Made by a program: the position numbers and the translations under genes
Notes under the pieces: model-generated
Databases searched by the model: none
Seen by the model: only the letters and a program-made list of their open reading frames with translations
What the model was told of the DNA's origin: nothing
Shown here: piece by piece, positions 1 through 7,926 of the stretch
Layout: every line of letters starts with the position of its first letter
Numbering within the stretch: position 1 is the first letter of the stretch
From: a virus
Lineage: Duplodnaviria; Heunggongvirae; Uroviricota; Caudoviricetes
IMG/VR virus record: IMGVR_UViG_2648501390_000011
Location: 1 to 7,926 of that record
Reading direction: 5' to 3' (one strand)
Length of the DNA: 7,926 bases

Positions 1-967
1 CAGGGGAAAAATGTGCATAAATCATAGTCATTTTAATATCTGAATGCCCAAGAATATCTTTCAAAACGAGTATGTTTCCACCGTTCATCATAAAATGACT
101 GGCGAATGTATGGCGCAGAACATGGGTACACTGACCTTCAGGCAGTTCAATACCAGCCCGTTTGACCGCTCGTTCAAAAGCCTTTCTGCATGGCGTGAAT
201 AACTTCCCTCTGTTTTTGGGGAGTTCGTCATAGAGAGCCTGAGATATCGGTACTGTCCTATTTTTCTTTCCTTTCGTCTTTGTATAGGTAATACGGTATT
301 TTGATAATTGGTGGCCCTGTAAGTTTTCCGCTTCACTCCAGCGCGCGCCGGTAGCCAAGCATACCTTTGCGATCATCAACAGACTTGGATTTTGAGAGTT
401 TGCGCAGGCGTCAAGTAGGCGTTTAATTTCCTCCTGAGATAGGAATGCCAATTCACCTTCAGCAATTTTAAATGTTGGAAGCCCTGCCAATGGGTTTGGT
501 GCTGACCAGTGTCCTAGTTTTTTCAATGTGCCGAATACAGATGACAGGTTACGCTGCTCAAGATTAACCGTGCGAGGTTTTACGGGGGACATGAAAACAC
601 CGTCTTCATTTTTGACCTCCCCCTTTAATCTGGCTTCCCGATATTTTGTGAAATCACCTGCTGTCAGTTCCGAGGCAATAGGATTGCCGAGACCGGTACA
701 AATAATTTTTAATTTTGCCATCAAACGCTTTGGGTCAGCGAGTGTCTGACCATACAGGGAATACCACTGCTCAATCACTTCTGACAGTTGTCGCCGATCT
801 TCTTTTTCTCCTAGCCAAGGTTTCTTGTTTACCTCGTCCATGGTGAAATTCTCAAACGCAATGGCTTCGCCTTTCGTCGCAAATTGTTTGCGTACGCGTT
901 TGCCATCTCGCCCGTTTGGGTAGCATTCACATAACCACTTTCCGTTCGGCTGTTTTCTGATGGTCAT
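1..967 (-). CDS. int: Tyrosine recombinase (phage integrase, P2/186 type); N-terminus at 967, C-terminal end lies beyond the left edge of the window
   Basis: Own translation of the minus strand from ATG (967-965) gives an uninterrupted frame down to position 2: MTIRKQPNGKWLCECYPNGRDGKRVRKQFATKGEAIAFE...HVLRHTFASHFMMNGGNILVLKDILGHSDIKMTMIYAHFSP. It contains the HxLRHT box and the catalytic-Tyr region (MIYAHF) typical of tyrosine recombinases. Absent from the ORF track only because there is no in-window stop; the listed 88..336 minus ORF is an out-of-frame shadow. Confidence 0.9.
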   Translation of the reverse strand, partial: MTIRKQPNGKWLCECYPNGRDGKRVRKQFATKGEAIAFENFTMDEVNKKPWLGEKEDRRQLSEVIEQWYSLYGQTLADPKRLMAKLKIICTGLGNPIASELTAGDFTKYREARLKGEVKNEDGVFMSPVKPRTVNLEQRNLSSVFGTLKKLGHWSAPNPLAGLPTFKIAEGELAFLSQEEIKRLLDACANSQNPSLLMIAKVCLATGARWSEAENLQGHQLSKYRITYTKTKGKKNRTVPISQALYDELPKNRGKLFTPCRKAFERAVKRAGIELPEGQCTHVLRHTFASHFMMNGGNILVLKDILGHSDIKMTMIYAHFSP

Positions 968-968
968 A

Positions 969-1601
969 TCAAAGGCTCTTAATGATTTTCAGTGCGCGGC
1001 CTATTACCTCAATGTCATCCAGTTCGCACTCAAACGATGAATCATCCTGATGCACTACTAATCTGTTTCCCGGGAGTCGTGTCAATTTTACAATGCTTTT
1101 TATCCCGTCGATGTCCACTAACCACGTACCATTTACTGGTGGTGTTTGGTTGCGATCTATTAAATAAGAATCACCAGAAGTAGTCACCAGCAGCAGGTTG
1201 CTTGAGTCTGAGGGGAGTATGCTGCTATCAATGATTGCTTTTCCAGCATCGATCAGCAAACCTCCGTTGAGAGTTGCCTTGTCAATTTCAGGAGATACAA
1301 GCTCCGAAAGAGGTTTAACTTTGCTAGAGTTCACGGAATTGATATTTCTTTTAGGGTCAATGTTTGAACCTGGATCGCCCTGTCCGGTAGTTAGCCACAG
1401 TAAAGAAACTCCTGTTTCCAAAGCGCACTGAATCACCCATTCTGCAGGAAAACTATCTCTTAAGTATCTGTTTGCCATAGTGCTTTTTGATGCGCCCAAG
1501 TGATCGCAAAGTTGCTGTCTGGACTTGAAATCATAGGCTGCCATTAGCCTATGGATAGCCTCTCTTCCCCCTGTATTCTCGCCAGCTTTTACTTGTATCA
1601 T
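969..1601 (-). CDS. cI: Phage CI-type repressor (186 CI-like: N-terminal HTH, C-terminal oligomerisation domain)
   Basis: 210-aa ORF. The N-terminus (GGREAIHRLMAAYDFKSRQQLCDHLGASKSTMANRYLRDSFPAEWVIQCALETGVSLLWLTTGQG) matches my recollection of the Phage_CI_repr HTH family. RBS-like AGGA sits upstream of ATG 1601. The stop (TGA, 971-969) is 1 nt from the int ATG, and the gene faces away from a divergent early operon. Confidence 0.8.
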   Translation of the reverse strand: MIQVKAGENTGGREAIHRLMAAYDFKSRQQLCDHLGASKSTMANRYLRDSFPAEWVIQCALETGVSLLWLTTGQGDPGSNIDPKRNINSVNSSKVKPLSELVSPEIDKATLNGGLLIDAGKAIIDSSILPSDSSNLLLVTTSGDSYLIDRNQTPPVNGTWLVDIDGIKSIVKLTRLPGNRLVVHQDDSSFECELDDIEVIGRALKIIKSL

Positions 1602-1613
1602 TTTTTAATCCTG

Positions 1614-1642
1614 TTGACGTATCAAATATTGGATCGTAGTAT
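1614..1642 (+). promoter_or_regulatory. Candidate sigma70 early (pR-like) promoter: TTGACG -17 bp- TAGTAT
   Basis: TTGACG at 1614-1619, a 17-nt spacer, and TAGTAT at 1637-1642 lie in the 119-bp cI/apl intergenic region, oriented toward the + strand early operon that starts at 1721. Confidence 0.45.
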
Positions 1643-1665
1643 CTTGGTGTATCAAATATTGAATC
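1619..1665. repeat. Two copies of a 17-bp operator-like element (GTATCAAATATTGGATC / GTATCAAATATTGAATC), 30 bp apart, each an imperfect dyad around AATATT
   Basis: Direct read: 1619-1635 and 1649-1665 are 16/17 identical. Copy 1 occupies the promoter spacer and copy 2 lies just downstream of the -10. A third partial copy (AATCAAATA) is at 1662-1670. Confidence 0.5.
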
Positions 1666-1720
1666 AAATAAAACAAGATAAAACGACGTAAACCAAACCT
1701 TAATCGAGAGATACTGCACT

Positions 1721-1969
1721 ATGAGCAACGACATTTCAATTCGTGTACCAAAAGTGATGGCGACACCAGCTGAGTTCGCGGAATGGGAAGGCCGCTCTCG
1801 CGGTTCGGTATATCAAATGATTCATAATGGTAAACTCGCTAAATTCTTGGAAAGAAAAGAAAAACCGAAAGACAGAGTATGTATACGTTACCTTGAGTAC
1901 AAAAAGGAACAAGTCAGGAAAAACATGGGCCAATCCAATTTCAACTTTAATGTCATCGTTGGTGACTAA
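1721..1969 (+). CDS. apl: Small HTH DNA-binding protein, Apl/Cox-like (excisionase / early-lytic repressor role in 186/P2)
   Basis: 82-aa ORF, first gene of the rightward operon and divergent from cI. Basic, with an HTH-like segment (PAEFAEWEGRSRGSVYQMIHNGKL). Assignment rests on position and size relative to 186 apl / P2 cox. Confidence 0.6.
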   Translation: MSNDISIRVPKVMATPAEFAEWEGRSRGSVYQMIHNGKLAKFLERKEKPKDRVCIRYLEYKKEQVRKNMGQSNFNFNVIVGD

Positions 1970-2001
1970 GTTCAATTATGAGAACTTTCTAAGGGGGCAG
2001 C

Positions 2002-2511
2002 ATGTTTGATTACAAGATTTCCAAACATCCGCATTTTGATGAAGCCTGTAGAGCTTTTGCACTACGTCACAATATGGCAAAGCTGGCAGAACGTGCAGGA
2101 ATGAATGTTCAGACACTGCGAAACAAACTCAATCCAGATCAACCGCATCAGCTCACCGCACCAGAAATCTGGTTGCTTACCGATCTGACTGAAGATTCAA
2201 CGTTGGTAGACGGTTTTCTGGCACAGATTCATTGTCTGCCATGTGTTCCGATTAATGAGGTGGCAAAAGAGAAACTGCCGCATTACGTCATGAGTGCAAC
2301 TGCAGAGATCGGGCGTGTTGCTGCAGGTGCGGTATCTGGCGATGTAAAAACCAGTGCAGGTCGTCGTGATGCTATCAGCAGCATTAACTCTGTAACACGA
2401 CTGATGGCGCTGGCGGCTGTTTCATTGCAGGCCCGTTTACAGGCTAATCCTGCGATGGCAAGTGCAGTTGATACTGTAACTGGCCTCGGTGCGTCATTCG
2501 GTTTGCTGTGA
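2002..2511 (+). CDS. cII: Phage CII-family regulatory protein (186 CII-like)
   Basis: 169-aa ORF with a strong RBS (AAGGGGG) before ATG 2002. Size and position immediately after apl match 186 CII. The N-terminus (MFDYKISKHPHFDEACRAFALRHNMAKLAERAGMNVQTLRNKLNP) matches my recollection of the phage regulatory CII family. Confidence 0.7.
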   Translation: MFDYKISKHPHFDEACRAFALRHNMAKLAERAGMNVQTLRNKLNPDQPHQLTAPEIWLLTDLTEDSTLVDGFLAQIHCLPCVPINEVAKEKLPHYVMSATAEIGRVAAGAVSGDVKTSAGRRDAISSINSVTRLMALAAVSLQARLQANPAMASAVDTVTGLGASFGLL

Positions 2512-2518
2512 GGTGCTT

Positions 2519-2719
2519 ATGCTGACGAAAGAACCATCATTTGCATCGCTGCTGGTAAAACAAAGCCCGGCAATGCACTACGGTCACGGCTGGATCATGG
2601 GGGAGGATGGTAAACGCTGGCATCCGTGCCGTTCACAAGATGAATTGCTGGCAGAACTATCTACGAAAAAACGGGGGAACAAATGGCTATTGAAGGCGCT
2701 GCGGCGACTGTTCCATTAA
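2519..2719 (+). CDS. Hypothetical small early protein (occupies the fil/dhr position of the 186 early operon)
   Basis: ATG at 2519 preceded by GAGGTG, which overlaps the cII stop; 66 aa from this start (MLTKEPSFASLLVKQ...). The track's longer 2489 start is less likely. No recognisable motif. Confidence 0.4.
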   Translation: MLTKEPSFASLLVKQSPAMHYGHGWIMGEDGKRWHPCRSQDELLAELSTKKRGNKWLLKALRRLFH

Positions 2720-3024
2720 GCCCCGGTGAACGCCTGAATGGACTTAACCATATTGCGGAGTTAAGGGCGAAAGTATTTGGCCTGAATATTGAGTCAGAGC
2801 TTGAGCGGTTTATTAAAGATATGCGTGATCCACGGGATATCAATAACGAACAAAATAAACGGGCACTGGCTGCTATATTCTTTATGGCAAAAATTCCAGC
2901 TGAACGTCATAGCATCAGCATTAATGAGCTGACCACTGACGAAAAGCGGGAGTTGATTAAAGCAATGAATCATTTTCGTGCAGTGGTGAGCTTATTTCCA
3001 AGACGGCTAACCATGCCGAATTAA
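2683..3024 (+). CDS. Hypothetical early protein, 113 aa
   Basis: ATG 2683 preceded by GGGGG with a 5-nt spacer. Its start overlaps the end of the previous ORF by 37 nt in another frame. No recognisable motif; co-oriented in the early operon. Confidence 0.5.
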   Translation: MAIEGAAATVPLSPGERLNGLNHIAELRAKVFGLNIESELERFIKDMRDPRDINNEQNKRALAAIFFMAKIPAERHSISINELTTDEKRELIKAMNHFRAVVSLFPRRLTMPN

Positions 3025-3091
3025 CCAACTAATGAAATTAATGGCGTAAACCCGCCGGGTATCCCTTTATCTAAATTCAGGAGAATTGATT

Positions 3092-3325
3092 ATGCGTAAT
3101 ATTGAAACCCTCACGACTAAAACCGGACCGGATGATGCAGGGCTTAATATTTTACTGACAGAGGCTCGTCTGGAAGAACGCCGGGCAAGGGCTGAAGCAA
3201 TGGCAGCTCGCCTTGATAGCCTGGCGTGTCATATCACATCCCGCCAGCTAAACCACGTCGAAGCAGCAGAACTACTGCGTGTAACTGCTGAAGCAATCCA
3301 GAACGAAGCGCAGGAGATCCACTAA
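3092..3325 (+). CDS. Small coiled-coil early protein (resembles the DUF2732-type ORFs of P2-like phages)
   Basis: AGGAG at 3078-3082 followed by ATG 3092; the track's 3086 start would be a TTG. 77 aa, Ala/Glu/Arg-rich helical sequence. The stop overlaps the next start (TAATG). Confidence 0.55.
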   Translation: MRNIETLTTKTGPDDAGLNILLTEARLEERRARAEAMAARLDSLACHITSRQLNHVEAAELLRVTAEAIQNEAQEIH

Positions 3326-3552
3326 TGGCTGATGCAATGGATCTTGTACAGCAGCGCGTTGAAGAAGAACGCCAGCGCCATATCCGTGCTGCCCGTGCCA
3401 AAACGCCGGGCGTGTCCCGCGTGCTTTGCATTGAGTGTGAAGCGCCAATTCCGCCAGCACGCCGCCGCGCCATTCCAGGTGTGCAGCTTTGTATTACCTG
3501 TCAGGAAATCGCAGAGCTGAAAGGCAAACATTACAACGGAGGTGCTGTATGA
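3325..3552 (+). CDS. TraR/DksA-family C4 zinc-finger protein
   Basis: 75 aa with two CxxC pairs (CIECEAPI...CITCQE) at the spacing expected for the TraR/DksA zinc finger. The start overlaps the upstream stop, and its own stop overlaps the dam start (ATGA). Confidence 0.75.
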   Translation: MADAMDLVQQRVEEERQRHIRAARAKTPGVSRVLCIECEAPIPPARRRAIPGVQLCITCQEIAELKGKHYNGGAV

Positions 3553-4406
3553 GCACCATCCTGAAATGGGCGGGAAATAAAACCGCCATTATGTCCGAAC
3601 TGAAAAAACACCTTCCTGCTGGCCCGCGACTGGTTGAACCTTTCGCGGGTTCCTGTGCTGTGATGATGGAGACGGATTACCCCAGCTATCTGGTTGCGGA
3701 TATTAATCCTGATTTAATCAACCTCTATAAAAAGGTTGCCGCTGATTGTGAATCGTTTATATCTCGCGCCAGAGTTTTATTTGAGATCGCAAACAGGGAG
3801 GTAGCTTATTACAACATAAGGCAGGAGTTTAATTACTCAACTGAAATTACTGATTTCATGAAAGCGGTATATTTCCTGTATCTCAATCGTCACGGTTACC
3901 GTGGTTTATGTCGCTATAACAAGAGTGGGCATTTCAACATTCCCTACGGTAATTATAAAAATCCGTATTTCCCTGAAAAAGAAATTCGCGCATTTGCAGA
4001 AAAAGCCCAGCGGGCAACGTTTATCTGCACCAGCTTTGATGAAACGCTGGCGATGTTGAAGGCGGGGGATGTGGTGTATTGCGATCCGCCGTATGACGGT
4101 ACGTTTTCCGGCTATCACACTGATGGTTTCACTGAAGATGACCAGTATCACCTAGCATCCGTTCTTGAACATCGATCATCTGAAGGACATCCGGTCATTG
4201 TTTCTAACAGTGACACATCCCTGATTCGTTCGCTGTATCGCAATTTTACTCACCACTATATCAAGGTAAAACGCAGCATCGGTGTGGCAGCTGGCGAGGG
4301 TAAATCAGCAACAGAAATCATCGCTGTTTCCGGGCCGCGCTGCTGGGTGGGATTTGATCCTTCGCGTGGCGTGGATAGTTCTGCCGTGTACGGAGTGCGT
4401 GCATGA
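3549..4406 (+). CDS. dam: DNA adenine methyltransferase, Dam-like (GATC-type N6-adenine MTase)
   Basis: GGAGG at 3538-3542 followed by ATG 3549. The 285-aa product has the SAM-binding motif ([10 protein letters not shown]), the catalytic DPPY motif ([10 protein letters not shown]) and long Dam-like stretches ([46 protein letters not shown]). The track's 3489 start is an upstream in-frame extension through the TraR-like gene. Confidence 0.9.
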
Positions 4407-6817
4407 GCCATGCTGATATGAACAACTGCAGCGGCTTTAACGAGATCGCCGCAGCATTCTCATGGAACAGCCCGAAAAAGGCCATTAACCCTTATCTGGA
4501 CCCGGCGGAAGTTGCGCCGGTTTCTGCGCTTTCAAACCTGATCACTCTGTACGCTGCCGATAACGAGCAGGAACAGCTGCGCCGTGAGGCGCTGAGTGAT
4601 CAGGTCTGGGAGCGTTATTTCTTTAATGAATCCCGTGATCCTGTCCAGCGCGAAATGGAGCAGGATAAGCTCATTAGTCGGGCAAAGCTGGCGCATGAGC
4701 AGCAGCGTTTTAATCCGGATATGGTCATTCTGGCGGACGTCAACGCCCAGCCTTCCCATATCAGCAAGCCGCTGATGCAACGTATTGAATACTTCAGCAG
4801 CCTGGGCAGGCCAAAGGCTTATTCCCGCTATTTGCGTGAGACGATTAAGCCATGTCTGGAACGACTGGAGCATGTACGCGAGAGTCAGCTATCCACTTCT
4901 TTTCGCTTTATGGCAAGCCATGAAGGGCTGGACGGCCTGCTGATTCTGCCTGAAATGAGTCAGGATCATGTGAAACGCCTGTCCACCCTGGTAGCTGCGC
5001 ATATGAGCATGTGCCTTGATGCAGCTTGTGGCGATTTGTATGCCACCGATGACGTTAAGCCAGAAGAAATCCGCAAGACATGGGAAAAGGTGGCGGCGGA
5101 AACCCTGCGTCTGGATGTCATCCCACCTGCGTTTGAGCAACTCCGTCGGAAAAGAAACCGCCGTAAACCCGTGCCCTATGAGCTCATTCCGGGTTCGCTG
5201 GCGCGTATGTTGTGCGGCGACTGGTGGTATCGGAAATTATGGAAGATGCGTTGCGAATGGCGGGAAGAGCAGTTGCGCGCTGTTTGCCTGGTCAGCAAAA
5301 AAGCATCTCCTTATGTCAGCTATGAAGCCGTGATGCATAAACGTGAGCAGCGCCGTAAGTCGCTGGAGTTTTTCCGTTCTCATGAACTGGTGAACGAAGA
5401 CGGCGACACGCTGGACATGGAGGATGTGGTAAACGCCAGCAGCAGCAACCCTGCGCATCGCCGCAATGAGATGATGGCCTGTGTTAAAGGTCTGGAGCTT
5501 ATCGCGGAAATGCGCGGTGACTGCGCCGTTTTCTACACTATCACCTGTCCGTCGCGTTTCCATTCCACGCTAAATAACGGCAGACCAAACCCGACCTGGA
5601 CAAACGCGACGGTAAGACAAAGCAGCGATTATCTGGTCGGCATGTTTGCTGCATTTCGTAAGGCGATGCACAAAGCCGGGTTGCGCTGGTATGGCGTGCG
5701 GGTGGCTGAGCCGCATCATGACGGCACAGTTCACTGGCACCTGTTGTGTTTCATGCGCAAAAAAGACCGCCGTGCCATTACTGCATTACTGCGTAAGTTT
5801 GCCATCCGTGAAGACCGCGAGGAGCTGGGCAATAACACTGGGCCGCGCTTTAAGTCTGAGTTGATTAACCCGCGCAAAGGAACGCCGACAAGCTACATCG
5901 CGAAATATATCAGTAAGAACATTGACGGTCGTGGTCTGGCTGGCGAGATCAGCAAGGAAACGGGTAAATCTCTGCGTGATAACGCTGAATACGTGAATGC
6001 CTGGGCGTCTCTGCATCGTGTTCAGCAATTCCGCTTCTTTGGTATTCCGGGGCGTCAGGCTTATCGTGAACTTCGCTTGCTGGCTGGTCAGGCGGCAAGG
6101 CAACAGGGTGACAAAAAAGCAGGTGCGCCGGTACTGGATAACCCGCGTCTTGATGCCATTCTGGCTGCTGCTGATGCTGGCTGTTTTGCCACCTACATCA
6201 TGAAGCAGGGCGGCGTGCTGGTTCCCCGCAAATATCACCTTATCAGAACAGCTTATGAAATTAACGAAGAGCCGACCGCCTATGGCGATCACGGTATTCG
6301 TATTTATGGCATCTGGTCACCCATTGCAGAGGGCAAGATCTGCACTCATGCCGTGAAGTGGAAAATGGTTCGTAAGGCCGTTGACGTTCAGGAGGCGGCA
6401 GCCGACCAGGGCGCTTGCGCCCCTTGGACTCGTGGCAATAACTGTCCCCTTGCTGAAAATTTGAACCAACAAGGGAAAGACAAATCAGCTTATGGGGATA
6501 CCAGAACGGACATTACCCGCATGGATGACAAGGAGTTGCACGATTACCTGCACAGTATGAGCAAAAAAGAGCGCCGGGAACTGGCTGCAAGGTTACGCCT
6601 GGTGAAACCGAAACGGCGTAAAGACTACAAACAGCGAATTACAGACCATCAGCGACAGCAGCTCGTCTATGAGCTGAAGTCCAGAGGATTTGATGGCAGC
6701 GAGAAAGAGGTCGGTTTACTCCTTCGCGGCGGCAGTATTCCGTCAGGAGCAGGCCTGCGTATCTTCTATCGGAACCAGCGTTTGCAGGAAGATGATAAGT
6801 GGCGGGATCTGTATTAA
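4403..6817 (+). CDS. A: Phage replication initiation endonuclease gpA (HUH rolling-circle initiator, P2 A family)
   Basis: 804-aa ORF. HUH metal-binding motif ([15 protein letters not shown]) and a downstream paired-tyrosine motif (YIAKYISKN), as in P2 gpA. The start overlaps the dam stop (ATGA at 4403-4406). Confidence 0.9.
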
Positions 6818-6909
6818 TTACGCGGGTTAACAATTCGTGCTCTTAATAATACCAGGCATATCAGGCTGATGAACGTAAAAAAACGTTTTACATCAGTAAG
6901 ATTATTATA

Positions 6910-6929
6910 TACTGTAAATATAAACAGTG
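6910..6929. promoter_or_regulatory. LexA (SOS) box, TACTGTAAATATAAACAGTG
   Basis: CTGT-N8-ACAG with an AT-rich spacer; 17/20 match to the E. coli consensus TACTGTATATATATACAGTA. It lies 40 bp upstream of the RBS (AGGAGG, 6960-6965) of the ORF at 6970 and overlaps candidate -10 hexamers. Confidence 0.7.
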
Positions 6930-6969
6930 GTTATGTATACAGTATTGCTTTGGTGTCATAGGAGGAAAG

Positions 6970-7158
6970 ATGCAGGACTATTTTTTGGAGTCTTTGAAGC
7001 TCCAGCGCATTGATTTTTTTCTTAAGCTTGTAGCGGCTAGTGAGTGTAGTGATGAAGAGAAGGGGCTGGCCCTGCAGTGGGTTTCTGAACTAACAGATGA
7101 ACTCATGGCAAAAATCAGAACCCACGAATACAACCGCTCAATGGATGTCATCAGCTGA
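6970..7158 (+). CDS. Small SOS-regulated protein, candidate N-terminal part of a Tum-like antirepressor
   Basis: 62-aa ORF with a strong RBS, directly downstream of the LexA box. Its stop (TGA 7156-7158) overlaps the RBS of the DinI-like ORF. Function inferred from context only. Confidence 0.5.
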   Translation: MQDYFLESLKLQRIDFFLKLVAASECSDEEKGLALQWVSELTDELMAKIRTHEYNRSMDVIS

Positions 7159-7168
7159 GGTGACTTTT

Positions 7169-7402
7169 ATGCGCATTGAAATAATGATCGATAAAGAGCA
7201 GAAGATTAGCCAGTCTACCCTGGACGCTCTGGAGTCCGAGCTTTACCGCAACCTGCGCCCCCTGTATCCCAAAACGGTAATTCGTATCCGCAAAGGTAGC
7301 TCTAACGGTGTGGAACTTACCGGACTGCAACTGGACGAAGAAAGAAAACAAGTGATGAAAATTATGCAGAAAGTGTGGGAAGACGACAGCTGGCTGCATT
7401 AA
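7169..7402 (+). CDS. dinI: DinI-family protein (SOS-inducible; DinI/Tum C-terminal-domain-like)
   Basis: GAGG at 7157-7160 followed by ATG 7169; 77 aa (MRIEIMIDKEQKISQSTLDALESELYRNLRPLYPKTVIRIRKGSSNGVELTGLQLDEERKQVMKIMQKVWEDDSWLH). Length and pattern match E. coli DinI as I recall it (MRIEV...start, acidic W-containing C-terminus). The track's 7097 start is an upstream extension in the same frame. Confidence 0.75.
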   Translation: MRIEIMIDKEQKISQSTLDALESELYRNLRPLYPKTVIRIRKGSSNGVELTGLQLDEERKQVMKIMQKVWEDDSWLH

Positions 7403-7537
7403 GAAACGTTGCTGGCGTCTGAACTTGCTTCTGGCGTCAGCAAGGTTGAACAACGAGCCCTTGCGAGGCGTTAGCTCTGTAGTGCATGTCTATGCCGCAT
7501 GAGATCGCATGATCGTTTGAGGATCGTTTTTGCTAAG

Positions 7538-7561
7538 GCCCGCCAGAACTGGCGGGCTTTT
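7538..7561 (+). terminator. Rho-independent terminator (GCCCGCCA-GAAC-TGGCGGGC-TTTT)
   Basis: Perfect 8-bp GC-rich stem with a 4-nt loop, followed by TTTT; 135 bp downstream of the dinI-like stop and upstream of the AT-rich cargo gene. Confidence 0.6.
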
Positions 7562-7726
7562 GCGTAGATCATGCAGGTGCATGAAAACCACTGCATAAAG
7601 CGGGCAGGCGTGGCGGGGATACGAGCGCGCGCAACAGTGTAACAATCTGGATCTAATGTGATATAGTTACTGTAAATATTATTAACTATTCTTATATGCA
7701 TTATTAAATATTTTAATGGAGCGTTT

Positions 7727-7926
7727 ATGGAAAAATATCAAGATGAGGAATATGTAGATGATTTAACTGAGCGTGTTTTTCTCATTAAGCAACAACTGGA
7801 AGCGGGAAAACTAAAAATAGCTCATCATCTTGTAGAAGGTTTTATTGAAAGTTTTAAAAGAATAAGGCTGCGACAGGATGGTAAAGTTGACCCTTCTACT
7901 GTTGATGGCAGAATAAGGGCTATGGG
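7727..7926 (+). CDS. Hypothetical protein, N-terminal 66 codons only (continues past the right edge); AT-rich accessory gene
   Basis: GGAG at 7718-7721 followed by ATG 7727. Own translation MEKYQDEEYVDDLTERVFLIKQQLEAGKLKIAHHLVEGFIESFKRIRLRQDGKVDPSTVDGRIRAM has no stop before the window end. By my count the first 64 nt are about 31% G+C, against about 52% in a sampled 60 nt of gpA. Confidence 0.55.
   Translation, partial: MEKYQDEEYVDDLTERVFLIKQQLEAGKLKIAHHLVEGFIESFKRIRLRQDGKVDPSTVDGRIRAM

Follow-up and report, generated by a model that had tools for sequence, protein, structure and literature searches.

A very probable 186-type immunity switch in a Klebsiella prophage, with candidate repressor operators of its own

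The locus at which a leftward cI-int unit faces apl raises the question of whether these genes form a lysis-lysogeny switch of the coliphage 186 type and, if so, which DNA sequences its repressor reads. The window, that is, the whole stretch of DNA analysed, is 7,926 nt long, and over positions 900-2600 it is 99.9% identical to Klebsiella phage Kp4845-2. Based on the gene content summarized in the following lines, the region is very probably the immunity/decision switch of a 186-type (Peduoviridae) Klebsiella prophage.

1..967, minus strand: int, tyrosine integrase (Pfam Int_N 1.4e-28, Phage_integrase 1.1e-24)
969..1601, minus strand: cI, immunity repressor of the 186-CI type, 210 aa, with a longer inter-domain linker (Pfam and PDB matches)
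1609..1612, minus strand: cI Shine-Dalgarno sequence AGGA, 7 nt before the ATG, adjoining the -35 of pR
1721..1969, plus strand: apl, Cox-like excisionase and lytic regulator, 82 aa (29% identity to 186 Apl, E 5e-10)
2002..2511, plus strand: cII, 169 aa (Pfam Phage_CP76 2.2e-44; 71% identity to 186 CII)

The only Pfam families found in CI were PF07022 Phage_CI_repr (6e-31) and PF16452 Phage_CI_C (4.8e-28), and its PDB matches, 2FJR (3.5e-25) and 2FKD (6.7e-12), cover both domains of 186 CI. The two repressors are 32% identical, and the linker of the protein studied here carries a 16-residue insertion relative to the 186 CI structure. Homology of the C-terminal domain to 2FKD suggests that this CI may assemble into a heptamer-of-dimers wheel that wraps or loops DNA. 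The counterparts of apl in relatives are annotated as apl or excisionase, and past apl the genes for CII, Fil and gpA follow one another as in phage 186. Open reading frames and protein families together show cI and int as a leftward operon, with apl-cII-...-A running rightward against it, the order annotated for 186. An earlier reading made from the sequence alone had proposed a 186-type switch, and the analysis bears this out, since all the defining 186 genes are present and in 186 order. The same reading placed the cI stop and the int ATG 1 nt apart on the minus strand; a single nucleotide, 968, indeed lies between the stop (971..969) and the ATG (967..965). The int gene, which continues past the left window end, has a weak Shine-Dalgarno sequence, AAGAG, 8 nt upstream and within the 3′ end of cI. 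The 119-bp cI/apl spacer is likewise as described, occupying 1602-1720 with the apl start at 1721. No Rfam family was matched anywhere in the window.

Two promoters were assigned to the spacer and its right border.

1614..1642, plus strand: pR, early lytic promoter (promoter scan, position homology with 186 pR, conservation)
1711..1739, minus strand: pL, lysogenic promoter for cI-int (position homology with the annotated 186 pL)

The pR promoter comprises a -35 hexamer TTGACG (1614-1619), a 17-nt spacer and a -10 hexamer TAGTAT (1637-1642), with 9 of the 12 consensus positions matched in the promoter scan; its start would lie at about 1649-1651. This is the near-consensus rightward pair that the sequence-only reading had noticed, and it stands at the 186 pR offset from the cI ATG. 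Because the scan of the region was not enriched over shuffled sequences (2 matches vs 3.1 ± 2.0), the support for pR comes from its position homology with 186 pR and from its conservation, with a pairwise identity of 0.96-0.99 among nine loci. The pL promoter has a -35 hexamer TTGAAA (1739..1734), a 17-nt spacer and a -10 hexamer CAGTAT (1716..1711). Relative to the apl ATG, the -10 occupies -10..-5 and the -35 occupies +13..+18, offsets equal to those of the annotated 186 pL, and across six loci representing three CI types the stretch shows little or no variation. With 8 of 12 matches, pL falls below the threshold of the promoter scan. The earlier reading could not place the leftward cI promoter confidently by eye; position homology with 186 places it at 1739..1711, with a predicted start near 1704-1705. 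In the suggested comparison with the annotated 186 pR/pL region, both promoters keep their 186 distances to the start codons of cI and apl. As judged from these positions, pL would lie to the right of pR, converge on it and overlap the apl start as in 186, and the two predicted starts would stand face to face about 55 bp apart; the class of convergent pR/pL pairs is defined by starts 40-62 bp apart. A further leftward pair, TTGATA-17-AATGAT (1625..1597, minus strand), was rejected as the cI promoter because transcription would begin inside cI, downstream of the ATG.

Three candidate CI sites were identified, two over pR and one within cI.

1619..1635: candidate operator O1, core dyad ATCAA-ATA-TTGGA at 1621-1633, centre 1627, filling the pR spacer
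1649..1665: candidate operator O2, core dyad ATCAA-ATA-TTGAA at 1651-1663, centre 1657, at about +1 to +15 of pR
1356..1368: candidate FL-like distal CI site, GTCAATGTTTGAA, in the linker codons of cI (consensus match)

The copies GTATCAAATATTGGATC (1619-1635) and GTATCAAATATTGAATC (1649-1665) are identical at 16 of 17 positions, have a 30-bp offset and flank the -10 of pR. In the 7.9 kb analysed, the 17-mer has only these 2 matches at up to 3 mismatches (0.03 expected), and two matches occurred in 0 of 200 shuffles. The repeat can be extended to 22 nt (1614-1635 and 1644-1665, 19 of 22 identical), in which case the first copy takes in the -35 hexamer. The sequence-only reading had described two near-identical 17-bp dyads; the repeats and their coordinates stand, but the copies are mainly direct repeats, each containing an imperfect 13-bp inverted repeat. 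Since the variation sits in the central 3 nt and the left flank, we take the core site to be this 13-bp dyad, with consensus sequence 5′-DTCAA-N3-TTGRA-3′. The window contains exactly three exact matches to the consensus (O1, O2 and the site in cI), with 0.20 expected.

The comparison with relatives comprised 89 loci encoding the same CI (identity of at least 82%) and at least 31 distinct spacers. O1 and O2 are found at fixed positions, without indels, in all 89, and the pair is absent in nine loci with other CI N-termini. The identity of O2, 0.72-0.80, is the lowest in the spacer; within O2, TCAA (1652-1655) and TTGA (1659-1662) are invariant or nearly so, and the centre (1656-1658) and left flank (1646-1651) vary. 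Variation limited to a 3-nt centre and the flanks is the pattern that would be expected of a dimer-bound dyad. These comparisons support the assignment of O1 and O2 as CI operators. CI types 1-3 have an identical recognition helix, SKSTMANRYLRDSFPAEW; therefore, the co-occurrence of operators and CI type may partly reflect linkage rather than binding specificity. In locus L018 the helix differs by one residue, RNL for RYL, and in CI type 2 a TTCAAGGTTTGAA dyad lies 5 bp nearer the promoter. With this common helix, CI types 1-3 may not be strictly heteroimmune.

Only 7 bp separate the centres of the TCAA and TTGA cores, a short distance for a helix-turn-helix dimer. CI may contact the DNA further outward or asymmetrically.

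Neither position weight matrix nor consensus scans detected a third pR operator at ±21 or ±30 bp of O1 and O2. The sequence GTATCA (1595-1600) was discarded as a third operator, as it derives from Met-Ile-Gln codons and is out of phase (24 bp). Similar repeat offsets at pR were observed in Cartapus (about 31 bp) and L018 (30 bp). The longer CI linker is not supported as a general explanation of three-turn rather than two-turn spacing, since a repeat with a 30-bp offset is found at pR in BIS20 too, whose CI has 195 aa. An inverted repeat, I1 (1634-1652 and 1668-1686), has arms that vary among relatives. The literature searched gave no description of operators or promoters, and no experiments on binding or start sites, for this immunity class.

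The site within cI is the sole exact DTCAANNNTTGRA match in the window besides O1 and O2; from its centre at 1362 the distance is 265 bp to O1 and 295 bp to O2. It is present without mismatch in 76 of the 89 loci. Synonymous third-codon positions in its half-sites are conserved (1359 nearly invariant, 1365 invariant), while 1356, 1362 and 1368 vary, and in locus L011 the site is retained despite different amino acids. Based on this conservation and position, the dyad is probably a distal FL-like site that would loop to pR.

How CI would read the two copies over pR admits another answer, namely head to tail as direct repeats, in the manner of P2 C, and not as dimer-bound dyads. The two copies resemble each other as direct repeats (16/17) more closely than either shows internal symmetry, the conservation of O2 is asymmetric (right flank AATC kept, left flank variable), and P2-type operators are two direct repeats around the early promoter (PMC1904268). 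We nonetheless consider a head-to-tail arrangement improbable: the repressor is a two-domain 186-type CI and not a 99-aa C protein; among relatives O2 drifts from O1 at up to 7 of 17 positions with the dyad kept or even improved, as in locus L008 with its perfect TTCAA-ATG-TTGAA; and no flanking repeat sequence accompanies the dyad in cI.

The repeats could also be attributed to Apl, a Cox-like recombination directionality factor. Proteins of this kind use direct repeats in phase, the two copies have the same orientation and an offset of 30 bp, or 3 x 10, and the Apl/Cox sites of P2-like phages form direct repeats spaced by about one helical turn close to the early promoters (PMC7498355). Three Apl alleles are, however, shuffled across CI types, and O1 and O2 follow the CI type and not the allele: alleles A, B and C all accompany the pair under CI type 1 and lack it under type 2 or 3, and locus L005 encodes an Apl 96% identical yet has no O1/O2. 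A separate set of 10-bp-phased repeats suits Apl better, and assigning O1 and O2 to Apl is accordingly very unlikely. That the repeat is a duplicated promoter, giving two tandem rightward promoters (TTGACG... and TTGGTG...), is extremely unlikely, for although the 22-nt repeat takes in the -35 hexamer and its second copy starts TTGGTG, this second hexamer is TCGATG or similar in most relatives and varies freely (1646-1651), no -10-like hexamer follows at 17 nt, the scan gave no second promoter, and the conserved part is the TCAA-N3-TTGA core and not the promoter-like part. We therefore retain O1 and O2 as CI-bound dyads.

The sites proposed for the other regulators of the switch lie to the right of O2.

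1668..1694, plus strand: candidate Apl sites, ATAAAAC (1668), ATAAAAC (1678) and GTAAACC (1688), with an exact 10-bp period
1968..1987: palindrome AAGTTCAATTATGAGAACTT at the apl stop, at the place of 186 FR and of the pE core
2002..2028: predicted CII binding site for the leftward establishment promoter pE, ATGTTTG (2002-2008) and CAAACAT (2022-2028)

The candidate Apl repeats (RTAAAMC) lie between the pR and pL starts, with an identity of 0.91-0.96, and similar phased A..AAAC repeats are also found in loci of other CI types. The Apl operators of 186 have the same arrangement (PMC7498355; 186 record annotation). Apl probably binds these three phased repeats; attP lies outside the window.

At the apl stop, the palindrome forms a conserved island (0.92-0.95) amid poorly conserved flanks, identical or nearly so in 88 loci, and is a poor match to the operator consensus. 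Being unchanged in loci of CI types 2 and 3, it lacks the type specificity looked for in a CI-specific FR site; it may represent no more than the pE core, or the recognition helix common to these types may allow CI to read it. Inside it lies CATAAT (1980..1975), which together with TAGAAA (1993..1988) is a candidate -10 for pE. The CII half-sites are 20 bp apart start to start and match the annotated 186 CII site.

An induction module lies further to the right.

6912..7402, plus strand: SOS induction arm (LexA box, 62-aa ORF and DinI-like ORF)

The arm opens with a perfect LexA box, CTGTAAATATAAACAG (6912-6927), followed by the 62-aa ORF (6970-7158) and the DinI-like ORF (7169-7402). The latter is 41% identical to residues 71-145 of 186 Tum; the 62-aa ORF showed no similarity to the N-terminus of 186 Tum. 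Taken together, the two ORFs resemble a split Tum antirepressor, and they would presumably act as one.

O1 also contains a GATC (1632-1635), 1 nt upstream of the pR -10. At least seven CI types, with spacer operators that are otherwise fully diverged, keep it at this position, and a Dam methylase gene is present in the pR operon of most of the checked phages that keep the GATC. Both are found in Cartapus, ST258-KPC3phi16.1 and ST13-OXA48phi12.1, and both are lacking in 186, BIS20, Kp4882-2 and YenM_324; the exceptions are PSP3, with the GATC and no dam, and ESSI-2, with dam and no GATC at its apparent pR. A link between the GATC and phage dam is thus partly supported. Whether the methylation state of the O1 GATC tunes CI binding to O1, pR firing or both is a more speculative matter, and we regard such tuning as doubtful. 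If it does occur, unmethylated or hemimethylated DNA, after infection or replication, would behave unlike fully methylated prophage DNA, which would add an epigenetic, replication-linked input to the 186-type switch.

From gene identities, positions, repeat statistics, conservation and CI-type co-occurrence, we infer binding, transcription starts, interference and looping, and propose the following working of the switch. In a lysogenic cell, the leftward cI-int operon would supply CI, which would occupy two 13-bp dyads of the DTCAA-N3-TTGRA type, O1 in the spacer of the strong pR and O2 over its start, and so turn off apl-cII-replication transcription. The weak pL, which lies rightward of the pR start by about 55 bp, would fire toward pR; as it converges on pR, repression of pR should also relieve transcriptional interference on pL, as in 186. 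Apl expressed from pR would probably bind the three 10-bp-phased repeats between the two starts. CII, bound to ATGTTTG-N13-CAAACAT at the cII start, would fire pE leftward and thereby establish CI. Upon SOS induction, the LexA-controlled split Tum would probably inactivate CI.

There are 446 relatives of this CI in IMG/VR. The analysis provides a sequence-level map of the switch of a very common 186-like immunity class, found in Klebsiella, Salmonella, Citrobacter, Enterobacter and Yersinia, which covers pR, pL, two operators, an intragenic distal site, Apl repeats, the CII/pE site and the LexA/Tum arm. The operator consensus DTCAA-N3-TTGRA is testable, and the map could be used in predicting immunity groups and prophage inducibility in clinical Klebsiella. 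Additionally, with two operators 30 bp apart and a longer linker, the switch offers a natural variant for the generality of the 186 CI wheel model.

Among known systems, the lambda type was set aside, as the promoters here converge instead of forming a divergent PR/PRM pair and CI has no peptidase S24 domain. With the P2 C/Cox switch the locus shares facing early and lysogenic promoters, repressor sites that flank the early -10 and the use of phased direct repeats by Cox/Apl. P2 C is a small (about 99 aa), single-domain protein that reads direct repeats, and P2 is without cII and pE; the CI studied here has 210 aa and two domains of the 186 type, and cII is present with its site, which places the locus outside the P2 type. 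PSP3 has a comparable split of Tum into a small N-terminal ORF (TumA) and a DinI-like ORF (TumB) downstream of gene A, a likeness drawn from the annotated split; the 62-aa ORF was compared with the N-terminus of 186 Tum.

Coliphage 186 shares with the locus the order int-cI / apl-cII-fil...A, a CI of two domains and the direct succession of cI and int without a real gap, and its record annotates, at matching positions, a cI-int operon transcribed from pL and a pR overlain by CI operators. The distance from pR to the cI ATG is 12-14 nt and the pR spacer holds a candidate operator, a weak predicted pL that would converge on pR overlies the apl start, phased repeats lie between the predicted starts and CII half-sites at the cII start, a dyad in cI lies about 270-300 bp from pR (the FL place), a palindrome lies at the apl stop (the FR place), and a Tum-related module follows a LexA box. 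In contrast, CI and Apl are only 32% and 29% identical to their 186 counterparts and the operator sequences are unrelated. There are two strong candidate operators 30 bp apart here vs three, two helical turns apart, in 186 (PMC3675496). The 14-mer wheel of 186 CI implies a two-turn phasing of operators, which 30 bp does not fit (PMC3675496); of the sequence-only parallel with 186, drawn together with the 30-bp offset, the switch design holds, whereas operator number and spacing differ. The predicted starts are about 55 bp apart here vs 62 bp in 186, and cI and int are separated by 1 nt here vs a 1-nt overlap in 186. Further differences are the 16 additional linker residues in CI, the division of Tum into two ORFs and the Dam methylase gene in the early operon.

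The closest relatives, SopEPhi, SEN8 and MLG42 (Felsduovirus) and Kp4845-2, have the same CI (at least 82% identical), the 119-bp spacer, O1 and O2. SopEPhi orf1 and orf2 are annotated as similar to 186 CI and Apl, and its longer CI coupler has been noted before (PMC3448106). The window is a member of this SopEPhi/Kp4845-2 immunity class, with no difference of kind. No new kind of system emerges from the analysis: the switch is a common and unexceptional representative of a thoroughly studied family, with candidate repressor-binding sequences of its own.

The window is the 7.9-kb early region of a P2/186-like (Peduoviridae) prophage, with the following left-to-right order:

int, minus strand, cut off by the left window edge
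969-1601, minus strand, cI
1721-1969, apl
2002-2511, cII
between cII and the Dam methylase gene, in this order: fil, DUF5347, DUF2732, DksA-like zinc finger
3549-4406, Dam methylase
4403-6817, replication gene A

The two Pfam domains of 186 CI are both present in the window's CI, which also matches the solved structures of 186 CI, 2FJR and 2FKD, and is 32% identical to that protein; Apl and CII are 29% and 71% identical to their 186 counterparts. Positions 900-2600 show 99.9% identity to 12 unannotated Klebsiella pneumoniae phage records (Kp4845-2 and relatives) and 80-83% identity to Salmonella phages SEN8 and SopEPhi and Yersinia phage MLG42. The Dam proteins of the window and of Kp4845-2 (OK490395) share 98.2% identity, compared with 99.9% for the switch-region DNA; thus, the window comes from a close relative of Kp4845-2, not from that exact phage.

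The sequence-only reading of a 186-type lysis-lysogeny switch was right in substance; our refinements are a candidate pL (the leftward cI-int promoter), a 13-bp dyad core, a probable FL-like site and an operator geometry unlike that of 186. The cI stop (971..969) and the int ATG (967..965) are indeed separated by 1 nt, whereas cI and int overlap by 1 nt in 186. The cI/apl spacer measures the reported 119 bp, and a promoter scan recovered the predicted rightward early promoter pR, TTGACG-17-TAGTAT, at 1614-1642. The two 17-mers described as near-identical dyads, O1 (1619-1635) and O2 (1649-1665), differ by a single base. Allowing up to three mismatches, the repeat matches nowhere else in the window (two observed, 0.03 expected), and it can be extended to 22 nt, taking in the -35 hexamer.

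Comparison across loci supports O1 and O2 as predicted CI operators over pR. Loci were collected from bacterial genomes (18), from 80 of 446 IMG/VR relatives and from phage records. O1 and O2 are present at fixed positions, without indels, in 89 of the 89 loci with a CI identity of at least 82%, which cover at least 31 distinct spacer sequences, and the pair is absent from nine loci with different CI N-termini. That Apl, rather than CI, reads the repeats is very improbable: each of three Apl alleles (approximately 70-75% mutual identity) occurs with or without the pair, whose presence is set by the CI type alone, which excludes Apl as the reader.

Within O2, TCAA (1652-1655) and TTGA (1659-1662) are fully or almost fully conserved, while variation falls on the three central bases and on the left flank; within O1, the central base is the sole common change. 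This pattern indicates that the conserved unit is a 13-bp dyad, DTCAA-N3-TTGRA, centered at 1627 and 1657. Conservation within the spacer is lowest at O2 (0.72-0.80, versus 0.96-0.99 for the -35, O1 and the -10). SopEPhi has 7 differences between its two copies over 17 positions, and in locus L008, O2 is a perfect TTCAA-ATG-TTGAA; the near-identity of both 17-mers is a trait of this phage, not of its class. The 7-bp distance between the TCAA/TTGA cores is small for a helix-turn-helix dimer; the actual contacts may therefore reach further out.

The recognition helix SKSTMANRYLRDSFPAEW is identical in the window's CI type (type 1) and in types 2 and 3, with L018 one residue off (RNL for RYL). 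CI type 2 has a related dyad, TTCAA-GGT-TTGAA, 5 bp nearer the promoter. Based on the helix and the TTCAA half-site common to types 1-3, some of these types may cross-react. The switch is mosaic: most pairings of the three Apl alleles with several CI types occur, and the junction falls within the pR-pL spacer (L002-L018, L025-L104).

The consensus DTCAA-N3-TTGRA has three exact matches in the window, against 0.20 expected in total: O1, O2 and GTCAATGTTTGAA at 1356-1368. This third dyad corresponds to cI codons 78-83, in the variable linker; its distances to O1 and O2, 265 and 295 bp, are comparable to that of FL, the distal CI site located within cI approximately 300 bp from pR in 186. It has zero mismatches to the consensus in 76 of the 89 loci. 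Among third-codon positions, those within the half-sites are nearly invariant (1359) or invariant (1365), while 1356, 1362 and 1368, outside them, vary; in L011, the dyad is kept despite a residue change from GSN to ESI. We consider it a probable FL-like site, where CI may bind and support looping.

The leftward promoter had been left unplaced in the sequence-only reading; comparison of positions with annotated 186 yielded a candidate. The 186 RefSeq record, in which pR, pL, the CII-dependent establishment promoter pE and the CI, Apl and CII sites are annotated, makes positions directly comparable. The pR promoter sequence begins 14 nt from the cI ATG in 186 and 12 nt from it in the window, and the pR spacer, which holds a CI operator in 186, is filled by O1. 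The 186 pL is located rightward of pR and directed towards it; relative to the apl ATG, its -10 occupies -10..-5 and its -35 occupies +13..+18. The window has CAGTAT (1716..1711) and TTGAAA (1739..1734) at exactly these offsets, separated by 17 nt. Six loci of three CI types show no or almost no variation in this stretch, and its pairwise identity is 0.92-0.99 among nine same-CI loci. The predicted pL scores 8/12, under the scan threshold and weak like 186 pL, and would place the pR and pL starts approximately 55 bp apart, compared with 62 bp in 186. The sole minus-strand scan match (1625..1597) was rejected because its start would fall inside cI.

Between the pR and pL starts, three RTAAAMC repeats (1668, 1678 and 1688) follow at exact 10-bp intervals, the arrangement described for the 186 Apl operators (PMC7498355). 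The whole window has 15 copies of this motif against 3.65 expected, a count reached in none of 200 shuffles, with the excess extending beyond the 1668-1694 trio. The cII start carries ATGTTTG and CAAACAT, half-sites with a 20-bp spacing that agree with the 186 CII site. The 20-bp palindrome AAGTTCAATTATGAGAACTT (1968-1987), located a short way upstream over the apl stop codon, forms a sharply conserved island flanked by variable sequence and occupies the place of the 186 distal CI site FR and the pE core. It matches the CI consensus poorly and is the same in loci of CI types 1-3; it may provide the pE -10 (CATAAT), a CI site or both.

A GATC at 1632-1635 lies directly upstream of the pR -10. 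It is found at the same place in all CI types examined among close relatives (L005-L018, L020-L024, L106-L108, L111), among which the remainder of the spacer operator has wholly diverged. The pR operon encodes a Dam methylase in the window (3549-4406) and in most GATC-bearing phages checked. The pR GATC is missing from 186, BIS20, Kp4882-2 and YenM_324, all without dam; PSP3 has it without dam, and in the dam-bearing ESSI-2, it was not seen at the apparent pR. A P2-type dam-bearing Yersinia phage (L115) also has a GATC in its early-promoter spacer. Four further GATC (7503, 7511, 7522 and 7567) fall within 68 bp of non-coding sequence (7503-7570) downstream of a DinI-like ORF.

Downstream of gene A, a perfect LexA box, CTGTAAATATAAACAG (6912-6927), precedes a 62-aa ORF without similarity to Tum, the SOS-induced antirepressor of 186, and then the DinI-like ORF, which shares 41% identity with the C-terminal part of Tum. 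PSP3 has an annotated split TumA/TumB layout, arranged likewise. Region 6912-7402 is probably the SOS antirepressor arm of the switch, and induction through an antirepressor fits a CI whose protein families include no autocleavage domain. Within 7639-7926, a promoter-like GTAACA-17-TATAGT with TG precedes TACTGTAAATATTATTAAC, a sequence similar to half a LexA box; next comes a plus-strand ORF that runs from 7728 past the window edge and may be a second SOS-linked gene, like 186 orf97.

By homology to 186 (PMC3675496, PMC7498355, PMC7708051) and from the sequence evidence, with binding events and start sites predicted, we propose that CI dimers at O1 and O2 would keep RNA polymerase from using pR. 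As the predicted pL is directed into pR, this repression should lift interference on pL, sustaining cI-int expression, and the intragenic cI site may raise operator occupancy through looping. After infection, pR would express Apl and CII; CII would activate pE, establishing CI, while Apl would dampen pL and pR and also serve excision.

The system belongs to the well-known 186-type switch family; its immunity class is very common and already deposited many times; in the literature searched, we found no description of the operators of this class, which are apparently undescribed. The CI linker is 16 residues longer than that of 186, a feature already noted for SopEPhi and Fels-2 (PMC3448106). 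A simple rule relating linker length to operator spacing is unsupported, as the pR of BIS20 (L112), a phage with a short CI of 186-like length, is also surrounded by a 14-nt direct repeat, GCATTGATGATAAT / GCATCAATGATAAT, whose copies are offset by 30 bp; the 30-bp offset thus recurs among unrelated immunity types. The window has two strong operators 30 bp (approximately 2.9 turns) apart, whereas 186 has three, two turns apart, and this 30-bp spacing does not fit the two-turn phasing that underlies the 186 wheel-wrapping model.

Follow-up and report, generated by a model that had tools for sequence, protein, structure and literature searches.

The window that we analyzed, a stretch of DNA 7,926 nt in length, carries in order int, cI, apl, cII, fil, a DUF5347 gene, a tR1-like terminator, a DUF2732 gene, a TraR-type zinc-finger gene (TraR-zf), a Dam methyltransferase gene, gpA and a LexA-controlled Tum/DinI module; it represents the immunity and early region of a phage or prophage of the 186/Fels-2 type (Peduoviridae). 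The traits of a P2/186-type operon are present: DUF2732 and a TraR-type zinc finger lie upstream of A, after a terminator and joined by short overlaps, and a gpA-family initiator has an ori-like core inside its own gene. The features on which our argument draws are as follows.

1614..1642, + strand: putative pR-like early promoter (TTGACG-17-TAGTAT, promoter scan), at the position of pR in 186
1614-1635 and 1644-1665: 22-nt direct repeats, probable CI operators, the first overlapped by the pR-like promoter
3042..3072, + strand: tR1-like hairpin, GGCG-TAAACC-CGCC followed by a weak T-rich tail, within the 67-nt gap preceding the chain
3092..3325, + strand: DUF2732 gene, 77 aa, first gene of the chain, preceded by its own SD AGGAG at 3079-3083 (Pfam PF10809, 2.9e-29)
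3323..3327, + strand: junction 1, TAATG, 1-nt overlap of DUF2732 stop and zinc-finger start, SD AGGAG at 3312-3316
3325..3552, + strand: TraR/DksA-type C4 zinc-finger gene, 75 aa (PF01258, zf-dskA_traR, 3.1e-11)
3549..3552, + strand: junction 2, ATGA, 4-nt overlap of zinc-finger stop and Dam start, SD GGAGG at 3538-3542
3549..4406, + strand: Dam gene, 285 aa (PF02086, MethyltransfD12, 3.3e-76)
4403..4406, + strand: junction 3, ATGA, 4-nt overlap of Dam stop and gpA start, SD GGAG at 4392-4395 within the Dam C-terminal tail
4403..6817, + strand: gpA gene, 804 aa (PF05840, Phage_GPA, 1.1e-126)
4502..4533, + strand: candidate tM1-like hairpin, CCGGCG-GAAGTTG-CGCCGG followed by TTTCTGCGCTTTC, about 100 nt into gpA
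6417..6445, + strand: probable ori and nick-site core within the gpA gene, GCGCCCCTTGGACTCGTGGCAATAACTGT, resembling the annotated P2 and 186 ori GCGCC..TCGGAGTYCTGTCAATAACTGT

Read directly from the sequence, the chain runs from the ATG at 3092 to the final base of the gpA stop codon at 6817. The four genes and their three junctions, one TAATG and two ATGA, lie exactly where the original prediction had placed them, and all four ORFs are backed by Pfam families; the zinc-finger protein additionally scores 65.8 bits against TIGR02419 (cut-off 59.7). An SD motif precedes each of the four starts at spacings of 6-8 nt (8, 6 and 7 nt at the three junctions), and at all three junctions the stop/start overlap and the SD in the 3' end of the upstream gene together form the geometry of termination-reinitiation, a -4 or -1 overlap with the SD inside the upstream gene (PMC6728339). 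In most prokaryotic groups, some 15% of gene pairs are co-directional overlaps (PMC6728339). We compared 32 Dam-carrying loci from different species, whose Dam proteins are 37-96% identical. In 24 of them the Dam stop codon shares 4 or 1 nt with an ATG or GTG start of the following long ORF, irrespective of which gene that is; the start is ATG in 20, and because chance easily gives an A/G/TTG overlap at a TGA stop, the ATG-only tally, 20/32, is the one to go by. The GAGG-N7-ATGA context of junction 3 is found again in diverged relatives, and the -1 junction between DUF2732 and the zinc finger also occurs in 186, P2 and most related loci. The overlap pattern is more than chance, yet unremarkable, since such overlaps are common in phage operons.

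That a full Dam-like methyltransferase sits directly upstream of gpA, as had been proposed, is borne out by several comparisons. The PF02086 profile aligns over its entire length (positions 1-253 of 253) with residues 7-244 at 256.8 bits (cut-off 22), TIGR00571 scores 320.8 bits (cut-off 114.85), and the E. coli Dam structures 2g1p and 4gol match at 5e-74. Motif IV, VVYCDPPY at residues 174-181, and the AdoMet-binding motif I (F-x-G), EPFAGSC at residues 30-36, align with VVYCDPPY and EPFVGAG of E. coli Dam (EcoDam), and 31 of 32 diverged homologues retain DPPY. Judged from sequence, the protein is solidly assigned as a complete Dam-family N6-adenine methyltransferase. EcoDam contacts GATC through K9, Y119, N120, L122, R124, P134 and Y138 (PMC4417163), and six of these seven residues are identical in the window Dam (K6, Y117, L120, R122, P132 and Y136, equivalent to K9, Y119, L122, R124, P134 and Y138), including R124, which does most to discriminate the fourth base pair; at the position of N120 the clade of the window Dam has R118. 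GATC is therefore the most likely predicted specificity. The gene evolves under purifying selection, with dN/dS of 0.08-0.17, a range to which two relatives (L085 and L092) do not contribute because internal shifts in their equal-length genes inflate dN. Against the housekeeping-Dam equivalog NF008152 the protein scores 289.3 bits, under the cut-off of 441, and is therefore a phage-type paralogue rather than a host dam gene. No restriction endonuclease gene lies beside it: its neighbors are the TraR zinc-finger gene and gpA, and the sole nuclease domain among the window ORFs scanned is that of gpA. Dam is therefore an orphan enzyme and not part of a restriction-modification system.

The gpA protein shares 31-33% identity with the A proteins of 186 and P2 and has an invariant HUH region, EPHHDGTxHWH, which identifies it by homology as a rolling-circle replication initiator and nicking endonuclease. 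There is no GATC within the probable ori core at 6417-6445, the closest being at 6337, and we rejected the idea that a GATC in the origin connects Dam with nicking by gpA. The window as a whole shows neither avoidance nor enrichment of GATC (33 observed vs 35.8 expected, with other 4-mer palindromes similar), so that we also rejected GATC content as a signature of selection; the count holds no hint that GATC-directed nucleases have exerted selection.

The pR-like element at 1614 is the sole promoter-like site on the + strand upstream of the chain, and the promoter scan found no + strand sigma-70-like site between 1643 and 7638, for which reason an internal promoter for Dam was rejected. The pR-like promoter would drive the entire rightward operon. 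The 17-nt core of the tR1-like hairpin, GGCGTAAACCCGCCGGG, is identical to the annotated 186 terminator tR1 at 17 of 17 positions; the tM1-like hairpin occupies the position of the annotated tM1 of 186, and 12 of 14 relatives keep its stem with no more than one mismatch, L092 carrying one both-sided change. Folding energies of the two hairpins are no better than those of shuffled sequences and a consensus scan called neither as a terminator; the function of the tR1-like fold is therefore proposed from homology only, and we treat both hairpins as homology-based terminator candidates. The Dam start itself lies inside a hairpin (GGAGGUGCU / AGCACC, z = -2.98), which we considered and rejected as a conserved mask of the RBS: relatives at 70-77% Dam identity lose it with no compensatory changes. 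In accessibility calculations the three junction RBSs resemble random positions, and Rfam detected no RNA families in the window. With no conserved RNA structure masking the downstream RBSs, we infer the mechanism of coupling from junction geometry and from phage 186 only.

Phage 186 shares the backbone of the window (apl, cII, fil, tR1, DUF2732, zinc finger, variable slot and A, with -1/-4 overlaps and a hairpin early in A), but its A is 33% identical to the window gpA, its immunity region and operators differ, and in place of Dam its slot holds CP82-CP83-orf84 (an exonuclease, a DUF5405 gene and a PAPS-reductase-like gene). The DUF2732 protein of the window is a homologue of 186 CP80 and P2 orf80, annotated as non-essential in 186, and the zinc finger is a homologue of 186 CP81 and P2 orf82. 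P2 has the same overlapped backbone with orf83 at the Dam position. Gaps along the chain are -1/-4/-4 in the window, -1/-4/-4/-4/-4 in 186 and -1/-1/-4/-11 in P2. The 186 record notes that [quoted passage not shown], that tR1 is "anti-terminated during early lytic..." and that tM1 is a [quoted passage not shown]. Because 186 and P2 carry an overlapped chain with other genes at the Dam position, and in view of the 186 note on A translation, coupling is a property of the operon backbone and not of Dam. The tight coupling had been taken to imply stoichiometric co-expression of Dam with gpA. This does not follow, since coupling is kept with non-Dam upstream genes and equal protein amounts require 100% coupling efficiency (PMC6728339).

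The slot before gpA is variable on a much broader scale. A Dam homologue lies upstream of gpA in 33 of 80 species-level gpA loci, distributed over many genera, while the occupant of 38 of the 80 goes unrecognized by our reference set; these counts are homology matches within 3.5 kb upstream of gpA and not gene chains, because a first-ATG rule broke many chains (GTG starts of gpA, or an internal ATG picked). Other slot genes include C5 cytosine methylases directly after Dam, a Lar restriction-alleviation domain, PAPS-reductase-like genes, exonucleases and DUF3850/ASCH proteins. The occupants share a theme of DNA modification and anti-restriction.

We hold it to be probable, if well short of certain, that Dam is an orphan GATC-type enzyme in this variable slot, co-transcribed from a CI-repressed pR and translationally coupled into gpA, that methylates replicating phage DNA against GATC nucleases. 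Having no expression of its own, Dam would be transcribed from pR only after infection or induction, by way of read-through at tR1. Ribosomes would load at the DUF2732 start and pass on by termination-reinitiation over the -1/-4/-4 junctions; translation to the end of the gene preceding A would help A to start, and would probably prevent transcription from stopping at the hairpin early in A. The enzyme is predicted to methylate GATC on phage DNA during gpA-driven rolling-circle replication. E. coli, Salmonella and Klebsiella, which usually serve as hosts, have a Dam of their own, so that a protective role is not obviously needed. The most likely benefit would be that progeny DNA is kept modified when replication outpaces host Dam or when host Dam is scarce; progeny DNA so modified may be protected from nucleases that cut unmethylated GATC.

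The same facts can be read with less emphasis on restriction. The phage Dam might support replication itself, by rapidly and fully methylating the GATC sites of rolling-circle DNA so that SeqA does not bind and MutH does not nick. Its position directly before the initiator, translated just ahead of it, and its apparent expression only with the lytic operon suit such a role, as does its rank as the commonest recognized slot cargo (the 33 of 80 loci above), and in Dam+ hosts protection from restriction appears redundant. However, 186 and P2 replicate by the same gpA system with no Dam (P2 encodes no methylase; PMC3091744), the ori core is free of GATC, and the co-occurring C5 methylases and Lar point to anti-restriction rather than to SeqA or MutH; on balance we think this explanation unlikely. 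Less probable still is that Dam methylates regulatory GATC sites of the phage, for instance in an operator or promoter, and so times expression or biases the choice between lysis and lysogeny. A GATC at 1632 does fall in the spacer of pR and within the first of the 22-nt operator repeats, three more lie within 23 bp at 7503-7525, and host Dam influences the excision of Salmonella prophages, SopE-phi included (PMC7380047). Nevertheless, the second operator repeat has no GATC, GATC density overall is as expected, no conserved GATC-bearing regulatory motif was identified, and host Dam would already methylate the same sites.

At the other extreme, any translated ORF overlapping A might suffice as a relay, Dam then being mainly mobile and nearly neutral cargo. 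The unrelated slot genes of 186, P2 and many other species would fit, with the overlap kept and no recognized gene in 38 of the 80 loci, and slot genes are annotated as non-essential in 186. But a neutral passenger would decay, and the low dN/dS of Dam, its intact catalytic motifs in 31 of 32 homologues and its recurrence across many genera make a mere relay improbable, to about the same degree as a regulatory role. Least probable of all is lysogenic conversion, in which Dam expressed from the prophage would alter host methylation, mismatch repair or replication timing. Dam overproduction perturbs E. coli. Moreover, a Fels-2-like prophage with the same module was amplified in colistin-evolved K. 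pneumoniae, where the authors speculated on the methylase, themselves calling the link "a speculation" (PMC7826664). The original prediction had likewise raised effects on host mismatch repair and SeqA timing; in a lysogen these are unlikely, since Dam would depend on a CI-repressed pR located ahead of a tR1-like terminator, and no promoter-like site occurs on the + strand inside the operon.

A known defense hotspot lies just downstream of gpA in P2/186-like phages. We suggest, tentatively and with less confidence than for Dam itself, that the slot between zinc finger and gpA might be a counter-defense hotspot of these phages, an early-expressed mirror of the defense hotspot, with cargo swapped as cassettes (Dam, C5 methylases, Lar, PAPS-reductase-like genes, exonucleases, ASCH/DUF3850) that each keep the stop/start overlap. 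Each cassette would have to keep it, since in this backbone translation of gpA would depend on the overlap. If so, Dam would be one allele of a modular anti-restriction locus, and the overlap rule would limit which genes the slot can capture.

Taken alone, the module matters little: it is annotated in published phage genomes and present in thousands of enterobacterial assemblies, Dam function was reported in 1990 for a near-identical protein, and coupling to gene A has been described for 186. What changes is its interpretation, in that coupling is no functional link between Dam and gpA, and any slot cargo inherits it from the backbone. As a place where DNA-modification and anti-restriction genes gather, the slot may merit a systematic look beside the hotspot downstream of gpA. 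Clinical E. coli, Salmonella and Klebsiella carry this prophage so commonly that there is also practical value in knowing whether Dam gives it a wider host range or changes methylome data obtained from induced cultures.

Among known systems, EcoDam (PDB 2g1p) has the fold family and length range of the window Dam, which differs in being phage-borne, orphan and part of a lytic operon, and in ending with a C-terminal tail of 22 aa, within which the ribosome-binding site of gpA is located. Orphan Dam-family enzymes are found on other phage genomes (T4 Dam, P1 Dam and many more), with a Dam-family match in 1125 of 50,697 phage records, but these are only 25-35% identical to the window Dam and lie in unrelated genomic contexts; T4 Dam structures match it at 5e-18. 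Much closer is the Dam of retron Ec67. The exact window protein belongs to a 4038-member cluster that includes a "retron EC67 DNA adenine methylase", 98% identical and likewise 285 aa, with a name transferred by similarity. No retron is present in the window. The retron Ec67 element was later reported to be a 186-related prophage (Dodd and Egan 1996). By its title, Hsu et al. 1990 reports that the Ec67 element encodes "Dam methylase functions" (cited in PMC7826664).

The closest likeness is to RE-2010 of Salmonella, Cartapus of Escherichia and Fels-2-type prophages (Peduoviridae: Felsduovirus, Elveevirus), which share with the window the order DUF5347, DUF2732, DksA-like zinc finger, methyltransferase, gpA, small ORF and DinI. 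In RE-2010 and Cartapus the gene lengths of 234, 228, 858 and 2415 nt and the 1-, 4- and 4-nt overlaps are those of the window, and in phages of this type the shared part of the window DNA is 92.5% identical and Dam 97% identical. Chain differences are allelic only, whereas rightward from about 7632 the cargo that separates DinI from the portal gene is not the same. The Dam-type arrangement is also annotated in a prophage of K. pneumoniae kp52145 (PMC7826664). Dam had been described as fused into the replication operon, but this gives it no special status, since the backbone is standard for P2/186 and the Dam version is annotated in RE-2010, Cartapus and the K. pneumoniae prophage. Relatives of gpA are encoded on at least 598 viral contigs, and in 183 complete E. 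coli genomes a match extends over 80% or more of the window. The Dam-bearing chain is an ordinary and very common 186/Fels-2-type operon of E. coli and its relatives, annotated and largely understood.

The window corresponds to the immunity and early region of a Peduoviridae member of 186/Fels-2 type, and its early genes lead into a chain of four overlapping genes that ends in gpA, the rolling-circle replication initiator. The identity of these genes and the architecture of the chain are near certain.

Features of the window (coordinates, strand where assigned, identity and basis)
2-967, minus strand, integrase, cut by the window edge
969-1601, minus strand, 186-type CI repressor (Pfam)
1721-1969, Apl/Cox-like gene (Pfam)
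2002-2511, CII (Pfam)
2519-2719, Fil (Pfam)
2683-3024, DUF5347 gene (Pfam)
3092-3325, plus strand, DUF2732 gene, 77 aa, start ATG at 3092 (Pfam DUF2732)
3323-3327, plus strand, junction DUF2732/zinc finger, TAATG (sequence reading)
3325-3552, plus strand, DksA/TraR C4 zinc-finger gene, 75 aa (Pfam)
3549-3552, plus strand, junction zinc finger/Dam, ATGA (sequence reading)
3549-4406, plus strand, Dam gene, 285 aa (Pfam D12-class N6-adenine methyltransferase family)
4403-4406, plus strand, junction Dam/gpA, ATGA (sequence reading)
4403-6817, plus strand, gpA gene, 804 aa (Pfam Phage_GPA)
7169-7402, DinI/Tum-like gene (Pfam)

The chain coordinates and the three stop/start overlaps of the original prediction are all borne out by the ORF list and by reading of the sequence. 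The DUF2732 start is preceded by a Shine-Dalgarno sequence, AGGAG, at 3079-3083, and those of the three downstream starts lie within the preceding gene (AGGAG 3312-3316, GGAGG 3538-3542 and GGAG 4392-4395). Ribosome-binding-site accessibility at the junctions is no different from background, and a hairpin that would mask the Dam ribosome-binding site (z = -2.98) was rejected, being lost in relatives without compensation. No RNA family was found in the window with Rfam. Further upstream, fil shares 37 nt with the DUF5347 gene, read in different frames (2683-2719); the same overlap is found again in many related loci of other genera, which marks this long overlap as conserved and not as a miscalled start.

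The Dam protein aligns with E. coli Dam structures over residues 4-263 (5e-74) and passes TIGR00571, while its score against the housekeeping-Dam equivalog, 289 bits, falls below the cut-off of 441, which marks it as a phage-type paralogue. Among the GATC-contacting residues of EcoDam (R124, L122, P134, Y119, N120, K9 and Y138; PMC4417163), six of seven are identical in the HMMER alignment, the exception being N120, replaced by Arg118; this arginine is common to the closest Dam clade, and asparagine is retained in more distant Dams of the same genomic position. Residues 117-118 correspond to window 3897-3902, and in EcoDam Asn120 hydrogen-bonds the base beside the intercalating Tyr119. The DPPY motif is present in 31 of 32 Dam homologues, and dN/dS against usable relatives is 0.08-0.17. 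No restriction endonuclease lies next to Dam in the window, and we therefore regard it as an orphan enzyme. One member of its cluster carries the name 'retron EC67 DNA adenine methylase' and shares 98% identity with it; for the Ec67 element itself, 'Dam methylase functions' are reported in the title of Hsu et al. 1990, as cited in PMC7826664.

The position between the zinc-finger gene and gpA is a variable slot. With an alignment of gpA from the window, 186 and P2 as the query, 80 loci were retrieved, one genome per species; 33 of them have a same-strand Dam homologue no more than 3.5 kb upstream of gpA. Slot proteins outside a small reference set were examined with Pfam.

Slot contents in the 80 loci
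Dam alone, 26
Dam and PAPS-reductase-like, 6
Exonuclease and Dam, 1
DUF5405, 4
PAPS-reductase-like, 3
Exonuclease and DUF5405, 2
No match to the reference set, 38

Example loci of other slot cargo
L127, 3015-3944, C5 cytosine methyltransferase directly after Dam (Pfam)
L143, 3021-3938, C5 cytosine methyltransferase directly after Dam (Pfam)
L152, 2085-2864, DUF3850 protein with a Lar restriction-alleviation domain (Pfam)
L106, 1435-2322, Rv2179c-like exonuclease (Pfam)

Pfam also assigned DUF3850/ASCH proteins, Rv2179c-like 3'-5' exonucleases, one Ash/derepression protein and one DUF5405-related protein to the slot. The PAPS-reductase-like genes come after Dam in the six loci that carry both. 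In 24 of 32 diverged Dam loci Dam ends in a 4- or 1-nt overlap with a start of the long ORF that follows (ATG in 20), whether that gene is gpA, a PAPS-reductase-like gene or another. Because the overlap is independent of the next gene, and co-directional overlaps make up ~15% of gene pairs in most groups of prokaryotes (PMC6728339), the overlap rule belongs to the slot.

Phages 186 and P2 have the overlapped chain as well; it is a feature of the backbone and not of Dam. In 186 it runs DUF2732 (CP80), zinc finger (CP81), exonuclease (CP82), DUF5405 (CP83), PAPS-reductase-like (orf84) and A, with -1/-4/-4/-4/-4 junctions, and in P2 the junctions of orf80-81-82-83-A are -1/-1/-4/-11. The 186 record states that 'translation to end of orf84 appears necessary for translation of A protein', lists tR1, upstream of CP80, among several terminators anti-terminated during early lytic development, and describes tM1, ~85 nt into A, as the 'expected terminator for lytic transcripts in absence of translation of A gene'. 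The 17-nt tR1 core of 186 is unchanged in the 67-nt gap ahead of the window's DUF2732 gene, and ~100 nt into gpA, at 4502-4533, there is a hairpin followed by a U-rich tail. Among 14 relatives with 63-88% identity in the best gpA segment, 12 keep the stem of this hairpin (at most 1 mismatch), and one pair is changed on both sides. Both hairpins fold no better than shuffled sequence and are thus homology-based candidates only. Four GATC sites within the first 240 nt of gpA (4444-4637) flank the tM1-like hairpin; about one would be expected at window-average density, and the significance is doubtful given multiple windows.

Upstream of the chain there is only one sigma-70-like plus-strand site, at 1614-1642. 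It coincides in part with the first of two direct repeats of 22 nt, set 30 nt apart (1614-1665; TTGACGTATCAAATATTGGATC and TTGGTGTATCAAATATTGAATC). These repeats, which overlap this pR-like promoter, are probably CI operators, and their sequence is unrelated to the operators of 186; a GATC occurs in the first repeat only, at 1632, within the promoter spacer. Beyond gpA, a canonical LexA box, CTGT-N8-ACAG (CTGTAAATATAAACAG, 6912-6927), lies within an imperfect palindrome (6909-6945) and is followed by an ORF of 62 aa (6970-7158) and then by the DinI/Tum-like gene. This arrangement matches the SOS-controlled p95-tum module of 186, and induction is therefore probably by way of an anti-repressor and not CI cleavage. 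By analogy with 186, Dam would be silent in the lysogen and produced with gpA after induction or infection, an expectation that argues against the originally suggested influence on mismatch repair or SeqA timing in a lysogenic host. Nor does stoichiometric co-expression of Dam and gpA, also predicted originally, follow from the overlap: as Huber et al. point out, equal protein amounts would need 100% coupling efficiency (PMC6728339).

In the sequence of events that we propose, transcription would begin at pR and read through tR1, ribosomes would enter at the start codon of the DUF2732 gene, reinitiate at each of the three junctions and, by translating Dam to its end, promote gpA initiation, and Dam would then methylate GATC on replicating phage DNA. 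As for what that methylation achieves, we infer that the role with the best support is to shield progeny DNA against nucleases sensitive to methylation; we would give it close to an even chance because Dam keeps company in the slots of other species with C5 methylases, Lar and PAPS-reductase-like enzymes. That Dam instead averts SeqA/MutH action on under-methylated replication products ranks second and seems unlikely. GATC is neither avoided nor enriched in the window (33 observed, 35.8 expected), and none falls in the ori-like core (6417-6445). The window's only local GATC cluster (7503-7567) comprises three sites within 23 bp (7503, 7511 and 7522) directly 5' of a strong hairpin and T-tail (7532-7563) and a fourth at 7567.

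The arrangement of Dam before gpA, as originally described, is already known. Of 50,697 phage records, 1125 contain a gene of the Dam family. Clustering at 90% identity places the window's Dam among 4038 members, and public collections already contain exact copies of all four chain proteins. DNA identity is 95.5% to Klebsiella phage records over the whole window, up to 95.9% to E. coli chromosomes and 92.5% to Salmonella phage RE-2010 in the shared part; among 5426 complete genomes searched, 1348 match the window partially and 183 over at least 80% of it. At least 598 gpA relatives were confirmed on viral contigs, and in the best 80 of these (97-99% identity) the order DUF5347, DUF2732, zinc finger, Dam, A is kept in 73. 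In their annotation, RE-2010 and Cartapus have genes, gene lengths and overlaps identical to the window chain, with the methylase named 'DNA methyltransferase' or 'Dam DNA adenine methylase', and the gene table of the Fels-2-like prophage of K. pneumoniae kp52145 has a coordinate pattern equal to the window's (PMC7826664).

Most related phages and E. coli prophages cease to match the window at ~7632-7646; beyond lie an AT-rich stretch and a new ORF that starts at 7727, runs off the window and has no Pfam match in its first 66 aa; in CP019275.1 the equivalent gene is ~1.7 kb, annotated as frameshifted, and lies ahead of the portal gene. The segment 7632-7926 is the start of the variable locus between gpA and gpQ, the well-known downstream defence hotspot of P2-like phages (PMC9122126). 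The slot ahead of gpA resembles a counter-defence locus, and may be an under-described one.

Follow-up and report, generated by a model that had tools for sequence, protein, structure and literature searches.

A two-cistron tum module as the probable SOS-induction operon of a Fels-2-like prophage of the P2/186 family

In phage 186, the p95 SOS operon (tum, orf97) encodes Tum as one open reading frame (ORF) of 146 aa, and the protein binds the CI repressor and keeps it from binding its operator (Shearwin et al. 1998, cited in PMC3121763). The 186 record also annotates an internal GTG behind a strong Shine-Dalgarno (SD) sequence, from which the DinI-like part is made alone as 'truncated Tum', indicating that the DinI-like module is separately expressed in 186 too. 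For Fels-2 and PSP3, a split of tum has been stated by Lemire et al. 2011 (PMC3121763), on the basis of Bunny et al. 2002 and of information from G. Christie (personal communication), and according to a personal communication cited there the antirepressor activity of PSP3 is encoded by the upstream gene alone. The GenBank record of PSP3 describes tumA as 'similar to 5' end 186 tum; UV induction of prophage' and tumB as 'similar to dinI and 3' end of 186 tum', and the Fels-2 record describes the second ORF as 'similar to TumB'. A split tum is thus already known, for Fels-2 and PSP3 from the literature (PMC3121763) and for PSP3 from GenBank. Moreover, the Phollow study (Nat Microbiol 2025, PMC12055606) constructed an in-frame deletion of tum (ECHS_RS04495) in DuoHS, a prophage of E. 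coli HS, and demonstrated that delta-tum and lexA(Ind-) each abolish mitomycin-C-induced lysis and virion formation of DuoHS. The module described below therefore carries little weight as a discovery, since the split has been described and a near-identical gene in DuoHS has already been deleted and found to be needed for SOS induction. Its practical value lies in annotation, as a 62-aa putative antirepressor belonging to no family would be the induction switch of a prophage type found in about 21% of complete E. coli genomes.

We analysed a stretch of 7,926 nucleotides of the IMG/VR virus record IMGVR_UViG_2648501390_000011 (hereafter the window), which represents the early and immunity genes of a Fels-2-type prophage belonging to the P2/186 family. 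The genes of this region and the features of the SOS module are as follows.

969-1601, minus strand: CI immunity repressor, 210 aa (PHROG 4 'transcriptional repressor', E 4e-39)
1721-1969, divergent from CI: Cox/Apl-like gene
2002-2511, divergent from CI: cII
3' end at 4406: DNA adenine methylase gene
4403-6817: rolling-circle replicase gene A (Pfam Phage_GPA, 1e-126)
6887-6915, plus strand: putative SOS operon promoter, the p95 equivalent, with -35 TTTACA at 6887-6892, a 17-nt spacer and -10 TACTGT at 6910-6915
6910-6929, no strand assigned: LexA (SOS) box 1, TACTGTAAATATAAACAGTG, predicted, overlapping the -10
6925-6944, no strand assigned: probable second SOS box with the core GTGG-N8-ACAG at 6927-6942, overlapping box 1
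6970-7158, plus strand: tumA, encoding a 62-aa putative antirepressor, a predicted helical hairpin, with the SD AGGAGG at 6960-6965
7169-7402, plus strand: tumB, encoding a 77-aa DinI-like protein, with the SD GAGGTGA at 7157-7163, which overlaps the tumA stop
7405-7447, plus strand: stable hairpin just past tumB, no U-tract (dG -23.5 kcal/mol, z -3.55; 0/200 shuffles fold as well)
7535-7561, plus strand: intrinsic-terminator-like hairpin, GGCCCGCCAG...CUGGCGGGC followed by UUUU (dG -25.1 kcal/mol, z -3.98)

Gene A lies immediately 5' of the SOS operon, and CI, the Cox-like gene and cII are also present in the window. The gene order agrees with that of 186 (A, then the p95/LexA site, then tum), with that of Fels-2 and with that of PSP3, in which tumA and tumB are annotated. 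The module thus occupies the position of a Tum-type locus, namely the right end of the early region, after A, in a CI-bearing P2/186-like prophage. A search of the window against Rfam identified no RNA family.

An earlier note, made from the sequence alone, had recognised in this region a LexA-controlled induction module of the 186 Tum type, and the comparisons reported here bear it out. The LexA box that it had placed ahead of the small ORF was the sole match in the window at up to 3 mismatches from the LexA consensus, and 0/200 shuffles gave a match. This box holds an exact CTGT-N8-ACAG at 6912-6927, which is kept 5' of tumA in 30/38 loci across genera, and box 1 as a whole is identical in DuoHS of E. 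coli HS and in Fels-2. The promoter is putative and was assigned by homology to the layout of 186 p95, which is annotated as TTCACA, 18 nt and TACTGT, with the -10 within the LexA site, the same layout as in the window; a strict consensus promoter scan did not call the window promoter at 6887-6915. By sequence, a predicted LexA operator lies over this promoter directly upstream of the module, which is the arrangement of a Tum-type operon. The probable second box shares 1 nt with the first, such that two putative LexA boxes follow each other as CTGT-N8-ACAG at 6912-6927 and GTGG-N8-ACAG at 6927-6942. This double box was identified in 18/38 tumA loci; 186 and PSP3 carry a single one.

We also observed that a block of 42-46 nt of the operator shares 86-88% identity with the promoters of colicin N and a Klebsiella tRNase bacteriocin, and by the sequence criterion the operator would be classed as a double SOS box of the colicin type. 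The overlapping pair of SOS boxes in colicin operons is bound by two LexA dimers, resulting in very tight repression (PMC2994835). LexA would be expected to occupy both boxes of the window as well.

The relationship of the tumA product (ORF62) to 186 Tum was seen only by profile comparison. BLASTP of ORF62 against 186 Tum showed no similarity, while hhalign of a 30-sequence ORF62 profile against 186 Tum aligned residues 4-44 on residues 4-44 without a gap (probability 94.7%, E 6.4e-8). Similarity of the upstream ORF to the N-terminus of Tum, on which the earlier note had made its reading depend, is therefore present, and on these alignments ORF62 is homologous to the N-terminal (non-DinI) part of 186 Tum. 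The ORF62 profile also matched the 60-aa 'tum protein' of a Yersinia phage (probability 96.7%), and PSP3 TumA matched it weakly (E 0.004, probability 8.7%). At the closest range, ORF62 is 61/62 identical to ECHS_RS04495, the 'tum' of the E. coli HS prophage DuoHS. The AF2 model of TumA shows helices at residues 2-23 and 28-61 (pLDDT 89), predicting a two-helix hairpin. A Foldseek search of this model against the PDB returned generic helical hairpins, none at E <= 0.001, and PDB sequences searched with a TumA profile gave no match; nor did ORF62 match any Pfam or NCBIfam family. There is an annotation gap around this protein, which stands as 'unknown function' in PHROG 698 and as 'hypothetical protein' in RefSeq despite being the product of a very common induction gene.

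The assignment of the second ORF to the DinI family was confirmed. TumB matched Pfam DinI (PF06183) at 81.3 bits against a cut-off of 24.2 (E 6.6e-23), PDB entry 1ghh (DinI; E 2.7e-6) and the C-terminal half (positions 71-148 of 151) of PHROG 189. It is 41% identical to residues 71-145 of 186 Tum (E 3e-24), which agrees with the 186 tum product described in the earlier note, a protein of about 146 aa with a DinI-like C-terminal part. Because of both alignments to Tum, the 62-aa and 77-aa ORFs correspond to the two halves of 186 Tum in order. Against the host DinI equivalog NCBIfam NF007893, TumB scored 42.7 bits, below the 111-bit cut-off; judged by these scores, it is a phage DinI-like paralog and not the host DinI. 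From its family membership, TumB may bind RecA filaments and modulate their co-protease activity.

We identified the module in 1125/5426 complete E. coli genomes (about 21%), with two genes in every sampled row that covers both ORFs. Outside this group the second gene is frequently missing, as tumA stood without any DinI-like gene within ~18 kb in 13/33 species loci and tumB was truncated in 4 more. Similarly, ESSI-2-like phages and a Yersinia phage carry a LexA box and a TumA-like ORF with no DinI gene. Among these sequences tumB is optional, and TumB would be dispensable for the switch.

The junction between the two ORFs was read correctly in the earlier note: the tumA stop (TGA at 7156-7158) overlaps the tumB SD, which lies 8 nt ahead of the ATG at 7169, and this ATG lies 10 nt past the tumA stop. 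The DinI-like frame, claimed to be open to at least 7097, extends open in the 5' direction as far as 7094 and contains an ATG at 7097. Relative to tumA this frame is +1, and a single +1 shift would fuse the ORFs into about 143 aa, within the expected 140-145 aa. On this basis three options had been put forward, of which the functional two-protein variant stood, whereas the frameshift-inactivated tum and the programmed frameshifting did not. We compared the junction across the phage records of Fels-2, SEN8, a Klebsiella phage, Yersinia MLG42 and PSP3 and across 33 loci from different Enterobacterales species. In all 21 loci with an intact tumB, tumA has its own stop (TGA in 5, TAA in 10 and TAG in 6), followed by a purine-rich SD and then by tumB's own ATG 9-12 nt on. 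The frame of tumB relative to tumA in these 21 loci is 0 in 6, +1 in 6 and +2 in 9; in PSP3, tumA and tumB are in frame with TAG and 3 nt between them. The 25-codon open extension of tumB is peculiar to the subclade of the window, Fels-2 and E. coli; elsewhere the extension is mostly 1-14 codons, with one locus at 21.

Selection on both genes was also examined. The pooled dN/dS was 0.085 for tumA and 0.073 for tumB, indicating strong purifying selection, and it was 0.047 in the tail of tumA (codons 43-62), where the +1 frame is open as well. Synonymous sites within the overlap had diverged strongly (pS 0.74), with no excess of synonymous conservation and no sign of dual coding. A search for fused relatives of ORF62 revealed none among 66 representative matches in 1.84 billion proteins and none in the best 120 of 484 matches from a set of 5.8 billion clusters, all of which were 55-109 aa. 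For the N-terminal half of 186 Tum, most close relatives stand alone as proteins of 62-92 aa, and several carry the name 'Tum protein'. Because fused relatives of ORF62 were absent from these matches and the relatives of the Tum N-terminal half are mostly this short, the stand-alone form of ~60 aa is, among the sequences searched, the rule and the 186 fusion the exception. A hairpin at 7147-7164, which contains the tumA stop and the tumB SD, was tried as a translational-coupling element and rejected, given its z of -1.2 against shuffles and its lack of conservation; across junction types the z of the junction hairpin ranged from -2.0 to +1.0.

These comparisons bear directly on the two frameshift readings. 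A 1-nt indel, real or a sequencing error, could have split a 146-aa ancestor and left an inactivated tum in a non-inducible prophage, and both the 25 codons over which the tumB frame is open upstream, so that a single +1 shift gives ~143 aa, and the fused tum of 186 agree with such an event. However, the 1125/5426 complete E. coli genomes show the same split, as do 33 other species; with the module recurring in so many E. coli genomes, annotated as two genes in every sampled row that covers both ORFs, the sequencing indel suspected at the junction is excluded. Moreover, the dN/dS stays below 0.1 in both halves, the tumA tail included, each ORF retains its SD and ATG, all three relative frames occur among homologs, and even near kin of the 186 Tum N-terminal half mostly stand alone. 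The DuoHS module, 98% identical, works and is needed for induction (PMC12055606). Altogether, we leave the inactivated gene practically no chance. The other frameshift reading proposes programmed +1 frameshifting or transcriptional slippage at an A5 run (GCA AAA ATC, 7111-7119), yielding a fused product besides the two separate ones. The A5 run lies in the open overlap of the window, Fels-2 and DuoHS, and tRNA-Lys could re-pair there in +1. Nevertheless, five A residues are too few for efficient slippage, synonymous changes (GCG AAA, GCC AAA, GCG AAG) break the run in most homologs, and the +1 frame over the tumA tail contains stop codons in 27/34 tumA sequences compared. Furthermore, the relative frame of tumB differs by clade, with PSP3 and others in frame behind a stop codon, the synonymous sites of the overlap lack excess conservation, and the junction hairpin is neither significant nor conserved. 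Programmed frameshifting is recognised by a conserved slippery site with an open frame and by a constant frame relationship; we found neither, and this reading is very improbable. The earlier note had itself named separate ORFs in all homologous prophages as the observation that would speak against a frameshift, and this is what the homologs show: always two ORFs, with their own stop and ribosome-binding site, in a varying frame.

Two hairpins follow the two-cistron module. The one at 7405-7447 lies at the position of 186 t95a, and a similar sequence occurs directly 3' of tumA in loci without tumB; it is possibly a partial terminator or a transcript-stabilising element. The GC-rich hairpin at 7535-7561, which has only 4 U and was missed by a strict terminator scan, would end the operon. 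A block at 7484-7634 is kept in Fels-2 and DuoHS, 3' of their extra gene.

Taken together, we consider it highly probable that the region serves a Fels-2-like (P2/186 family) prophage as its SOS-induction operon and that it has the normal two-cistron form, with TumA as the antirepressor and TumB as an accessory protein. In the undamaged cell, LexA would sit on the double colicin-type operator over the -10 and the operon would be silent. Upon DNA damage, RecA would be activated and LexA would cleave itself, allowing the tumA-tumB mRNA to be made. TumA, as a homolog of the N-terminal part of Tum, would then inactivate the prophage CI non-covalently, such that the lytic promoter becomes active and prophage induction follows. 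TumB would be translated independently from its own SD and ATG, 10 nt past the tumA stop. Judging from DinI and the 'truncated Tum' of 186, its most likely role is to modulate the activity of RecA filaments and thereby to tune the SOS signal. The anatomy of the module, its homology to tum and the conservation of its two cistrons were observed directly in the sequences compared. A requirement for tumA and a cleavable LexA in mitomycin C induction was demonstrated with the 98% identical ortholog (PMC12055606) and, by analogy, would hold for the window element. Because the deletion of tum in DuoHS abolishes induction and the gene product is 61/62 identical, the role of ORF62 in SOS-dependent induction is established for an element that is virtually the same. 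The published DuoHS deletion takes out tumA only, which counts as a caveat for this explanation.

The presumed target of TumA is CI, by analogy with 186. Across 325 pairs of loci, TumA did not co-vary with CI (Spearman 0.01), and identical TumA proteins stand beside CIs whose N-terminal domains share 49-67% identity and whose C-terminal domains share 24-37%. Because TumA identity does not track CI identity, direct and specific binding of CI draws no support from co-variation and relies on the analogy with 186. The part of CI that is conserved across immunity types is N-terminal, at residues ~11-75. We tentatively propose, with less than even confidence, that TumA of the Fels-2 group might be a generic antirepressor, docking on this conserved N-terminal HTH region of CI (residues ~11-75) and not immunity-specific. 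If this is true, the TumA that one prophage makes in response to SOS would also induce heteroimmune P2-like prophages sharing the cell, and the colicin-type double LexA operator would make it a tightly repressed trigger, possibly late-firing by analogy with colicins. Alternatively, the null result may call the assumption of a CI target into question.

The lack of co-variation also agrees with a reading in which TumA induces the prophage by acting not on CI but on something else, such as a host factor or a different pro-lysogenic regulator. We regard this as unlikely, since 186 Tum binds CI and prevents it from binding its operator (Shearwin et al. 1998, cited in PMC3121763), ORF62 is homologous to that part of Tum, and the conserved N-terminal domain of CI (residues 11-75) could be a common docking surface. 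A different possibility is that TumA and TumB form an obligate two-subunit antirepressor, a non-covalent complex that reproduces the fused Tum of 186, in line with the tight linkage and co-transcription of the two genes and with their fusion in 186. This is less probable still, because tumB is missing from the 13/33 species loci and from the ESSI-2-like and Yersinia phages and is truncated in 4 more loci, because the upstream gene of PSP3 alone gives activity (personal communication cited in PMC3121763), and because 186 itself makes the DinI-like part separately from the internal GTG. Induction by TumA acting on CI, with TumB as an accessory, is thus the reading that we retain.

The module of the window lies at the same genome position as tum of 186, right of gene A. 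In both the window and 186 p95 the LexA box lies over the -10, and the N-terminal ~45 residues and the DinI-like module of Tum are homologous to TumA and TumB, respectively. In contrast to the single ORF and the single LexA box of 186, the window has two cistrons and a double, colicin-like operator; a downstream orf97 homolog, present in 186 and Fels-2, is absent from the window. The Fels-2 genes STM2728/STM2726.1 have the same two-gene layout, and their proteins are 98% and 100% identical to those of the window. PSP3 tumA is distant in sequence from the window tumA, is in frame with tumB and is preceded by a single LexA box. Another near-identical element is DuoHS, in which TumA is 61/62 identical and TumB identical to the proteins of the window; LexA box 1, the tumA SD and the tumA-tumB junction are identical too, and a few bases of the second SOS box are the only differences in the promoter/leader. 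In the HS genome, ECHS_RS04495 is a 189-nt gene for a 'hypothetical protein' with a DinI-like gene 10 nt on. DuoHS differs from the window in its CI immunity type, the N-terminal domain being 67% and the C-terminal domain 33% identical, and in the cargo genes 3' of tumB. The dinI-gfoA and gftA operons of the Gifsy prophages work on the same principle, with LexA repressing an operon in which a DinI homolog is paired with a small antirepressor that binds the repressor non-covalently (PMC3121763), but there dinI comes first, in the reverse order, and the phages are lambdoid whereas that of the window is P2-like; no similarity between the Gifsy antirepressors and TumA was found in this analysis. 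Finally, colicin operons and the window share two overlapping LexA boxes, near-identical over ~42 nt in both; colicin operators drive a bacteriocin and lysis operon, whereas the operator of the window would drive a prophage antirepressor.

We found that the window is a mosaic. It shares 92-97% identity with other prophages of the E. coli group over a stretch that begins at window 2001-2682 and finishes at about 7400-7631, the ends varying by relative. When window 1-2000 and 7640-7926 were compared with three related loci (L011, L012 and L045), different alleles were seen in the immunity and cargo regions alike.

The relationship between the antirepressor TumA and its presumed target, the immunity repressor CI, was considered across the window and loci L011-L045. 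Co-variation between the two proteins was absent in this set (Spearman 0.01, 325 pairs), and the conserved portion of CI was confined to residues 11-75. Among CIs paired with identical TumA proteins, the C-terminal domains shared just 24-37% identity and the N-terminal domains 49-67%.

The cargo region lies in the interval from tumB to the portal gene, a variable hotspot, and the window holds only the beginning of one gene there:

7728-7926, start of an AT-rich cargo ORF, 3' of the operon terminator and extending past the window end

At full length the gene was identified at 4088-5761 of another comparison locus (L048), where it encodes a 557-aa protein that was present in just 17 of 5426 E. 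coli genomes. This protein had no match in Pfam, and the PADLOC search returned weak matches to DitB (7e-10) and LeoBC; the cargo gene may be a defence gene.

The slot occupied by tumB also varies. In a Pseudescherichia MAG (L027), a UmuD-like ORF (MGFPSPAQDY...) about 100 nt 3' of tumA replaces tumB, and it is an alternative SOS-related partner gene sharing this slot. Separately, in Escherichia phage 500465-1 (NC_049342; locus L004, 800-1131 of that locus), the tumB homolog has lost one nucleotide from each of two homopolymers (GAAATAATG became GAATAATG, and TGGGAAG became TGGAAG). Both deletions are probably sequencing errors, and because of them a 105-aa 'DinI' was mis-annotated there.

Immediately 3' of the tumB stop, we observed a hairpin of very high stability that lacks a U-tract (window 7405-7447; dG -23.5, z -3.55), and related sequence lies directly 3' of tumA in loci without tumB. 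Whereas Fels-2 and 186 carry an orf97-like 243-aa gene after tumB, comparison of window 7403-7640 with 3584-4575 of the Fels-2 locus (L001) showed that this gene is absent from the window, which keeps just the conserved terminator block of about 150 bp (7484-7634) from the Fels-2 post-tumB region.

Upstream of tumA, the following element was predicted from the sequence:

6910-6942, predicted tumA operator with two overlapping SOS boxes

The operators of colicin N and a Klebsiella bacteriocin are 86-88% identical to it over 42-46 nt, and 18 of the 38 tumA loci carry the double box. By contrast, 186 and PSP3 have a single SOS box each.

Follow-up and report, generated by a model that had tools for sequence, protein, structure and literature searches.

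By homology, positions 7484-7633 of the window (the whole stretch of DNA analysed here, 7,926 nt) are the cos (packaging) site of a P2-like prophage of the Fels-2 type. The four clustered GATC sites fall in the right arm of this site, and two of them, at 7511 and 7522, lie on one helical face as an almost invariant pair. Taking the evidence as a whole, we tentatively explain this pair, with somewhat less than even confidence, as a phage-specific mark that Dam and SeqA could read beside cos and that would not gate the cargo gene downstream. The preliminary description of this DNA had overlooked the cos identity of the region. The packaging site is made up as follows:

7484-7512, no strand assigned: three distal GCATG repeats (at 7484, 7497 and 7507), at least 90% conserved in 66 cos-B sequences
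7568-7606, no strand assigned: proximal core of cos toward the right end, ATCATGCAGGTGCATGAAAACC...AAAGCGGGCA, aligned position by position with the final 40 nt of 186 and of P2
7607-7625, no strand assigned: predicted 19-nt cohesive end GGCGTGGCGGGGATACGAG, with nick sites at both borders, from homology to 186 and P2
7626-7633, no strand assigned: short conserved left-end flank CGCGCGCA; homology with relatives stops at about 7632-7642

Compared with the annotated cos of phage 186, GGCGTGGCGGGGAAAGCAT, 13 of the 19 nucleotides at 7607-7625 are identical, and compared with that of P2 the count is 12 of 19; the first 12-13 nt match 186/P2 contiguously, giving a 5' cohesive end of the P2-family kind, related to GGCG(A/T)GGCGGGGAAAGCA(C/T). 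The same 19 nt are identical to positions 1-19 of phage SEN8, which are annotated as a "putative cos site," and are contained in the annotated cos of phage Cartapus, and the terminus of the SEN8 record is the exact equivalent of 7606. From this homology, the record termini and the putative-cos annotations, we infer that the cohesive ends would be formed at 7607-7625. The conserved core is also present: positions 7568-7633 align gap-free with 186, P2, Fels-2, the satellites and one Ralstonia phage, and the core pattern AAAACC-N8-AAG-N-GGGC-N-GGCG-N-GGCGGGG retrieved more than 120 P2-like loci. Homology with relatives ends about 10-15 bp beyond the cohesive end, where the GC content falls. Farther upstream, the GCATG repeats are common to phages and satellites and invariant in the phage/satellite alignment, GCAT triples stand at the same place in P2/186-type cos, and the repeats are candidate terminase-recognition repeats. 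Judged by homology, then, the cos signal would consist of the three distal repeats (7484-7512) and the proximal core (7568-7633) at a fixed distance, and the approximately 55 bp between the repeats and the core hold two phage-specific elements, the GATC pair (7511/7522) and a hairpin (7538-7561).

The genomic position agrees with this assignment. The gpA gene is at 4403-6817 and the portal gene follows downstream in the E. coli and Fels-2 loci; a downstream portal gene is found in 128 related loci, which is the P2-family cos position, from the gpA-side accessory region to the portal gene Q. In an element with 98% identity, 32 bp separate the end of the cargo from the portal stop, which leaves no place for cos beyond the cargo. 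In an E. coli genome identical over 7440-7640, the prophage terminase and D genes are truncated, and cos may therefore be a relic there. The region itself is an ordinary and very common feature, since P2-family cos is present in 1272 of 5426 complete E. coli genomes. PMC5694545 and PMC9594776, citing Ziermann & Calendar 1990, give the core of cos as the 55 bp surrounding the ends, and the GATC pair lies outside this core.

The four GATC positions and the short repeats that the preliminary description had reported, together with the hairpin, the Dam gene and the SOS module, are all present. The GATCs are at 7503, 7511, 7522 and 7567, with a fifth at 7650; GCATGAGATCG is at 7498-7508, GCATGATCG at 7507-7515, and GATCGTTT occurs in two copies, at 7511-7518 and 7522-7529.

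7503-7506, no strand assigned: GATC number 1, lineage-specific; in 17 of 66 cos-B sequences and, at position -104, in 11 of 84 pair-bearing sequences
7511-7525, no strand assigned: phased pair GATC-N7-GATC (7511-7514 and 7522-7525), at -96 and -85 from the top-strand nick
7567-7570, no strand assigned: GATC number 4, lineage-specific; in 20 of 66 cos-B sequences and, at position -40, in 12 of 84 pair-bearing sequences

The suggestion that such a cluster is unusual held up in part. Four sites do fall within 68 bp, but the departure from chance is only marginal: the probability of four GATCs within 68 bp anywhere in the window is 0.026 with dinucleotide shuffles and 0.063 with uniform placement, and the window as a whole has no GATC excess (33 sites vs 29 +/- 4.8 expected). 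We dropped these in-window cluster statistics as support for function because the probabilities are marginal. The sites at 7503 and 7567 are recent and incidental, and no commoner than chance; P2 has GATT where the window has GATC 7503, and phage 186 has GGTC where the window has GATC 7567. Additional GATCs near cos average 0.31 per sequence where about 0.5 would be expected, and all belong to one sublineage; we therefore rejected them as evidence of selection for GATC density.

The remaining two sites behave differently from these. Among 113 distinct cos sequences of this type, collected from IMG/VR and 64 GTDB species representatives with a retrieval pattern restricted to the cos core and hence with no ascertainment on the GATC region, only 7511 and 7522 of the four GATCs are conserved. 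In the cos-B sequences the 7511 site is found in 62 of 66 and the 7522 site in 60 of 66, with 21 spacer variants. The pair was present in 76 of 80 sequences in phage context vs none of 14 in satellite context (Fisher P = 1.8e-13), its two GATCs start 11 bp apart in 79-80 of 84 sequences, and its position is fixed. It is about 95% conserved, whereas its own 7-nt spacer and the next 10 nt are free to vary. The consensus is GCAT-GATC-S-N4-AG-GATC-G, with partial conservation of the flanks (AG ahead of the second GATC in 96-99%, G behind it in 87%), the first copy usually being ATGATC[G/C] and the second AGGATCG, with little shared beyond GATC. In three sequences (L106, L117 and L167), GATC is kept despite loss of the overlapping GCATG repeat, and both copies read AGGATCG. 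These comparisons suggest purifying selection on the pair, acting on GATC as such. The proposal that the GATCs are not accidental can thus be retained for 7511/7522, a conserved pair on one face in a lineage that usually encodes Dam, and not for the lineage-specific 7503 and 7567. Aeromonas P2-like phages carry three conserved AAGGATC motifs at -126, -107 and -95 (three or four repeats; spacings 19 and 12 bp), and this GGATC triple occupies the place of the GCATG triple in others. In the one record of a Ralstonia relative, no GATC stands closer to cos than about 240 bp; a search of IMG/VR with a Ralstonia-type cos pattern gave zero matches, the search string being probably wrong. In the Salmonella and Klebsiella methylome literature that was searched, we found no mention of these sites. 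Readings of the pair as an IHF, Lrp or DnaA-box site or as a leftward promoter were rejected by eye and by promoter scan, since the spacer and flanks are too variable.

The comparison of phages with satellites bears directly on what the pair could do. All 14 Psu-adjacent (P4-like) satellites have the same cohesive end, the GCATG repeats and gap-free spacing, but none carries the pair, and the terminator hairpin is absent as well; a segment of equal length is wholly replaced. In one MAG both kinds of element occur together, the satellite L144 and the phage L170, which is Dam+ and bears the pair. Since the pair is missing from satellites that share the cos core, the terminase would not need it for cos recognition, which suggests that the pair is dispensable in this step; any packaging role would be regulatory at most, if satellites package well without it. 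The comparison also delimits what phages and satellites share as a signal for packaging, namely the GCATG triple and, at a fixed distance from it, the core; this would be useful for cosmid design and for annotating cos in P2-like prophages.

A methylase that could act on the pair is encoded upstream:

3549-4406, plus strand: phage-encoded Dam, a D12-class N6-adenine DNA methyltransferase (PF02086, E = 3e-76), directly upstream of and overlapping gpA

In E. coli, the identical locus has this gene annotated as "DNA adenine methylase." Dam was found in 27 of 30 determinable cos-B phages vs 1 of 22 cos-A phages, an association confounded by shared ancestry, and the pair is absent from every cos-A phage. 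A sublineage with a precise lack of the Dam gene (L034, L036, L138 and L140) retains the pair, so that the phage Dam is not required and host Dam would serve. For both reasons, shared ancestry and this sublineage, we rejected Dam co-occurrence as proof of function and keep it as supporting evidence only. The reliably named GTDB hosts are all Enterobacterales, Dam+ taxa; two MAG records, under the titles Chloroflexia (L153) and Bacillota (L185), probably represent mis-binned contigs. A-tract flanks are reported to slow Dam. The role of temperate-phage Dam genes has been described as "still not well understood" (PMC7556043).

Between gpA and cos lies the SOS module, which ends in a terminator inside the cos arm:

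6912-6927, plus strand: LexA box CTGTAAATATAAACAG before orf62 and dinI, a perfect CTGT-N8-ACAG match
7169-7402, plus strand: DinI/Tum-like gene, the last before cos (PF06183, E = 6.6e-23; DinI in the annotation of relatives)
7405-7447, plus strand: hairpin directly 3' of the dinI stop codon, a 19-nt inverted repeat (-30.2 kcal/mol, z = -2.2)
7538-7561, plus strand: intrinsic-terminator-like hairpin GCCCGCCA-GAAC-TGGCGGGC followed by TTTT, from fold and pair counting

The LexA box occupies the position of p95 and its LexA site in phage 186, and the hairpin at 7405-7447 is possibly equivalent to the partial terminator t95a of 186, which has the same position. The second hairpin has a stem at 7538-7545/7550-7557 (8-11 bp) closed by the loop GAAC, in an 81-nt region of -36.5 kcal/mol (z = -4.45). 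Across 29 diverse sequences, 87.9% of cells are paired, with three compensatory pairs, compared with 28-46% in slid controls. RNAalifold on a mixed phage and satellite set returned three pairs only, because the satellites lack the hairpin, and explicit pair counting was used instead. A GC-rich stem-loop followed by UUUU at the predicted end of a transcription unit is what defines an intrinsic terminator, and homology indicates that this one would end rightward transcription of the early/SOS unit 46 nt short of the nick. A simple consensus scan did not list it, since its T-run has only four T, and an Rfam scan of 6800-7926 found no family at E <= 1. The pair and the terminator always co-occur.

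On the other side of cos is the cargo gene:

7639-7667, plus strand: cargo promoter-like site GTAACA-17-TATAGT with TG, from a consensus scan; the fifth GATC (7650) is in its spacer
7727-7926, plus strand: start of the AT-rich cargo ORF, in a cos-adjacent defence hotspot

As the preliminary description had stated, this cargo is AT-rich, the GC content dropping from about 0.52 to 0.30 past about 7625. Its ORF has 557 aa in the E. coli genome identical over 7440-7640; the protein gave no Pfam match and only a weak PADLOC match to DitB (E = 6.6e-10). A defence hotspot next to cos has been described (PMC9122126). The same description had proposed that GATC methylation gates terminator read-through or cargo expression through SeqA- or OxyR/Lrp-type competition, and we now give this hardly any credence. 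In its favor, the GATCs are 12-30 nt upstream of the terminator stem, the element encodes Dam, and each GATC is followed by GTTT in the window lineage. This GATC-GTTT arrangement is one that we take to resemble pap GATC boxes loosely. However, cos with its nick site stands between the terminator and the cargo, and at least 12 related phages without cargo (cos-to-portal gap 155-270 bp) retain the pair, as do phages with unrelated cargo genes, so that no association with a regulated gene emerges. Moreover, a promoter-like site belonging to the cargo itself lies past the end of homology, in a segment that is variable and AT-rich, the consensus scan gave no promoter-like site on either strand at 7480-7560, no known regulator site overlapping the pair was found in the scan, and flanks and spacer vary more than a single regulator site, such as a pap/agn43/opvAB-type switch would have, could allow. 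With two of the four sites being lineage noise in addition, the gating model is unsupported; the pair probably does not gate the cargo gene, and the idea of a cargo switch can be dropped.

For the pair as a Dam/SeqA-readable mark beside cos, which we consider its most likely role, the following scheme can be drawn. After replication, both sites would be hemimethylated on one helical face and 11 bp apart, which would constitute a minimal SeqA dimer substrate. Occupancy or methylation state beside cos could then couple cos use to the replication and methylation state of the phage DNA, and the phage Dam, expressed from the replication operon, would speed release; the methylation-gated cleavage of P1 pac provides an analogy. 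Several observations count against this scheme: the partly conserved flanks and the Aeromonas AAGGATC motifs would also fit a methylation-independent sequence-specific protein, the Dam-less sublineage keeps the pair, additional GATCs are unenriched, unlike in oriC or P1 pac, the satellites are without the pair, and the E. coli cos is possibly a relic. It is also conceivable, although we think it unlikely, that cos is checked for methylation, with SeqA or another reader on the hemi- or unmethylated pair delaying terminase on new circles until methylation by host Dam, joined in most of these phages by the product of their own replication-operon gene. If this were true, the long-unexplained phage Dam would gain a P1-like packaging role in a cos phage, and P4-like satellites, having shed this check, would be packaged before their helper.

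The pair may instead be the site of a methylation-independent sequence-specific protein, whether a cos nucleoprotein accessory factor from phage or host or a terminator factor, GATC being merely part of an A-K-GATC-S recognition sequence repeated one helical turn apart. We consider this nearly as likely as the Dam/SeqA-readable mark, if doubtful when taken by itself. Such a protein would account for the conservation around the second site beyond GATC, for the two AGGATCG copies in L106, L117 and L167, for the AAGGATC repeats at the same place in Aeromonas phages, for the fixed position at -96/-85 and for retention of the pair without phage Dam; on the other hand, no candidate protein is known, the copies usually share little beyond GATC, the reliably named hosts are all Dam+ taxa in a lineage strongly enriched in Dam, and satellites manage without the pair. 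That the pair is an integral terminase-recognition (cosB-like) element of Fels-2-type terminases, possibly methylation-dependent like P1 pac, seems improbable. While it is contiguous with the GCATG repeats in a conserved cos arm, with the Aeromonas GGATC triple in place of the GCATG triple and with P1 as a precedent (PMC10028697), it is missing in 14 of 14 satellites necessarily packaged by such terminases, P2/186-type cos functions with no GATC, and the 55-bp core as cited does not include it. At the RNA level, a GAUC-N7-GAUC hairpin 5' of the terminator could affect termination, stability or a 3'-UTR-derived sRNA of the early/SOS transcript; the MFE fold pairs both GAUCs in a 5-6 bp stem beside the terminator, and both elements are gone together in satellites. 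We see only a slim chance for this, since the eight GATC positions are invariant with no covariation whereas the terminator stem does covary, a 4-bp stem requires no specific sequence, there is no Rfam match, and the Aeromonas repeat spacings differ. Absence of any function, through chance and hitch-hiking inside the conserved cos arm, would suit the weak in-window statistics, the two lineage-specific sites and the unenriched additional GATCs; it is very improbable given a pair so conserved next to a freely varying spacer and following 10 nt, and given the complete replacement of the equal-length segment in satellites.

Among known systems, the closest is the cos of P2, 186 and P4, as described in PMC9122126, PMC5694545 and PMC9594776, which cite Ziermann & Calendar 1990. 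Shared with it are the 19-nt 5' cohesive end starting GGCG(A/T)GGCGGGG, the conserved core AAAACC-N8-AAG-N-GGGC just upstream of the cohesive end, the GCAT(G) repeats about 95-125 bp upstream with a CCAG...CTGG inverted repeat between, and the location between gpA-side accessory genes and the portal gene, beside a defence hotspot. Here, however, the cohesive end departs in its final 6-7 nt (nTACGAG vs A[A/T]AGCA[C/T]), the inverted repeat has turned into a terminator carrying a T-run, there is an inserted phased GATC pair, and the cargo hotspot mostly follows cos instead of preceding it (with a gap of 550-3500 bp in 64 of 78). P1 pac likewise places GATC-bearing short repeats in the packaging site of a phage with its own Dam, and has seven TGATCA/G hexamers flanking the cut, the cleavage being gated by Dam methylation (PMC10028697). 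In the present case there are two conserved GATCs (four in the window lineage), on one side and 85-96 bp from the nick, in a cos system as opposed to the headful packaging of P1, and its absence from all 14 satellites with the same cos core argues, at the sequence level, against a requirement of the pair for recognition by terminase. A SeqA target needs at least two GATCs that face the same side of the helix at a distance of about one to three turns (PMC2691817). The 11-bp pair has such spacing, GATC is all that its two copies have in common, and the hosts are Dam+/SeqA+; yet this candidate target is a single pair and not a dense array as in oriC, and no replication origin is here, the origin of P2 and 186 being inside gene A. 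The pap/Lrp, agn43/OxyR, opvAB and gtr switches also have closely spaced non-coding GATCs in a Dam+ enterobacterial element, whereas the sites here are upstream of a terminator and inside cos, with no overlapping promoter or conserved regulator site, and are conserved whatever the neighbouring gene. The SOS operon of 186 (p95, LexA box, tum, t95a, orf97, t95b) has the same succession of LexA-boxed promoter, DinI/Tum-like gene, hairpin and final terminator before cos; here there is no orf97, and the final terminator, which is also the inverted repeat of cos, stands 46 nt from the nick vs about 160 nt in 186. Our literature search found no paper on a Fels-2-type cos with a built-in terminator and a one-turn GATC pair. 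Relative to these systems, the Fels-2-type cos is new in its architecture, in which a built-in terminator is combined with an almost invariant one-turn GATC pair that phages keep and satellites lack, and the pair offers a concrete candidate target that may link phage Dam and SeqA to packaging or to helper-satellite competition.

By homology and conservation, the region holding the GATC cluster is identified as a cos (packaging) site with predicted cohesive ends, and the cluster falls in its right arm, a setting that the preliminary description had missed. Positions 7568-7606 align base for base with the final 40 nt of phage 186, and 7607-7625 (GGCGTGGCGGGGATACGAG) is the counterpart of the annotated 19-nt cos of 186 (GGCGTGGCGGGGAAAGCAT) and likewise of the cos of P2. 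The final base of the phage SEN8 record is the counterpart of 7606, and the first 19 nt of that record, annotated "putative cos site," are identical to 7607-7625; Cartapus carries a cos annotation on the same stretch. Homology with about 90 phage records ceases at about 7632-7642, where the GC content drops from 0.52 to 0.30. In a 98%-identical E. coli element, 32 bp separate the end of the AT-rich cargo gene from the portal stop; therefore, the cos can lie only upstream of the cargo. An E. coli genome identical over 7440-7640 (L203; NZ_CM194531.1 3121360-3130560) carries a prophage with truncated terminase gpP and D (VgrG-like) genes; this prophage is probably defective, and there its cos may be no more than a relic.

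The window is the early region of a P2/186/Fels-2-like prophage, with the gene order CI, Apl/Cox, CII, Dam, gpA, orf62, DinI. The element does encode its own Dam, as had been claimed, of the D12 class (3549-4406; PF02086, E = 3e-76), and the SOS module and terminator described earlier were recovered as a LexA-boxed dinI module and a GC-rich hairpin downstream of the repeats:

6912-6927, LexA box CTGTAAATATAAACAG, a perfect match, before orf62 and dinI
6970-7158, orf62
7169-7402, dinI (DinI)
7538-7545/7550-7557, stem of the GC-rich hairpin, with loop GAAC, then TTTT
7639-7667, promoter-like site of the cargo gene

The LexA box overlaps an AT-rich -10-like region, and the orf62/dinI module behind it is the counterpart of the phage 186 p95/tum SOS operon. 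The GC-rich hairpin, 46 nt before the top-strand nick (7606/7607), is a conserved terminator-like element closing the rightward early/SOS unit: The 81-nt stretch containing it has a folding energy of -36.5 kcal/mol (z = -4.45), pairing extends to 87.9% of cells versus 28-46% in slid controls, and three pairs show compensatory changes. With four T only, its T-run was too short for our consensus terminator scan to pick it up. Directly 3' of the dinI stop codon there is a strong hairpin (19-nt arms, -30.2 kcal/mol) followed by the block GGTTGAACAACGAGCCnnnGCGAGGCGTTAGC, both within 7405-7478; the block recurs in Yersinia phage MLG42 and, between orf97 and t95b, in phage 186. This region could act as a partial terminator like t95a, or as an RNA element. 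The element is very common, being carried by 1272 of 5426 complete E. coli genomes. E. coli 13P477T has a circular "plasmid" record of 37 kb (CP019275.1) that is a copy of the phage; many of its genes are frameshifted (CI, Dam, gpA, cargo), and the GATC spacer has lost 1 bp. It is either a decaying copy or an episomal/excised phage genome whose record contains sequencing errors.

The four GATCs (7503, 7511, 7522, and 7567) and the short repeats (GCATGAGATCG, GCATGATCG, and GATCGTTT, the last twice) are present as first described, and a fifth, at 7650, falls within the spacer of the cargo gene's promoter-like site. The description of the cluster was thus accurate, but its unusualness by itself is marginal: The window has 33 GATCs versus 29 +/- 4.8 expected, and the probability of four within 68 bp anywhere in it comes to 0.026 when dinucleotides are shuffled and to 0.063 when sites are placed uniformly.

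Comparison across loci singles out the pair GATC-N7-GATC at 7511 and 7522. A search pattern restricted to the cos core gave 120 loci in IMG/VR, and a type-specific version gave 64 in GTDB species representatives. All reliably named GTDB hosts are Enterobacterales; two MAG records with other titles, Chloroflexia (L153) and Bacillota (L185), probably reflect mis-binning of contigs. The loci comprise two cos types. Type A (P2/186) is marked by three GCAT repeats, about -125 to -95 from the nick, and a CCAG..CTGG inverted repeat, with GATC almost absent. Type B (Fels-2 and the window) has three GCATG repeats (7484, 7497, 7507), then the pair, the T-run hairpin, and the core. Counting distinct type-B sequences, which are not equal to independent lineages, GATC occurs at 7511 in 62/66 and at 7522 in 60/66, with 21 variants of the 7-nt spacer, and at 7503 and 7567 in only 17 and 20. 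In the pooled set, 79-80 of 84 pair-bearing sequences have the pair at -96/-85, and GATCs beyond the pair are restricted to one sublineage and not enriched (0.31 per sequence versus about 0.5 expected). The consensus of the pair is GCAT-GATC-S-N4-AG-GATC-G. Three loci have lost the third GCATG repeat and kept the GATC (GAAGGATC). Homology and conservation argue for a phage-specific pair under purifying selection, of which we found no description in P2-like cos in the literature.

Satellites help to divide the cos into parts. Fourteen distinct type-B cos sequences situated just downstream of a Psu-like gene appear to be P4-like satellites, the class being assigned from homology of neighboring genes. 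Their cohesive end, proximal core, and three GCATG repeats are those of the phages, as is, in gap-free alignment, the spacing; the ~55 bp between the repeats and the core are unrelated in sequence, and neither the pair nor the terminator was found in this segment of the satellites. The pair occurs in 0/14 satellites versus 76/80 phage-context sequences (Fisher P = 1.8e-13, for sequences that are not phylogenetically independent). Both kinds occur together in one Pantoea MAG: satellite L144 and phage L170, which bears the pair and encodes Dam. Since cos is the sole region in common between P2-like helpers and P4-like satellites (PMC9122126), shared elements mark the packaging signal; the GCATG triple plus core is therefore the likely terminase signal, and the pair and terminator are a phage-specific insert within the cos spacer. 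Satellites with this cohesive end come mostly from Pantoea and Erwinia (L131, L144, L148, L152, L153, L157-L159, L168, L176, L180, L191, L017, L060, L075), and their middle segment is closer to the P2/186-type inverted repeat (GGCCAGCAGCGGCGCGG) than to the terminator of their presumed helpers.

Among phages with a readable upstream region, type B has a Dam homologue in 27/30 and the pair in 30/30; type A has them in 1/22 and 0/22. Shared ancestry largely accounts for this association. In one type-B sublineage (L034, L138, L140; about -3100 to -480 from cos) the Dam gene is precisely missing (a zinc-finger gene abuts gpA), as is the dinI module (gpA ends 483 bp before cos), and the pair and terminator are still kept; host Dam would suffice in Enterobacterales. 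Aeromonas P2-like phages represent a third cos type, with conserved AAGGATC at -126, -107, and -95, a fourth copy about 65 bp beyond the cohesive end, and no GCATG triple (L194 5900-6120, L197-L200; cos end GGCGTGGCGGGGTAACGAT). Aeromonas phage LPM4 encodes an adenine methyltransferase of the N6_N4 class (N6_N4_Mtase), other than D12, which together with a C5 methylase adjoins gpA. In a Ralstonia relative, no GATC lies closer to cos than about 240 bp; Ralstonia is not known to have Dam.

We tentatively propose, at somewhat less than even chances, that selection acts on GATC as a target of Dam, because GATC alone is common to both copies, Dam is enriched in the lineage, the 11-bp phasing fits the requirement of SeqA for two hemimethylated sites on one helical face (PMC2691817), and P1 pac sets a precedent of methylation-gated packaging (PMC10028697). 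The pair could then plausibly tie the use of cos to whether phage DNA has been replicated and methylated. The main rival is a methylation-independent protein site, which we regard as somewhat less likely; the AAGGATC repeats in Aeromonas phages speak for it, as does conservation of the AG/G flanks. We give minor weight to an integral terminase site, which the satellites contradict, to an RNA hairpin formed by the pair, for which covariation is absent, and to a pair without function.

A cargo switch is likewise a minor reading. The cos-to-portal gap is 550-3500 bp in 64/78 type-B loci, placing cargo downstream of cos, and only 155-270 bp in at least 12 pair-bearing phages, which leaves no space for cargo there. 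Since these phages keep the pair without cargo, the cargo has its own promoter-like site, and our scan found none overlapping the pair, the methylation-gated read-through into the cargo proposed earlier is unsupported. The cargo ORF (window 7727-7926; L203 4788-6461), AT-rich, codes for a protein of 557 aa without a Pfam domain; its PADLOC match is weak (DitB, E = 6.6e-10), and it is probably an uncharacterized defense gene of a cos-adjacent hotspot. Across L010-L193, the variable defense/cargo hotspot lies on opposite sides of cos in the two types: upstream in the P2/186 type (about 173 bp from cos to portal), and between cos and the portal gene, mostly as 0.5-3.5 kb of cargo, in the Fels-2 type.

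Compared with known systems, the region differs from pap/agn43-type switches in their defining features and is only loosely similar to P1 pac. At the sequence level it has the features of a P2-family cos site, and it is a cos-adjacent defense hotspot of the kind known in P2-like phages (PMC9122126).

What the first reader, a model, noticed from the sequence alone, without database searches (positions are those of the whole stretch)
7562..7926. AT-rich gene of unknown function starting at the P2-family variable hotspot, the most likely entry point to an undescribed accessory or defence system
After gpA and the SOS module, P2-family phages carry a hypervariable cargo locus (old and tin in P2) that in related prophages is known to hold diverse anti-phage systems. 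Here a terminator is followed by an AT-rich promoter-like stretch (7660-7726) and an ORF at 7727 whose composition (about 31% G+C in the first 64 nt) contrasts sharply with the about 52% of the core genes, indicating recent horizontal acquisition. The visible 66 residues (acidic N-terminus, then an amphipathic helix-like segment) match nothing I recognise. The system itself lies mostly outside this window.
Basis: partly seen in the sequence, partly recalled or inferred. Interest (0 to 1): 0.65.

Follow-up and report, generated by a model that had tools for sequence, protein, structure and literature searches.

The report
Solo candidate defence gene beside P2 cos
The AT-rich reading frame at the window's end is the first 12% of a single 557-residue gene of unknown function that sits between the packaging (cos) site and the portal gene of a P2-like prophage, a slot where sister prophages carry known anti-phage systems; it is a plausible but untested new single-gene defence protein, distantly related to parts of two known defence systems.

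Summary
An ORF starts at ATG 7727 (GGAG at 7718) after a strong terminator (7535-7561) and a 19% G+C spacer, and runs off the window.

Homology to about 1,300 sister prophages ends at about 7633, just after cos.

In E. coli records identical over window 6800-7926, the ORF is one 557-aa "hypothetical protein". Its stop lies 31 nt from the convergent portal gene, so the cargo is one gene, not a multi-gene system.

- **Position:** it lies on the opposite side of cos from P2 old/tin. In sister prophages this cos-portal bay holds Rst_3HP, a NotI-type restriction-modification pair, or nothing.
- **Family:** about 750 representatives across at least eight phyla. There is no conserved neighbour, dN/dS is about 0.09, and neighbours are often integrases and defence genes.
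- **Homology:** there are no Pfam, NCBIfam, PHROG, PDB or viral-structure matches. The only links are PADLOC profiles, DitB (Aditi) for the core and Avs1c for the N-terminus.
- **Membership:** it is not a canonical Aditi, because it has no DitA partner.
- **Mechanism:** unknown. A classical transmembrane effector is not supported.

Verdict: a probable new single-gene defence variant, with moderate interest and no phenotype shown.

The parts
7535..7561 (+). Rho-independent terminator that closes the LexA-controlled small-ORF/DinI-like operon. It is the counterpart of phage 186 t95b. The finding's start coordinate, 7562, is the first base after its T-run.
   Evidence: RNA fold gives -23.4 kcal/mol, z = -4.99, with 0 of 200 shuffles folding as well. 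It aligns to the 186 right end and is conserved in all six P2-like loci aligned.
7566..7632 (.). Conserved cos region. The 19-nt cohesive-end sequence GGCGTGGCGGGGATACGAG lies at 7607-7625 and is followed by CGCGCGC.
   Evidence: Matches 14 of 19 bases of the annotated cos of phage 186 (NC_001317 1-19) and resembles the P2 cosL. The local alignment spans the 186 right-end/left-end junction. The core motif occurs once and is expected 0.01 times. It is invariant in E. coli, Citrobacter, Cronobacter and E. kobei loci.
7633..7638 (.). Left junction of the cargo module. Similarity to sister P2-like prophages and phages stops here.
   Evidence: Megablast and blastn matches of about 1,300 E. coli records and 85 phage records end at window 7631-7646. 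The multiple alignment diverges immediately after CGCGCGC(A/T).
7639..7667 (+). Candidate sigma-70 promoter of the cargo gene: -35 GTAACA at 7639-7644, a 17-nt spacer, and an extended -10 TGATATAGT at 7659-7667.
   Evidence: Consensus scan scores 9 of 12 with a TG motif, but the site count is not above chance. The same extended -10 lies at -60/-61 in the E. coli and Citrobacter alleles, and a TGGTATTAT lies at -73 in Cronobacter. Function is inferred, not shown.
7668..7726 (+). AT-rich 5' leader with the Shine-Dalgarno GGAG at 7718-7721.
   Evidence: G+C is 19.4% over 7660-7726. GGAG lies at -9 in four of five alleles examined.
7727..7926 (+). First 66 codons of a 557-codon gene that continues 1,474 nt beyond the window. 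The product is a 63.6-kDa, pI 5.8 protein. It has an Avs1c-like helical N-terminus (about aa 2-74), a DitB-like alpha/beta core (about aa 195-452), and a C-terminal long helix plus a Gly/Ala-rich hairpin (about aa 454-552).
   Evidence: Translation. Full gene in records 100% identical over window 6800-7926. PADLOC hits. AF2 model with pLDDT 80.7. dN/dS of 0.08-0.10.

Best explanation
The ORF at 7727 is the start of a self-contained, single-gene accessory module carried in the cos-to-portal bay of a P2-like (186-type) prophage. The module has its own promoter, one 557-aa protein, and a hairpin terminator shared with the convergent portal gene.

Its most likely role is anti-phage defence expressed from the lysogen.

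Shown:
- The anatomy, the position, and the variability of the slot.
- Purifying selection on the gene.
- The solo and mobile nature of the family.
- Remote profile homology of the core to DitB of the two-gene Aditi system.
- Remote profile homology of the N-terminal helices to Avs1c, the small third gene of AVAST type I.

Inferred:
- The protein is both sensor and effector in one chain.
- The conserved polar residues of the alpha/beta core form a ligand-binding or catalytic site: H156, K164, D188, T189, R348, S373, R427, R436, N464.
- The C-terminal helix and small-residue-rich hairpin (aa 488-525) mediate oligomerisation or conditional membrane attack after a phage cue, stopping the infection, possibly by killing or arresting the cell.

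The membrane step is the weakest part of this account.
For: **Position**
- The gene lies between gpA/DinI/cos and portal gpQ in E. coli, Citrobacter and Cronobacter prophages.
- In prophages with the same DinI-cos block, this bay holds Hp1-3 (Rst_3HP), an m5C methylase with a NotI-family endonuclease, or nothing.
- The neighbouring bay before cos holds SIR2+HerA or PDC-S31 together with this gene.
- The gpA-gpQ hotspot and its validated defences are described in PMC9122126. PMC13586616 reports that 19% of P2 elements have only unknown genes there. In P4 satellites, 6 of 8 randomly chosen loci of unknown genes protected against phages.

**Homology**
- DitB at E = 7e-10 for this protein, matched by 19 of 62 diverse family members over consistent regions.
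- Avs1c matched by 24 of 62 members, best E = 5e-7.

**Family behaviour**
- 757 representatives at E <= 1e-3, found in 111 species of many phyla.
- No conserved neighbour in 78 loci; the largest neighbour cluster appears in 8 loci.
- Neighbours include integrases, YoeB, DUF4238, GmrSD, ThsB/TIR, AriA, AbiLi and a type IIG restriction-modification enzyme.
- One copy sits in Tn7-like cargo beside an OLD-TOPRIM ATPase, a UvrD helicase and an HNH gene.
- dN/dS is 0.08-0.10.
- The gene is rare: 17 of 5,426 E. coli genomes.
- It stays intact in decayed prophages.
Against: - No phenotype is available, and no paper or supplement searched mentions the protein.
- The DitB and Avs1c links are remote, and both are components of unknown function, so they say nothing about mechanism.
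- There is no DitA partner.
- The hydrophobic hairpin is not a classical transmembrane segment. Kyte-Doolittle 19-residue maximum is 1.62. The best Hessa-scale 19-mer is +4.3 kcal/mol. Only 1 of 62 members falls below 0, and many members have charged residues there.
- Guilt by association in a hotspot also fits other cargo types.
Confidence: 0.6

Rival explanations
1. A lysogenic-conversion or phage-fitness cargo gene that is not an immune system. Examples would be a superinfection-exclusion or envelope-associated factor acting only on close relatives, or a factor that aids the host or the prophage in some other way.
For: It has its own promoter and a fixed position 119-121 nt after cos in alleles that have diverged to 56% identity. 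Eight of 14 viral contigs carrying family members have a P2-type portal immediately downstream, including a 32%-identical member. This suggests a long association with this phage group. No enzymatic or known immune domain was found.
Against: Sister phages with an empty bay exist, so the gene is dispensable for the phage. None of 80 species-level genome loci has a P2 portal nearby. There the gene sits in islands and transposons among defence genes. It also shows homology to components of two validated defence systems.
Confidence: 0.2
2. A counter-defence or anti-satellite gene. On this reading the protein helps the P2-like phage overcome host immunity or parasitism by P4-like satellites that use the same cos.
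For: It lies directly beside cos, the element that P4 satellites exploit (PMC9122126). Phage variable regions also carry anti-defence genes.
Against: Anti-defence proteins are usually small and phage-restricted. This is a 557-aa protein found mainly in chromosomal islands of many phyla without phage genes. It is also retained in decayed prophages that can no longer produce virions.
Confidence: 0.08
3. A selfish toxin or addiction-type element that is maintained because losing it is costly, with no role in phage interactions.
For: It is a solo, mobile, AT-rich gene with a hydrophobic C-terminal hairpin, and some neighbours are toxin-antitoxin genes.
Against: No partner antitoxin or conserved small neighbour was found in 78 loci. 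A lone constitutive toxin would not be kept intact under strong purifying selection (dN/dS about 0.09).
Confidence: 0.07
4. A decaying or non-functional ORF.
For: The window shows only 66 codons, and the two E. coli records identical to the window over 6800-7926 carry degraded prophages.
Against: The full-length frame is intact in all 19 E. coli copies but one. About 750 full-length family representatives exist. dN/dS is 0.08-0.10, and the AF2 model is confident (pLDDT 80.7).
Confidence: 0.02

Closest known systems
DitB of the Aditi defence system (Millman et al. 2022; two genes of unknown function, bioRxiv 10.1101/2022.05.11.491447)
   Same: The core, residues 195-452, matches the PADLOC DitB profile positions 95-344 of 361 at E = 7e-10. 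Nineteen of 62 diverse family members match the same profile region. Like DitB, it has no recognisable domain.
   Different: - It is a single gene with no DitA-like partner and no conserved neighbour at all.
- It is 557 aa rather than about 360, with an extra Avs1c-like N-terminal helical domain and a 100-residue C-terminal helical/hydrophobic extension.
- The similarity is remote (36 bits).
- No DitB sequence or structure could be obtained here for a reciprocal test.
Avs1c, the small third gene of AVAST type I (name as in PADLOC; Avs1a nuclease and Avs1b protease-STAND are described in PMC12799240)
   Same: The N-terminal 70-75 residues match the 86-position Avs1c profile in 24 of 62 family members, best E = 5e-7.
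   Different: - For the window's own protein the match is only E = 0.029.
- Here the segment is fused to a large protein rather than being a separate small gene.
- There is no STAND NTPase, protease or MBL nuclease nearby.
- I could find no reported function for Avs1c.
Other cargo of the P2 gpA-gpQ hotspot (Rousset et al. 2022, PMC9122126), such as Rst_3HP, restriction-modification pairs and SIR2-HerA
   Same: It occupies the same slot, with the same left junction just after cos and the same right junction at the portal terminator. It is interchangeable with these systems among near-identical prophages.
   Different: It shares no sequence similarity with any of them, and it has not been tested.
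P2 old and tin; phage 186 orf97
   Same: These are accessory exclusion genes of P2-family phages near cos.
   Different: They lie before cos, at the right end of the virion DNA, whereas this gene lies after cos. There is no homology: PADLOC gave only DitB and a weak LeoBC hit.
Membrane-acting abortive-infection effectors (transmembrane effectors of CBASS, Pycsar, retrons and the Rst systems, as summarised in PMC9122126)
   Same: There is a C-terminal hydrophobic, Gly/Ala-rich helix-turn-helix at aa 488-525. There is also a weak hit to the LeoBC dynamin-like profile over aa 430-540, E = 0.001-0.005.
   Different: Hydrophobicity is below that of translocon-inserted helices and is poorly conserved across the family. 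No membrane association has been shown.

Membership tests
Cargo of the P2-family gpA-gpQ (cos-proximal) variable hotspot | Located between the replication gene gpA and the portal gene gpQ of a P2-like prophage | tested here: met
   The order is gpA (window 4403-6817), small ORF, DinI-like gene, terminator, cos, this gene, then portal on the opposite strand.
Cargo of the P2-family gpA-gpQ (cos-proximal) variable hotspot | The slot differs among otherwise syntenic prophages | tested here: met
   1,285 E. coli records share the left flank, but only 11 continue into this gene. Alternatives in the same bay are Rst_3HP, a NotI-type restriction-modification pair, or an empty bay.
Cargo of the P2-family gpA-gpQ (cos-proximal) variable hotspot | Confers protection against phage | not testable with these tools
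   This needs cloning and a phage challenge. No published test was found.
Aditi (DitA + DitB) | Protein homologous to DitB | tested here: met
   PADLOC DitB at E = 7e-10 (36 bits) for aa 195-452. Nineteen of 62 family members match the profile. The homology is remote, and no reciprocal test was possible.
Aditi (DitA + DitB) | Adjacent DitA partner gene (two-gene operon) | tested here: not met
   This is the only gene between cos and the portal. No neighbour is conserved in 78 loci. No DitA hit was found for any segment at E <= 10.
Aditi (DitA + DitB) | DitB-like size and architecture (profile of 361 positions) | tested here: not met
   The protein is 557 aa, with about 195 extra N-terminal and about 105 extra C-terminal residues that are conserved family-wide.
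AVAST type I (Avs1a, Avs1b, Avs1c) | Avs1c-like sequence | tested here: inconclusive
   Twenty-four of 62 family members match Avs1c, best E = 5e-7. The window's own N-terminus matches only at E = 0.029.
AVAST type I (Avs1a, Avs1b, Avs1c) | STAND NTPase-protease (Avs1b) and MBL nuclease (Avs1a) in the same operon | tested here: not met
   There are no such genes in the locus, and none recurs among 144 immediate neighbours.
Transmembrane abortive-infection effectors | At least one predicted transmembrane helix | tested here: inconclusive
   Kyte-Doolittle 19-residue maximum is 1.62 at aa 488. The best Hessa-scale 19-mer is +4.3 kcal/mol, and only 1 of 62 members falls below 0. No dedicated predictor was available.
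   No PHROG or Pfam match. It is absent from almost all sister prophages and from 50,696 of 50,697 phage records. An empty-bay relative exists.

The most novel reading that the evidence does not exclude
The gene founds an undescribed, widespread family of single-polypeptide anti-phage proteins (about 750 representatives at 50% clustering, at least eight phyla). The family fuses an Avs1c-like helical module to a DitB-like core and a C-terminal hairpin. If so, it would give the first handle on what the unexplained Aditi and Avs1c modules do. It would also show that the P2 hotspot consists of two separate cargo bays on either side of cos, and that this family has long been resident in the portal-side bay.
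Probability: 0.5. Interest if true: 0.62.

Novelty: new variant of a known kind. Interest (0 to 1): 0.5.

Why it matters
If the protein protects against phages, it adds a single-gene system to the known repertoire. Its core is shared with Aditi and its N-terminus with AVAST type I, two validated systems whose corresponding parts have no known function. A one-gene version is the simplest setting in which to find the trigger and the effector activity.

The result also refines the map of a well-used discovery site. The P2 gpA-gpQ hotspot is two bays separated by cos, with precise junctions: about 7 nt after the cos 19-mer on one side and the portal terminator on the other. Those junctions could be used to harvest cargo systematically.

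If the gene does not protect, it is simply one more uncharacterised accessory gene in a slot already known to be variable.

Tried and rejected
- **Curated libraries.** Pfam, NCBIfam and PHROGs gave nothing for the protein. Pfam run on 62 diverse members gave no recurring family, only single noise-level hits including DUF6236.
- **N-terminally extended relatives.** Pfam and PADLOC on variants of 700-840 aa gave no informative fusion domain.
- **Solved structures.** The PDB searched by sequence and by profile gave nothing.
- **DitB and DitA sequences.** I could not retrieve any for a reciprocal or structural comparison. Searches for DitB, Aditi and DUF6236 in the paper library gave no mechanistic information.
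- **Published tests.** I looked for the protein's accessions in the text of the library and in the supplements of the DefensePredictor and Rousset 2022 papers, and found none. No supplement is held for the 2026 NAR paper.
- **Membrane effector.** This was my first idea. I downgraded it after the Hessa-scale and family-wide checks.
- **Conserved partner gene.** Rejected by clustering neighbours from 78 loci.
- **Known RNA.** Rfam found none in the window.
- **Minus-strand ORFs.** The ORFs at 7471-7701 and 7490-7645 run across the terminator and cos. They have no support, and I treat them as chance ORFs.

Full report
**1. What is in the sequence**

The window is the early (left-to-right) region of a P2-family prophage of the phage 186 type. 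In order it carries:
- a CI repressor on the minus strand;
- Cox/Apl-like, CII, Fil, DUF5347, DUF2732, TraR/DksA and Dam genes;
- the replication endonuclease gpA (4403-6817);
- a 62-aa ORF (6970-7158);
- a DinI-like gene (7169-7402).

This layout comes from the ORF list and the annotation of near-identical E. coli records. An exact LexA box, CTGTAAATATAAACAG, lies at 6912-6927. The small-ORF/DinI pair is therefore the counterpart of the SOS-controlled p95/tum operon of phage 186.

The finding's interval begins right after a strong terminator at 7535-7561 (deltaG -23.4 kcal/mol, z = -5.0).
- ATG at 7727 with GGAG at -9, and a frame open to the end of the window.
- 31.3% G+C in the first 64 nt and 19.4% in 7660-7726, against 53% for gpA.
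- An acidic N-terminus.
- A promoter-like site with an extended -10 at 7639-7667. Promoter-like sites are not more frequent here than in shuffles. However, the TGATATAGT element is kept at the same distance from the ATG in the 79%-identical Citrobacter allele, although its flanks have diverged.

**2.

GGCGTGGCGGGGATACGAG at 7607-7625 matches 14 of 19 bases of the annotated cohesive end of phage 186 and resembles that of P2. The surrounding sequence aligns across the joined right and left ends of the 186 genome. The 13-nt core is expected 0.01 times by chance.

Matches to about 1,300 E. coli records and 85 phage records all stop at window 7631-7646. A six-way alignment is invariant through CGCGCGC and unrelated afterwards. 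The cargo module therefore starts at about 7633, a few bases after cos.

This places the gene at the left end of the packaged genome, between cos and the portal gene. P2 old/tin and 186 orf97 lie on the other side of cos.

Two E. coli strains carry extra cargo between DinI and cos, and also carry this gene after cos:
- SIR2+HerA in one strain.
- A DUF2971/PDC-S31 gene in the other.

The published gpA-gpQ hotspot (PMC9122126) is therefore two bays separated by cos.

**3. The whole cargo**

The window itself matches no complete E. coli genome end to end; the best match is 95.9% over 96% of its length. Positions 6800-7926, however, are 100% identical to two E. coli chromosomes and 97-97.5% identical to nine other records.

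In all of these the ORF is a 1,674-nt gene annotated as a hypothetical protein. Its stop codon is 31 nt from the stop of the convergent portal gene, with one hairpin between them that folds on both strands. The cargo is thus a single gene of 557 aa, and the window holds 12% of it.

All 19 E. coli copies are at least 99.3% identical, so extending beyond the window is safe. The structure model was built on the cluster representative, which differs at two residues.

**4. Is the slot a defence slot?**

Prophages with the same DinI-terminator-cos block carry different contents in this bay:
- Hp1/Hp2/Hp3, the Rst_3HP system of Rousset et al. (PADLOC E from 1e-64 to 1e-10).
- An m5C methyltransferase with a NotI-family endonuclease.
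- Nothing at all.

The empty bay shows that the gene is dispensable for the phage. The gene is also not a structural or packaging gene: it has no PHROG or Pfam match and occurs in 1 of 50,697 phage records.

**5. The protein and its family**

*Annotation and structure*
- Curated libraries give nothing.
- PDB sequence and profile searches give nothing.
- The AlphaFold2 model is confident (pLDDT 80.7, pTM 0.72) and mostly helical, with a small alpha/beta core.
- The model has no structural relative in the PDB or in the viral library beyond generic helical hairpins.

*Distribution*
- A full HMMER scan of 1.84 billion representatives finds 757 relatives at E <= 1e-3 and 263 at E <= 1e-30. Nearly all are 545-560 aa and align end to end.
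- A scan of species-representative genomes finds the family in 111 species. The phyla represented are Proteobacteria (all classes), Bacteroidota, Cyanobacteria, Actinomycetota, Planctomycetota, Acidobacteriota, Nitrospirota and Cloacimonadota.

*Neighbours*
- Clustering all neighbours within 6 kb in 78 loci shows no conserved partner. The largest cluster is in 8 loci at varying positions and orientations. This is a solo gene.
- Immediate neighbours include integrases, YoeB, DUF4238, ResIII, GmrSD, ThsB/TIR, AriA, AbiLi and a type IIG restriction-modification enzyme.
- Individual contexts include Tn7-like cargo next to an OLD-TOPRIM ATPase with UvrD and an HNH gene. Another is an integrase island beside mutS, and another a locus beside an HTH-reverse transcriptase pair.

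*Association with P2-like phages*
- Eight of 14 IMG/VR contigs with family members have a P2-type portal immediately downstream. One of these is a member only 32% identical, next to a portal 50% identical.
- None of the 80 species-level genome loci has such a portal nearby.
- The family is therefore mobile and not phage-bound, but it recurs in this one slot of P2-like phages.

**6. Age and selection**

Alleles in Citrobacter (79% amino-acid identity), Cronobacter (56%) and a prophage remnant in Enterobacter kobei (58%) all start 119-121 nt after the same cos 19-mer.
- dN/dS is 0.08-0.10, with saturated dS.
- All alleles have 35-37% G+C and about 25% at third codon positions.

Low G+C is therefore a stable trait of the family in enterobacteria, not a sign of recent arrival. 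Only the E. coli allele looks recently spread.

The gene is intact in two decayed prophages: the E. coli records identical to the window, and E. kobei. This fits selection by the host.

**7. Links to known systems**

The only homology found is to PADLOC profiles.
- The core (aa 195-452) matches DitB at E = 7e-10, and 19 of 62 diverse members match the same part of the profile. From the name I take DitB to be a component of Aditi, a validated two-gene system whose proteins had no detectable domain. Aditi was still unclassified in a 2024 survey.
- The N-terminal 70-75 residues match Avs1c in 24 of 62 members, best E = 5e-7. The window's own protein matches only at E = 0.029. Avs1a and Avs1b are a gated nuclease and a protease-STAND protein (PMC12799240). 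I found nothing on Avs1c.
- A weak LeoBC hit covers the C-terminal region.

Membership:
- Not a canonical Aditi. There is no DitA, and the architecture differs.
- Not an AVAST system. There is no STAND protein.
- Best described as a distinct single-gene family built from a DitB-like core.

**8. Mechanism**

The shown facts are the anatomy, the own promoter and terminator, selection, mobility, and the defence-slot position. The rest is inference.

I commit to a single-chain sensor-effector defence protein expressed in the lysogen. I put about 0.6 on the defence role.

For the effector step, my first idea was a membrane-inserting C-terminal hairpin (aa 488-525, Gly/Ala-rich). The checks weaken it:
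- The Kyte-Doolittle maximum is 1.62.
- The best Hessa-scale 19-mer is +4.3 kcal/mol.
- Only 1 of 62 members has a segment below 0, and many carry charges there.

The hairpin may equally be an oligomerisation element. In that case the activity would sit in the conserved polar cluster of the alpha/beta core (H156, K164, D188, T189, R348, S373, R427, R436, N464). I give the membrane variant about 0.2.

**9. Rivals**
- A non-immune accessory or exclusion factor tied to P2-like phages (0.2).
- An anti-defence or anti-satellite factor (0.08).
- A selfish toxin (0.07).
- A dead ORF (0.02, refuted by selection).

**10. Verdict**

- It is hotspot cargo, unannotated, and a good defence candidate.
- It is one gene, on the portal side of cos.
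- It is not a recent arrival.
- It has no phenotype.

It is the kind of object this hotspot is already known to hold. PMC13586616 reports that 19% of P2 elements have only unknown genes there. The distinct points of interest are the DitB/Avs1c module sharing, the breadth of the family, and the two-bay structure with exact junctions.

Noticed in passing
window 7607-7625 (conserved block 7566-7632): The phage cos site lies inside the finding's interval. The P2 gpA-gpQ hotspot is split by cos into two cargo bays, DinI-cos and cos-portal. Both can be occupied at once, for example SIR2+HerA or DUF2971/PDC-S31 before cos with this gene after it.
   Followed up: yes
window 6912-6927, with ORFs 6970-7158 and 7169-7402: An exact LexA box, CTGTAAATATAAACAG, lies upstream of a 62-aa ORF and the DinI-like gene. 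This mirrors the SOS-controlled p95/tum operon of phage 186. The function of the 62-aa ORF is unknown.
   Followed up: partly
window 7405-7447: A second strong hairpin lies directly after the DinI-like stop codon (deltaG -26.9 kcal/mol, z = -2.5). It may be the counterpart of the partial terminator t95a of phage 186.
   Followed up: partly
L005 7882-9674 (Enterobacter kobei); L001 12808-17839 (E. coli NZ_CM194531.1): Decayed P2-like prophages at the same rcdA-ybjL chromosomal site still keep cos and an intact copy of the gene. In E. kobei almost all phage genes are gone. This suggests the host retains the gene.
   Followed up: partly
L112 4001-6725 (IMG/VR contig); also L104 and L106-L111: Family members as distant as 32% identity sit immediately upstream of a P2-type portal gene that is itself only 50% identical. 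The association with this slot is either old or recurrent.
   Followed up: partly
window 1-2000: The window is a mosaic. Its integrase/CI end differs from the records that match its right end perfectly, and no complete E. coli genome matches the whole window (best 95.9% over 96% of it).
   Followed up: partly
proteins P0159, P0219, P0224, P0232, P0239 and others (700-843 aa): Some family members carry an extra N-terminal extension of 200-300 residues with no Pfam or PADLOC match. Only one of them shows a weak HTH hit.
   Followed up: partly
window 7471-7701 and 7490-7645, minus strand; L101 4200-4397; L097 4486-4743: Short ORFs and database gene calls span the terminator and cos region in several records. 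One is flagged with an internal stop. They look like annotation artefacts over a non-coding packaging site.
   Followed up: no
NZ_CP019275.1 (37,446-bp separate circular record of strain 13P477T) 8489-10163: The phage carrying this gene was assembled as a separate circular molecule as well as in the chromosome, which suggests it can excise. In that copy the gene is split into two annotated ORFs, by a frameshift or a sequencing error.
   Followed up: no
window 3701-4000 and 6801-7000: Two other dips in G+C occur, to 35.5-37%. One lies inside the Dam methylase gene and one in the gpA-to-SOS-operon spacer.
   Followed up: no
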